Shown piece after piece: positions 1-64,000 of a stretch of DNA of 64,000 nucleotides (the first letter of the stretch is position 1; every line of letters begins with the position of its first letter). A program made the translations under genes and the position numbers. This stretch comes from Podarcis pityusensis (Eukaryota). The stretch is from assembly GCA_964106645.2 (NCBI GenBank), contig OZ067039.1. One strand, given 5' to 3'. The notes beneath the pieces were generated by a model. The model searched no databases. It saw nothing but the letters and a program-made list of their open reading frames with translations, and was not told the origin of the DNA.

Positions 1-1340
1 GTTTCTTTCCTCTTGGCTAGACCTCAAAGAACTTGGGAATAACGTCATTTTGTTGACATCTATTTCATGCTGCTGCAGATATGTTGGGTCCAAGATTCAG
101 AAGCAGAAAGGTAAGTGATGATAGAACTGCTTCCGCATTTGACTGGATTACAAAACAGACAGGGCTAAATGTTGGAAAGGTACTTTCAAATGCGAATGAG
201 TACAGGAAATCTTCAGGTATTTGGCCAAGGAATGCAGTGTGGGATTCTGCCAAGTTTATCCCTCCTGCATATAATGCGTTTTATGTTCCAAAATAACAAA
301 GTGACTTTTGATATTTAAGAGTAATTTTAAAAAACTTCTTACTTTTTTCCAGTTTTTCTGAAAACATATGTCACCCCCACACACCCCCCCCAAAAAAAAG
401 CCAGAACAAAAACTTTCCCCCCTGTGGCATCAAAATTTCCAGAAATTTTACATCTCTAGCATCTACATATGTGAATCTAGCATCTACATGTGTGTGAATC
501 TGGAGAACATTAATAATTCTAAATATAAGATTTAGAAATTAGTTTTTAACTAAGTTCTTAGTTTTTAACAAAGCATTAGGGGCCAAGTTTTTATTGTTGA
601 ATCTTACTTAATTAGAAGGTTGGTCACATCTGGCATTATACAAAGTATACTGAGTTGCCAGAATCGCATGCCTACTCAGAAGTAAGTTTCATTGAGTTCA
701 AAGGGACTTATTCCCAGGTAAGTACAGTATAGGATTGCAGCCTACATTGTTTCTTAAGGTCAGAACAGAACAAGAACTAAAGAGAACAGAAGTGCTGCCA
801 CTTAGTATTCCTCTGTTTGCTCAGCCTCTCTTTAGGTACAAATAATCTATATTTGCCTGAGGCATGAAGGATTCTTGTATTCTAAGGCAACCATTTGTCT
901 GACAGCTGAACAGAAGCACCAATTACCATTGTGCTCAACTGAAACGTGACATGCTCATTCAAACACTGCCTGAAGTTGTGAAATCCTACACATTCCAATG
1001 TGATGAGCGTATATTTTAAAGCATCTATGATTTGCCAGCCCATTCACTAACACACATTACTTTAAGTCAGACACAGATAAACCCACAGGTAGTGGGTGAG
1101 GGAGTGGGCAATTGCAGGGCAGAGGAGAGGGGTTCACTAAGGGCATCTTGCCCATCAAAACCTGGAGCCGATGCTATAAGCGTCCTGTATCAGATCCATC
1201 TAGTTTAGCATCCTGTTTGCACAGCAGCCAAGCAGATGTTGATGAGAAGCCCACCGTCAAAACATGAGTGCAACAGCTCCAATACTAGAGAGAATAGACA
1301 TTATTATTATTATGATTATTATTATTATTATTATTATTAA

Positions 1341-2322
1341 GTCATCATGACTTTGGGCTGGGTGTTCATCAGTATGCAGACGATACCCAACTCTACCTCT
1401 CTTTTAAATCAGAACTGGTGAAGGCAGGGAATGTCCTGTGTGAGTGTCTGGAGGCGGTTGGAGGATGGATGGCAGCTAACAGATTGAGGTTGAATCCTGA
1501 CAAGATAGAAGTACGGTTTGGGGGGGGACAGGGAGCAGGCAGGTGTGGAGGACTCCCTGGTCCTGAATGGGGTAACTGTGCACCTGAATGACCAGGTGCA
1601 CAGCCTGGGAGTCATTTTGGACTCACAGCTGTCCATGGAGGCGCAGGTCAATTCTGTGTGCAGGGCAGCTGTCTACCAGCTCCATCTGGTACGCAGGCTG
1701 AGACCCTACCTGCCCACAGACTGTCTCACTAGAGTGGTGCATGCTCTAGTTATCTCCTGCTTGGACTACTGCAATGCGTTCTACTTGGGGCTACGTTTGA
1801 AGGTGACCCGGAAACTACAAGTAATCCAGAATGCGGCAGCTAGACTGGTGACTGGGAGTGGCCGCTGAGACCACATAACACCGGTCTTTAAAGACCTACA
1901 TTGGCTCCCAGTACATTTCTAAGCACAATTCAAAGTGTTGGTGCTGACCTTTAAAGCCCTAAATGGCCTCGACCCAGTACCTGAAGGAGCGTCTCCACCC
2001 CCATTATTCTGCCTGGACACTGAGATCCAGCGCTGAGGGCTTTCTGGCGGTACCCTCCCTGCGAGAAGTGAGGTTACGGGGAACCAGGCAGAACGTCTTC
2101 TCGGTAGTGACGTCTGCCCTGTGGAACTCCCTCCCATCAGATGTCAAGGAAATAAACAACTATCTGACTTTCAGAAGACATTTGAAGGCAGCCCTGTTTA
2201 GGGAAGTTTTAAATGCTTCTTAATGTTTTATCATGTATATAATATTCTGTTGGTAGCTGCCCAGAGTAGCTGGAGAAACCCAGCCAGATGGGTGGGGTAT
2301 AAATATGTTGTTGTTGTTGTTG
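1341..2322 (+). mobile_element. L2 LINE, 5'-truncated 3' fragment (RT C-terminus plus 3' UTR), decayed
   Basis: Encodes HQYADDTQLY (about 1367-1396), SLGVILDSQLSMEAQV and LDYCNA...IQNAAARLVTG. Similar to the intact L2 ORF at 37541-40525 but with stops and frameshifts. Ends in a (GTT)n tail and is preceded by (ATT)n at 1301-1338. Confidence 0.93.
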
Positions 2323-3730
2323 CAATTGATAGCCTTATCCTCCATTAATATGTTCAAACCACTTTTATAGCAATACAAGTTGGTAGTCACACTGCTGTTA
2401 TTTTCCCCTCAAAAATAACAATAAATCAGAAATGGAGAGGGGGGAGAAGGAAAGGGGAGATTTTATATTCATAAATACTTGAAAGCACAATAGTAAACCA
2501 GCTGTGATCTTAATGGCTGTGGTCATATGCTATGCTTTCAGGGTAAAGAAGAAACCGGATTACTGCTGCTTTTGAAATTCAGCTAAGCACCCTTTAGCAA
2601 CACAACCAGTTAACACAAGCAATACACATAACAAGACTAGTGGAAAGCTACCACCCTGAGAGCCAACACATTTCCCATTTGTCTTTTTGCTGCTATAGAC
2701 CAAGGAGGCTACTTATCTGGATCTGTGAAGTGATTCTGCAGAATGGAATTAGGGACAGAATCTCAAAGGATCTTCTCCCTTATCTACTTAGGTATTATTA
2801 GCATTCACTCTCATTCAATCTCCCTCCCTAAAATTATGTAGATTTATATACAAATATATTCAGTACATTAAAAAAACCCAACCACATGCTATAGAACAAT
2901 TCACACACATAAAAATGGAGAAAACCCATTTCAGACTTCAATTAAATTTTTAAAAATTGAGCCTACATTTCAGTATCCACTGTAATTATAATCAGCTCTT
3001 TATTCTGAAGAGATAAAAAAGGAAACTGGAAGGCAGGAAGAGGGGGAAATGTTAGAAGCCTTTTCACTGGGCTTTTAGGCATTTAGTCAATTTACATTTT
3101 TAATCAGGAGAAAATTTATGTAATACTACATAACCACTAAGGATCCTTTGGGACAAAGAGCACAAAAGCGATCATTTCAAAAAAATAATAATAATCTGTT
3201 TAAAAATATTGCTTCAAAGTTTTCTTTTTTTCAGAGCGGGAGCAGTTGTTTAAAGTGATCATTTCATGCTACTTGTTTGGGATTAAGTACAAAGTCAATT
3301 TAACAAATCATATATGGAAATTTGGGGCAGCAAGGAAATATTTTCTTGTCAGTAGAACCAGTTGAGAATATATAATGGATAAAAATTAGCACTACTCCTA
3401 GCTCCTTGCCTCAAGGAGGGGTCTTAGAAGGCCAGGGGAAAAAATGGCTTAGGGGCAGATAGGCCCTCAGATCTGATGTTAGCTACCCCATGCTACTTGA
3501 TTCTTCTATTAAATGGATATGCCTGGGAATACAGCCTGTAGCTTTCTGAATGCAATGTATGCACTCTGCCCCTGACCTATGATCCCACTCCAAAGCCCTT
3601 CTTTCCAGTATCCCTTGCTCCTAAGAAATGTTATGGGTGGGGCAACATACAAGGCTTTCTAAGTGTTCAAACCTGAGTGCCTTTGGCTCTGTATACACCA
3701 TGCATTAACGGTGCCTGGCTCTCCCCTGGG

Positions 3731-3976
3731 AAGAAGAAGAAGAGTTTGGATTTGACATCCCGTTTTATCACTACCCGAAGCAGTCTCAAAGTGGTTAACA
3801 ACCTCCTTTCCCTTCTTCCCTCACAACAAACACTCTGTGAGGTGAGCGAGACTGAGAAACTTCAGAGAAGTGTGACTAGCCCAAGGTCACCCAGCAGATG
3901 CATGAGGAGGAGCGGGGAAGCAAACCCGGTTCACCAGATTTCGAGTCCACCACTCTTAACTACTATACCACACTGC
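3731..3976 (-). mobile_element. tRNA-derived CORE-type squamate SINE (Squam3-like)
   Basis: The minus strand starts CAGTGTGGTATAGTAGTTAAGAG...GGTTTGCTTCCCC (A/B-box-like head) and ends in a (TTC)n tail. Confidence 0.75.
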
Positions 3977-4054
3977 TTACTGGCAACTGTCACCATAGAG
4001 CTACAATTCCCAGCACACTTAATAAACTACAGTTCCCAGGATGATTTGGGGGGT

Positions 4055-6581
4055 GTAATCCAAGTTTATGCACCAACCACTGGTGCTGAAGAAACTGAAA
4101 TTGACCAATTCTATGAAGACTTACAAGACCTTTTAGAAGTGACACCAAAGAAGGATGTTCTTCTCATTATAGGGGATTGGAATGCTAAAGTAGGGAATCA
4201 AGAGATAAAAGGAACAACTGGCAAGTTTGGCCTTGGAGTTCAAAACGAAGCAGGGCAAAGGCTAATAAGAGTTCTGCCAAGAGAACAAGCTGGTAATCAC
4301 AAACACTCTTTTTCAACAACACAAGAGACGACTCTACACATGGACATCACCAGATGGGCAGCATCGAAATCAGATTAATTATATTTTCTGCAGCCAAAGA
4401 TGGAGAAGCTCTATACAGTCATCAAAAACAAGACCTGGAGCTGATTGTGGCTCAGATCATCAGCTTCTTATAGCAAAATTCAAGCTTAAACAGAAGAAAG
4501 TAGGAAAAACCACTGGGCCGGTAAGATACAATCTAAATCAAATCCCTTATGAATACACAGTGGAAGTGAGGAACAGGTTTAAGGATTTAGATTTGGTGGA
4601 CAGAGTGCTTGAAGAACTATGGATGGAGGCTCGTAACATTATACAGGAGGCAGCAACGAAAACCATTCCAAAGAAAAGGAAATGCAAGAAAGCAAAGTGG
4701 CTGTCCAATGAGGCCTTACAAATAGCGGGGGAGAGAAGGCAAGCAAAATGTGAGGGAGATAGTGAAAGATACAAGAAACTGAATGCAGATTTCAAAAAAA
4801 TAGCAAGGAGATACAAGAAGGCCTTCTTAAACGAGCAATGCAAAGAAATAGAGGGAAACAACAGAATGGGAAAAACCAGAGATCTGTTCAAGAAAATTGG
4901 AGATATGAAAGGAACATTTTGTACAAAGATTACCATAATAAAGGACAAAAGTGGTAAGGACCTAACAGAAGCAGAAGACATCAAGAAGAGCTGGCAAGAA
5001 TACACAGAGGAATTATACCAGAAAGATATGGATGGCTCGTACACCCCAGGTAGTGTGGTTGCTGACCTTGAGCCAGACATCCTGGAGAGTGAAGTCAAAT
5101 GGGCCTTAGAAAGCACTGCTAATAACAAGGCCAGTGGAAGTGATGATGTTCCAGCTGAACTATTTAAAATTTTAAAAGATGATGCTGTTAAGGTGCTACA
5201 CTCAACATGCCAGCAAGTTTGGAAAACTCAGCAGTGGCCAGAGGATTGGAGAAGATCAGTCTACATCCCAATTCCAAAGAAGGGCAGTGCCAAAGAATGC
5301 TCCAACTACCACACAATTGCACTCATTTCACATGCTAGTAAGGTTATGCTTAAAATTCTACAAGGCAGGCTTAAGCAGTATGTGGACTGAGAACTCCCAG
5401 AAGTGCAAGCTGGATTTCAAAGGGGCAGAGGAACCAGAGACCAAATTGCAAACATGTGCTGGATTATGGAGAAAGCTAGAGAGTTCCAGAAAGACATCTA
5501 CTTCTGCTTCATTGACTATGCAAAAGCCTTTGACTGTGTCGACCACAGCAAACTACGGCAAGTTTTTAAAGAAATGGGAGTGCCTGATCACCTCATCTGT
5601 CTCCTGAGAAATCTCTATGTGGGACAAGAAGCTACAGTTAGAACTGGATATGGAACAACTGATTGGTACAAAATTGGGAAAGGAGTACAACAAGGCTGTA
5701 TATTGTCTCTTTGCTTATTTAACTTATATGCAGAATTCATCATGCGAAAGGCTCGGCTGGATGAATCCCAAACCGGAATTAAGATTGCCAGAAGAAATAT
5801 CAACAACCTCAGATATGCAGATGACACAACCTTGATTGCAGAAAGTGAGGAGGAATTAAAGAACCTTTTAATGAGGGTAAAAGAGGAGAGCACAAAATAT
5901 GGTCTGAAGCTCAGCATCAAAAAAACGAAGATCATGGCCACTGGGCCCATCACCTCCTGGCAAATAGAAGGGGAAGAAATGGAGGCAGTGAGAGATTTTA
6001 CTTTCTTGGGCTCCATGTTCACTGCAGATGGTGACAGCAGTCACGAAATTAAAAGACGCCTGCTTCTTGGGAGAAAAGCAATGACAAACCTAGACAGCAT
6101 CTTAAAAAGCAGAAACATCACTTTGCCAACAAAGGTCCGTATAAAAGCTATGGTTTTCCCAGCAGTGATGAATGGAAGTGAGAGCTGGACCATAAAGAAG
6201 GCTGAACGACGAAGAATTGATGCTTTTGAATTATGGTGCTGGAGGAGACTCTTGAGAGTCCCATGGACTGCAAAAAGATCAAACCTATTCATTCTGAAGG
6301 AAATCAGCCCTGAGTGCTCACTGGAAGGACAGATCGTGAAGCTGAGGCTCCAATACTTTGGCCACCTCATGAGAAGAGAAGACTCCCTGGAAAAGATCCT
6401 GATGTTGGGAAAGATGGAAGGCACAAGGAGAAGGGGACGACAGAGGACAAGATGGTTGGACAGTGTTCTCGAAGCAACCAACATGAGTTTGACTAAACTG
6501 GGCGAGGCAGTGGAAGACAGGAGTGCCTGGCGTGCTCTGGTCCATGGGGTCACGAAGGGTCGAACACGACTAAATGACTAA
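4055..6581 (+). pseudogene. Disrupted BovB endonuclease-reverse transcriptase ORF
   Basis: Frameshift near 4268 and an in-frame TGA at 5388-5390 (probably CGA>TGA). The fragments correspond to ORF track entries 3677-4378, 4560-5390 and 5403-6581. Confidence 0.9.
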
Positions 6582-6593
6582 ACAACAACAACA
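4055..6593 (+). mobile_element. BovB (RTE clade) LINE, 5'-truncated
   Basis: Endonuclease motifs VIQVYAPT and GDWNAKVG. RT motifs QAGFQRGRGTRDQI, FIDYAKAFDCVDH, KGVQQGCILS and LRYADDTTL. BovB-type end GVTKGRTRLND* followed by a (CAA)n tail. Confidence 0.95.
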
Positions 6594-9109
6594 GTCATGT
6601 GCTTTAACTGTATAGAGTTCACAGAGTCTCATGACATTTACAGACAAGTTACCAATCTCTTCCCTTCTTTCCCATCTGTTGGCACCTACTAAATAGTTGA
6701 AGGTGTGAAGCTGTCTTACGCTATAGGATCACTGGTCTGCAAGGCTTAATAAATGCTCTGACTGGATGGAAGCAACTCTTCAGGGCCCCAAGCAAGGCCT
6801 ATTTTGAACCCTACTATCTGAGAACACTTTATATGAAGATGCCAGAACTTGAACTTCCTCAGGCATGCAAAGAATAAAATAAAAATAAATATGCACTACA
6901 ATAGTCCCATGGCCTCTGCCCAGCAACTGACATGACGGGCTGAGCTAATTCAAAAGGCCCTCCCCTCTGACTGACCTACCCACATATTTAGAAAGGCCCT
7001 GGGCAAGACGGAATTATTGCCATGGGGAATAACGCCGGTAAACCACAATTTCCCCAGAGCAGTAATCTAAAGAGACAGGGACAGTTGGACCAAAGTGATT
7101 TCTTAAAATACATGCACCAGTTTAATATACTTAGGCATACATTGTATAGTATAGCCACACAATCTGGCTGTGGGAAGAAATGGCAGATTTGTTGTTGTTT
7201 TACATATGAGCTAATCATGAATGAAAGCATTCATACGCACACATATCTAGATGAATGAAACACAAAGAGGTTATGAAAACAGGAATTGGAGCTGGAATGG
7301 GAGAAAATGTGGTAGATGTTGCAAATGCCCAAAAAACCTTTCCTAGTGATACTGGCATGGGGAGTGATCTGTCACTTTCAGTTCTCTCGATTTCAGATTT
7401 TTCCAATCTTAAATTCAGTTCTCCACATTTCTGAAGCACTGTTTGTTTGTTTTTAAAAATATCCTTTAGAAAAAATCTTCAAAATTAAGAAAATTATTCA
7501 GCATTTCTGTGTAAATTTCTCCTAGTATACAGTTTTGACCAATGTACCCATTTTTACAAGCAATTTCAAAGGAAATAATGGATTTTGTACGTTGTTTTCA
7601 CTAATATATTCATTTATAGGCACATATACCCTAATATATGCATATTTGTAAATATTATTTGCTTCCTCACATTTCTTTGGGAGGCACAAATTTGATAAAT
7701 TCAGCTTTGAATACAAATGGAATCAAATTTATCCACTATCTCTAGTCACTACCTTTAAAAAAACTTTTTCAAGGTCAGCAAAGAACAATGATATCTCCTG
7801 CTCAAAGAAGGATCCAGTCATGGGCCACATGTTCATTCCAATTCCCACTCTTTGGCCAGAGACTTGCTAGTTAATTATGCTACATGTTCAGTTGTCTGTA
7901 ATTTTTTGCTACTCAAATTTATACAAAGTATTTCCCTCGGTTTTTCTTGTAGATACATTGGGAAATATAAATATGTTTCAAAAGAGAAAGGAAAGACAAC
8001 CAGGTAAAGTGGGTACCTCAGCCAACCTCACAGGGTGGATTTGACAATAATAATGGGAAGGGGGACCATTTCTGGTACCCTTATCTCCTTGAAATAAGGG
8101 TGGAACAACAACAAAGGCATTTGTTGTTGTTGCTACTGCTGCTACTACCGTTCTCGCTTCATCATTTTGAAGAGCAGGATCTTGAACTGTCACTACACTG
8201 AAATTGCAGTATCATAACACTGATGCGAAATATCTGTGCAGTTAGGACTGTGTTGATTAGATAGCGAGCTTCTCACCCTTGGTGACTCTGCAGTGTCTGA
8301 AAGCAAAATCAACCCCACACTCTTGTCAGAATTCATTTGACTTTTGCTGTGATTTATTCTCAGCTAACATGTATGTGCGGCCAAAGACTATTTTTTTGTT
8401 TTGGTTTCAGAAGCAGTAGCTACCCTGTCTTTCTCAGTCATGTCACAGCACAGACAACTTGGAGCTAACGTGAAACGTTGCTTAGCAACCACGCTAAGCC
8501 TGCTGGGATAATCTTACTGTTGGTTTTCTTGATTATATTTGGGATTCTTGCAATGTTTCTTCATCATAATAAATTACACCTTGGAAATCCCATCTCCTTA
8601 AATGCTTATCTTTTTCTTACACCTTAATTAATGCTTAGTAATCATAGGAAATGTACCTTCTTAAAATGTCTGTTTTGCTCCTTTGAGCAGAATTTATAAC
8701 CTGGGAAGCAAACCCCAGGCAGCATGCCTAATGATAGGCCTAAGAAAATAGCTCCAGATGACAGTTCACTGTGATGCAATTCCTCCTTCTGAATCCAGAT
8801 AGGAGACATTTATCAGACTGTCACATTCTACCAGACTCCAAAACACTTTTGCACATTTATTTAAGGGATCCTTACTTACCTCTTTGCCTGCCTCATCTCA
8901 GTGGGAGGAGCCTAGAAATTTGCTACCACTCGGTGGTCCCACCCCCTTTTGGCTCCAGCTCAACTGCATTTATTTTCACATTTGGGTTGCTTGCACAGGA
9001 GCAGTTTGTCTAGAAACCTCCTCCTGCACAGGACCTTTTCTGAGACAATAGGTAGGTGATAACTAGCACGATTTCTATTTCTTCCTTTAAAAATGCTAAG
9101 GTGATATGT

Positions 9110-10125
9110 TGTTATTGGTTTGAGGGTGCCAGCTCCTGCCCATAGTTCCTGGATTCGGTAAAAGTTTGAATTAATCAAGGTTTGATTAAACTTTGCCAAA
9201 CACAGAAACCCCCTGGATTTAGTTATGCTAACAAACCAAGCCAGCTTGGCCAAGCTAGCTGGATGGGCCATTGGCAGGGGACAAAGGCCAGTTCAAGGCC
9301 CTTCAAAGAAACCATCAAGGGGTGGCATGTAAAGACCCTCATAGGATGTGAATGCTCTGCAATCACTCCATCTCAGACTTCAGGCAACTTTTGCCCACAG
9401 GTTTTTTCTGCTAGGCAACACAGACCCCACTTCTGACACCAGTGTTCCACGTCCCCCCATTTCCGAGTGGTGTGAGATTTCAGGGGTTCTAGGCACTTAC
9501 CTAGGGTTCATATTTCCTTCAGAAATCAGGCATAGCGGAGACTGTAATGTCTTTATGATATATGGTTTCATTTACACAACTTGAAACTAGACGGAGGGAT
9601 TGCAGAGCATTCATAACCTTTGCGGGTCTGTCTTCTCCCTAAAGGATGGCATTGGATTCACAGGACATCAACAAGTCATCCTCTGTGTCTCTTAGTTCTA
9701 GCCTGTCATCTCTAGCTCACATGGAGTTCTGCCCCACTTCTCCTTTTCGCTGCTAACCTACTCTCAGAACCTCCCTCCAGCTTACTCATCCAAAGTTGAA
9801 ACGCTAAACCAGGCCTTTGGCTCTGCCCACTAGCACTCAGCAAAGAAGGGCCCCCATTCCTTTTTGTCAGGTAGTCTTGCCCTCAGATGGTTTCCTTGAT
9901 GGGCCATCACCAGCTTTTGTCCCCTGCTAAAAGCCAGGCCAGCCAGCTCTAGCTAGCTGGTGCGGCTCATTAGCATAACTAAATCTATGGGGTTTCTGTG
10001 TTTGGCAAAATTTAATCAAACCTTGATTTATTCAAACTTTTATTAAATCCAGGAATTATTGGGGGGGGGGGGGAATCTGGCACCCAGGAATTTAGGAGAA
10101 CCTGGCCACCCACAAATCATAACAT
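9110..10125. repeat. Long inverted-repeat (foldback/MITE-like) element with an interrupted right arm
   Basis: 9147-9231 is the near reverse complement of 9971-10055. Pairing extends over about 9120-9325 vs 9880-10085, and 9333-9383 pairs with 9581-9632. Confidence 0.8.
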
Positions 10126-10695
10126 CATGGATTTTAAAATGTTGTTTTCATTTCTGTCCCACCACATTTTCAGAGTGCTTTGAAACAAAACACAGGTTGT
10201 TGTTTTTTTAAAAAAATGTAGTATTGTAGTAAATAAATTTATGCAGCACTTCCTATCTGTTGACCCAAAGAGGCACTTAGCCTAGTCTTGAAATAAATTG
10301 GGGGTGGGGAAGTAAAAGCAACTTTAAAATAAATCAACTGAATAAGAACTACACTAAAATTGGCAACAGAAGAGTATAATGAATAATGAATTATTACCAC
10401 AAAGACCTCCTGGAATAAAAAGGGTCCTCCAGCATTTAGAAAGCCAACAGAGAGTGAACCTCAGGGGGGAGTTCCATAATGAGTGCACACACAAAAAAAT
10501 AGTCAATTCCCTATCCACAACTATAAATTCAGGAAGGGAAGTATTCAGTGCAGATATGATTTGAGAACAGATGAATGTCCATATAGAAGTCTCATAAGGA
10601 ATCCTGAACCCAGAATGTTTAGGGTTCTGAAGAACAAAACTGATGCTGTCAAGAAACCTCTTTCAAAAGACTAATGTCTAGCAGAAAACTTCAGT

Positions 10696-10895
10696 AAAGG
10701 GTCTTGTGATATCTTAAAGACTAACAATTCTTTTATGGCATAAGCATTTGTGAACTACAGTTCACTTCATAAGATACATGGAAGTCTTCTCAGTATGTGT
10801 ATATACTTGCAACTAACACTTCTTGCACCTAGCGAAGTGGGCTGTGGTGCATTAAAGCTTAAATGTGTTTGTCTAATGTGCTATAGGACCCTTTG
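10696..10895. mobile_element. Decayed Penelope-derived element with two inverted pLTR termini (degenerate hammerhead motifs)
   Basis: Left arm AAAGGGTCTTGTG..CTTAAAGACTAAC..GTGAACTACAGTTCAC-TTCATAAGATACATG. Right arm GCACCTAGCGAAGTGGGCTGTGGTGCATTAAAGCTT..AGGACCCTTT. Both resemble the CTGAnGA-stem-GAAA termini of Penelope-like elements. Confidence 0.65.
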
Positions 10896-13085
10896 GTGTT
10901 ATTCTCTGGAGTAGAACACTTCAGAAAATGTTTTACATTCAGCATTAACATTTGAAGATTTTTCAGTAACACTTCATATTTACTTAACTGTATTGGACAG
11001 TGGGCATACCATAGCTTTAAGTACTTAACAATATGTGACATGTAGCAATCAGTATTTGACGGTATCTGATGTTTAATAGTATCTGACATATAACTAACAT
11101 TTGATAGTATTTCGACAGCTGACATGCAGTAGCAGTCGGTATTTAACACTGTTGAACAGGTGACTGGCAATAGAATTTACTAAGTTCTGTTTGCATTGCA
11201 CTTAAGCTGAGCATCCTGAACAGGGGAAAGCAGCGCTAAATTTAAAATAGCTGCAGCTCCAAACTGTAGCCATTGCATGTAAGCCACATGATGAAGGAAA
11301 ACAGGCAGGTTTGGTTTGGCTTGGCTTGGCCAGCTCAGAGTTCCTTAGGCAGTGAAGAACAAGGTGAAGCTGACTGGCAATTAAAAACTAAAAATGACTG
11401 GAAATGGAAGCACAGATGGCAAAAAATGCTTTGGCTAATTATAAACCACAGCTACCTCACAGGCTAGAATACCACTCTAAATCTCTGGAGGTGCAGTATG
11501 CCAGGGTTTGTGCAACAAAGAAATACAACAAGCTTTGTTTTGAGTAGTGACTAAGTGCCTCCCTTTTCAGAGTTGTTCAGTGCCATTGGCTTCAATTTTG
11601 ATCATTTATATTGGTTAATTAATAATAGTATATATAAATATAGTGTGTTTGTGTGTTCATTTTCAAAGATTAAAACCAATATGAGAGCCCTTTGGGTTTG
11701 TCAGTGTAGGATTCCATGTTACAAATAAACCAACATTAATTTTGATTTATCCCTGTTGTAAATAGCATGTCTTTCTGCAAGTGGGATTGCGGGGGCTCGT
11801 CGTTGTTATATATGGCGTGTATTATTGCCTTCCAAATATGCTCATTCTAGTCTTTGCCAACAAGAAGTTAGTCAACTGTGTTATGTATGGGATTGTTAGA
11901 GAGCCCGAGTTGTTCTTTTCTGACCTTCATATCTTCTGTCACTGACTTGTACAGCACAACATAAAATTCTTCAGCAGCATACAGAGGCAGCGATATGCTT
12001 CTGGGCAATTGCTTTGCATGGCTACATTAGTGACATGGCAGCGATAGTACATCTGACAGTTGTGCCCTATAGGGCTTTCCCCCCCACAACACACACACAT
12101 TGCACACTCTATTTATACACCCCAGCTTTGAGCCATGCAAAGCATTTGCAAACTGAAATTCTTCTTGACTCTATCATAGTACTATATCCAATAATCAGCA
12201 AAGAGCTGAGCTAAATTTCTTGAAGTAAAAGCTGCATTTTACATGCAACCATGTCAGAAGAATAACTCAGAAAGGTGGCCTAATTTATTGGTGATTAGTT
12301 TTAAGCCAGCATGTTGCACTAAATCTCAACTCTGCAACACTGCATTATGTCATTAGAGATGAATTGTACTGGCTCATGGGACGTTAAATGCCCAACCATA
12401 TGACATACTGTAAAATGACATGACAAATGCTTGAGACAGTATAGCTGTCCCTAAAGGTTTAAAGGAAAATGCCCTTTTAAAAACCGATATTCTTTCTATG
12501 CTTTTCTACCAGAATGTTTCAATGGGGGCGGAAGAGGGGGGAAGCTGGTGGGTGAAAAAACCCCTATACATTTTGATTATTGTACCAATTTATTTATACA
12601 AGTGATATGAAGATATATGGTATACATCAGACAGAATGTGCCTATTTCCAAAGTCTTTGCCAAGTTCATACTCTGACACAATTACAAGGCAGATAGCTCC
12701 ATATCTGAATGGCAGGAATATGCACTACTATGTCAAACTGTCAGCCACTGGCTTCAGTGAATATCTTGGCCAGGCTGTCTTCACAGCAGAGATAAATCCA
12801 AATTATGAATGGATTGGTCAGCTGAGTCTTTCTAATAAAATCCTAAACCTCACAGCTTTTTTCCTTCTGCATTTTATCATCACTACAGCATGTCAAGCCA
12901 GGAATGGCCACCATTTTATGAATCCCTCTCTGTGTTTCTTGATTAAAATGTTCCATTTCGCCCACACACACCCCCCCGGAAAAAATGCTTCTGAATGCTC
13001 AACACAAATACTGCTTAATAGATGACCAGCACATGCCCTATGAATGTAAGTAAGTCACATTATGTCCAAAGGCACTTACTCCTTA

Positions 13086-13474
13086 AAGGTAAAGGTAAAG
13101 GACCCCTGGCAGTTAAGTCCAGTCGCAGACAACTCTGGGGTTGCGACGCTCATCTCGCTTTACAGGCCAAGGGAGCTGGAGTTTGTCCGCAGACAGTTTT
13201 TCCGGGTCATGTGGCCAGCATGACTATGCCGCTTCTGGCGCAACGCAACACCAAAACCACAACAGCACACAGAAATGCTGTTTACCTTCCCGCCAGAGCA
13301 GTACCTATTTATCTACTTGCACTTTTTGGCGTGCTTTCAAAGAGCTAGGTTGGCAGGAGCAGGGACCGAGCAACAGGAGCTCACCCATCGCAGGGATTCA
13401 AACCACCAACCTTCTGATTGGCAAGCCCAAGAGGCTCAGTGGTTTAGACCACAGTGCTACCCACGTCCCTCCTT
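13086..13474 (-). mobile_element. Sauria SINE (Squam1)
   Basis: (ACCTTT)n tail on the minus strand and a tRNA-like head. TSD ACTTACTCCTTA at 13074-13085 and 13475-13486. Confidence 0.92.
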
Positions 13475-13771
13475 ACTTACTCCTTAGTAAGTGTATTAAG
13501 AACCTAAATGGGGTATGTCCTGTTAAACCTAATGAAGAAGCACAGGATTAGATGGTTAGTCTTGGGATGTGGAATGAATTTTGGTGGTTTAAAATCCCAA
13601 AACCAACTCACTTGATCTGCACTAATGTGCAGATTGGACTTGACTCCACTTCAGAATCTGTGCTTCTACTAGTCTGCATTAAAAGGTGGCTTGCAGTCTG
13701 AACCTCTTCAACTTATTTATTTTCACAGATACTAGTCAGGGGAGCGGTGTCATACACTGATCTTATTGTGA

Positions 13772-13963
13772 GTGTTGAAAATGTTGCTGCAAATCCCCCA
13801 CCACTCTCAGGGAGATTGTAGGAGGTGGGGGACATGGTTGCCCCCATAAGCCCACAGGGGGGCAGCCATGTTTTTTTCAGTACAGTACAATCTCATTACT
13901 AGGTAATGTACATAAAAAGAAGTTCCGATAATCCCAGGGGAATTGCAGCAATGTTTTCAACAC
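13772..13963. repeat. Degenerate inverted-repeat (MITE-like) element
   Basis: GTGTTGAAAATGTTGCTGCAAATCCCCC (13772-13799) pairs imperfectly with GGGGAATTGCAGCAATGTTTTCAACAC (13937-13963). Confidence 0.55.
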
Positions 13964-14165
13964 AGCATGATAGGACTTGTACATACTAGCTAGCTGTTCC
14001 AGATGGCCAGTATTTGTTTTAGTTATAAAGAATTAAAAAGGAAGAATCAGCCTCCAGAGCACATTTTGAGTACTTAATACATATTTTTTTACAGTTCCTG
14101 GATTAATACTGTTCCACTCACTCCCAGATTAACTACTCTGTTTAAATACTTAATAAATAACAGTA

Positions 14166-14526
14166 AAGGGTAAAGGTAAAGGGACCCCTGTTAAATCCAG
14201 TGGCGAATGACTCTGGGGTTGCAGTGCTCATATCGCTTTACAGGCCGAGGGAGTTGGCGTTTGCCCGCAGACAGCTTCCGGGTCATGTGGCCAGCATGAC
14301 TAAGCCATTTCTGGTGAACCAGAGCAGTGCACGGAAACACTGCTTACCTTCCTGCCAGAGCGGTACCTATTTATCTACTTGCACTTGACATGCTTTCAAA
14401 CTGCTAGGTTGGCAAAAGCAGGGACTGAGCAACGAGAGCTCACCCTGTCATGTGGATTTGAACCACCGACCTTCTGATCGGCAAGCCCTAGGCTCAGTGG
14501 TTTAGACCACAGCACCACCTGCATCC
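14166..14526 (-). mobile_element. Sauria SINE (Squam1)
   Basis: Homologous to 13086-13474. TSD AATAAATAACAGTA at 14152-14165 and 14527-14540. Confidence 0.92.
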
Positions 14527-16060
14527 AATAAATAACAGTACTAAATTACAAATAAATCACATCCAATTGCAATGTCTGTTTCTGTGTAGAACAGACTTTC
14601 CTAAACTGGTTCCCCAAATGTTTTGGAATGCAGTTCCCATCGGTCCTAGCCAAATTGACAATTGTCATAGATTATGGGAGTTTTAGTCCAAAAACTTTTG
14701 GAGACCACCAAATTGGGTTACATGGGTGTAGAACTTTGCTTAAACTCTGCTTGCTGCTGTGAGTTAAAAACAATAACAACAACAAACAAGAGCCTCTTGC
14801 CAATGCGGAATTTATTAAATATTGTAGAAAAGGGCTGTTGGGGGATCTTGCATATGCACCAAAGATTTATAAATAGAGAATGGATATGAGACCCTACAGA
14901 ATGGTCAGTTACTGCTGCTGCATCTTCATAGCAAGTGTTGCAAAGAGGATGATGTTCTCAAAAGATCCAGATTAAGCATCACTTTTCAAGTTTCCTTTGG
15001 CAGAATAAACAGTAATTTATGAACAGCCTTGGTTTCTTGATCACCTGAAGCAATTTGGCAATACAAAGCTTCTCCACTTTCATGCTGGAGGGTTACAAGG
15101 TGTTCCTTTTGCCATGGTTTAGTGTGTTGGTTGACCAAAATGCACAAACATACAACCACAACCCAATCCAAATATTTTAAGTACTGTAACCATTTGCAGT
15201 GACATCTTGGCCAAAGGCTCTCCTTTGGGCTTGAGAAAAACAACTACCAAAATTTAATCTAACCTTGAAATTAACCTTCCCTCTCTTACTTTTCTCTGCA
15301 GCCTTGAGAAGGCCTAATGGGCAAGATGTCACCTTTAATTTTATGTGTGTATCTCAAACATATAGTCTGACCCCATTTTAATTCCTTAGCTTTTCACTGT
15401 GGTTAATGCTTATATTAGAATCTGTTGTTCTGAGTTCCTCCGAAAGGATGGTATGTTATTCAGGTTTTTTATTTGGAGATTAGCTCTTCCTCTCAATTTA
15501 GATGAGCTGAGCTTGATTGCTGTATATATTAATCACATTTTGTTTTGCCCTCAGGGTTTTATTTTTTTAAACTTCTATTTGTTCTGTTCCAAGTAATCTG
15601 ACTCCAATTGTGTCTCTTTGGCGCAGTATCCGTCTATATTCAGCTATTGCAATGAATATTTGATATTTTTGCAACCTGTCCAAATATCAATAGTTTATTG
15701 AATTTCAATAGCATCGCATACATGAGCTATAATTTCAAAGATGTTATTCTCTAAATATTTGAGGGCTGTAGGGGCTTAGTGGAATAGACTGTTGGAATGG
15801 TCTTTAGTGGTACATATTTAATAGAGATACAAGCTGTGTACACACTCCCATTTGTTCTGCATCCAGAACACTCACACAACTGGTTTGGGAAGTGGCGTTC
15901 ACACAGCATTAGCTACCATACATATATGTCCTGTAATTTCTTATTAAATATTGCTGTGATTTGAACTGAGAAACAGAACAGCCCAGCTGCATTTTAAGCC
16001 AGTAATGTGTACACAATCACAATATAGCTACTTATTTGTTATAACGTATCTCAGCAGCTA

Positions 16061-16428
16061 GGGACGTGGGTGGCGCTGTGGGTAAAACCTCAGCGCCTAG
16101 GACTTGCCGTTCGCATGGTCGGCGGTTCGAATCCCCGCGGCGGGGTGAGCTCCCGTTGCTCGGTCCCAGCGCCTGCCAACCTAGCAGTTCGAAAGCACCC
16201 CCGGGTGCAAGTAGATAAATAGGGACCGCTTACTAGCGGGAAGGTAAACGGCATTTCCGTGTGCTGCTCTGGTGCCGGTTCGCCGGAGCAGCTTCGTCAC
16301 GCTGGCCACGTGACCCGGAAGTGTCTGTGGACAGCGCTGGCTCCCGGCCTCTAGAGTGAGATGAGCGCACAACCCTAGAGTCTGTCAAGACTGGCCCGTA
16401 CGGGCAGGGGTACCTTTACCTTTACCTT
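16061..16428 (+). mobile_element. Sauria SINE (young, CpG-rich copy)
   Basis: GGGACGTGGGTGGCGCTGTGG head, GGTTCGAATCCC B box and (ACCTTT)n tail. TSD TATCTCAGCAGCTA(GG) starting at 16047 and at 16429. Confidence 0.95.
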
Positions 16429-18499
16429 TATCTCAGCAGCTAGGTGCTATGTGGTATATATATTCAAGGGGGGGGGGGGAACTGCTCACACGTTTAATAT
16501 TCTAAAAGATAATGCTACAAGAAAAGGAGATGAAGAAATCCGCTGCCTCCAGGGATCCTGGCACCTGAGGTGATTGCCTCACATCACCTCATGGCTGGGC
16601 CAGCCCTGGTTCATAGAATTTAGTGTGTTGCTTTATTAGTTTTATGGATTTTATGGCTGCCTTCCCCCATGTATTTCATTGTGAATAATAAAACACTGTG
16701 GTCAAGGTCAAAACCCGATGGTTGCAAGTCAACATGTAGCAGCGGGTAGATAACGAAATAGCATCATAATTCACTCCAGTTTGAACAGCTGAGAAATGTG
16801 TTCCCTGCTTCCACAACTTATTATTATTTTGCACGCATGTTAGCACTTAAAACTTATCTATTTCATTTTCTTACTTCCTGTAACATCATTGGAGGACAGT
16901 GATTTCAAAGAGAATATTTTAAGATGTTCTAAATGTTTTCAAATGGTTTTTATATTATTTTAAATGTGATTGTTTTAACAAATTGATGTTTGCTGACCTG
17001 GACTTCTTTGAGACAAAGGGTGCGATATAAATTTAATAAATAAAATAAAATAAAAACATGTAGAGCTGGATGTACATTTAAGGTCTCTGGTGCAAATTGT
17101 TGGATCCTATGTTTACTCAGACGGATGAAAATTGAATTAAAGTATGAGCAATGTTTATTTTATCCCAGTTTTGCACAAAATTATATTAATAGTTTGCAGG
17201 TCTTCAGTGTCCCAAATAGATCTGAATGAACACATATCAGGGCAGTTTTATTTTATGCTGGTGCCATCACATCAGCATGGCTTCATTAGTGTCAGACTTG
17301 TTTCTGACACCAGTGGCAGTTGATGGGCCAGGGATGTCTTTGTCATATGCAAATTTGTTCACACCTTGGCTAGAGATTAATTAGGAATGGTTGAGAGACT
17401 CCAAGTGGTGTGAAACTGGTTTAAGAAAGAATACATCCAACAGCCACAACACATAACAAAGTACAGGATACATATGCATTTTGGAAAAATTGTGCAAATA
17501 TGTATTCACAACTCAGCACTACAGCCACAGTGAGTGCACAGTAACAAGGAGTATGAACGCAGTCAAAGTGTTATAAAGGTATGTCCCTGCTTTCATCTGC
17601 GAAGTGTTAGAGGGCATGCAGTGCAGCTTGCATTGTCTATTTCCTTCTGAGCAGCACACCCCAAAAACACACAACTGAAAGGGCAACTGCCAATACACAT
17701 TCCAGGATAACTGTTCAATCTTTAAATTTATTTATTTTATTCAGAGCTGTGAAGGGGTCAGTTCTCAAGATCGACAGTCTGTGGAGATTTCACAGCGAGG
17801 CAGACAGGCTAATGTACCGTAAATAAACACTCCTCTAGAGCCACTGATTTGTAAGATTGAACATTAGCATCTATTAGCAGCTTGCTGAAAATGCTCCAGT
17901 ATTTCCTTCCTTTAAATGTACTAACCTCTATTTAAAATGCTTGGGTCCAGGAAGGTATGATCAACTGCTCTCCTGCACCCAGTTTTTCCTCTCTTTTACA
18001 TTTCATGCTCCAGTTTTTCCAAATTCAGCTGTGGTAGGAGAAGAACCATTTTCTTTGTCTGGTGGAGGGAGCCTGATGATAATTGTCTTTTCCCAAGCAA
18101 TATAAGGTAACTAATCAGAATAATGATCCCAGCAGCTGTGACTTCTAATGAAGTTTGAGCCTGTCACACTCAAGGTAATCATTGTCTTTTTCTTAAAAAC
18201 GAAAACAAAACAACCCACCCTACTTCATTAACATGATCAGTACATAATGGACCCACAATCATTTTTTTACTGTGTTAGATATAGGAATGTGAATTCATGT
18301 TTACAGGTTGCTAAGTAAAACCCTTTTACTTGCAAATTACCCCAGTTATCATTCTTACATCAGCCACCATCCAGCATTAATGTTTTGCACTACCAGATAC
18401 TTTGGCAATCAGTGAGTTGCTATATTCTTTATACTGTGGAAGTTATATTGAAATGATTTTTAAAAATAGAGTCAACAACACCCCACATAGCAATACAAG

Positions 18500-18790
18500 T
18501 CAAAGTGCTAAATCAACACCCTCAGCCAAAGCCCTAACAGCTCAAATCAACCAGAGAAGAAGGTAAGCAACAATTTTCATGTCATTTTCTGCTGTGCTAG
18601 GCATGAGCTGACGCAACTGAGGGGCCAAAATAGGACCCCTTTCTGGTGAACAGATCAGCGTAGTGACCAATGGGTTCATGGATGGCCCTGCTCCATTCCT
18701 GTAATATTCTATTCCGAAGCTCATATGCTGGCCGTGGTGTTCAATCCACCATGCAAACCTTGGTTGCAACAGGAGTCTCCAAGGCAGCAA
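18500..18790 (-). mobile_element. Highly decayed L2 3' remnant
   Basis: Weak resemblance to the 3' region of the L2 copies in this window. Confidence 0.4.
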
Positions 18791-19142
18791 AACAACACCT
18801 CTCACCCCACCAGTAGAGGCTGATGGAGGCCAGCAGACAGCTGCATCTGCTACATCCTAACATCCAGCAGTAGCAAGTTACCAGTGGGGTGTTAATAAGA
18901 TTGCAGCCTTAGTTGGATGGGACTTGTGTGCAAGGAAATGTGCATACAGTTCTACCCAAGATCAGAACATAAGAATCAAATAAGGAGACAATAGCAAATT
19001 TCTGTTCTTCTCCATTCTTGCATTGTGGCAAGAGCCCTTTAAGCAGGATATGGATTTGTTTAACACATCTTTAACCATGCTTTTCAGCTGAAAAGTACTC
19101 TAGAACTGTTTGTATTGATCAATAACAAACAAGATTGTAAGC

Positions 19143-19193
19143 AAAATTTTAAAAAAATTAAAAAATTGTCCAGTAGCACCTTAGGGACCAACT
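19143..19193. mobile_element. Minimal Penelope-like terminal insertion
   Basis: TGTCCAGTAGCACCTTAGGGACCAACTAAG terminus with an A/T-rich extension, flanked by the direct repeat AAGATTGTAAGC (19131-19142 and 19194-19205). Confidence 0.65.
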
Positions 19194-20307
19194 AAGATTG
19201 TAAGCCTGACTAAAAAGCATGACACTAAAGGTAAAGGGGATAAGGAGGGAAGAGAAAAAAATAGGTATCAGTCCTTAAAGTTATATAGTACCAGCTTGAG
19301 TGAAATCAGTTCAGGGAGAGTCTATCTCTGTTGTAGCCTGGGAAGATAGATGAGGCTAGAGGACATTTCAGCAACAGAGGAGCATGATGCATCTGGTCTC
19401 TTAGCAAAGTAAGCAGAGATGCTTGTTTTTCTTGATAGCCAAAGATCAGCAAAATGAAAAGCTCCAGTGAGGGAACAATTACTTTTGACTGAGGAACAAT
19501 TTCTGTCAAGCAGTTGCACGTTGCTTACCACATCAGAATATTGCTTCCAGGATGGTTTTTGTGATGGAGATGTTAAAGGAAAACTAATATAAATCATGCA
19601 ACCAACTCTAGCTTCTTTCAAAAGAGGATATGAAAATCAACTGTGTCCCACTTTCATTTTTTACTTTCCTGGTTCAGAGACTCCCAGTTTCCAAAGCAGT
19701 GGGCTTGTCCACACTTGAATATTATTTACCTGTTGATCCAATTCAAATTAGACTGGAGAATCCACACCTATTTGAATTTGTATATGAGAAGCAACTTTGG
19801 TCTTTCCTGTTCATGCCAGGCCCCTTTGTGCTGACCTTCAGCTTTGTAGATTCTGTTATGGCGATTAAGTACTACCAGGGTATGTGCGCAGATCGCTGCC
19901 CACACATCTTGTTTGTTTGTTTGTTTGTTTGTTTGTTTGTTTGTTTAAAATGGGGAGGCAGAAGGATGCAGTCAGGTAATTTAGGCTGTTCAGGAGTGTG
20001 CCCAAAATAGTTATGAGCATGGCTCGAAAAGAAATGGGAAAAAAACAAACCCAAGGAAGTAGTGGGCATGAAAAGGACAGAGCAGAAAGTCACTCAAAAG
20101 CTCTGAAACAAACAATCTGTGCCCCTGAGTGGAGTGGTTTAGAGCCCCATTTCTCTCAAGTTTTTGGATTATCCCCACATAGCGTAAGACCAAATTTACA
20201 AGGGGGAAACATCAAGACTGATTTTATTTGGAGGTAACATCATGTGGCCTACACAAATTAAATGGGAACGCAAGTAGTTGCAAACACCCAGTGGACAAGC
20301 CCTAAAC

Positions 20308-20560
20308 CATGGGTAGGCAAACTAAGGCCTGGGGACCGGATCAGGCCCAATAGCCTTCTAAATCCAGCCCGCAAACCCGCAGGGAATCAGCGTGCTTTTA
20401 CATGAGTAGAATGTGTGCTTTTATTTAAAATGCATCTCTGGATTATTTGTGGGGCATAGGAATTTGTTCACCCCCCCAAAAAATATATATATAGTCCGGC
20501 CCCCCACAAGGTCTGAGGACAGTGGACCGGCCCCCTGCTGAAAAAGTTTGCTGACCCCTG
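20308..20560. mobile_element. hAT-type MITE
   Basis: Imperfect TIRs CATGGGTAGGCAAAC / GTTTGCTGACCCCTG. 8-bp TSD CCCTAAAC at 20300-20307 and 20561-20568. Confidence 0.88.
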
Positions 20561-22034
20561 CCCTAAACCTTTCCCTAGTACAGGCCGCCTCAGCTCCTAC
20601 TCCAGGTTCAATGTGAGATTTGCCATACCTCTCTTTCACCACTGCTCTGAGTTTCTTTGATTCTCTTTCTCCCTTTCTCTGTCTCCTTAATGTCTCCTGA
20701 CCCCTTCACTCACTGGCTCCCCTTTCACTTATGTTGGGTTTGGGCAGATTTGGCTAAACAGGGACTGAGTGGCAGGTTAGATAAATATGCCAATACAGAG
20801 TGTGTGTGTGTTGAACTAATTATTTAGTTATTTGTTTAGTGAGTCATATTTTGAAAAACTGTTTTACCACTTAGCTTTTCCTTAAGTCCGCCCCCTGCCT
20901 TAGGGATAAGGGAGGTAAGAAATCAAAATAAACAAATATGTTTATGACAGCCATTTCTTAAACTGTTTACTAAACACCACTTCAATATAAAGCATGCCTT
21001 AGTAAAGAATCTGCAATCTGTGACAATTAATTTTTTTTAATTAAAAAAATCCAATCTTATGCTTGCTTTGATGTGAACAAAATATTTAATAACAAAATCT
21101 GTTCTGCTCAGCATAAAATATCAACATGACTCATCAGCAACAGATTGGGTTTCCTATGTGCATTTTTACAAACACCTCCAGTGTATATTTATGCAACTGA
21201 TTTATAATTAGTTGAAATGTTGAGGGTTTCCTCCATTGGTTTAAGGAAAGAAAATGCAGGAAGATACCAGTTGCAGAGGGAAGGGCAATAAAGAAATCTC
21301 CACATATAAAGGGGGGAAACAAACCTTTCCCCCCAACCCATTGTGTTTCGAACTAAGTTCTTTCTCCAGGCACTCTTACAGTTTCAATCTTGCTTGCAAA
21401 ATCTTGCAAAATTTCATAAAAATAGCTGCAGTGGTTTTCCTGCAAGCACAGCTTGTACAGTTTTGAAGTGGTTTGGAAAAAAAGGACTAAATCTCTTACA
21501 TTGTTTTGTGGACACCTTTTATGGGAAAACATGAGAGGTGCCCTTAGATAAGAAACCCATCAAACTATAGTCAAATATATCCAGGAGGGTTTGTGTTGGG
21601 CGCCTTTATAGTTGGTTGGGGTAGGTGGGAATAAAATGAATTTGTTTTGTAGATAACTATAATGGAGGGAAGGTGATTTTACTGACCTAGTCCTGCTTAG
21701 TTTCCTGGTCCTAGTTGAACTCTCACATGGCTGCTTTCCATCATTCCTGACACACTGTCAATGGGGCTGTCATGCTTTGATGGGAGGTTCTCTCATACCC
21801 AATACTTTTGCAAGCTACCTTTAAATATATACCTCTAGCCTGTTCTCTCAATTTCTGTTTTACCTACTTATTGGATGGACTAGATACCACAGGTGCATGA
21901 CTCACTTCCTGTGGATGACAGAAGACTGCAAGCAGACAATGTGCTCTAAATGCCCACATGACTGAAATTTAAAGTATTCAGCACCAAGGATTTTAATTTA
22001 AGAGATCTTGCCCAAGAAGATTATTAAGCAATTG

Positions 22035-22303
22035 CCATATTTTTCGCTCTATAAGATGCACCAGACCACAAGGCGCACCTAATTTTTGGAGGAGGAAAAC
22101 AAGAAAAAAAATATTCTGAATCTCAGAAGCCCAAACAGCAAGAGGGATCGCTGCGCAGTGAAAGCAGCAATCCCTCTTGCTGTTCTGGCTTCTGGGATAG
22201 CTGCGCAGCCTGCATTCACTCCATAAGATGCGCACACATTTCCCCTTACTTTTTAGGAGGGAAAAAGTGAGTCTTATAGAGTCTTATAGAGCAAAAAATA
22301 CGG
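22035..22303. mobile_element. Tc1/mariner (pogo/Tc2-like) MITE
   Basis: TIRs CCATATTTTTCGCTCTATAAGA / TCTTATAGAGCAAAAAATACGG followed by TA. Internal 10-bp duplication GTCTTATAGA. Confidence 0.85.
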
Positions 22304-22561
22304 TAATACAAAACAGCATTTTTGCTAGGTCTTAAATGTAAAAAAAAAAAAAGAAAATTGTATTGTAATTTATCAAGCAGAATAATATTTAATGTCTTGT
22401 TTCTTTCAAGAACACTGAAGCAGTCTTCTCACAAAATGTGAAATTACTGTATGACTGAAATCCACTGGTTTGAATTTGTATTAGCCTTCAGTATATTTTC
22501 TGTGCTCATAAAATAGGTAAAATAACTGCATTGCATACATTCTAAAAGTAATAGTTTTTGA

Positions 22562-23337
22562 CAGGGCCGGCCCACCCATTTGCTTCACTGAGGCAGTCAC
22601 CTCAGGTAGCAAGCTGGGGACAGCTCAGGGAGCAGCCGATCAGGAAAGAGGGGCGTCCTCCCCCACCTTTGCCCCTCCTCCTTTGGCTGTGAATGCAGTG
22701 CTGCAAGGAGGGCAAAGCCAGCAATGGGCAGATGCACCTAGACAGTGGAAGGAGATGGAGGAGCTGCTGGAGCAGTGTACAGGCTCAGCAAGGAAGTGTG
22801 AAAAAGAATGGGGTGAGTGAGCAAGCGAGCAGGTGGGTGACAGAAAGCAGCTGCCTCAGTTGCTGACCATGTGCACCATGGGCAGGAGGGAGGGCTTGGC
22901 CTGGTGAGGTGCAAGGGAGCAGACTTGAAAGGTGTAGGTTGTGGGCAGGTGAATTTGTGGCAGGTGAAGGTTGAGTGTGTGTGTTTGTGTAACTCCACCC
23001 TTGGAGACTCCAGCATGAGGGCAGCCCCCGCGAGCATCTTGGGCACTGATATCGACTCTAAAGTAGAGAGTCCTTCCTCTTCCTCTCCCCCTCCCCATCC
23101 TAGCAGCAGCATCTACTTCCCCTTCCATTAGCTTGATGGCAAATTCAGCTTCCTAGGAATATGGGTTGATATTCTGGGTAGAAAGCTGAAAGGCTCTATT
23201 TCTATGAATAACAGGTACCGTCTTTTCTCTTCTTCCCTTTACTTTCCCTTCCAAAGGAAAGGAAAGTGGGACATGTGGGGAGGAAGGTGACCTTTTCTGA
23301 TTTGTCTCAGGTAGCAAAATGTATTGGGCCGGCCCTG
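22562..23337. mobile_element. Non-autonomous DNA transposon (hAT-like TIRs)
   Basis: TIRs CAGGGCCGGCCC / GGGCCGGCCCTG around a GC-richer interior. No TSD preserved. A related shorter copy lies at about 25006-25205. Confidence 0.65.
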
Positions 23338-23702
23338 GCATCTTACGTAGTGTCCAACACACCATTTTATCTGATTTTATGGGTTCAAGTTTAGTTATTG
23401 ATGCCTAAGAATGCGGACAAGATGCCTTCGGTTGTATTTTTAGGTTTTTACTGGTCGTTTGATTTATTGTTTTTGTAAGTCAGTTTCAGCCTCTTGTGAA
23501 GAATGTGACTGGTTAATAAATAGCAACAACTTATCACCTCTGCCAGTACAGAAGAAGCTGAACTTGTTTCAGCTCACTGTTTCACCCCAAAGGTCAGTCC
23601 TGATGGACAAGCTGGAATACAGCAGCAGGGGGCACTGTAGTAAGACAAGGGAATCACCAGAATTGTGGGAGGCTCCTTACACAAGCAGAAATGCCTTTAG
23701 AG

Positions 23703-23839
23703 CAGGCATAGGCAAACTCAGCCCTCCAGATGTTTTGGGACTACAACTCCCATCATCCCTAGCTAACAGAACCAGTGGTCAGGGATGATGGGAGTTGTAG
23801 TCCCAAAAACATATGGAGGGCCGAGTTTGCCTATGCCTG
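23703..23839. mobile_element. Palindromic hAT MITE
   Basis: Almost fully self-complementary (CAGGCATAGGCAAACTC...GAGTTTGCCTATGCCTG). 8-bp TSD CTTTAGAG at 23695-23702 and 23840-23847. Older relatives at about 14595-14720, 26985-27115, 27210-27335, 29830-29962 and 43545-43675. Confidence 0.92.
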
Positions 23840-26800
23840 CTTTAGAGCCAGTACTGATTGCACAGTGCATGAAATGCCTCAAACGAATATTCATATTCTC
23901 CAGCATCCTTTGGGATCTGTGCAGTCTGACTTCAGTTCTTGGTGTTCATATACAGATTTCCCTGCCAAACCGCATCAACCACAGCAGCACAAATTCTATA
24001 AACAAATATGTAGAATCTGCAGCACACTGCTGCATTTCATACATCCATTAAAATGTTGTAGTCCCCGTCATTACTACAATATTAATTTAAAATTTTATCA
24101 TCCTTGATGGCGTTTAATTTCTTTACTCTATCAGTGTTTTCCAGACACGTGAAGTGTCACATTGAGGCAAGATTTACATATTCATGACATGATTTGTATT
24201 CAGGATTCTTTGTTAAATGTTTATAAAAGATATTTTCCTCTTACCAATATGTAATTAACCCATACGAGTAGCCAAGAAACCTGAAAATCTGAATTCTGAT
24301 GTGTGTTTTTTTTCCCCTATTTTGAAGATGGCAGTTTGTTAGGCAAATTTCAAAAATACAAAATGACCTAAAATGTTATAAAATATCATGGTAAGAAACT
24401 TCCATTCAAATGCACATTGGAAGGTTCCAAACAAAGTATACAGAAGTGAAATTGTAAGCTTTATTTATTGTTTTGTCTTCGGCTTCTTATACGAAAAAAT
24501 ATATATTTAAGCTGAATGACTAGTTATTTTGGATTAATGTCCCAGATATGTCCAGTTCAAAGCCATATATCCCATTAACTGGGTTGTCAGGTCACAGCAT
24601 GCAGAATCAAGACTCTGGACCTCAGTTTATGAAGCTAGAGGTGAGCATTGGGTCTGCCCCAACTACTCTTGAGCACCAGCTTTGGAAATATGATCCTAGT
24701 ATCTTTAATCCACGGTTCCTTGTTACATCCCGAATTGGGAACTGTGATTTAATGTGGACTTACTAACCAGGAACTTAAACAACAGAGCAGCACTACATTC
24801 ACTTGGAACACTGGTTTGTGGGCAAGACTTCAGATGTCAAGCATGGTGAAAGGGGCTGTGCATTTCGTCTAGCCCCCCAAACTGCATGACTCCTGCCTCA
24901 GCTGACATTGGGCATTACATCTTTATCGTGGAGACTACTGTTATGTAGAGGGGGTCCCAATGCTATTTAGAATTCTGGACAATTCCAATATTATGTAGGA
25001 AGACTCAGGGCCGGTCCACCCATGGGGCAAGTTGAGGCAACTGCCTCAGGTGGCAGGATTCACCGGGGCAGCAGGCCCTGGTGACAATATTGCTTCCTCT
25101 GCTTGTTCCTAATGTAGATCTTGCCACACCTTATCTTCCCTTGTGTGGAATGGGGGCATCATTTTGGGATCCACCTCAGCAGCCAAAATGTTTTGAGCCA
25201 GCCACACACACACCAGTTGTTATCCACAAGACAGCAACAGCTATGGAAGGGAGTAGATGTGCATCTTTGGGGCAGGGTTAAACACATAGATTCACCATAA
25301 TTGCCTCCTCATGCAAGTAATACCTGTGAGTCTTGCCCACCTACCAGTGTTCAAAGCAAATGCTGATGCATCATTGTTCTGAGGGCATCGCTGTTCTGTG
25401 AGGCTAATGAAATCTTAAAGCTGCAACAAAGCTGTTATATATTTAAACGTTTGTGTTTTTTTAAAAAAATCCTCATCCACCTTATATGTAAAGGTAATAT
25501 CAATCCTGAAAAGGCTTAACATTCTTCCAGCTCCTAAGGGTTGCTAAATATCCTACTGCTTCCTTTGGGGGGGGGGGACAAATGGTTCTGTAAAAGTCAA
25601 GAGGAGGGCTATTCAGCCCAGCTCAATCACATTCACCGGCAATGTTATGGGATGTGTTCTGTGGCAATTCTTCTGACCTGAAACACAGAACATTGCCTGT
25701 GTGCTTTTCCTTGTATATTCACAAGTAAAAGGAGGGACTTCATTTCTTAAAATGAAATCTGCATAGTCAAAAGGGACCCTTTTGAACATCATGACCCAAG
25801 AGCATTGTGGGACGAGTGGGGATACCTGCCACCTGAACTTGGAAGTTTTCTGTTGAGTCAAATCATGTCGTATAAATGTATAGAAAATTACATTTCACAC
25901 ACACTTTTGTAGGTAAGTACTTTGAGATGAGCTGTGGTTTTTTTATTATCATCAACACCACCATCAGAACTGTCATTTACTTTGATGCAAAAATTCAGTG
26001 TGGGCCATTTTAATACACACATTACTTTCCTCAAAACAAACATGAAAAATCTGAGCAAGAGATTATGTTTGAATAAACATTGCTCCTCAAGAATAGCCAG
26101 CTGTTGAAGGGATTTTTTTTTTGTTCTTGGCTCAATGGTAATTTGGTGAAATTAAGGTAAACGAATTCATTTTGAGTAAAAACGGATGGATTCAGCGTTT
26201 CTATTGGCTGAGCTGTTGCTATAGTAACAAATTCTTAGCAGCTGAAATCTATTAGTACTGGTCTTTTTCTCTCAATCTCAGGTTAAGTAGAGAATTTGTT
26301 GACATGAAATAACTTCCAAACACTTTGGTACTAATGGGAACTATTTATCTGCCCTCTACTAATTAGCTGTTGACTGTGGCTGAAATATATTAAATAACTG
26401 GGGGAGAAAGAAAGCTCATTTTCTCTCATGAAGAAACAGAGTGCCAGTAGAATCGTGTAGTTAATAGATATTCTGAAACTGTAATCCCAAATACACATAC
26501 TATGAAGTAAGCTTTATCCACCAAAGTGGGACTTTTTTCTGAGTAACTATGCACAGGGTTGTGCTGAATCCTGGATTTTGAAAACGTGAGATAGAAGTCA
26601 AGATGGACCCCCAGGCATCTGTTGCCTTGTTGTTTATACAATATCATGCAGTTGAGGATCAGATCACATCTTGCTTTGTATCACTGCAGGTACTGCTTGA
26701 ACATGTGCAACTGCTGGCATAGACCTTTCTGTTTTTTAATGGGAAACAGCTAACCTGGGACAGATCAGCTGTCAGCACTGTATGTTTAACAAGTAACACT

Positions 26801-27744
26801 TTTCCTAAATATCAGCTGCTGTTTATGATGTATGTTAAATAACTGGATGGGCGACATGCCAAACCCACAAGGAGACAAGACAGATTGTTCATGAAGCATG
26901 ATACTGTCATGTCTGATAGGTATATACCCCAGCACTGGATGAACAGTGGAGCAGCTGAAGGGACTCAATGCAGTTGCAAGCAGACTTTTTCAGATGTCGG
27001 CTCCCCATATGTTGTTGATTTTCAAGTTATCATTCCTGGCCATTGGCCTTGCTGGCTGGGACTGTTGGAGTTGGAGTCCAACAGCATCTGGAATGCCACA
27101 GGTTTCTCACCCCTTGGTATTCAGTTCAGTAAATATTATCAATTATAGTAGATGTGCATGCATGGGACTCTCTGCATTTCATTTCACTTTATCGAGAAAG
27201 TATCGACTTTCTCCCTGACCGCCTAATGTCCTCCAGATGTTGTTCACACCAACTCCCATCATCCCTGACCACTGGCAGGCTGACTGAGGTTGAAGTCCAA
27301 AGACACCTGGAAGGTGCTATATTGGCTATGTCGGCTCTAAATAGCCTGATGTTCCTCCTTGTTCCTCCTTGGGGAGCCAAACTGTCTTCCCACCCTACCC
27401 CATCTCATAACAACATGACAGTGGATAGCCATAGAGAACTGTGGCTTCCCAGCATGTACTGAGTTTACACCCTTCTATCACTCCAGCTTGTTTTCTTCTG
27501 CCCAGAAATAATCTGGATATTGCTAATCTTATACACACACTAAGTTCCGTTGAACTTAGTTGGATTTGCTTTCAAGTAAATTGTACAGGATTGCACTATT
27601 TTCACTAAAACGGCCTTCTAATTAAGCCAACACTATCAGAACGTTACCTCTCATATTGCTAGAGACACAGGAAGAATGTGGAATAAGAACACTCAAGATA
27701 AATTTGTAATTCAAGGTTAGCTTTAGAGAGAGTAATTGAATGCA

Positions 27745-27931
27745 GAAAAGACAGTAAGAGCTGTTCAACAGTGGAACGGACTGTCCCAGAAGGTGGTGGA
27801 CTCTCCTTCTTTGGAGGTTTTTAAACAGAGGTTGGATGGCTATCTGCCAGGAACACTTCAGCTGTGATTCCTGTGTTGCAAGGGATTGGAATGGATGATC
27901 TTTGGGATCCCTTCCAACTCTACGATTCTAT
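27745..27931 (+). mobile_element. CR1 LINE 3' end fragment
   Basis: GTAAGAGCTGTTCAACAGTGGAAC...GGAGGTTTTTAAACAGAGGTTGGATGG...CCCTTCCAACTCTACGATTCTAT, a typical CR1 terminus. Confidence 0.88.
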
Positions 27932-29970
27932 ATAAAACCCGCAAATCAACTACGTGAGACAATTGTACACATGTGCCTTTCATTATGTGTGAGCCCACAG
28001 GGGAAAACCCTTGCAACTGCACACTATGCATGAACTGGGCATACATGCAAAGAAACACATGTCCTTCCAGTTGCCATACATGTTTTAGTGTTCCTGTGAG
28101 CTGTAACTAGCAAAGCATTCCATGGCAACAGCCTTTGTGATGAACTTCTTCCAAGCCTACTGCTTGCCATTCTAGGATCACGTAACATGACTTAATGGGG
28201 AGGATGGCTCATAATAGGAGCCATTCTTATCATGGGGAAAGCAAGATGTGACCTCATTCTCCAATGAATACTATTGGATTCAGTCAAGAACTGGAGTGTT
28301 CCATGGTTTTCCTTAAGCAGACACAATAACTGTGACCCTGCCAACCACAAAAAGAAAAGAAGTGGTGCCTTGTCACCATAATTCCCCCCAGAACAGCTCT
28401 GCCGTTAGTGCATACAAATAAGGTAGGGGCTTTCTGTCTCTTTTGACCAACTGGCTAATGCTCTAAACCGTTCAGTTTTCCTTGAAATTCAAGACGTGAG
28501 TCTTCCCACCCCATAACATCACACAACACTTCTAGTATGATAGGAAATGTGCTCTGCTTTCACAAGCTAGTTAGCGTTGCAGGACACAATATGGCACTGA
28601 AAAGCTGTTTATTTGGTCAGCTTCCAAGCCACGGCAGCTGCAGCTGGCGATTAGCTTTGTGTGGTGTCAGTTGCATTTTTATCCAGTGTGACTGCGCACT
28701 GTTTGTTTTCTTTTGAAGACATTTGTCCTTGTTGCTAGCACAGCTGCAGATGGGGGCTCTTTGGATCAGCATTCGCAGAATGCTTTCTGTGGAAGGTGGG
28801 GGAAGGGGGACATGACCCACCCACAGAAATAGACCATCTCCATGCTTTTTACTTGGAAAACAATTTCATAATAAGCTCCTTACCATCACAGTTTTAAGCA
28901 GTGTGTGTGTGTGTGTGTGTATAGGGAACCACGTGGCTGCCAATTTGCACTCATGTTTCTGGAAACTGGTTGGATGACAGGAACATATTATTTGGCAACA
29001 GGTTCTGGTCAAACTGATTATCCAGGTTTACTCACAGATGCATTCATGGAATACACAAGAATGCAATTTGTGCTTAAGTATCACAGCCAGTACAAGAAGG
29101 CTAAGGCTTCGGCCTTTCCAGCTTGTTTCTGCAGCTACGCTGTTCATAGCAGCTTGCTGCACAGGTGTTAAACAGGTGATTCATGGCATGGAGATACATG
29201 TCATCACCTGGTAATTGCTGCTGTTCAATGCATGGTTACAGAGGCCTGTTGAAAAGTTGGCAGCTGTATCGGAGTAGGAAAGGAGGCAATAAAATGCTGT
29301 CTTCAATTACACATTGGCAAAGATTCTGCACTCAATGTAATGGATCGAGGAGTGCAATTTGGCCCAGCATCTGATATCAGTTTCCAGTTGGCTGAATCTA
29401 ATGGCTCTAGGAAAGCCTCAGAGACAGTAACAGAATCAGAGCGTTCACTTTTACTACCTGTACAGAGAATATAGGCATCCCAAGGATGACCACTTTCCAC
29501 AAGAGACCAAGCTTTTGCCCCTTTAGGAACTTCAAAGCAGGGCAACACTTAGTGGATGCAACTTTCCCCATTGTTGCAACACAGGGATTAAAGAAGCTGA
29601 GCCTTTACCCTGCCCAAAAGCTCTTATACATTAAAAGAAACCCTTGTCTCTTATAGAATGCGAACATCCTACTCTGGGCATTCTCTTACTCCAACCTGAA
29701 TGCCATTTTAGCTAGGGTGTTTTCATGGGTTTGTTGTCCATTGGAACAAAGCTAACAGCAGGCATTCATAGCAGCAGCCCATATCTTCCTGTCTACAGCT
29801 CAAGGAAGCTTTGTGCAAATTATTATACACCAGCCTTCCCCAACCTGGTGCCCTCCAGATGCTTTATAATAGAACGCCCATCAGCTGCAGCAAGTGTGGC
29901 CAATAGTCAGGGATAGTGGAAATTGTAGTCCAAAACATTTGGAAGACACCCTGTTGGGAAACACTGTTGT

Positions 29971-30514
29971 TGTTGGCTTCCATCTGTCTTAAGAGACAAT
30001 GGAGTGTGCCTTTGGGAGTGAAATCAAGCAGCTGGAGAATCGTAGCATCTGCTGTGGCTGCAGAGACCAGTAACTCATAACTGTTGCCTCCTTCACTGTT
30101 TTTGCTGTTTTAGCAGCACCAAAGTGACCTCTCTGGGGCACAAGCCTGGACAGTGCATATGGAGGTCCTGGGCTGCCTAGATGACATGACCCCTGCTCTT
30201 GGCCTTGCTGATGTGGTCCAAAGGAAAGCAGAGAAAAACATCTGGCACCAGTTTGGCTGCAGGAGTTGCCAGAAGGAAGCATACAAGGCACCATCCAACT
30301 ATCTTAGAGACTCCACTCCAGATTTGTGTGAGGTTTACTCCTTAGCCTTTTCTCCTCCTGAAGATGTCCCACAGGGCAGCTGCTACAGATTCTTCCTCAG
30401 GGTTTACTCCTGAAGCCTTTCTCACAAATGAGTATAGCCGCAAGGCAGCGGAAGTTTAGGACCAGATTTTTTCTTCCCCTGGATGGGTTACCTTTCCAGG
30501 TTGACAAGTCCCAT
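29971..30514 (-). mobile_element. Bipartite non-autonomous RTE-derived element (5' UTR fused to 3' end)
   Basis: The minus strand starts ATGGGACTTGTCAACCTGGAAAGGTAACCCATCCAGGGGAAGAAAAAATCTG (RTE 5'-UTR-like) and ends CACTCCATTGTCTCTTAAGACAGATGGAAGCC(AAC)n. Possible TSD CTGTTGT at 29964-29970 and 30515-30521. Confidence 0.7.
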
Positions 30515-30789
30515 CTGTTGTACACTAGCCATAATTAGTAATGGAAAACCAGTATTTTCTACCCATAAAATGAGCATATGAAAGTTGTGTAGGGCATTGA
30601 AGGGTCTGTATTGTGGAAAGCATGGGGTGGAATCCAGTTTGTTTCATTGAACTCATGGAAGGTCTTTTAATTCTGTGGTTACCTCCACAAATGAAAGAGA
30701 AGTGGAGGCAATTTTTCCTAGTTTGCTCTTTCCTCTCTTCTCCCCCTTTATACTGTGTGGCCTATGTGTCTGGATATTAGTTTGCCTCT

Positions 30790-30945
30790 GAAATCTAGCT
30801 ATTAGGAATCACAAGTGGGTAGAGTGCTGTTTCTTAGATCCTGCTTTCAGGCTTCCCAAAGGCATCTGGTTGGCCACTGTGAAACAGGATGTTGGACTAG
30901 ATGGAGCACTGGCCTGATCCAGCAAAGATCTGTCTATGTTCTTAC
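30790..30945 (+). mobile_element. CR1-type 3' UTR remnant
   Basis: GGCATCTGGTTGGCCACTGTG...TGGCCTGATCCAGCA...TATGTTCTTA. Similar copies at about 44200-44352 (+) and 1175-1290 (-). Confidence 0.65.
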
Positions 30946-32281
30946 ATTCTGTTTTGGAGGGTCCTCCAATTCCTTGGAGCTGATTTTCTGGGGTGCCAGG
31001 GGCTTCAAGATGGAGAAGCTATCAGCAAATATTGCCTCTCCTCTTATTCTGATATTGGAGATATTCACTGGGTCAAGTTATGGAATTTCTTCAGAAGGTG
31101 CACCTTCATTACGTAGTTCTTGCGTATGATGAAAACACAGCTCTTGGCCCTGGCAGTTGACACTGCAGACATACCATTTTAAGACCCACCTAATAATAAT
31201 AATGTTGAATAATGTCTATGACTTCTTCAAACCACCATTGAGAAAGCTTGGCAGACAAGCCATGATTTCTTGCATTAAGAAAAATACAATTCTAACTCCT
31301 TAGTATCCAAACATAAAACACCCCACTTATTCTCCAAGCATAAAACATACGTATGGAGAAGGGGGCAGTGGAATCATGCTGCTGGCTTTGCCCTGATACC
31401 CTGCATGGCAGTGGCCATGCCCCCTTGATGCCCATGCATTGGCACTAGCATCTGCAGAAAGCCTAGCACAAAAGAGGTATGGTTTTGTTTTGGTTTTGGC
31501 AAAATGAGCTTCAGGGAAGACAAATTGCTGTTTGGGGTTGTTGAAGTGCTTAGCGGGGGCGTGGGAAGTCAGGAGAATAATGGTTTCAGGATATTAAAGA
31601 GGGGAGAGAGAGAGATGAGAATAGAAATTACAGTTGAGCATGCTGCTTATATACCACCAGCTTATAATTCTTCTGATATCAGCATCTGTCCAATTTAACA
31701 AGAGTTTTGCAAGGTCAGAATATAATCAAAGCTATTTAATGATAACTTCCTTAAAGGAAATTGTGATAATCTTTTTAATACTCATATCATAGTCTCTTCT
31801 GTCACCAGTATGTTGATAATCTCCCATGTGGAAAAGCCATTTAATAATAAGTCTTCATTTCTCTCTTTTTAAAAAAAAATTCAAAGAAAATTGGTGTAGG
31901 TGGCAGCAATCATAAACAAACACACTTACTAAAGAGTAAGCCACAGTGAGCACAGTAACCAAGCATGCATAAGAAATCACTGCACATATGTCTCATATGA
32001 TGGTCAATGAATCATGATTAATTTTACAGATTAATTAAATACTAAGAACGACATAACTGAAAAAATGGGATCAAATAATTCATCAAAAAGGGTGTTACAG
32101 AGAGACAGACCCGAGTGGGGTTTCCACCCTAGATATGAAACAGAGACTGAGATTTGTCTGTGCTACTGACAGAATGTAATCTAAGATAAAGTTTAATTGG
32201 GCCATAAATCTCTTGTTGGAAGGAAAAGAATTTGGGGTCTGTGATAAGAACACTGAAGATTCTGGGAGTTGGAAAGGAGTA

Positions 32282-32850
32282 TTAAATCTTCAGCACCTTT
32301 GAAAACTGCCCAGCTTTTCCTAGGCTGAGGGGGAAATTGTGAAGATCTGCAATGTCCACAGTAACTATGGCATGCGTCATGATTGCCAGAGCCACATTCT
32401 CTAGAAATGAGTGCATCAGTCTAAGCTGGGCAAAATAACTCCTGGTCACACCAGCTACCTGAGCATTCAAAAGTAAAGCTGGAGTACAACTATACTTACT
32501 GGCTAGGAGCACTTCTGACTCAAACCTCATCTTCGTTTGGCTCTAGGTGGGACCTCAGGCACTGAGTCAAAAACTTGCCTCCCTGGAATGCAGTGGACAA
32601 GAGAACTGGAACTTGGTGTCGTCTGAGCAGCAGTTTCATATAGATGTTAAAGGAGCATGGGTAGCAGAGTCGATGTGGTACATCATAGGTAAATGGGCAA
32701 AGTGTAAAACTGGAATCCCTTGGTGTTATCTTCTGAAACCTTCCAGGAAGGACCTGAACCACCATAAAATTGCACCTCCCATACCAATCAGGCAGTCCAT
32801 AAAAATGCTATGGGCAATGGAATGCAAGACTAGGAGGGTTGGGACATGTA
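32282..32850 (-). mobile_element. Old decayed L2 RT fragment
   Basis: Translation NAQVAGVTRSYFAQLRLMHSFLENVALAIMTHAIVT resembles the intact L2 segment EAQIAAITKAAFFHLRQAKQLAPYLSRPDLATVIHATVT. Confidence 0.7.
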
Positions 32851-35381
32851 GAACCAAGACTGTCTCTGTTCCATAAAAACGGTTCAAAATGAGCCCAGAA
32901 ACCTTATAAATCTGCCTCTGAGCTTCTTCCTTCTACCCAGCTTCAGAAATCAGCTTTTTTTGTTTGTTAATTTTCTAACCTGCACTAACCCGTATGCATC
33001 CTATGTTGGGGGGAGGGGAGCAGAACAGAGTGATCTGCAACACAACTGGTCAGTTAGTTAAGTATTTATATTTATTTACTTGACTGGGGGAGGCAGCTAT
33101 GCCCACGTTCTATGGCTGAACCTTTTACAGGAGGTTTCTGGAAATATTGCAAAATACTTATGGGAGATTAGAATAAAATTCATAAGGAACAGAAAGAAAG
33201 AAAAACAGTTAATGTATCTTAGCACACTTCCAGTAATATTTGTAGACTGGCGAACATCTATCACATTCAGCAGTTCCCTGTTTACAGTCCATTTTGCTCA
33301 TAAACTATATTAAGAAACACCTAGCTGTGGCTAATTTAGGGCTCAGTTTAGGTGCTTAGCGCAAGATATAAGCACATGCTTATCCAGGATTCAAGAAATA
33401 GCAGCTTAGGGAGATATTACTTTAGCTATGTGCAGTTGTTGCTCAGATCTGTTTGACAGTTCTCTCTATTCCACTACTCTAAGGACCTATTTGCAGTAAG
33501 AGACTGCAATCAAACCACTTACTTCAGAGCACTGCCATTAAATCCCATGGGTCTCTTGTGATCTGAATGATACCTAGAGCATAAATATATTGTGCACATC
33601 TGCCCAACTATCCAATTTAAAGACACACAAGAATGGGTCTCTTTGAAAAAAAATCATTGTTTCCACTTCCTTTGTTTGTACATCACTCTGCAGAATGTTT
33701 GTGAAGCCCTTTCGGTTTTCACATCCCTGCCCAAAATAAAATGTCTTCTCATGTCTATGCAGGTTCCTATTGACATGAATTGAACAAGGTCTTAACTGTT
33801 TGTTTGCTGCACTCTAAATTAAGCTGAAGCATACCACCAAAATATTTTTCACTTCAGTATATTCCAAATGCTCCAAGGAAAGATCAGTTACCAGTGAGGT
33901 TTCTTTCCCTGGGCATGAGGGAAGAATTTCAGCACAGTGTGTGTGAAATTAGAAAGGCGAGTCCTATTACTGTTAATGGAAAATTTACTCTGCAATGTTC
34001 TTTCATGGAAGGCTGCAATTTTGTTCTGTCCATTTGAATTTTCCTTTGCATAAATTCCTTGCTCTGGTGTTAAGCATTCCAAGTGCTTTGTTAACGCATC
34101 CTATGCTGGGCAACCAGAGTTGAATTGAATTTGCACTGACATATGTTAGCTATGTCACAGGGTTTTGTGTAGATTTTTTCCTGTCTTCCTATTACACAAT
34201 GCCTTCCTTATATTTTCAGGGAATGAAGTGATGTTTATTCAAGCAATTAGCATCCTTTCTAAAATGGGAACCTCCTCAAATTTGCATTTTTTAAAATTCA
34301 AGTTTATGTTATTTCTCTGTCAGCAGATTGCCAATGCACACCTGTATCCTGTTATATACTCTTCCCATTTCCATCCTCTGCTTTACAAGATAAATAGGTG
34401 CCCTAATATGGAATCCAGTCCAAATCTGCTATCTTTCAGTTTTGACCCTGTCCATTCATGTTACATGACAGTCCACCACCTATTTATGTGTCTTCTCGAA
34501 ATTACCCTGCATTGCCTGTCCTGTATCCAAATTCCTTATATTAACCAGCAGTCTACTGTATATGGAGATTAACTAGCACATTTAGCCTAGTTTCCAGTCC
34601 ATTTGGTTACCTTCTAACTAAATGTGATTGGTCAATGGATCAGTTAATTATTTCAGATTATGAATTTTAAGTAGAGATTTCCCATATAATAAAGTGACTG
34701 ACTGCAATTTCTGTAAGCATCCTTTGTGCATCTCTTGATTCTTGGAATGGGCTGAATGCGTTTTTTACCTATACACAATTAACCTATGCTAATTAGCAAA
34801 GATAAACATCCTCATTAAATATTCCCCCAAAATAATCTGCATTCAAATTTGCTAATTTGTAATTAGTTAATTGGTGAATCAGCTAAAAGCAGTTAAGAGC
34901 AAGATGATTAGTTGGCTTAATAGCACAATGTTATGCATGTTTACTCAAAAGCAAGTCCCAGTGAATTCAATGGAACTTATTCCCAAGTAAATGTGCATAA
35001 GTATTTTATGTATTTTGTTCATACTTTGGACACTGGTGGGAAAGAAGCAGCAGAAGACTATCCCTTACATTGGTGCTTTTGAAGCAATAACCTAGTATGG
35101 GGTCATTTATTTTCAATATCTTTAGCTTTTCCTAGCATAAGAAAGAAACCGCAAAGTATTTTGACAGTGCTGGTCTTCACTTTAAATGGCTAAAAGTTTA
35201 AGATAATATCACATCACTGGTCCTATGTTGTTTAGGCTTGTTAATGCTTCCATGTTATTTATGCAACATATGTTCTCTACATCTCTGTGTGTGTGTGTTT
35301 GTGAGTGTGTGTGTATTTCTGGAAACACTGAGATTGCTGGATGAAATAATGTTTTTAACCCTACCTGTTTTTAGACATTTT

Positions 35382-35520
35382 NNNNNNNNNNNNNNNNNNN
35401 NNNNNNNNNNNNNNNNNNNNNNNNNNNNNNNNNNNNNNNNNNNNNNNNNNNNNNNNNNNNNNNNNNNNNNNNNNNNNNNNNNNNNNNNNNNNNNNNNNNN
35501 NNNNNNNNNNNNNNNNNNNN
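35382..35520. other. Assembly gap
   Basis: Run of 139 N. Confidence 0.99.
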
Positions 35521-35774
35521 GGGCTCCTTTGGAAGTAGGACAGGATATAAACTCAGTAAACACAATATATGCATCCCCCAAGCCTCTGTGCTTTTATTTA
35601 TCCTTACAGTCATCACACAAGGCAGAGAAGTCTCTGTTAGGAGCCGGATGTGAAAGGCTTGGATTGAATGGTTTTGTTTAAGGCTCAACAGGAGCGTGCA
35701 GCATTCTAAGGAACTTAGCAGTTGTATGGCCATGCACAAAGCTAGCATTTATTTCATTGTCACCACTCACAAGC

Positions 35775-36145
35775 ACAGGAAGCGGCTTTATACTCAGTCA
35801 GGCCATTGGTCCATCTAGCTCAGCTCGGTCTACACTGATTGTCAGTGGCAGGCCCATGCAGAGGGAGGAGCAGCAGCTGGGTACACTTGCCCTGGAAGGG
35901 CAAAGCCGGCTAGGGGTCCCTGCCAGGGACTGGTTGCTTTGTTTTTTTGTTTTTGTTTCTTTGAGTTTGTAACTTTATTCCAATAAAACTCATGCCCCTG
36001 GCCTCAGACAAGCTCTGCGTGGGCCTGGTCAGTGGTCCAGGTTTTCAGATGGGAGCCTTTCCCAATCCTTCCTGGAGATGTCAGGATTGAACCTTGATAT
36101 TTTGAATGAGAAGCAGGTGCTCTGGCATCAAGCTATGAATCTACT
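35775..36145 (-). mobile_element. tRNA-derived squamate SINE (Squam2-like), interrupted by a MITE
   Basis: CAGGAAGCGGCTTTATACTCAGTCAGGCCATTGGTCCATCTAGCTCAG...GGAGATGTCAGGATTGAACC. Similar copies at about 6720-6880 and 42285-42445. Confidence 0.65.
35849..36027. mobile_element. hAT-type MITE nested in a SINE
   Basis: 15-bp TIRs CAGGCCCATGCAGAG / CTCTGCGTGGGCCTG. 8-bp TSD GTCAGTGG at 35841-35848 and 36028-36035. Confidence 0.9.
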
Positions 36146-37342
36146 CTTGTTCCAGCAAGTACTGCTCTCTAGCCCATTCACACAAATCCAAGAAACAACT
36201 GTATATTTGGGCAATAGTTTATGTCCATTGATAACGTTCCTTAATCTTGGCGAATCAATCAGGCTGTGTAGTTAATTTGGGTCTGCATACCACCCTCTGC
36301 CTTTCTGAAAGAGCAACATGTTAGGCTGCTAACCTAAATATTAAGTAATGATTAGACGTGTGAAAGCCAGTCAGAAAGTTTGTCATACATCTCATAGAAC
36401 ACTTAAGGAAATCAAGTGCAGTGTAGCTTGTATATACTAAGGGGAAATAAGGCTGGTGGATGGAAGATCATCAAAAGACACTAAGCAAGATCAAGACTTA
36501 ACTTTACTTAAATTTATTTCCCATGCATATTACAGGGACAAAATGCCAGCTGTCACAAAGGGATTCCCACTTGCTTTTTTTAGACAGGCTCAGCACATCT
36601 TTGCAGCCTCTAGTCACACAGGAGGCATGACAATTCTCTCCATTGGCACTTCAAAATGAAGACACTCAAAGTCTCAGAGCTGTGTTTCCCATGTTTTCCT
36701 GCTTTATATCTCATACCTAGTCCATCCATTTAGTCTGGACCAATATAGAAAACGGAAGCAGATTTCGTATCCTGCTAGGCTGCTAACCCAGTGGTTGCAG
36801 ATAGACACACCATTACTCAAAGAACGGACTGGGGGAGCCAAACATGGCAGCAGGAAAATATAGAGCCAAGGCGGGGGGGGGGGGGCACATGCCAGGCTAC
36901 ACAACTTAGGATTTCACTTTTCCTTCTTTTTCCTTCATAAGAAATCTGACTGCCTCTCCCCTCAGAGGACTCAGGATCAAATTGAATGTGGTATCATTGG
37001 CTCAATTAGCAACTGTGTAATTGGCTTTTTAAAAGTAAATTACAGGTGCCAGGGCCCCAGTCTGGATCAGGCAGCTGGAATGGGAGGGGGTCTTAACTGT
37101 TTGCTGCTCCTGTGTTTCCAATCTGGATCCTATTTGCATGACAAAGGGGGGTTCTATTTGCTGCAAAGGTTTTTTTTGTTTTGTTGTTTGTTTGTTTTAA
37201 AATGCAAGGTAGAGGGCAGTTCTGACAACAGAGAGCAAACTTTCTTATTTTTAAAAATCCACTGTCTTACGTTCACATAAACACCTGGGTCTCAGTCTGG
37301 ATTGGTAGGTGGGGGCAGTGGTAGAGGTTTTCAGCTTCCTTT

Positions 37343-37384
<42 letters not shown>

Positions 37385-37540
37385 TTTATTTATATCCCGC
37401 CCTCCCCAGCCGAAGCCGGGCTCAGGGCGGCTAACAACACTAAAATAGTGCAACATTATAAAAACATCAAAAAATTAATTAAAATCAAAATTGATGGCAA
37501 CCATAAACTAAAGTATTGTAAAGATTGCCAAAGGAGGGAG

Positions 37541-40525
37541 TCAGGCTGCGCCCTGACCAAAGGCCTGGTGGAACAGCTCTGTCTTGCAGGCCCTGCGGAA
37601 AGATGTCAAGTCCTGGAGGGCCCTTGTCTCTTGTGACAGAGCGTTCCACCAGGTTGGAGCCGCAGCCGAAAAAGCCCTGGCTCTAGTTGAGGCCAGCCTA
37701 ACCTCTCTGAGGCCTGGGACCTTCAAGATGTTTTTATTTGAAGACCGTAAGTTCCTCTGTGGGGCATACCAGGAGAGGCGGTCCCGTAGATACGAGGGTC
37801 CTAGGCCGTATAGGGCTTTGAAGGTTAAAACCAGCACCTTAAACCTGATCCTGTACTCCACCGGGAGCCAGTGCAGCTGGTATAGCACCGGATGAATGTG
37901 ATCCCGCAGCGAAGACCCCGTAAGGAGTCTCGCTGCGGCATTCTGCACCCGCTGGAGTTTCTGGGTCAGTCTCAGGGGCAGCCCCACGTAGAGCGAGTTA
38001 CAATAATCCAGTCTGGAGGTGACCGTCGCGTGGATCACAGTGGCTAGGTCAGGGCGAGAGAGGTAAGGAGCCAACTGCTTAGCTTGGCGGAGATGAAAAA
38101 ATGCCGCCTTTGTTATAGCTGCAATCTGCGCCTCCATGGAGAGGGAGGTATCGAAGATTACACCCAAACTCTTAACGGACGGTGCTGGCACTAATTGCAC
38201 CCCCGCAAGAGATGGGAGTTGCCCCCTCAATCCCATATCGTCCCGTCCCAGCCAGAGGACCTCTGTCTTCGAAGGATTTAACTTCAACCGGCTCCCACGT
38301 AACCATCCAGCCACAGCCTCCAAGCATCTGATCAGTGTGTCTGGGGCCGAGTCAGGATGGCCATCCATCAGCAGATAGAGTTGGGTGTCATCAGCATACT
38401 GATGGCAGCCCAGCCCAAAACTCCGGACAAGCTGGGCAAGGGGGCGCATAAAGATGTTAAAAAGCATCGGGGAGAGTATCGCACCCTGGGGCACTCCACA
38501 CACCAAGGAGTGGCGGGATGACAGTTCCCCCCCAAGCGCCACCCTCTGTCCCCGACCAGAGAGAAACGAGCGCAGCCATTGAAGGACTGTGCCCTGGATC
38601 CCCACGTCGGCAAGGCGGTGGTCCAGGAGTTCGTGATCGACCATGTCGAAGGCTGCTGACAGGTCTAGAAGAATCAGCAGCCCCGACCCGCCTCGATCCA
38701 GCTGCCTGCGGAGATCATCTGTTAGGGCGACCAGAGCCGTCTCGGTCCCATGACCAGCGCGGAAGCCGGACTGGAATGGATCCAGAGCCGATGTTTCATC
38801 CAGAAACCTACCAAGCTGTTCAGCAACCGCTCTCTCAATCACCTTACCCAGGAATGGAAGATTCGAAACTGGGCGGTAATTGGATAGATCTAAGGGATCT
38901 AATGATGTTTTCTTTAAGAGCGGACGCACCACTGCCTCCTTCAGTTCCCCTGGGAATGTCCCGGTGCCAAGGGACAGATTGATGATACCCCCCAGGGGGG
39001 CCCGCACCTCGTCTGGACACGCTCTAATCAGCCAAGACGGGCACGGGTCGAGAGGACAAGTGGTGGGCTTTCCAGCTCGGAGGAGTCTGTCCACATCGGC
39101 TGGGGATATCCGGTCAAAGTGGTCCAATACTGGACCCGAGGACAGTCGAGGGGCCTCCAGTTCCTTTATTGTATCCAAATTGGCAGGGAGGTCATGGCGG
39201 AGCGACAGGACCTTCTCCGCAAAAAAGCTCGCAAATGCCTCACAGCTGTGTGTCAAATTATTATTTAAATTTGGCTGTCCTTCGAGGGACGTTAAAGACC
39301 GAATTACACTAAATAATTGTGCCGGGCGAGAGCTAGCGGATGCAATGGAGGCCGAGAAGTAGGACTTCTTAGCGGCCTTCACTGCCATCTCGTAGGTTTT
39401 CATAAAAACTCTATAAGATGTTCTTGAGGCTCCGTCACGGGCACCCCGCCATACTCGCTCTAGCCGTCTGAGGTCCCGCTTCATTTTCCGGAGCTCCTCA
39501 GTAAACCAGGGAGCCCGGTTTCTGCGGGGTCGCAGAGGGCACTTAGGTGCGATCTCATTGATGGCTGCCAGGAGCTGGGTATTCCAGCCCTCAACAAGCT
39601 CAGTCAATGAGTCGCCAGGGGGAGAAAGGTCCCGCAAGGCTTGACGGAACCTATCAGGGTCCATCAGCCTCCGCGGGCGAGCCCAAATCGGCTCGCCACC
39701 TAAGCAGGGTGGGGGTGGAACATCAATCCTGGCTTTCAGAGCATAGTGATCAGACCATGGCACCTTGATCGAAGGAAACATGATCACATCTATACCGACA
39801 CCAAAGATCAAATCCAGCGTGTGGCCTGCTTGATGTGTGGGGCCCGAAACAAACTGGAAGAGCCCTAGTGTCGCCATGGAAGACACCAGGTCCAGAGCCT
39901 GTGAGGAGGGAGTGGCATCGGCATGGATGTTGAAGTCCCCCAATACCAATAGGTTAGGGAACTCCAAGGCCCAGCCGGCCACCGCCTCCAGCAGGCCTGA
40001 CAGGGTGGCTGCTGGTGCGCTAGGTGGCCGGTACACCAGCCAGACAGCCAAGCTCACCTCGGAGCCCCACACTAGGCCAACACATTCAATGCCGGGGATC
40101 AATGGCGGTGGTAGAGCCCTGAAAGAACAATCTTCCCGGATTAATAATGCCACCCCTCCCCCCCGGCCCACAGTCCGTGACTGGTGGAGGACGGAAAAAC
40201 CCGGGGGCGCCATCTCTCGTAAGGTAACAGTATCCCCTTCGCGCACCCAGGTCTCCGTCACACAAGCCAGGTCGACCCCCTGCGAGATGATGAAATCTCG
40301 CATGGTGGCGGTTTTGTTGCCTATAGACCTGGCATTGCACAACACCAGTGACGGAGGTGAGTAATCCTTGCTCACCCTACCCTCGTCTCTCGGGATGGGG
40401 CGCAGATTGGAAGGGGTACGAGCATATCCGTATCTCGATCCCCTTCGCCTATGACATCTGCCCCCACCGCCATACCTCCCTCGCCCCTCCACAGTAGGAA
40501 TCCCAAGCCTCATACTCGCCTCCAT
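37541..40525 (-). CDS. L2 APE-endonuclease / reverse transcriptase protein (994 aa, intact)
   Basis: Endonuclease motifs LCNARSI, CVTETW, VYRPP, GDFNIH, GHTLDLIF and SDH. RT motifs NYRPVSNLPFLGK, QSGFRAGHGTETAL, LDLSAAFD, GVPQGAILSP and YADDTQLY. Confidence 0.96.
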   Translation of the reverse strand: MEASMRLGIPTVEGRGRYGGGGRCHRRRGSRYGYARTPSNLRPIPRDEGRVSKDYSPPSLVLCNARSIGNKTATMRDFIISQGVDLACVTETWVREGDTVTLREMAPPGFSVLHQSRTVGRGGGVALLIREDCSFRALPPPLIPGIECVGLVWGSEVSLAVWLVYRPPSAPAATLSGLLEAVAGWALEFPNLLVLGDFNIHADATPSSQALDLVSSMATLGLFQFVSGPTHQAGHTLDLIFGVGIDVIMFPSIKVPWSDHYALKARIDVPPPPCLGGEPIWARPRRLMDPDRFRQALRDLSPPGDSLTELVEGWNTQLLAAINEIAPKCPLRPRRNRAPWFTEELRKMKRDLRRLERVWRGARDGASRTSYRVFMKTYEMAVKAAKKSYFSASIASASSRPAQLFSVIRSLTSLEGQPNLNNNLTHSCEAFASFFAEKVLSLRHDLPANLDTIKELEAPRLSSGPVLDHFDRISPADVDRLLRAGKPTTCPLDPCPSWLIRACPDEVRAPLGGIINLSLGTGTFPGELKEAVVRPLLKKTSLDPLDLSNYRPVSNLPFLGKVIERAVAEQLGRFLDETSALDPFQSGFRAGHGTETALVALTDDLRRQLDRGGSGLLILLDLSAAFDMVDHELLDHRLADVGIQGTVLQWLRSFLSGRGQRVALGGELSSRHSLVCGVPQGAILSPMLFNIFMRPLAQLVRSFGLGCHQYADDTQLYLLMDGHPDSAPDTLIRCLEAVAGWLRGSRLKLNPSKTEVLWLGRDDMGLRGQLPSLAGVQLVPAPSVKSLGVIFDTSLSMEAQIAAITKAAFFHLRQAKQLAPYLSRPDLATVIHATVTSRLDYCNSLYVGLPLRLTQKLQRVQNAAARLLTGSSLRDHIHPVLYQLHWLPVEYRIRFKVLVLTFKALYGLGPSYLRDRLSWYAPQRNLRSSNKNILKVPGLREVRLASTRARAFSAAAPTWWNALSQETRALQDLTSFRRACKTELFHQAFGQGAA

Positions 40526-40783
40526 TTACAAAATACAAAAGCAAACAAACAAACAAACAAAAAACAATTACACCAAAACAAAACCAATCCCCACCCCACT
40601 CAACAACCATCCCACCCCAACCCAAAATAAAAGAAAACAAAATAAAAATACATGGATAAAAACCACCGTTTATGGTGGTACAACAAAGTAAAAAGTAAAA
40701 ACACTTTTAAAACACTTTAAAATATATAAAACGTTTAAACATTTGCTGCTGCAGCACCAGTGTCCTTAAAGTTGTGGCGGTGG

Positions 40784-42185
40784 TGAGTATGGGGCCCGCC
40801 CCCAGGCCCAAGGTGGAGAATGGGCTTGCAGGGGGAGCGGTCCTCCCCAAGACTCACCGGCAAAGCGGCAGCAGCAATGTCCCGAGGCCTCCTTGGAGCC
40901 TTATATGCTGAGGTGGAGTATGGGGCCCGCCCCCAGGCCCAAGGTGGAGAATGGGCTTGCAGGGGGAGCGGTCCTCCCCAAGACTCACCGGCAAAGCGGC
41001 AGCAGCAATGTCCCGAGGCCTCCTTGGAGCCTTATATGCTGAGGTGGAGTATGGGGCCCGCCCCCAGGCCCAAGGTGGAGAATGGGCTTGCAGGGCGAGT
41101 GGTCCTCCCCAAGACTCACCGGCAAAGCGGCAGCAGCAATGTCCCGAGGCCTCCTTGGAGCCTTATATGCTGAGGTGGAGTATGGGGCCTGCCCCCAGGC
41201 CCAAGATGGAGAATGGGCTTGCAGGGGGAGCGGTCCTCCCCAAGACTCACCGGCAAAGCGGCAGCAGCAATGTCCCGAGGCCTCCTTGGAGCTTTATATG
41301 CTGAGGTGGAGTATGGGGCCCGCCCCCAGGCCCAAGGTGGAGAATGGGCTTGCAGGGCGAGTGGTCCTCCCCAAGACTCACCGGCAAAGCGGCAGCAGCA
41401 GTGTCCCAAGGCCTCCTTGGAGCCTTATATGCTGAGGTGGAGTATGGGGCCCGCCCCCAGGCCCAAGATGGAGAATGGGCTTGCAGGGGGAGCGGTCCTC
41501 CCCAAGACTCACCGGCAAAGCGGCAGCAGCAATGTCCCGAGGCCTCCTTGGAGCCTTATATGCTGAGGTGGAGTATGGGGCCCGCCCCCAGGCCCAAGAT
41601 GGAGAATGGGCTTGCAGGGGGAGCGGTCCTCCCCAAGACTCACCGGCAAAGCGGCAGCAGCAATGTCCCAAGGCCTCCTTGGAGCCTTATATGCTGAGGT
41701 GGAGTATGGGGCCCGCCCCCAGGCCCAAGATGGAGAATGGGCTTGCAGGGGGAGCGGTCCTCCCCAAGACTCACCGGCAAAGCGGCAGCAGCAATGTCCC
41801 GAGGCCTCCTTGGAGCCTTATATGCTGAGGTGGAGTATGGGGCCCGCCCCCAGGCCCAAGGTGGAGAATGGGCTTGCAGGGCGAGTGGTCCTCCCCAAGA
41901 CTCACCGGCAAAGCGGCAGCAGCAATGTCCCGAGGCCTCCTTGGAGCCTTATATGCTGAGGTGGAGTATGGGGCCTGCCCCCAGGCCCAAGATGGAGAAT
42001 GGGCTTGCAGGGGGAGCGGTCCTCCCCAAGACTCACCGGCAAAGCGGCAGCAGCAATGTCCCGAGGCCTCCTTGGAGCTTTATATGCTGAGGTGGAGTAT
42101 GGGGCCCGCCCCCAGGCCCAAGGTGGAGAATGGGCTTGCAGGGCGAGTGGTCCTCCCCAAGACTCACCGGCAAAGCGGCAGCAGC
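40784..42185 (-). repeat. Tandem array of about 10.7 x 131-bp GC-rich monomers (L2 5' UTR)
   Basis: ATGGGCTTGCAG recurs at 40820, 40951, 41082 and so on to 42130, an exact 131-bp period. Units differ at only a few positions. Confidence 0.98.
40875..40934 (-). promoter_or_regulatory. Putative Pol II core promoter in each monomer (GC box, TATA box, start site); one representative unit shown
   Basis: Minus strand reads GGGGGCGGG-20 nt-TATAAGG...GACATTGCTGCTGCC. The first T of TATA (40905) is 30 nt upstream of 40875, which is the monomer position where the element terminates (42185 = 40875 + 10 x 131). Confidence 0.65.
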
Positions 42186-44799
42186 CATTCATGCAGTTGC
42201 TAATTGTGCGAATGGCATAACATCTAGTTTGGCCTACAGATTCACAAAAGAATAGTGGAAGTATGCCTTTGGGACATAGCAATAGCATAGGAAGCTGTCC
42301 TAGATCTATCTCAACATTGTCTTACACTGGCAGGACTCCTGGAAGAGTCACTCTTTTGCAGCCCCACTTGAAGATGCTAGGGATTGGACCTGAGACCTTT
42401 TGCATGCAAAGAGGTGCTCTACCAAGCAAGCAACAGTCTTTCCCCAAATGGGCAATGTTGCACTGATGAAGATACTAGAATACTAATGTACTTTTGGAAG
42501 GTTGTGGAATGACTTTCTGATTAGCTGTGTGACATATTGAATCAAAAGCTGGTGATCAGCTGCTTGGACTGGAGGAACAGGAGAAGAGGATGATACAGAA
42601 CAAGAGCCAAAGAAGGAAATGCCATCAGACTGCATTCAGAAGCAAAATGCTAAGTCAGTGTTAGGGCTATTGAGCAGTGCTGAGAACAGATGCAAAATGC
42701 AATCATCTTCTCCTTGAAAACAACAGGGAATATGAATCCCAGTTCTGTGCAAAGAATGCGATAAGCCTTTGCCACATGATCGCCTTTTTCCTTTGGGAGG
42801 TAGCACATTTTACATAACTCCTACAATTTTTTTTACTTCTAATGCAAGTCGTTATTTACATAGGCTGATCCTGTGATTAGCATTTCATCTCTTCCCATGT
42901 TTACAAACTTTTAGCATCCATACAGATAAAATACTAGGTTGTTGGTTTTTAAAAAAACCCACTCCTAACAAACCTGATTCTGACTTCATAACTGAAATAC
43001 TTTGCATTTGCCTTTGTTTGAATGAGATTTTGCTTAGTGTGTCGATTATCAAGCCATTGTCAACTTTAATCCTCCATAGAATCCTCTGTACAATTTTCTC
43101 TGCTTTGTGTCATCTAAAAATCCTAAGAATATAAAGTGAAGAAATGCAAGCAGTTGAAAAATGCTGGACCAATAGTGCTACAGAATGCTACTTGTTTCTA
43201 GGACACCGTCACAAATTGCAAGCTGTACAATGTCCCCAAATTTTAGCCAGTTATCACTTCCCATTTTCCTTCTGGACATGAAAGGCCACCTGGAACAATA
43301 AACTGTATTGTGGGGGGCAGGCGTAAATAGGTTGGCACAAACCATATGTTGTTGTTTGGGGAATTGTTTTGTCAATCACACTTCATGTGATGCCACAGAA
43401 AGACACACACACAAAAAAAATTTCTGGGGTCCAAAATCACCCCCAGCATACACTGGAAATATCACTAGGGTACTACAGACATCCCAAAAACCATTAATGT
43501 AATTTTAAATATTGAGAATGGTTTCGGATTAACCGGATTTACCCAATCGGACACTCTCCAGATGTTATTGGACTACAGCTCCCATTAGCCCTAACTAGCC
43601 CTAGCCCTGATGGTCAGGGATGGTGGGAGTTGTAGTCAAACAACATTTGGGAGAAACTAGGTTGAGCAAAGGTTAGCAACAATTAGCTTTTTATAGGAAA
43701 GGAGTAATGAACAAGAGGGAATAAGAGGTTATACAATGATGCCAGGTGGGCTGGAGGGAGGAAAGAAGGTGCTGCCTTCTGCTTCATATTTTCCATTTAT
43801 TGTTGTACCCATGAGAGCAGTTTGCATTATTACTGAATTTGCTAAAGCACTTTGTGACCTTTTGAGATGAAAGGTGTAATTTAACTGAAAGCGAAATTCT
43901 ATTTATCAGTGCTTTACTATCGTAATGAATGTACAGATTCGGGCTTTGTGCTTAAAAGGGGCTCTCTGCTAGACAAGCAACATTTCTGGAGAACAACACC
44001 TAGCATAATATAGATTGCTTTGTTGAGAGAATGACTGTGGACTAGCATTGTTCAGTGGGGACTATAGTTGAGAATCACTAATGTCTTTCTTCCAGCAAAG
44101 AGCTATTATTTGGGAATGTTTTTCACATTATGGCTATGACATAGCATAACAGGCATTTGAATGTGTTCGCTCCTTCAGAAGGGTCATATCTGGGGTTCAT
44201 GGCTCTGAATATCAGTTTCAGGGAATCACAAGTGGGAAGAGTGCTGCTTCACTCAGATACCATGGGCATCTGGTTGGTACTGTGGGACCAGGATGCGGGA
44301 CTGTGATGGCCCTTTGGCCTGATCCAGCAAGGCTCTTCCAATGTTCCTATATAAGAATTTACTGCACCTTCCTTCCTTCCTTCCAATGCAGAGAGCATTT
44401 CCATTCCTGATTATATGGACTCACATGCATATTATATATTATGCACTTGGTTGTATCCTGTATTTGCGTTTTCCAGATCCTGCTTTCAAATGGATGAAAA
44501 ATTAACCAAGTTGACAAATATGATCCAGGGTGAAACAGGGATGAGTTGTTCATATTCTGTGATTCTGACAAAGAGTTCAAGGACCCCATATTTTTTCAAA
44601 ACTCCAGAATTTTCTAGTCCTGATTGTGGCAAGGATGGTGCGGGTATCTTTTCACATGTGTAATGCATTACTTTAAAAGTTTGTGGACGGCCTAAGACTT
44701 CCATTAATATTAGTGTGTAACAGCACCTAATAGCTCCTGTAAAATAGTTGTAACTTGTCCCGGAGAAAGGCCGGTAAAATTTTTAACGATTAGAATAGT

Positions 44800-45480
44800 A
44801 ATACATCAAATAGAATTTTGAGAACTATGCACAGTATTCCAAATATGCTCATCCCATAAGTTGTATTATGTTACTTATATAATATATATTATATGTATTA
44901 TGCATTATATTGGCAATTTTTATTTTTAGTCACTTTTCTAATTACCCCAAAAATTGAATCTACTTTATTCACAGCTGCTGCAGCATTTTCTGAGAGCTAT
45001 CCAGTACAAGCACCAGACGTCTTTCCTGGATAGCCACTGCCAGTTCAGATGTTATAAGCATGCCTCTATTTATTGTCTTGTCTGCTCCCATTTTATTAAT
45101 GTACAGTAATGTATTCTTGCTGCCCACCACAAGATCAGTTTGATATAGAATGGGTTGTAAATATCGAAATAAAATAAGAAAAAAAGCAATCCGTACTTGT
45201 AAAGTTAGGTAATTGTCTCAATATAGCAAGAGAAGTATGATTCAGAATATGGACCAAAGACTACAACCTTCACTTTGTAGCATTCAAGTTCTGGACTCTT
45301 CAAACATCCTTTTATCTATGCAGTTGACAACATACACAGCTTCACAAATCAAAGATGTCACAGACGCTACAAGAAATATCATCCAAATCACTTTCAAATA
45401 AGCTTGTATCAAGCAGTCAGGATGTCAGTTTAGTATCTGACCTGGAAGATGACACCTTCAGGATCATGCAAGAATTAGTA
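44800..45480 (-). mobile_element. Decayed CR1-like RT fragments
   Basis: GAACTATGCACAGTATTCCAAATATG and TTCACAGCTGCTGCA resemble the antisense of the CR1 RT C-terminus. Confidence 0.45.
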
Positions 45481-46655
45481 AGATGCCTAGACGATTTCTG
45501 TATTACCTACAGAAAATAAGTGAACACTTCTTGGCAGGAGGGTTTTTTTGTTTTGTTTTTTAAATCTTTCTCAGGGATGTTTTGTTCCAAATGGAGCAAG
45601 GTTCACCACTCAAATTAAAATGTAGAATATAGGACAGAATGGTAATTTAGGGAAAGAAAAGCGCTAGAAAAAACAATGCAGGAGATAGCAGAGTCGAAAT
45701 GTGGTTTCCATGACAACAAATCCACAAGAAGTCTTTATATTCATATTGTTTCTTATGATGGATGGGCCTGTTTGGGGCAGGCAGGGTGGGCTGGCAAATT
45801 AGGATTTATAATCTTATTGAAGAATTGTTCCTAGTTTGAAACACATCTCTAAAAAGTGTAAACCCACCAGGTGGCATGTAGGATATAAACGTAGCGTAAG
45901 GTGCATCGTGTTTCACACTGAGCAAAGCACTAAGTGTATGGGACACTGGGATACATTTTGTGATGTGAAAATTGTTTTACCAACGCACCGTGTTCTCAAT
46001 GATTCCTAAGTAGTAACTCCACTGTGAAAAATGTATACATGCTAAAATGTGAAACCAGCTTTGAACTGAATCATATTTCCTACTGAAAAGCACGAGTATT
46101 CTGCTCTAAAAATATACTATGTCAGGAAAACCAGCTGGACCTATTTGCTGCAATTTTCTGTGGCTTGTACATCAAGCTTGACCAAACCTATTGAGAATAA
46201 TAAACTTGAATACATATTGAGGACCTATTTTGTGTGCCTGAAAGCAGATATACCGGTGGCCGCTCTCCTTTGAGGGCCCAAGGACACTTATTTGGGGAAG
46301 CAGGGAGTGCCATGGGCACCACAGACACAATAGTTGCTGCAAGTTTTGTCTTACCACAACTGGCAACTTTGAGTGCTGCCTAACACAAAATGGTTATCAT
46401 GGGGGAGAATTACAGCAACCAAGGTATGGATAAATTTAAGATAAATTTGTTAGAAAGCAAACATTGTATTCTAAAAGCATTTGTTGTGATGTTTTTTAAA
46501 AACATCTCATTAAAACTACAAGCTTTCTTCTTTTATAAGAAAGCTCAGAGTATGAGTCCCATGAGAGCTGTGGATCCTGTACCACCATCCCCTCTGCACT
46601 TCCACCCCACAGTGGCCGTGCCAGCAGTAACATTTTATTTTGGAATTAGAATGCC

Positions 46656-46656
<1 letters not shown>

Positions 46657-46691
<35 letters not shown>

Positions 46692-46967
46692 TTATTATTT
46701 GTACACCGCCCATCTGGCTGGGTTTCCCCAGCCACTCTGGGCAGCTTCCATAGAAACCAAAAATACATTAAAATATCACACATTAAAAACTTCCCTGAAT
46801 AGGGCTGCCTTAAGATGTATTGTGAATGTCAGGTAGTTATTTATCGCTTTGCCATCTGATGGGAGGGCGTTCCACAGGGCGGGCGCCACTACCGAGAAGG
46901 CCCTCTGCCTGGTTCCCTGTAGCTTTGCTTCTCGCAATGAGGGGACCGCCAGAAGGCCCTTGGCACT
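46657..46967 (-). mobile_element. L2 3' end fragment
   Basis: Translation SAKGLLAVPSLREAKLQGTRQRAFSVVAPALWNALP with a (TTA)n tail. Same subfamily as 1341-2322. Confidence 0.92.
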
Positions 46968-47460
46968 ACTGCTTCTCCCTCTCAATAAATTCAATTTTGC
47001 AGAGGAAATAGATGTAAGTAGCAAATTATGAACCTCCACTTTTAAATTGCTTTGTTTTCCACTGTGAAGGACAGGATATTTTAACTCACCTACTTAGTTT
47101 TCTTTCAGGGCATATGAAATGAAACATAAACAAGATAATATATAACGGGGTAAAAAGCAAAAGGCATTCCTTGCTTTGGTTTATCAGTAATTTGGGTTAG
47201 GAATAACGGAACTAAATCCTGAAATCCATAGGCATCAGTGTACATTTTTGTGCATCCGGCAACCCGTTTTTCTTTTTCTTTAAAAATAAAACCTTCCCAA
47301 ATGTACATGTACAATAAATTGTTCAAGTATATACAGAGATTCAGACTGTTGGATGGGTATCAGTATCTCCAAGTTTGACATGTGAGAAGGCAGGAATAGA
47401 CACAGGAATGAAAGGATGGACTCCACACCTTCTCAGATTATGTACTGCTTTACCTGAGTA

Positions 47461-47702
47461 CAGTGGTACCTCAGGTTACATACGCTTCAGGTTACATACA
47501 CTTCAGGTTACAGACTCCGCTAACCCAGAAATAGTGCTTCAGTTTAAGAACTTTGCTTCAGGATGAGAACAGAAATTGTGCTCTGGCGGCGCGGCAGCAG
47601 CAGGAGGCCCCATTAGCTAAAGTGGTGCTTCAGGTTAAGAACAGTTTCAGGTTAAGAACGGACCGCCAGAACGAATTAAGTACTTAACCCGAGATAGCAC
47701 TG
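47461..47702. mobile_element. Tc1/mariner (Tigger-like) MITE
   Basis: TA-CAGTGGTACCTCAGGTTA ... TAACCCGAGATAGCACTG-TA, with internal TTCAGGTTA repeats. Confidence 0.9.
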
Positions 47703-48791
47703 TACAACAGAGCATAGGCTTAGGTTGTTTTTTGTAGATTGTGTCTACACTCAGACTTCGCATGCTGAGATGGGGGACTACCTAATGTTGATATTGTATT
47801 GGCAAACATGAGTTTCCAAACCTGGCTTTGCTGAGGTACCATAGAGAGTCTAGACGTTTGTAGAATGAGAATCAGTGGGCAGGTGGGTGGTTATTTTTCT
47901 AGTCCTCAGACTTATCTTCAACCTCAGGACCCAGTTGGTGATAAATTCCTTAAAAACAGTCAGGACAGAATATGCAGGGGAGACACTGCCTCCCCTTGCC
48001 AATTCTCCTCTGTAAAAGCCACCCCCAGATTAATATTATAAGGCAAACATGGAGTTGGAAACCCTGCATTTGTATTGCAATATACAGTCCCTCCCCCAAT
48101 GAGGTAGAAAGGAGTAAACAATGAGAAGGTGCCTGGAGAAGGCAGAATGACAGAGGTGAGAATGGCATCCTCTTTATTAAAACCCACAAAATATATGCAA
48201 GTAACAGTGTTCATTGTAGGAACATCATGAAGACATTACTGGGCAGTGCATTATTCTGTATAGGAAGAATATCTAGAAGGGATTAACAGGATGTTCTGAG
48301 TATCAGTAGAATTTCCCTGATGCACTGCCGAGGTTGATGATGTGAGCATTGCTACAGTGCTTGCAAGGTCCTATAACTGTATTTCACCATTTACTGAGAC
48401 TCATCATCTGAAACTGTTATAGAAGCAGGTGTGAAACACTGCTAATTGGATGGGTCACTTCAGTAGGGTTGCTTTGCAAGAGCATATTAATCTTCTGCTG
48501 CACTGGTTAGTGAGCCTGACAACGGAAACCAAATAGGCCATTAATTATTGTATCTGTTTCCATTAATAGCAACAAGGATTATCGTTTATACCAATTGTTG
48601 GTATCTCAAAGTAGTTTATAAGCATTTACTAACAAATCTTCACCTCCTCCCCTGGAGAGGGGTAAGGTGCCACTAAGCTTACTTTGCAAGCTTGGAAGAA
48701 CAAAGAGAAAAAAGAGACCTGTTGCAAGCTCAGCTCTGATCTGAAGTTCTTTGCCCATATTATGCAAAAGTAAAGATGGCTTGACACAGTA

Positions 48792-49033
48792 CAGTGGTAC
48801 CTCGGGTTACATACACTTCAGGTTACATACGCTTCAGGTTACAGACTCTGCTAACCCAAAAATATTACCTTGGGTTAAGAACTTTGTTTCAGGATGAGAA
48901 CAGAAATCGTGCTCTGGCGGCACGGCAGCAGCAGGAGGCCCCATTAGCTAAAGTGGTGCTTCAGGTTAAGAACAGTTTCAGGTTAAGAATGGACCTCCGG
49001 AATGAATTAAGTACTTAACCCAAGGTACCACTG
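48792..49033. mobile_element. Tc1/mariner (Tigger-like) MITE, second copy
   Basis: TA-CAGTGGTACCTCGGGTTA ... TAACCCAAGGTACCACTG-TA. Same family and orientation as 47461-47702. Confidence 0.9.
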
Positions 49034-49820
49034 TAATAGGTTAATATGTATTGGTAGTTAATACGTAGTAAAACATCTTATTTTGATTTCACACACTTTC
49101 CTGCAGATTTCAATTACCATTCTCACATTACTCATCAATACAGGGAAATACTCTTCTTGTATGTAATCTGTCTATATTATTGGACAACAGGGTCCTTTGC
49201 AGCTGTTCACTGAATTCTTTGAATCAACTATATCTATTCTGACATGCTGGCGCGGTTACTGACGGCAGGTCCTGCTTTGATCCAGATCTGAACTACTGTC
49301 TGCTTGAAGGTCCTGGAGGCAAAGAGCAGTTTTTGGCTCTTCCAGGAATCTCTAGTAAGTAGCACAGTCTTTCCTTTAGACCCAAACTCAGGGGTAATGA
49401 GAGCATTTAAAGGAAAGCAGGGAGGCACAGGTTTGACATACCTTGCACAGGACTCTGCCTGAATATTAACAGAGGGCAGAGCTCTGATGTTGCCTCAGCA
49501 CCAGTCAAATTGAGGCTGAGCCCTGTATCAATCAATAGATTTTATTGCATTAGCCGTGTGGCCATAGCATGATATACATTGAAATAACAACATGAAATGG
49601 GGGTGGGGAGGTAAAGGTAGATATCTTCCTGGGCGAATACTTAAAGAAAGAGGGGGGGAAAGGGGGGGTTACTAAAGCGACAGGGGATTTAAAACATTGA
49701 GCGACAGATAATACAGAAACAAACAAACAAAAAAAAAACTGCTGAAGCTGGAGGAGGACCGTTAAAGGGTCCTTCAGCTCCTCAGATTTATCCTAACTCC
49801 ATTGTCCTTGTACAATAAGA

Positions 49821-52800
49821 CTACTTGGAACTTCGTTCGATTGTGCGGCGTATCGACTGCAGCTGTGGTGTTAAGGAAGAAGTTAGTGCCGCTTTTCTCT
49901 TCATCACACTAAGCAGGAAGTTAGCTGTCATCTCGGTAATCCAACAATCAGAATCCTGCAAAAGGAGGGACACTATCCAAGGCTGGATTGGGAGATGGAG
50001 CTTATTCACGAGGGGAGTTAAAAACCGAGATCTTTCATCTGTCCAGTTAGGACAGAAGAGCATTACATGTTCCATAGTCTCCAGGGCCGTGTCGTTACAG
50101 GTGCATGTTCTATTTGCGATGGGAACTCTGGAATAACGACCCGACAGAACTGCTGTAGGAAAACAGTTGAGACGGGCACAGGTAAAGGCCCTTCGCTTAG
50201 CCTCCGAAGAAATTGTGAAGCAGTATAGAGGAATCCCTTCAGGGGGTGGAATAGCTAGGGCTAGGCCTGAACACGGTCCTCTTGCACAAGAAGCTGTGTT
50301 AGAGAAGTCAAGTTGCTGTAGTTTCTTTTTAATTGGAGGTAGGGCCACCGGGCTGATACACTCTAAGTTAAGAACAGTTTTACAATTCAAATTGAGAAGA
50401 GAGCGGAATTTGAGGTTAATTGTAGTTTTCCAAGGGGAATTATGAATATCTCTTAGGATCAGATTGGAAAAACCACCTCTAATTCGAGCATCCGATGCTA
50501 ATAGGTGGAAGCTGTAGGAAATGGCTCGACTCCATGCTCGTTTAACAATTGAGGGCTGGGCGAACTCGAGTCGTAGGGCTGCACCTGAGACACATCTCGG
50601 GACGCCGGAAAGAGATCTCAGAAACATATGAAGTGGGCGGTCCAAGTTACCTGATATTGCTGTAGTCCATACTTCGCATCCATATAATAATTTAGGGACA
50701 ACTTTGGCATTAAATATTTGAATTGCTGCTGGAAGGTGTTTGCCGCCCTTCTGGTGGTAAAATCGGACAATGGCGTTAGAGGTCGTGGTTGCAGCGAGAA
50801 AGGCAGATTGTAGATGGGTGGTCCAGGAGAGATTATAAGTGAAAATTAAGCCTAGATATTTAAAGGCTTTTACCTTTTCTAAGTAGCCACCTGTGATCTT
50901 AAGCGGCTCCAACTTGAGTTTGCGGGAACGAGTGAAGTGGAGGACTTTCGATTTTTTATAATTAATATTAAGAGCTTCCGCCTTACAATAGGCGATAAAT
51001 GCATTAACTGCATTTGCTAGGTCCGCAGCTGTTCTGGATAAGATGACGGCATCATCAGCATAGAAAAGGGAAGCAACGGGGTGGCCTGCTAAGTGAGGAG
51101 GATACTTAGATGCTAGCTTCAAAGTGGAAATTGCATCATGAAGATAGAGATTAAACAGTAGAGGGGCCAAGAGACAACCTTGTCGGACACCCTTGGCCGT
51201 TGGAAATGGAGTAGTGAGGGAGCCGTTGGGACCACTTCGGACGCGAGCTGTGGTGTTTGAATAAAGGGAAATAATTAGGGAGAGGAGGTGCGGATCAATT
51301 CCCAGATGGGCAAGTTTGGACCATAATCTCTGCCTAGGAATGGAATCAAAGGCGGCCTCCAGGTCCATGAAAGCGGCAAATAGGTGGCCTTGCCTTGGTG
51401 CAGTGTATTTACTGGCCAGGTGATAGAGAGTTAGACAGTGGTCCATGGTTGATGCTGACTTTCGGAAACCAATCTGTTCTAGCGGTAGAATGTTCCTCTC
51501 CTGGACCCATGAGAGAAGTTCCTCCAGTAAAACAGCGGCAAATATTTTCCCCGGGATGGATAATAAACTGATGGGGCGATAGTTCCTAGGGATGTTTGGC
51601 TGGCCGCCTTTGAAGATCGGAACTATTATAGCTTCTCTCCAGGAGTCGGGGATGTCTAGGGCGGAGGAGATGGCGGTGAATACAGGAGTCAGGTGTTCGC
51701 TCCACCAAAGAGGATCAGACAGGAAAAGGTCCAACGGGACCATGTCTGGGCCGGGGGCCTTATTCCTTCGCATTGACATTATGATGTTGAAAATGCGAGT
51801 TGAAGTAAAGTTTATTGATGAAGTGGGACTAAGAGAGCAGGAACAGAGGTCCGACGGGGGTTGAAGGAGATCTGTAAGATGATTTGGAGAAGCGAAGCTG
51901 GTTGAATAGTAGGCAATCCATTCATCAGCGGAAATCTGGGTAGCTGGATTGAATGGTGCCGAAGGTCTAACTAAGCGCCAGAAGGAGCGGGAGTCATGCC
52001 TCTCTACAGCCGAACGAAGAGTGGACCAAGCCTCAAGGATGTGCTGCTGTTTCTTGCAATGAATCATGTTTCTGTATGTCCTTTTAATATCTATGAGCTT
52101 TGCACGGGTTTGGGGGTCGTTGGAAAATTTGATGATTCTGACCATTTTCCTAATTCGCCTTCTTAGGGCTTTACATTCCTTGTCAAACCAAGGCGATTCA
52201 GAGAAGAGGCGTTGGTGAGTAGGCGAGGCGGTGGTTATGTAAGTTGTTGAGAAAGCATCAAGTAGTTTCCCGTATTGATCAGCGGGCAGGATTGGGTCAG
52301 AGGGAACTGCAGACATATCAAATGATTTTTGTATGTCCAGGGCAAGAGAGGAGCTGAGGCTTGTCCATTTCTTTGTTTTGTATACAGGGTGGCTTTGTAC
52401 CGTGGTTCTATAGTTTGAGGGGACTGAAATTGGCTCTATTAGGTTTAACAATAGAGTCAGTGGAAGGTGGTCACCACCAAAATATTCAGCCACTTCCATT
52501 TTTGTAGAAATTGAGAATAGCTCCGGCGTCAGTAAAATGTAGTCGACAACACTGGTTCCCCGGGAAGTGATGCACGTTAATTGCTGCGAGGACAAGGGAG
52601 TAATGTTACCATTCGCGATGCAGAGATCGTTTTCCATGGCCAATTGGGCCATCAGCCTCCCCGACGCATTTGTTATAGGATCAAGAGAGCATCTGTTTCC
52701 CCAGGGGGGCTGCAGGGGATTGTCCAGGAGTGCTGCGGGAGATACTATATCATCGTCGTTGGGACCTATTCTTGCATTAAAGTCGCCTAAGAGGATTTGA

Positions 52801-53249
52801 GGAAGTCCTGGGTTAGTTGTTTGAAGATCATGAAGCCAAGACGAAAGTTCAGACCACCTTTCATTGCGGTCGAAATCATTAATTGCTGGGGGCAGATATA
52901 CTGTAGTTATCAACCATGGGCTTTTGGTCTTTGGGAGATGGATCTTTATAGTGAGAAAGTAAGGGGAAGATTTAATTTCCTCGCAAACAGTGAGGGATAA
53001 GCTGGTTGAAATAAGACAGGCGAGGCCAACTTGGGGGCGACCCCTGTTGGTTAGTTTACGAGCACAGGAGCTAAAGGAGCAATAGTTTGGGAGAGCGATA
53101 CTTTGTTGGGACCAGGTCTCTTGGAGGCACACAATGTCGAAAGAAGAGATGAAATTCATTGCTTCAGGATCCATTTGCTTTGTCGCCCAGCCGTTAACAT
53201 TCCAGGAGACAATTTTAAGGCTCTGGGATGGGTTGGGTGCATCTTTCAA
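49821..53249 (-). CDS. ORF2: APE endonuclease, reverse transcriptase and C-terminal CCHC finger
   Basis: Motifs IVSWNVNG, VCLQETW, GDFNARIG, SVVDYI, GDHLP, PWFDKEC, NYRPISLL, QIGFR, KGVRQGCLLAP, FYADD and CTCNDTALETMEHVMLFC. The listed start codon is TTG, and the frame stays open upstream to the ORF1 stop. Confidence 0.95.
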   Translation of the reverse strand: MKDAPNPSQSLKIVSWNVNGWATKQMDPEAMNFISSFDIVCLQETWSQQSIALPNYCSFSSCARKLTNRGRPQVGLACLISTSLSLTVCEEIKSSPYFLTIKIHLPKTKSPWLITTVYLPPAINDFDRNERWSELSSWLHDLQTTNPGLPQILLGDFNARIGPNDDDIVSPAALLDNPLQPPWGNRCSLDPITNASGRLMAQLAMENDLCIANGNITPLSSQQLTCITSRGTSVVDYILLTPELFSISTKMEVAEYFGGDHLPLTLLLNLIEPISVPSNYRTTVQSHPVYKTKKWTSLSSSLALDIQKSFDMSAVPSDPILPADQYGKLLDAFSTTYITTASPTHQRLFSESPWFDKECKALRRRIRKMVRIIKFSNDPQTRAKLIDIKRTYRNMIHCKKQQHILEAWSTLRSAVERHDSRSFWRLVRPSAPFNPATQISADEWIAYYSTSFASPNHLTDLLQPPSDLCSCSLSPTSSINFTSTRIFNIIMSMRRNKAPGPDMVPLDLFLSDPLWWSEHLTPVFTAISSALDIPDSWREAIIVPIFKGGQPNIPRNYRPISLLSIPGKIFAAVLLEELLSWVQERNILPLEQIGFRKSASTMDHCLTLYHLASKYTAPRQGHLFAAFMDLEAAFDSIPRQRLWSKLAHLGIDPHLLSLIISLYSNTTARVRSGPNGSLTTPFPTAKGVRQGCLLAPLLFNLYLHDAISTLKLASKYPPHLAGHPVASLFYADDAVILSRTAADLANAVNAFIAYCKAEALNINYKKSKVLHFTRSRKLKLEPLKITGGYLEKVKAFKYLGLIFTYNLSWTTHLQSAFLAATTTSNAIVRFYHQKGGKHLPAAIQIFNAKVVPKLLYGCEVWTTAISGNLDRPLHMFLRSLSGVPRCVSGAALRLEFAQPSIVKRAWSRAISYSFHLLASDARIRGGFSNLILRDIHNSPWKTTINLKFRSLLNLNCKTVLNLECISPVALPPIKKKLQQLDFSNTASCARGPCSGLALAIPPPEGIPLYCFTISSEAKRRAFTCARLNCFPTAVLSGRYSRVPIANRTCTCNDTALETMEHVMLFCPNWTDERSRFLTPLVNKLHLPIQPWIVSLLLQDSDCWITEMTANFLLSVMKRKAALTSSLTPQLQSIRRTIERSSK

Positions 53250-53366
53250 GGAAAGAACTGCTTTTGCTTGATTTGTGAGTGAGGGTTGAGTCTGTTCATA
53301 TCTAATGATGTCAGATTTCCGCGGAGATAGGGAGCCGGCTGGTGTTTGTCTCTGGTCTAATCTTTG

Positions 53367-55415
53367 TCAATTATTTCCCAAGGTGCTTTTAGGGATTACT
53401 CTTTTATGAGCCGGCCCATTGCTCTCCATACATGGCAGACTAGCCAAGTGTTCTATAGTTTCGGCTGTTAACTGTTTAATACTGACATTAGTGGTCACCG
53501 GGCCTTTGAAGTGTGTTATCTCTTTCCGTAGGTATTTTTCCGGTACCTGATTGTGGCCTAACTCTGCCTCATCCAGGTACCTCAGCTTGTCCCAAGAGCC
53601 TGGTGAGTTCACCTTAGGGATGGTTCTCCTTATTGGAGGTGGTGTAGTGTTCTCTTCAGTGTGCTGGGCTTCCTTAATTGGGGGTAGGTTAATCTCAGCC
53701 ATTGTCTGAAGGTAACATGGCCGACAGGCCGCTGGGTTTTGTTCTTGTATAGGGTTCAAATTAAAGGAAGTCTGGTCCTTTTTATGGGCATCCACATTGA
53801 TCTCCCCATTTATATCTCTCCCAGCCAGCTTAACTCTTAGCATATCCAATCTTTCTAATATTTCAGTCCGTATTGGGGATGGAAAATGGCAAAATTGCCT
53901 AATTAAGGTATTTTCCTCCACGGAGAAAAGATCCTCATCTTCATTCTCTTGAAGTTGCAGGTCTTGCAGGTGGGCATCTTTCCTTTTTAGTTTTTGAAGC
54001 TCTTGTTTCTGGAGACCAGGTCGGGTTTTGGGAGGTTGTTTCTCCTTACTAGGGTTTGCGTGCTTAGCTTCCAGAAGGGGATTCAGTGGTGCCTTGTTTT
54101 CAAAAAATCTGAGAATTTTTATCTGGGCCTTTAGGAATATATATCTTGATCTGTAGATAAACTTGGCCAGGTTCTGGTCTCTAAATGTGATCATTGCTCT
54201 CACTGAACAACCATCATGATGCAAATAATCTACAGAAATAATGTCATATGGCTTTACTGCTCCTGGCAATATATCATTCAGAATGTTCAAAGAGCTCATT
54301 CTTCGATCTTTCCCTGTAAGGAAGCCCTTTGATTTTGGGAAGTTTGTAAATACCAATTTTTGGGGATTTAAAATCAGGTTCCAACATCTTGCCTGAGTAA
54401 AGGTTTGCCCATCTTGTATAGTGTTGTCATCGCGATTGGGCGTTGCATCGTCCCCCTTTCCCGATTTGCTAAGCGGTTTGCTGCCTTCATTATTAGGGAC
54501 CACTTCTCCCCCAGAATCTGGCTCACTGAGTGAACTGTTACCAGAGCTCTGGGATGTTGCTTCCATCCTCCCATTTAGTTCTAAACTCTGGTTCAGAGAT
54601 GCCACCTTAGCCATTAGCTTTGGCGTTGCCTTCTTTTTCCCCTTCCTGCCTTTCTCTTTTTTATCTCGTGCAGCAGATTTATTTGAGTCCAATGGGAGTA
54701 GATTAAATAATTTCTGCCATTGTTTATGTCGGCTTATCTTTATTTTCCTTGTTGTTTTAATGTTCTTAGTTTTCTTTTCCCGGGCTTTTGGTCTATTTTT
54801 TTGCAGTTTCTTGGTTGTTACTGCTTGTCTCATCTTCACTGGTTCATCTGGGTTATGCACAAGTTCATCTGGTTTATGTACTTGGGGTGCATCAGTTGCT
54901 GTTGTCTCTTTTGGTTGGGGAATAAAATTTTCCACAAGGGACAGCAATAACCCATTTGTTATTGTCAAGTAATTTTTTATGTTGGAGAGGTCTGTATTTA
55001 TATCTTGGAAGTGGGCCTGAAAATGGCCATCACTCAGTTCAGTTTGAGTATATTTGGAAGTGGGCGCCTGGTCTTGGTGGCATGTTGTTAATTCTGCTGG
55101 GGGCCGCTGATTATAGGCGACAGAAATATTTTCCTCAAGTTTCTCAGCTAGAGCTAGCTCTTGCGCCAGGCTTCTTGGGGGATTTATGTTTCCAGAGTTT
55201 TGTTGAAGCTCTTTGAAGTAATGTGACCGGTCAAGATAGGTAAGGGGGAGAGGAGTGACTTCATCAATAATTGGTTCAATTTGTTCACTCATGCATTCCT
55301 CCCTCTTGGGGAAGTAATTTATAATTTTACTTTGTCTCTTTCCAGGTCCCGGGGGGCTAAGTGGCGTATCTGGCAAAATACCCAACTCCTTACATATCTT
55401 TCTGGTGAGGACCAT
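53367..55415 (-). CDS. ORF1: putative RNA-binding/chaperone protein (682 aa from MVLTRK)
   Basis: Long intact ORF upstream of ORF2, with the first ATG at 55415. It has a coiled-coil-like segment (DINTDLSNIKNYL), Lys-rich tracts and an RRM-like segment (LVFTNFP...RAMITF). Domain calls are inferred. Confidence 0.85.
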   Translation of the reverse strand: MVLTRKICKELGILPDTPLSPPGPGKRQSKIINYFPKREECMSEQIEPIIDEVTPLPLTYLDRSHYFKELQQNSGNINPPRSLAQELALAEKLEENISVAYNQRPPAELTTCHQDQAPTSKYTQTELSDGHFQAHFQDINTDLSNIKNYLTITNGLLLSLVENFIPQPKETTATDAPQVHKPDELVHNPDEPVKMRQAVTTKKLQKNRPKAREKKTKNIKTTRKIKISRHKQWQKLFNLLPLDSNKSAARDKKEKGRKGKKKATPKLMAKVASLNQSLELNGRMEATSQSSGNSSLSEPDSGGEVVPNNEGSKPLSKSGKGDDATPNRDDNTIQDGQTFTQARCWNLILNPQKLVFTNFPKSKGFLTGKDRRMSSLNILNDILPGAVKPYDIISVDYLHHDGCSVRAMITFRDQNLAKFIYRSRYIFLKAQIKILRFFENKAPLNPLLEAKHANPSKEKQPPKTRPGLQKQELQKLKRKDAHLQDLQLQENEDEDLFSVEENTLIRQFCHFPSPIRTEILERLDMLRVKLAGRDINGEINVDAHKKDQTSFNLNPIQEQNPAACRPCYLQTMAEINLPPIKEAQHTEENTTPPPIRRTIPKVNSPGSWDKLRYLDEAELGHNQVPEKYLRKEITHFKGPVTTNVSIKQLTAETIEHLASLPCMESNGPAHKRVIPKSTLGNN

Positions 55416-55980
55416 GTTGGGTAGTTGTCTTCCTATTAGAAAGCCAGTTGTCCCCCAGTGTTTCTGCCTAATTAGCAGGGCCAATGGATGAATAGAGGTG
55501 TATCTGCAGCTTTCTCCTGCTTAGCTCATCAGCGAGCACTGATTCTCATATGTTTCTTTGGTGGAGCTGGAAGAGGGAGGAAGGGAGGAAGGTTTGAGAG
55601 CTCTTCCGTCAGCTCCCAGTGTCCTTTTACTGATAAAAGCTGATAGAAGCTGGGGGTTAATTGATATAAGGTGAAGGATGGTAATTATTTTCCAAGCCGA
55701 GCCTCTTTATCAGCCTGATTTGCTGAAGACGGTCTTACTCACTCAGATGGAACTCAGACGGGACTCGAAGAGGACTTGCTTCAACCCTTTTTTCGGTGTT
55801 TCCGATCACCCACCTTGAGTTTTTCCCTTTCCAGTGACGGGGGTCCCTTCACGGCAGGGGAGTCAGGCCAGACCTCTTCCCTTCCCCACTCACTCGTTTC
55901 AGAAGATTACTCAGCTCCACAGCAGTAAATGCACAGCGGGGGTGCGGCAAGGCAGCAAGGCTGAAGCTCGAAGCAGGTGA

Positions 55981-56121
55981 TAAAACAATAAAGCAATAAA
56001 AGCCCAGAGGGGTTAAAAAAAAAACTACTTAGAACTACTTAAAACTTAGTCTAAAACAATAAAACAATAAAAGCCCAGTGGGGGTTAAAATAACTACTTA
56101 AAACTACTTAAGACTTAATCT
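55981..56121. repeat. About 70-bp tandem duplication in the RTEX-like 5' UTR
   Basis: TAAAACAATAAAGCAATAAAAGCCCAGAGGGGTTAAAA...ACTTAGTC is repeated, with substitutions, starting at about 56052. Confidence 0.85.
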
Positions 56122-56155
56122 AAAAGCAGACGAAGTTAACTAGGCTGCTGCCTTC

Positions 56156-56166
56156 GCCGCCATCTT
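56156..56166 (-). promoter_or_regulatory. YY1-like motif of an internal promoter
   Basis: AAGATGGCGGC begins at +14 of the TSD-defined 5' end. Confidence 0.65.
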
Positions 56167-59100
56167 GTGTGCGTTTCATCCCTGTATATAGGAGGATGAG
56201 CTGCATTCTAACAGAAAGCTGTGCCTTCATTGAAAGGTGCTTCTTCATATAATGGGGTCATATCCACTCCAGCAGTCTTTTACTCCAACAGAGCCATGGA
56301 GGAAACTACGGCCACACTGGGACTTCTGTGCTAGTCCTCCAAGTGTGACGGTGGCAGAGAGGCCCGAGAGGCACCGGCACCACAGATTTGTTTTGTGGAA
56401 GTGATTCTGGAGCTGACCCAGCTTGTCACTCCCCTTCTGATTCAGAGTCCTCAGCTTCATCCTCTGCAGAAAAGGGATCTGACACCAGGTTCATGATAGA
56501 AGATGCATGCTATCAAAATGGTTCTGTAAAATATATTTATTTTTACTCTCTGTTAGGATTGGGCTGGTAAGCTCACTCACTCATAGCGCTAAAGGCAGAT
56601 GGAAGGCATCCCTTGCAGGCAAGGCACTGAAATACCCACAACTTACATTTCTTTCCCTTGTGTTTTGGTTCTGTTCTTGTCATCCGCCATACCTAACCAG
56701 CAATGTAGCATAATGTTCAGATTCAAAAAAATATCAGAGCTGGCTGACTCCACCCACTCCCCCTCGCCGCCACCACCACCCCTCAATCTCAGGTTTAAAA
56801 TTGGCACTCTCCATCAGAAGCTTTCTAATACCAAGCTACCATGAGAGATTTCCAGTGCTGAGAGGTATTGCTTTCTGTGGCCATCATAACTAAAATCCAA
56901 AAGCAATGAGCACCCTGTGTGGATCTGTAATTGCTACCTTATGTGGTCCCTGAGGTCCTAGTTTCAGCAAAGCAGCCATGTGTGCTACAGTCCATTTGCA
57001 AGCTCTTGGAATTGGATTATAGACTCATAAATTTGCCGCATGTTGTGTACACTCTCACTGAAACCCCAGAAGACCAGTTGAGTGTAAAGGCATTCCAGAT
57101 GGGAATTTAAACGCTAAATTTCATGTCATATTATTTAACAGGTTAGTTTTTATCCCTCATTTACTTGCCATCTGTCATTACTTCAGTTTCCCAGCAAGAC
57201 TGCCTGGGTCATGCACAAGCTTTTGAAAGCAGAAGAAAATTAATACTAATATCATCCTTGCTCATAAAATGCTGTATTTAAAAATAAAATTTGAAATTAT
57301 ACAGATGTCGTAACTACTGAACATTTTAATCAGGATATCATTTGCTTTAATGCTGGGAAGCCTTAAATTATAGTTTCTGGTAACATGTTCTCATATATTG
57401 TATTTAAAATCTAAGGACAAGTTATCGGTCAGGTTCGCACTTTGGTTGTATCCTGTAGCATCTTTTTACTAGTGGAGCCTTCTGTTAGAAGAGGGAGGGG
57501 AACATTATTATTATTATTAGATGATGATAATGATGATGATGATGATGATTTGCCAATTCCCTGTGAACCTGTGAAGACTTTGCACACACCCAAACCCAAA
57601 TTCACTTTAGGGGGTTGGGATTTCTCCTGGAATATTGTGGGAGCTGATGCAGGAGAAGAGGAACAGCAAAAATTACCTCTTTACTATTCTGCTCACAGAA
57701 CCCTCCACAGGATTAATATTACTGATTATTGCTTAATGATAAAGATAATCCCATTCCACCCACAAATGAGAATAAAATCCTTTTGCACATGATAAAATAC
57801 ATATTTTGTGGGAAGAAAATAGGGATCTGGGAGCGTAATGCAGGTTGACAGAGTGGCACTGCAATTTTTATTTATTGTCATCCTAGTCATTTAAAAAAAA
57901 AACACAACACCTCTGTGGAAGGTCCATTATGCCCCAAATGCATTACATATTAATAAAAAGTGCATTGCCTTTCAGTATCTTTGAGACCGGGTATCATTTT
58001 TTTGCCATAATGTTTACATCTGTTAATTTATGTGAGAGCCCGATTTAAAATTCAAATCACAAAAATTCTGAAGAAATTCATAATATTGAAACTAATACTG
58101 AATGTGAAGTGTTAAATCCTGCTTTCCATTATACCAAGGGATAGACAGACCTATTAAAACCCAGTATTTACAGGGGCAGCCATTGCACAATTCCCCTGAG
58201 AGCATTGGAATGACATCAAGTTCTTTCATTCCTGGGGCCACTTGCTTTTGTTGCTCTGTGCTGGCAAGGAGTTCCATGCACTAACCACTCCAGGTGCCCT
58301 ATTCTGAAAAGTTTAAAGGAATAAAACATATTTAGAGGTATGGAGGCAGTGCATAACCTTCATACTTCCTGACAGAGGAATTGGCTTAACTGTGAAATCT
58401 GAAGTGGACCAGTGATCTAATTTGCTTGGATCAAATCAGGTGAGCTTGGAATTTAGGAATCTGAGTTTGGCAGATTCTTCCCTTATTCCTAATTGTACCG
58501 AAGATGAGGAATAAAATATAGCATGTTTATATGAGAACTGCAAGCTTTAATCAGTAGATTAATCAATTAATTTTTAAAGGCCAATTTTAATCAGTGAAAG
58601 CAATTTGTAATTGGGGAACTGAGAGTGCTACTGTTATACAGAATGGAAAGAATGTTACAGATGATATATCCTTATTCTAACAATGAGAGATAGCTTGTAT
58701 TTGTTAATTTGCACATTGTTTCATGCAACCTTCAATAAATATCACAAATGCTACCTATACAGAGAATTTGATAGCATGCGTTTTAATTAAATGTACACAT
58801 TAGTTTTAAAGGTGCATCATTAACTATGATACATAGGTATCAGTGAACAGTCTTAATCTACATGAATTAGTAGGTTTCTGCACAGGGAGCCTACAGATGG
58901 GTTTGGGTTCTTATGGTTTCTAGATTTAATGATTTGGGGCTCCACCACCACCACCTCTTCATTGGATGAAGAGATTACATTTCCCTCTATTTATGACATT
59001 TGAAATCTGTGCATAACCACACATTTAATACAGCATTTAATATAGCGTGGATAAATGCACTGGAATAACCAACAGTTGTGAATTCACAACATTGTTTCCT

Positions 59101-61061
59101 TCGCTCTGTGAAGTGTCTGGGCTTTTTCAAAAGTTATTTTGTGGCCAGGTAAGTACTTATCCACCTACACTCTGACTGTTTTATCAGGGTTTCTGCAAGT
59201 CCCCTATAGATTTATTTAAGGAATTTATACCTCACAGTCAGACCTCACACAGCTGTTCATATAATGAACAATGAACATTAGGAAAAATGGAATGATCAAA
59301 TGGAAAAGACAACTGTTTCTTTATAAGAAGCTGGTTTTCCCTGCAGCAGCTCCCTGTCGCCCAAATTTATTGAATGCTCTCCCCAGGGGGACACACCAGG
59401 TACCAACCTTGTCCCTGGCACAGCAATAGACAAGGACGTTTTTGTTTTCCTGGCCATTTGGGCAGTAACTGTGATATGGTATTGCATTGTTAAATCTTTT
59501 TAAATTGGTTTATATGATCTTATCACTAATTTTGGTCCAGGCCTTTTAAAAAAATAAATCAGAGTGATATATAAATTTAATAAACCTAATCGTATCTGGA
59601 CACCATGCTAAGATCAAAGTGAAACTAATGTTTCTTCTTTTCACTCCAATATAACACCTTGCATAGTTCCCACCTATAGTGGCTGTGGAATTTGTACAGC
59701 TAACACAACAGCCGGTTCCTAGGGTAACAGGTAGGAACTAGAGAAAATGAGAGAAGAGGAGATGGCCAGGAATGAGAATATTTGTGAGTTCAATGAAAAA
59801 GAACTCTGACTATTTCTGACCTTGCATTTGAAGAGAACATAAATAAGATACAAATAAGAGAAATGGGATGAGGAACGGCAAAGACTGCACTCAGTAAATT
59901 AATGCCAACAAGACATGCTTTTCTTCTGTTGCCATTAATTTTCTCATATGGCTTTTTAAAACTAACAGTAATCTCTGTTTTTAGATATCCTATTCCGATT
60001 TCCACCTTTTTTGTTCACTTATACCAAGCATGAGCATGGATCGACACCCGTTTGTAACAATGGATTTTTGAGCAGTTGTTTGCAAACAGGAGCCCAAACC
60101 TGATGTGTAGGGAACTTCGCACCATGTTGTGATGAGATTGTACAGGACTGACTCAGCCTGTGCTAGCAAGGGTGGAAGTTATGAGTAAAATTCATGGTGG
60201 TCAAGGGTTCAATGGGCTCTGCACAGTACACCATACACATTTAAAGGAAATCCCTAGGGATAAAAATTTATAACTCATGTGGTGAAATAAATATAACTGG
60301 ATGCATGCTAAGAAATAAGTTTAGGAATCTAAGTACAAGGACGAGCATTCAGTGATATGGTATTTGAATTGTAACTTTGTGCAATTAAGAACACAAATCA
60401 GTGAAGCACCATTGCAAGTGGAACTATAGAGCCAAGGATGGTAGGGACCCACTTCGTCAAGTGCAAAACAGAGCATAGGAGAAATGTTACCAGAACAAAA
60501 GGTTGTGTTTCTTTCCTCCCACTAACCATGCCTAACTTCAAAGAGCATGCAAGGCCATTTGGCAGCAGGAGTTTTTCAAAAAGTGCCAACTCTCAGCAAC
60601 CTCACATTTGCTAGAAGTGTTCCAACACTAGGGAAACAGCATCCCACCAATAAAAACAACAACATCCCAATCATCTCTCCTTCAGGAACCAATCCAAAGC
60701 TCACTAAAGACATTGGGAACAAACAGGTTGACATCACTGTGAAATCATCTCTTCATTACTTTATTGCTTCAAGCACAGCACTACTCCATTGCAAAACCTC
60801 TCTGCAGAAAACAACAAGCAGCTTTTCATTACAAATGGAATGTATCTCAGTTCTTTTCTTAAATAGTGAACTCAAGTATCTGGCAATGAGAACCCAGAAG
60901 TGCTGGATCAAACTATTCAGTCTTAGTGGTTTTTATTTCTGTAAGTTTCAGGATGTGTGTGAAAATGCACCCCAGATATTGGATTAAACTTCTGGAGGAA
61001 AACCTGCAACAATCAAGAAGTGTCCTTACCTTTACAGATGACATGCCAAAGGTCGGTCTGT

Positions 61062-61148
61062 CTTTCTTTTCTTTTCTTTTCTTTTCTTTTCTTTTCTTTT
61101 CTTTTCTTTTCTTTTCTTTCCTTTCCTTTCCTTTTCTTTTCTTTTCTT
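61062..61148. repeat. (TTTTC)n microsatellite
   Basis: Pentanucleotide repeat read directly from the sequence. Confidence 0.97.
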
Positions 61149-61444
61149 TACAAACAAGCATAACCTTCCCACTGTTTCATGCAGTGGCTTGGCTGCTTTC
61201 TGCAACGCTCTTGAGGTGGAAGCTCCAATGAGAGCAACACTACATCAGGATGTGGCAAAATTCACAGAGGTATTCTTGAGAGAGAAGTATGGCCAATGGT
61301 GCATTCGCAGGTGCAATTCTGGAGAAAAGATGGCTGGTCCCATTGGCCAGTTTTTCATGAAGTGACCTCATTCCTGTGCATTCTGTCCCAGGAACCACTT
61401 TTTGGCTGTTGATCTGCTGCCCAAGGAATAGGTGTACAGGTGTA

Positions 61445-61790
61445 GCGCAGGTGACACTGTGGTCTAAACCACTGAGCCTCTTGGGCTTGCTGATCAGAAG
61501 GTCAGCGGTTTGAATCCCCACAATAGGGTGAGCTCCCATTGCTCTGTCCCAGCTCCTGCCAACCTAACAGTTTGAAAGAATACCAGTGCAAGTAGATAAA
61601 TAGATACCGCTGTGGGTGGAAGGTAAACAGCATTTCCATGTGCTCTGGTTTCCATCACAGTGTTCTGTTGCACTAGAAGTGGTTTAGTCGCGCCACATGA
61701 CCTGGAAAGTTGTCTGTGGACAAACGCCAGCTCCCTCGGCCTGAAAGCAGATGAGCGCTGCAACCCCATAGTCACCTTTGAATGGACTTC
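61445..61790 (+). mobile_element. Sauria SINE, older copy lacking its tail
   Basis: CTGTGGTCTAAACCACTGAGCC...GGTTTGAATCCCC...GTGCAAGTAGATAAATAG, homologous to the other Sauria SINEs here. Confidence 0.88.
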
Positions 61791-62022
61791 CAGAGATCTG
61801 TTGTTTTATTACTGACCTCTGCCTCACCTGAGCAGTGACACTGATTTGTAAAACATGAAAATATGTGTTTTCAAAATAGATAGCTAACATAAAACCTTTT
61901 CACCATTCATGGTCAAGAATTTTGTCCAGACATAAATGTTGTCTGCTTATTTTCATTTTAAAAATAATTCAGTGAAGATTTACCAACCCCCCCCCCCAAA
62001 CCCTGCATTTCTCTTTTCCCTA

Positions 62023-62308
62023 TGTTGTTGTAGTTTAGTCATTTAATCGTGTCTGACTCTTTGTGACCCCATGAACCAGAGCACGCCAGGCACTCCTGTC
62101 TTTCACTGCCTCCCGCAGTTTGGTCAAACTCATGTTGGTAGCTTCGAGAACACTGTCCAACCATCTCGTCCTCTGTCATCCCCTTCTCCTTGTGCCCTCA
62201 ATCTTTCCCAACATGAGGGTCTTTTCCAGGGAGTCTTCTCTTCTCATGAGGTGGCCAAAGTATTGGAGCCTCAGCTTCAGGATCTGTCCTTCCAGTGAGC
62301 ACTCAGGA
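62023..62308 (-). mobile_element. BovB 3' end fragment
   Basis: Reverse complement of about 6308-6590, including the (CAA)n tail. Confidence 0.93.
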
Positions 62309-62826
62309 TTCTATTGATATTTTTCACAAGTGTCTATATAATGTTCTTTTGGTAATTTCTGCGATCGTCTGGATTTGGGGTTGAGTCCCTTTGCTGCAGT
62401 TTGATCCTTGGAGGCTTCCATAAGTGGGACAGTGAGAAATACCCTGTTCGGTGAACAATAATCCAGGACTAGTATTATGGCTTATTTTGCTCAATGCTTA
62501 GGTCATATTATAGCTCATTCAGAGAAGCTTGCTGTAATGAAGGCAGGAAACATTCTTAGGGAAACATCTGAATGAGGAAAACATTAGTTTGATATAGCAG
62601 GAGCTGAGAAGTGCATGTATTTACAATAACAATATTTCACAAAACCACTGTGAGGCAATTTTCTAAGATAAATTATAGCTGCCTGAGACATCTTTCAGAT
62701 ATGACCTTTGTGTTATTAGAATATCTTGAGGGATATAACAGCAGGTGACTATTCTTGTTTCATAATACTGGCCACAAATACAGCACAATCTCTTTTCCTT
62801 ATTATATTACATCACTTTGAAACAAA

Positions 62827-63056
62827 ATCATAGAATAATAGAACTGTAGAGTTGGAAGGGATGCACAGGGCCATTCAGTCCAACTCCCTGCAATGCAGGA
62901 ATCGCAACTAAAGCATCCATCACTGGTGGCCATCCAACCTCTGCTTAAAAACCTCCAAGGAAGGAGAGTCCACAACCTCATGAGAGAGTTCATTCCACTG
63001 TCGAACAGCTCTTACCGTCAGAAACTTCTTCCTGATGTGTAGTCAGAATCTCATTT
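62827..63056 (-). mobile_element. CR1 LINE 3' end fragment
   Basis: ATCATAGAATAATAGAACTGTAGAGTTGGAAGGG...CCATCCAACCTCTGCTTAAAAACCTCCAAGG, the antisense of a CR1 terminus. Confidence 0.9.
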
Positions 63057-64000
63057 CTCCCACCTTAAGTTTAGTATGACACATTTTTACATCACTTTGT
63101 TACTTTTTTAAAAAAAATTAAAGGTCTTCATGAAAATCTACCAGCATGCACTATGCATTTGTCCTAATATAACCTTTCTGTATGCAATTTCCTCTAATAC
63201 AATGAATTTTCACAAATATATGTAATTTTCTACATATTCCCCCATATATGCATATTTTGGAAGAGTTGTGGGGGGAACAGCTAGGGGAAAACTCATCTCA
63301 CTCTCTCACTACTTATTTAGCTAAATTCTACTTTGTGTCTGGATGCAACCAGTGAGAAGAAGGAGTCACCTAAAGCAAAAAAAAGCTGGAAATAATTTAC
63401 CACAGATGACTAGAAAATATGGAGTGTCCCTGGTAAACAGCAACAGATGGAACACATATGCTTTAGTTAATGAAATCTACCAGCCAAAGAGCAAATAATG
63501 ATCTAATACTTCTGTGTTCCATGTTTAGGGGCAAACACATCCCTAAAACATCCATTTGAACTCTCCTGCACGCTTAAAGTTTCAAGCAAAATTGCCAAAA
63601 ACTTTCTCTAAAAGAGAGATTAAGCAAATTGTGCACCAAGAAAAGTATTTGTGCATTTTAAGATGTCACTTTAGATATCTTAAGGGTATGAGGACGAATA
63701 GAAGCCCCTGCCTCAACTAAAAAGGGCTAATGATTCTTTGAACACACATAATTCTTTCATGTAAATCGCCACTATTGTTAATTTGGATATGAAAAACTGA
63801 GAGCAGGCATTTTGAAACTTTAGCTGCTGTTGATGTGCAACTAGGCTGATTTCACTCCCATAATTCTTGCTGAAATGCTCCAAACAGTAAGAAATCTTCC
63901 ATATGAGCTGTTTATTGGCCATTTGTCCTGATTTCTTTTCACACAATATCTGCTGTTTATTGAACATTAATTTATATGTTTGTTTACATCAAGCGTTTTG

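Follow-up and report, generated by a model that had tools for sequence, protein, structure and literature searches.

How a LINE retains its promoter when it is copied by way of RNA is answered in textbooks by monomeric promoters, which to our knowledge have been described in depth only for the L1 elements of rodents. A related arrangement occurs in the Drosophila elements HeT-A and TART, in which the 3′ end of an element holds the promoter for the neighbor downstream. Among active L2-clade LINEs, ZfL2-2 and the eel element UnaL2 have a reverse transcriptase that recognizes a 3′ stem-loop together with a short tandem-repeat tail. In the literature searched, neither ZfL2-2 nor UnaL2 is described with a monomeric 5′ UTR, and no paper on monomers in L2 elements was found. 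The mouse and rat L1 arrays (A, Tf, and Gf types) are made of GC-rich tandem units, about 200 bp long in mouse, followed by a non-repeated tether; the number of units varies among copies, and the 5′-most unit ends at a recurrent position that is read as the start site (PMC6454616; PMC5381506). For mouse L1, transcription is taken to start where copies are truncated at the 5′ end, and the duplication of monomers is said to preserve promoters in the face of truncation-prone retrotransposition; how monomers are regained is stated to be unclear (PMC6454616). The L1 5′ UTRs of horse, elephant, opossum, and hyrax carry 70- to 100-bp motifs duplicated two or three times, and the same survey reported tandem duplication in none of the Anolis L1 5′ UTRs and no monomers in lizard LINEs (PMC5381506). 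Zebrafish ZfL2-2 has been described as being without ORF1p (PMC3880073).

In the window, i.e., the whole 64-kb stretch of DNA from the lacertid lizard Podarcis pityusensis that was analyzed, we found a young, intact LINE of 4.84 kb at 37344-42186 on the minus strand, a length inside the range of Anolis L2 elements (4.8 to 6.3 kb). All of its features described below lie on the minus strand. Its intact ORF of 994 aa (37541-40525) had Pfam matches to Exo_endo_phos (AP-type endonuclease, aa 70 to 260) and RVT_1 (reverse transcriptase, aa 541 to 790, with YADD at 710), and the catalytic motifs CNARS, TETW, GDFN, SDH, and YADD were all found. The gap between the array and the ATG is only 259 nt, leaving no room for an ORF1 (compare ZfL2-2), so the element has a single ORF. 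The closest proteins were unnamed reverse transcriptase proteins of Podarcis, including 994-aa proteins of Podarcis muralis with 96% identity, followed by five divergent Anolis clusters (49 to 62%), Varanus, and cyprinid fish, the last being the closest non-squamate matches (approximately 985 aa, 38% identity). From these protein matches, all to proteins without an L2 or CR1 label, placement in the L2 clade is tentative; the presence of many divergent families in Anolis agrees better with L2 (17 families) than with CR1 (4 close families) (PMC5389967).

The 3′ end of the element follows the pattern of the L2 clade, a stem-loop and then a short tandem-repeat tail instead of poly(A). The 3′ UTR (37383-37540; folding energy of −42.3 kcal/mol, z = −2.5 against shuffles) closes with a stem-loop at 37397-37430; 14 nt separate it from an (ATT)13 microsatellite tail at 37344-37382 that forms the 3′ terminus. 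The tail is (ATT)n in the P. lilfordi copies as well and (AAAT)n in the Anolis relatives. No ATTCTRTG-type octamers, the CR1 octamer repeat, were found at the 3′ end of the LINE. An Rfam scan of 37000-42600 at an E value of ≤1 gave no match to the UnaL2 LINE 3′ element, only a chance greA hit (E value of 0.74); the missing match has no bearing on clade membership. Judged from its sequence, the element is best explained as an L2-type LINE that inserted recently and is apparently coding competent. L1 elements have an ORF1 and poly(A), whereas the lizard element, of the L2 type, has one ORF only and ends in a microsatellite.

Like the rodent L1 elements, this L2 element has GC-rich tandem units at its 5′ end and a non-repeated tether, and its unit number varies among copies. 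Tandem Repeats Finder placed the array at 40785-42185 with a period of 131, 10.7 copies, 97% matches, and no indels. Together with a variant table and motif coordinates, this resolved it directly into 10 full 131-bp units and an innermost unit of 91 nt, each departing from the array consensus at 0 to 3 positions. The repeat finder, Pfam, and motif results thus agree with the original prediction of an intact single-ORF L2-type LINE preceded by about 10.7 copies of a 131-bp unit. CpG decay explains three of the seven variable unit positions, and the observed/expected CpG ratio is 0.37, as would be expected for a germline-methylated transposon promoter. The unit has no sequence relation to the L1 monomers, and its 10.7 copies are unlike the few copies of the duplications in horse, elephant, opossum, and hyrax L1. 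AUG is absent from the entire 1,444-nt array region. The tether that follows (259 nt, 40526-40784) starts with about 45 nt of a diverged monomer remnant, in which TTTAAGG stands where the units have TATAAGG; the rest is T/G-rich with three upstream AUGs, and the canonical G-quadruplex pattern was not found in the tether. Within the 64-kb window the monomer was found nowhere else, and there was no second array. An antisense ORF of 117 aa runs through the monomers; a protein search for other arrays with this ORF returned no matches, nor did an exact-pattern scan of JGI metagenome contigs with a 25-nt monomer motif.

Each unit has the same arrangement of promoter-like motifs. On the sense strand, we found 11 Sp1-type GC boxes of the form GGGGGCGGG (GGGGGCAGG in 2 of the 11), from 42105-42113 in the outermost monomer and then every 131 nt to 40795-40803, and 10 TATA-like boxes, from 42078-42084 (TATAAAG) in the outermost monomer to 40899-40905. 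The sequence GCTGCTGCCGC is present 11 times on the same strand. The GC box occupies unit positions 73 to 81 and the TATA-like box 102 to 108, 20 nt after it, a geometry that motif coordinates confirmed for each unit as originally predicted, so that position 1 of the next unit lies 30 nt past the first T. There the motif GCTGCTGCC opens each unit. The putative start points are therefore 42185, 42054, 41923, 41792, 41661, 41530, 41399, 41268, 41137, 41006, and 40875, with the GC box at −59 to −51, the first T of the TATA-like box at −30 (expected at about 31 to 26 nt upstream), and a T|G pyrimidine/purine step at −1/+1. Eighteen nucleotides past the putative start, all 11 units have CCG|GTGAGT (42162-42170 in the outermost unit), which resembles a 5′ splice site or an AP-1 site. 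The upstream GC box and the TATA-like box set the lizard units apart from mouse L1 monomers, which use YY1 or AP-1 sites and for which no TATA box is described.

The outermost unit begins at its own position 1 (42185), i.e., at GCTGCTGCC, consistent with the earlier reading that it was cut exactly 30 nt past the TATA position. Since the copy starts exactly at this motif, it is best read as a complete cDNA of a parental RNA that had been initiated at a unit boundary. Just outside the first templated base stands a single G (42186), where internal units have T; it may be untemplated and derived from the cap, or it may still belong to the flank. Neither a target-site duplication nor an empty-site sequence was found for this insertion, so the placement of the 5′ boundary and of this G is uncertain. 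No convincing target-site duplication was seen at the three related copies described below (L002, L004, and L005) either. The insertion flanks share only a weak SINE-like similarity (28 nt at 82%). Two joints in DNA contigs that skip about 5 kb were considered as empty alleles and rejected, their shorter side being only 21 to 22 letters.

The reading that we consider probable, by analogy with the mouse and rat L1 arrays, is that the 5′ UTR acts as a tandem monomeric promoter like theirs and that this copy starts at a unit-boundary start site. We infer both the promoter activity and the start site from the motifs. The GC box and TATA-like box of each unit would place Pol II initiation approximately 30 nt downstream, at the conserved motif opening the next unit, and several equivalent promoters would stand in tandem. 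The outermost unit would have no upstream promoter of its own; because its promoter is lost, the progeny would have fewer units than the parent, and units would be restored by block duplication inside the array. HeT-A and TART are alike in that the promoter lies upstream in the preceding unit, so the first unit cannot transcribe itself. What is repeated head to tail at the telomere there, however, is the entire element, whereas the lizard unit is 131 bp inside one dispersed element. The original prediction had proposed such a consumable stack and knew of no description of it for squamate L2; the idea is not new, as it matches the published reading of mouse L1 monomers (PMC6454616).

The role of the TATA-like box in this arrangement is less certain. 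The promoter could instead be TATA independent and Sp1 driven, with the start set by the start motif and the GC box, and with the TATA-like box as a late and dispensable booster or an incidental feature; the “TATA + 30” rule would then be a by-product and not the mechanism. We regard this as possible, if rather unlikely. The box is merely TATA-like, matching TATAWAWR at only 5 to 6 of 8 positions. On the other hand, TATAAGG is kept in 8 of the 10 units and the other 2 (TATAAAG) are nearer the consensus, and the spacing of 30 nt is precisely the canonical one and seldom arises by chance: when the unit was shuffled 200,000 times, TATAWR appeared somewhere on the sense strand in 1.6% of cases but 28 to 33 nt before a fixed point in only 0.07%.

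Related copies bear on this question directly. We compared four full-length copies, namely, the window element with 10.7 monomers, L004 with 3.6, and L002 and L005, the remaining counts being 2.4 and approximately 1.4; in the latter three copies, which are at other loci, homologous monomers again stand directly upstream of the tether. L004, from P. lilfordi, has an ORF 94% identical in DNA, and its 3.6 monomers are homologous units of 115 bp that lack a TATA box. Its 5′ end falls within 0 to 2 nt of the homologous GCT(T)GCTGC position and, in both monomer types, T stands at −1 and G at +1 of the start position. These 115-bp B-type monomers, found in L004 and L002, are without the segment of about 35 nt that holds the TATA box, so the box may be dispensable. 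L004 and L002 keep the GC box in their B-type monomers, as does L005 in its unit, and GTGAGT is kept in the B-type monomers, with only its TGAGT core retained in L005. Both monomer types share the GC box, start motif, and GTGAGT, the remainder of the unit having diverged. L005 has an older A-type unit with TTTAAG(G/A) instead of TATAAG, as in the tether of the window element. The unchanged 5′ end of L004, the GC box and start motif of the TATA-less monomers, and the TTTAAG(G/A) of L005 and the tether all favor the Sp1-driven promoter, but the improved TATA box sits in the youngest and most expanded array. That the TATA box fixes the start, as had been proposed, is not supported by the TATA-less relatives, which imply a start position independent of it.

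The same four copies address whether the 5′ end marks a start site at all. It had been expected that 5′ ends would cluster at one monomer position; this held for the window element and L004, whereas L002 begins 48 nt before a unit start and L005 has its TTTAAG box about 20 nt downstream of its 5′ end. With two of four copies ending elsewhere, the end could have arisen by chance, where reverse transcription stopped short or the repetitive 5′ UTR was truncated, making the TATA + 30 match meaningless, particularly as most L2 copies are 5′ truncated (DNA depth is about 40-fold lower at the 5′ end of the ORF than at its 3′ end) and the unit phase was chosen after the end was seen. However, a copy would end within ±2 nt of a given position in only about 4% of cases, yet two independent copies with diverged monomers do so, and the end coincides with a pyrimidine/purine step 30 nt past a TATA-like box. 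We therefore consider chance truncation very doubtful. Other relatives were uninformative on the 5′ UTR: the Anolis relatives (L008 to L010) are 5′ truncated, the 5 kb examined upstream of a Varanus L2 whose ORF match is nearly complete (L011, query aa 38 to 989) held no tandem repeat, and the 5′ region of a subfamily at 82 to 84% (L001 and L006) is unrelated. Only three short contigs of other subfamilies matched the first 104 aa of the ORF.

To relate the monomers to the element by copy number, reads were compared over a 5,601-nt stretch, using a DNA run that matches the window's flanks exactly. At a single-copy depth of about 23, rough estimates from DNA depth were 120 to 340 tether copies and about 850 monomers, which suggests that full-length 5′ UTRs number roughly 10^2 and monomers about 10^3, with a few monomers per element. 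Among the loose read ends listed, those from the 3′ region were far more abundant, and none came from the monomer region. A count at the scale of the tether is not that of a large free satellite, and these estimates fit the predicted linkage of the monomer to L2. It is accordingly extremely unlikely that the array is a post-insertion minisatellite with no promoter role or a satellite merely abutting the L2: A-type monomers are multicopy at the L2-tether scale in DNA runs of two species, arrays of homologous monomers head three other copies, and the conservation of the GC box and start motif points to constraint. Only one A-type array was examined directly, however, and its perfect 455-nt duplication (see below) reflects a very recent expansion that may have occurred in situ. 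In two raw-read RNA runs of a related species, which were not cap selected, came from an unstated tissue, and bore a species label other than that of the best-matching DNA, there were no pile-ups of read starts or ends, with depths of 0 to 4 over the monomers and 0 to 3 over the tether.

The duplication itself was evident from comparing the array with its own sequence. The 5′-most 455 nt of the element (41731-42185) recur without a mismatch at 40945-41399, six units deeper in the array, the exact run at this offset of 786 beginning at the first templated base. Across the array, an offset of 786 gave 4 mismatches in 616 nt, compared with 19 to 34 mismatches at offsets of one to five units. A perfect 455-nt repeat at a six-unit offset indicates a recent multi-unit block duplication, and the array thus grows through multi-unit duplication. 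This part of the predicted re-expansion stands; as for the route, and for the loss of units in each cycle, we can only infer them. One elaboration, which we deem improbable, is a self-renewing stack, in which TATA units fire into the next unit, at least one unit is lost per cycle, and units are regained by template switching of the reverse transcriptase. The L2 reverse transcriptase would reach the capped 5′ end of one RNA and continue on another L2 RNA from the matching position, which would explain why the 455-nt block begins at the first templated base, in unit phase, and beside an unmatched G. The GTGAGT 18 nt past the start could, in such a stack, recruit U1 snRNP and favor sense elongation.

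In short-read lacertid assemblies, arrays of this kind will probably be collapsed and mistaken for satellites in annotation. If an independent origin in the L2 clade is true, the monomeric solution to promoter retention would be convergent. A single lineage with both TATA-less and TATA-bearing monomers also offers a contrast that is lacking in mouse, by which the determinant of the start site and the regain of monomers become directly testable.

The element, which occupies 37344-42186 on the minus strand (4.84 kb), carries a single tandem array at its 5′ end. Tandem Repeats Finder placed the array at 40785-42185 (period 131, 10.7 copies, 97% matches, no indels), corresponding on the minus strand to 10 complete units and an innermost unit of 91 nt, each deviating from the consensus at 0 to 3 positions. 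Downstream lies a nonrepeated, extremely T/G-rich tether of 259 nt (40526-40784, minus), which starts with a decayed unit containing TTTAAGG and leads to an intact ORF of 994 aa (40525-37541, minus) that matches Pfam Exo_endo_phos and RVT_1 and has its catalytic motifs intact. The 3′ UTR of 158 nt has a terminal stem-loop (37397-37430, minus; z = -2.5 versus shuffles), and a repeat search identified an (ATT)13 tail at the 3′ end of the element. There is no AUG in the 1,444 nt comprising the whole array and the first ~40 nt of the tether, and the tether contains three upstream AUGs.

The 64-kb window contained no second occurrence of the monomer and no other fragment of the element. Just upstream of the element is a tRNA-derived SINE-like head (GGTAGAGCA...GGTCCAATCCC; about 42360-42450, minus), and a fragment weakly similar to it lies downstream (about 37100-37160); two ~5-kb joints in the DNA contigs were spurious, probably caused by this flanking pair. 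Elsewhere in the window are two copies of a ~210-nt repeat in direct orientation (13112-13324 and 14190-14386; 1.07 kb apart, 83-86% identity), probably a SINE pair, and a 248-nt direct repeat (47457-47704 and 48788-49035; 1.33 kb apart, 92% identity).

Against Podarcis muralis proteins of 994 aa, the ORF showed 96% identity; identity was 62% for one cluster in Anolis carolinensis, 49-53% for several other Anolis clusters, about 49% for Varanus proteins, and 38% for single-ORF proteins of cyprinid fish (about 985 aa). We assign the element to L2 by indirect criteria rather than by a tree against labelled references, i.e., by the single EN+RT ORF, the 3′ end with a stem-loop and microsatellite, a tail free of CR1-type octamers, and the many divergent Anolis relatives, which fit L2 better than CR1 family structure. 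Anolis has 17 L2 families versus 4 close CR1 families (PMC5389967). The tails of relatives are (ATT)n in the P. lilfordi copies and (AAAT)n in Anolis, and none of the Rfam models, including that of the eel UnaL2 3′ element, matched the element.

The array contains 11 GC boxes and 10 TATA-like boxes; GCTGCTGCCGC and CCG/GTGAGT each occur 11 times. The GC box occupies unit positions 73-81 and the TATA-like box positions 102-108, and position 1 of the next unit lies 30 nt past the first T of the latter, with a T-to-G (pyrimidine/purine) step at the boundary. The first templated base of the element, 42185, corresponds to unit position 1, and base 42186 is a G where the internal units have a T. When the unit was shuffled, TATAWR turned up on the sense strand at any position in 1.6% of trials and at 28-33 nt upstream of a fixed point in 0.07%. 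The original prediction had described the 131-bp array, this motif layout, the 5′ end 30 nt past the TATA box, and the extra G, and each detail that could be checked proved correct. The G+C content of the array is 65% and its CpG observed/expected ratio 0.37, and CpG-to-TpG or CpG-to-CpA changes account for 3 of its 7 variable positions.

The CCG/GTGAGT motif, which resembles a consensus 5′ splice site, lies 18 nt past each putative start in all 11 units (minus strand; 42162-42170, then every 131 nt to 40852-40860). GTGAGT is also kept in the TATA-less monomers of P. lilfordi copies, and only a TGAGT core is left in the unit of L005, another fetched Podarcis copy. Its role may be that of a U1 site or of an AP-1-like site, or it may have neither. 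A 3′-splice-site-like CTCCACCTCAG lies directly 5′ of the TATA box in each unit, and splicing inside the array could in principle strip units from the RNA.

Relatives were fetched via gene calls inside L2 copies (4 loci in P. lilfordi and 1 in P. muralis). The copy L004 (ORF 94% identical in DNA) has a 5′ UTR of 3.6 units of a 115-bp monomer and begins with GCTTGCTGC directly after the flank; as ...GGACT precedes the same motif in its internal units, its start is homologous to the 5′ end of the window element within 0-2 nt. L002 (about 93%) has the same inner units and starts 48 nt before a unit start, and L005 (92-93%) has one window-type unit and the tether, with TTTAAG replacing TATAAG, and starts about 20 nt upstream of that box. 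L003 (about 93%) is 5′-truncated, starting inside the element with no 5′ UTR, and is uninformative about start positions. The expectation that copies end at the same monomer position held for L004, but not for L002 and L005. Alignment showed the two monomer types to be homologous: both have the GC box, GTGAGT, and the start motif. The window type carries about 35 extra nt downstream of the GC box and ahead of the start, and these contain the TATA-like box. As the TATA-less copy L004 shares its start position with the window element, the start motif and GC box could be older start determinants that the TATA box reinforced later, an order of events we regard as rather doubtful.

We consider it fairly probable that the array units are promoter monomers, judging from the canonical upstream-promoter geometry with a pyrimidine/purine start, the GC box and start motif conserved across diverged monomer types, the second copy (L004) with the same start, and the variable, duplicating unit numbers. 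Most economically, the window copy would be a complete cDNA of an RNA begun at a unit boundary. Each upstream promoter would fire into the next unit and leave the outermost unit without a promoter, so that unit number would fall from parent to progeny and have to be restored by duplication. Counted from the first templated base, the initial 455 nt recur without a mismatch 786 nt deeper in the array (a six-unit offset); the whole 616-nt overlap has 4 mismatches, compared with 19-34 when the offset is one to five units. This near-perfect match shows that the array has recently grown by duplication of a multi-unit block, which, in the one copy examined, may have taken place in situ, in a master element, or during reverse transcription.

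The read comparison covered 5,601 nt around the element. The best-matching DNA run (X1), which is of the same species and perhaps of the same sample, matched both flanks without mismatch, and its contigs end at the element's edges; no convincing empty allele of the insertion was found in the DNA contigs. Depth along the ORF was about 40-fold higher at the 3′ than at the 5′ end, the usual 5′-truncation profile. Scaled to a single-copy depth of about 23, the estimates, approximate since word depth in contigs is a flat measure, were about 120 copies for the tether bin, about 340 for the innermost-unit/tether bin, and about 850 units for summed monomer depth, which points to full-length elements with a few units each rather than to a large satellite. 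These figures fit the predicted linkage of the monomer to L2, and the monomers of L004, L002, and L005 head L2 copies. Monomers also occurred in DNA contigs of X8, a run labelled as a second species. The 3′-terminal ~750 nt of the element (37374-38121) had a depth of 0.4-1.0 million versus about 23 for single copy, i.e., roughly 17,000-45,000 copy-equivalents, and both RNA and DNA reads branch away at 37439-37557, which suggests that the L2 3′ tail is common to SINEs or other retroposons.

Two raw-read RNA runs (X23 and X24) bear the same species label as X8. At the 3′ end of the element, RNA coverage tracked DNA copy number symmetrically on both strands. The 5′ two-thirds of the ORF (38309-40552) had a moderate excess of reads with a plus-strand first mate (summed depth 254 versus 107, or 2.4:1, in X23 and 166 versus 108, or 1.5:1, in X24), which, if the libraries are reverse-stranded, would represent sense transcription of long L2 copies in the related species. 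Depth was 0-4 over the monomers and 0-3 over the tether; no molecule-start position was listed, and such depth speaks neither for nor against the predicted starts.

The proposed consumable promoter stack is partly supported by the geometry, the L004 start, and the duplication, but its core is not new in principle, as unit loss and restoration by monomer duplication are already in print for mouse L1 (PMC6454616). Unlike the mouse L1 monomers, those described here belong to a different LINE clade, have a different unit, and contain a TATA-like box. In a survey of vertebrate L1, several mammals had 5′ UTR motifs of 70-100 bp duplicated in tandem, mouse had many copies, and no lizard L1 had any (PMC5381506). 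Our full-text literature search for monomeric LINE promoters, whose reach did not include the primary Anolis LINE description (Novick et al. 2009), returned only rodent L1 and nothing on L2.

The loci L001 and L006 represent a more distant sister subfamily (ORFs 82-84% identical in DNA) with a 5′ region unrelated to the monomers (L001:8001-9170 and L006:1-770), in which a 252-aa upstream ORF is possibly an ORF1; L006 has a TATTTAAGG box close to its 5′ end. This region suggests that 5′ modules have been swapped within one L2 lineage. The 5 kb fetched upstream of a Varanus L2 (L011; near-complete ORF match, query aa 38-989) contained no tandem repeats. As monomers head L004, L002, and L005 but not L001, L006, or L011, the monomeric 5′ UTR belongs to one Podarcis L2 lineage, in which these copies show two or more monomer types and unit numbers that vary.

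What the first reader, a model, noticed from the sequence alone, without database searches (positions are those of the whole stretch)
53247..53369. RTEX-like ORF1 and ORF2 are in frame and separated by one TGA-CAA: probable stop-codon readthrough
Seen: the ORF1 stop TGA (53369-53367) is followed by 39 open in-frame codons (QRLDQRQTPAGSLSPRKSDIIRYEQTQPSLTNQAKAVLS) that run straight into ORF2. There is no in-frame ATG before the endonuclease SWNVNG motif, and the first Met lies after it. Known: UGA followed by C is the leakiest stop context, CAA follows the readthrough stop in TMV, and gammaretroviruses make Gag-Pol by readthrough. Inference: RT is made as an ORF1-ORF2 fusion of about 1,860 aa by programmed readthrough, or by non-AUG reinitiation. 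This differs from the L1 model.
Basis: partly seen in the sequence, partly recalled or inferred. Interest (0 to 1): 0.78.

Follow-up and report, generated by a model that had tools for sequence, protein, structure and literature searches.

The report
Lizard LINE with leaky in-frame stop
A complete jumping gene in a wall lizard has its two genes in one reading frame, parted by a single leaky-type stop codon and with no start codon for the second gene, so its copying enzyme is probably made when ribosomes occasionally read through that stop.

Summary
Observation confirmed. A 6,651-bp LINE (56179-49529, minus strand, 8-bp target duplication), in Podarcis by its homologues' names. ORF1 (682 aa) ends at TGA 53369-53367; ORF2 follows in frame with no ATG until after endonuclease motif I.

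The stop is not copy-specific. It is unchanged in the main contig of 4 of 4 runs laid, ORF1 relatives down to about 30% identity end at the same place, and 0 of 36 ORF1 relatives are fused. Two distant relatives (L001, L026; 36% alike) show the same layout with UGA-CUA, a known readthrough motif.

Against: this context (UGA-CAA-AGA) fits neither the TMV nor the UGA-CUA motif, no downstream structure is predicted, the linker shows no detectable amino-acid constraint (4 of 11 synonymous), a sister sublineage has a Met before the motif, and L1 can make ORF2 without its AUG.

Odds: low-level readthrough to a 1,864-aa fusion 0.6; non-AUG reinitiation 0.28. Nothing was measured. Readthrough was proposed earlier from sequence for Paramecium LINEs, and this scan noted similar junctions in two other genomes.

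The parts
49529..56179 (-). Full-length APE-type non-LTR retrotransposon (6,651 bp)
   Evidence: Bounded by an 8-bp direct repeat; two intact ORFs
56180..56187 (-). 5' copy of target-site duplication ATACAGGG
49521..49528 (-). 3' copy of target-site duplication ATACAGGG
55416..56179 (-). 5' UTR, 764 nt; four short upstream ORFs, a two-copy repeat of about 70 bp (55981-56125), and CAAGATGGCG at 56167-56158 (YY1-like; label recalled)
53367..55415 (-). ORF1, 682 aa: long helix 131-163 (read as a coiled coil), RRM-like domain 347-440, helical pair 499-533, low-confidence tail 540-682
   Evidence: Model pLDDT 85-98 in the RRM; weak fold matches to RRMs, including human L1 ORF1p at E about 0.008, none at E<=0.001; no Pfam hit
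55311..55334 (-). PIP-box-like motif QSKIINYF in ORF1 (motif name recalled)
   Evidence: 14 of 17 ORF1 sequences with an intact N-terminus (window included) carry Q-x-x-[ILM]-x-x-[FY]-[FY]
53367..53369 (-). Single in-frame TGA, context AAT TGA CAA AGA
53208..53366 (-). Open, Met-less stretch of 53 codons between the stop and endonuclease motif I; residues 1-47 low-confidence in the model
   Evidence: variants
52503..53210 (-). APE-type endonuclease domain (ORF2 residues 53-288); first strand is residues 49-56, first Met is residue 65
   Evidence: PF03372 E 3e-9; model
50844..51590 (-). Reverse transcriptase domain (residues 593-841)
   Evidence: PF00078 E 2e-34
50052..50111 (-). C-terminal Cys/His cluster (C1088, H1100, C1105)
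   Evidence: Invariant in 18 of 18 aligned sequences
49529..49820 (-). 3' UTR ending in AATAAA (49546-49541) and a short ATTG repeat

Best explanation
Ribosomes translate ORF1 from ATG 55415 and mostly stop at the UGA. A small fraction insert an amino acid at the leaky UGA-C and continue through a floppy linker into endonuclease and RT, giving a 1,864-aa ORF1-ORF2 fusion, which may or may not be cleaved. This would set a high ORF1p to RT ratio. With no stimulatory motif or structure, the rate is probably near the basal leakiness of UGA-C, which could suffice if about one ORF2p per RNA is needed, as believed for L1. Shown: the layout, its presence in other copies, the conserved ORF1 end, and the same layout in two distant relatives. 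Inferred: readthrough itself, its rate and the fusion product.
For: (1) Family-wide stop: no change at TGA CAA AGA in X2 record 17, X11 record 4, X16 record 6 or X7 record 20, whose differences are all listed; no indels and no joints listed in 4 of 4 runs. (2) ORF1 ends 73-77 residues after a conserved W motif, on Asn, in 6 of 20 sequences with that motif (window included), among them relatives at about 30% identity. (3) Starting at the first ATG would remove the first strand and motif I, yet the 14 pre-motif codons plus early endonuclease show 6 of 8 synonymous changes (p 0.006). (4) The best near-cognate candidate, TTG 53249, is TTA in run X7. (5) L001 and L026, 36% identical in ORF2, each have an ORF1-like frame, one TGA CTA, and 31 or 19 Met-less codons to motif I. 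UGACUA is a type II readthrough motif. TGA-C occurs in only 3 of the other 33 loci with a visible stop. (6) Gene callers include motif I in 4 of 16 clade ORF2 proteins against 37 of 55 outside (Fisher p 0.004), hinting that the clade commonly lacks an upstream start. (7) The ORF1 tail and the linker are both low-confidence in the models, so a fusion is structurally plausible.
Against: The context after TGA is CAA AGA, not CAR YYA or CUA/CGG. No stable downstream RNA structure: z +1.1 and +0.7, also none in L001 or L026. Linker changes are 4 synonymous of 11, as expected without constraint (30%, p 0.43), though not significantly different from the flanks (Fisher p 0.29). P0102 has an internal Met 12 residues before motif I, and its sister P0008 is called from just before it, so part of the clade probably has an ordinary AUG. 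ORF1 ends vary from 46 to 291 residues after the W motif in the other 14 of 20 sequences. L001 and L026 are one sublineage, not shown to be sister to this clade: the AU test p 0.35 neither rejects nor shows it. No naturally fused member among 36 ORF1 hits or 25 clade ORF2 hits. Copies laid are 90%+ alike, so an unchanged 9-mer is not significant alone.
Confidence: 0.6

Rival explanations
1. L1-like termination and reinitiation without AUG: ribosomes stop at the UGA and restart at a near-cognate codon in the linker (ATC 53309, ATT 53306, TTG 53249, or ATT 53213 with A at -3 and G at +4), making a separate ORF2p. The shared frame and UGA-C would be incidental.
For: Human L1 ORF2 translation is independent of its AUG and needs a translated upstream ORF (PMC4091050 passage). 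The linker evolves like unconstrained sequence. Near-cognate codons exist, and ATC 53309 changes only to ATA. Among distant loci, 9 of 36 lack a Met before motif I, 7 of them without an in-frame ORF1.
Against: It does not predict one stop, the same frame, a fully open linker and UGA-C together. TTG 53249 is not conserved. ATT 53213 would cut into the first strand. It does not explain the conserved TGA CTA in L001 and L026.
Confidence: 0.28
2. A minor spliced RNA joins ORF1 or the 5' UTR to ORF2 in frame and skips the stop, using the pyrimidine tract and AG at 53244-53243.
For: The sequence shows a pyrimidine run before that AG.
Against: No joint and no loose end there in any of the 4 runs; an X16 contig bridges the stop unspliced (53319-53620). 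X16 is only guessed to be RNA, and contigs drop rare forms.
Confidence: 0.05
3. ORF2p starts at ATG 53174 or 53159 and lacks motif I, so the endonuclease is dead or altered.
For: Public Podarcis gene models start there (P0006, P0021, P0023, P0024, P0028).
Against: Motif I is kept across the clade where visible. This copy has a target-site duplication. ATG 53159 is ATA in X11.
Confidence: 0.04
4. The TGA is a nonsense mutation of this copy in one long ORF.
For: Two arthropod gene models join an ORF1-like region to the endonuclease (P0018, P0020), but such models may splice over a stop.
Against: The TGA is unchanged in the main contigs of 4 of 4 runs; the ORF1 end is conserved in distant subfamilies; 0 of 36 ORF1 relatives are longer than 751 aa.
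Confidence: 0.02

Closest known systems
Paramecium LINE Group 3 (PMC5405496; passages seen)
   Same: [quoted passage not shown]
   Different: A ciliate clade of its own; no test is reported in the passages seen. This element is a vertebrate RTE-group LINE.
Human L1 (PMC4091050, PMC5972666; passages)
   Same: Two ORFs; nearest solved RT (E 3e-25); ORF1 with an RRM weakly matching L1 ORF1p; ORF2 can be made without AUG.
   Different: L1 has an ORF2 AUG and a 63-nt spacer and is thought to reinitiate. Here there is no AUG before the endonuclease, and one stop with an open linker.
Viral readthrough types I-III: TMV, alphavirus, gammaretrovirus (PMC13517186; passages)
   Same: A polymerase behind a leaky in-frame stop; L001 and L026 carry the type II hexamer UGACUA exactly.
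   Different: The window has UGACAA AGA, matching none of the three consensus types, and no predicted downstream structure.
LTR elements with gag-UGA-pol: Candida Tca2, Verticillium VdLTRE5 (PMC3956500, PMC3441728; passages)
   Same: A single UGA between the structural and pol ORFs, lacking CARYYA.
   Different: These are LTR (Copia) elements, not LINEs.
RTEX clade (Repbase; PMC3905857, PMC11203168, PMC5753468 passages)
   Same: Groups with RTE against CR1/L2-like elements but outside RTE/BovB, and has a full ORF1.
   Different: No esterase in ORF1; no reference RTEX sequence was available to place it.

Membership tests
APE-type non-LTR retrotransposon | ORF2 with APE endonuclease followed by RT | tested here: met
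APE-type non-LTR retrotransposon | Target-site duplication, simple 3' tail, no LTRs | tested here: met
   8-bp duplication and ATTG tail; no long terminal repeat in 49000-57000
RTEX clade | RT groups with reference RTEX elements | not testable with these tools
RTEX clade | Within the RTE supergroup but outside RTE/BovB | tested here: inconclusive
   Compatible: 100% SH-aLRT split from CR1/L2-like rows and separate from BovB, but quick trees without L1, I or Nimb references
RTEX clade | Full-size ORF1 (esterase in some members) | tested here: met
   682-aa ORF1 with an RRM-like domain; no esterase
Type I (TMV) readthrough | Stop followed by CAR YYA | tested here: not met
   TGA CAA AGA
Type II readthrough | UGA CUA or UGA CGG | tested here: not met
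   Not in the window; met in L001 and L026
Type III (gammaretrovirus) readthrough | UAG G with a downstream pseudoknot | tested here: not met
   The stop is UGA; no stable fold, z +1.1 (pseudoknots are not modelled)
Programmed stop-codon readthrough (general) | Single in-frame stop kept across copies and relatives | tested here: met
Programmed stop-codon readthrough (general) | Coding-type constraint just after the stop | tested here: inconclusive
   4 of 11 synonymous, no stop or indel, too few changes
Programmed stop-codon readthrough (general) | Measured readthrough or fusion protein | not testable with these tools
   Needs a reporter, proteomics or ribosome profiling

The most novel reading that the evidence does not exclude
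UGA-C readthrough is the shared way in which a broad branch of RTE-group (RTEX-like) LINEs, from L001/L026 to squamate families, makes its RT as an ORF1-ORF2 fusion: a Gag-Pol-like strategy in recently active vertebrate LINEs, with RT carried into the particle on a PIP-box-bearing ORF1 subunit.
Probability: 0.3. Interest if true: 0.8.

Novelty: new variant of a known kind. Interest (0 to 1): 0.62.

Why it matters
How LINEs make ORF2 from a two-gene RNA is described as an open question (PMC3894237, parts 1-2 of 3 read). The models seen there and are stop-restart coupling, reinitiation, IRES and 2A skipping. An intact vertebrate family with one leaky stop makes readthrough directly testable with a short reporter. 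If true, the RT is an ORF1 fusion, which changes how the particle assembles. It would also mean that Podarcis gene models starting at the internal Met miss endonuclease motif I. Eight literature searches listed no report of measured readthrough in a LINE or of this lizard junction. The library lacks most subscription journals, Repbase entries were not seen, and no supplements were read, so a prior note is not excluded.

Tried and rejected
No genome is held for this window, so copies could not be counted. ORF2 N-terminus against viral contigs and ORF1 alignment against metagenomes: no relatives, so no junction DNA for the squamate subfamilies at 30-55% identity. No RNA holder is on record among 21 runs; X16 is only guessed to be RNA, so nothing is claimed on expression. 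The other two LINEs in the window are different families, matching only in RT at 27-28%. A TNVS stretch in the P0102 N-terminus looked like the ORF1 tail but scored at chance (E 6.4), and the linker does not match P0102. P0128 (1646 aa) has a repetitive N-terminus that does not look like ORF1 (by eye). UGGGA 7 nt before the stop (TURBS-like) cannot be encoded at that place by the matching TLANN tail of P0081: rejected. A 9-bp helix across the stop is changed on one side only in X11 (53335): rejected. The Atlas search of the ORF1 RRM gave leads under 0.8 only. Sequence look-ups in earlier findings returned nothing. The careful tree did not finish; all trees are quick ones.

Full report
Observation. 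On the minus strand ORF1 runs from ATG 55415 to TGA 53369-53367 (682 aa). In the same frame an open stretch of 1181 codons follows, to TAG 49823-49821. The 39 quoted codons are correct, 14 more lead to SWNVNG, and the first in-frame ATG is 53174, after the motif. An open run of 39 codons arises in 16% of shuffles and 6% of the element's off-frame positions; 53 codons in 8% and 2%. The layout is therefore unusual but not decisive on one copy.

What it is. A full-length LINE at 56179-49529, flanked by ATACAGGG twice, ending in AATAAA and a short ATTG repeat. ORF2 has an APE endonuclease and RT and a conserved Cys/His cluster. ORF1 has no Pfam hit. Its model (mean pLDDT 58) shows a long helix, a confident RRM-like domain weakly matching L1 ORF1p (E about 0.008) and a low-confidence tail. 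The closest named homologues are from Podarcis; other named relatives are from Anolis, Rhineura and Hemicordylus. In quick trees the element and about 20 relatives form a clade within the RTE supergroup, apart from RTE/BovB. RTEX fits this position, but no RTEX reference was available.

Is the stop a lesion of this copy? No. I laid 4 of 21 listed runs (coded organisms A, D, G, G) on 53060-53620. No change was listed at TGA CAA AGA, and no indel or joint. Forty of 54 difference rows were shown. For one main contig per run (X2 record 17, X7 record 20, X11 record 4, X16 record 6) all differences are among those shown; X7 record 19 and the small X16 records are not fully accounted for. These copies are 90% or more alike, so this shows family membership of the stop, not deep constraint. 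Deeper: 0 of 36 ORF1 relatives exceed 751 aa, and the 25 clade ORF2 hits reach at most 1187 aa in a search that allowed 2067 (120 of 154 listed). Six of 20 sequences with the tail W motif, including 30%-identical P0004 and P0005, end 73-77 residues after it, on Asn; the other 14 end at 46-291.

Is the endonuclease start translated? The first strand is residues 49-56, so a start at Met 65 would remove motif I. Changes in the 14 pre-motif codons and early endonuclease are 6 of 8 synonymous (p 0.006), in the ORF1 tail 11 of 21 (p 0.018), in the linker 4 of 11 (p 0.43). These counts include four changes seen in all four runs, probably private to the window's copy. The linker shows no detectable amino-acid constraint, which fits a spacer or a disordered hinge (residues 1-47 have pLDDT under 50). 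The TTG at 53249 is TTA in X7.

The clade. Among unnamed ORF2 proteins of 980 aa or more (shorter ones and 14 named gene models dropped), the called protein includes motif I in 4 of 16 clade members and 37 of 55 others (Fisher p 0.004). This is soft evidence: these callers appear to write M for GTG or TTG, do not always take the first start, and the profile was seeded from both groups. Against a uniform clade, P0102 has an internal Met 12 residues before the motif and its sister P0008 is called from just before it.

Distant relatives with DNA. Of 131 loci, 41 showed motif I and 36 of these an upstream in-frame stop. Three have an in-frame ORF of 150+ codons ending at that stop. L063 has a Met in a 253-codon lead. 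L001 (the top-ranked ORF2 match, 25% identity) and L026 have ORF1-like frames with a predicted coiled coil and an RRM-type pattern (Pfam hits below cut-off), one TGA CTA each, and 31 or 19 Met-less codons to the motif. They are only 36% identical in ORF2. UGACUA is a type II readthrough hexamer with high basal readthrough (PMC13517186 passages). TGA-C occurs in 3 of the other 33. This is the strongest support, but it is one sublineage. A joint clade with the lizard group is not rejected (p-AU 0.35) and not shown. Many comparison loci lack ORF1 or are cut, so that background is imperfect.

Mechanism. Most likely (0.6): low-level readthrough of UGA-C gives a 1,864-aa ORF1-ORF2 fusion. No known stimulatory motif is present and no structure is predicted downstream, so the rate would be near basal; L1 is believed to need about one ORF2p per RNA (PMC4091050 passage). 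Main rival (0.28): AUG-independent reinitiation as in L1, at one of four near-cognate codons. Splicing (0.05), a truncated start (0.04) and a private nonsense mutation (0.02) are disfavoured.

Prior knowledge. [quoted passage not shown] UGA-separated gag-pol occurs in Tca2 and VdLTRE5 (PMC3956500, PMC3441728 passages). Reviews list stop-restart, reinitiation, IRES and 2A for LINEs (PMC3894237 parts 1-2 of 3; PMC5972666 passages). PMC3592465, PMC11203168, PMC3905857, PMC5753468 and PMC12477816 were seen as passages only. This scan noted similar junctions in two other genomes; I did not check those and do not count them as evidence.

Verdict. The feature is real and family-wide, a new variant of a known kind, with an untested but cheaply testable mechanism. 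Interest 0.62.

Noticed in passing
window 55334-55311 (-), ORF1 residues 28-35: A PIP-box-like motif is conserved at the ORF1 N-terminus in 14 of 17 sequences; P0084 has it near the C-terminus instead, and P0052 a variant there. PCNA binding by ORF1p would be unusual (recalled: in L1 the PIP box is in ORF2p).
   Followed up: partly
L001 1201-1212 and L026 1339-1350: Distant LINEs with in-frame ORF1-TGA CTA-ORF2 and Met-less leads; stronger readthrough candidates than the window itself.
   Followed up: yes
window 37541-40525 (-): Intact 994-codon endonuclease-RT frame of a CR1/L2-like LINE; upstream of it (about 40700-42000) a GC-rich tandem repeat visible in translation.
   Followed up: no
window 4269-6581 (+): BovB-like RTE element, broken by stops and frame changes.
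   Followed up: no
window 55981-56125 and 56167-56158 (-): Two-copy repeat of about 70 bp and a YY1-like CAAGATGGCG near the element's 5' end (label recalled).
   Followed up: no
L063: In-frame 383-codon ORF, one TGA, then a 253-codon lead with Met before the endonuclease; long branch in the tree.
   Followed up: no
   Followed up: no
window 53384-53502 (run X7): Two ORF1-tail variants (15 and 6 differences) both begin at 53354, overlapping the single contig that covers linker and endonuclease: either mosaic subfamilies joined near the stop, or assembly simplification.
   Followed up: no
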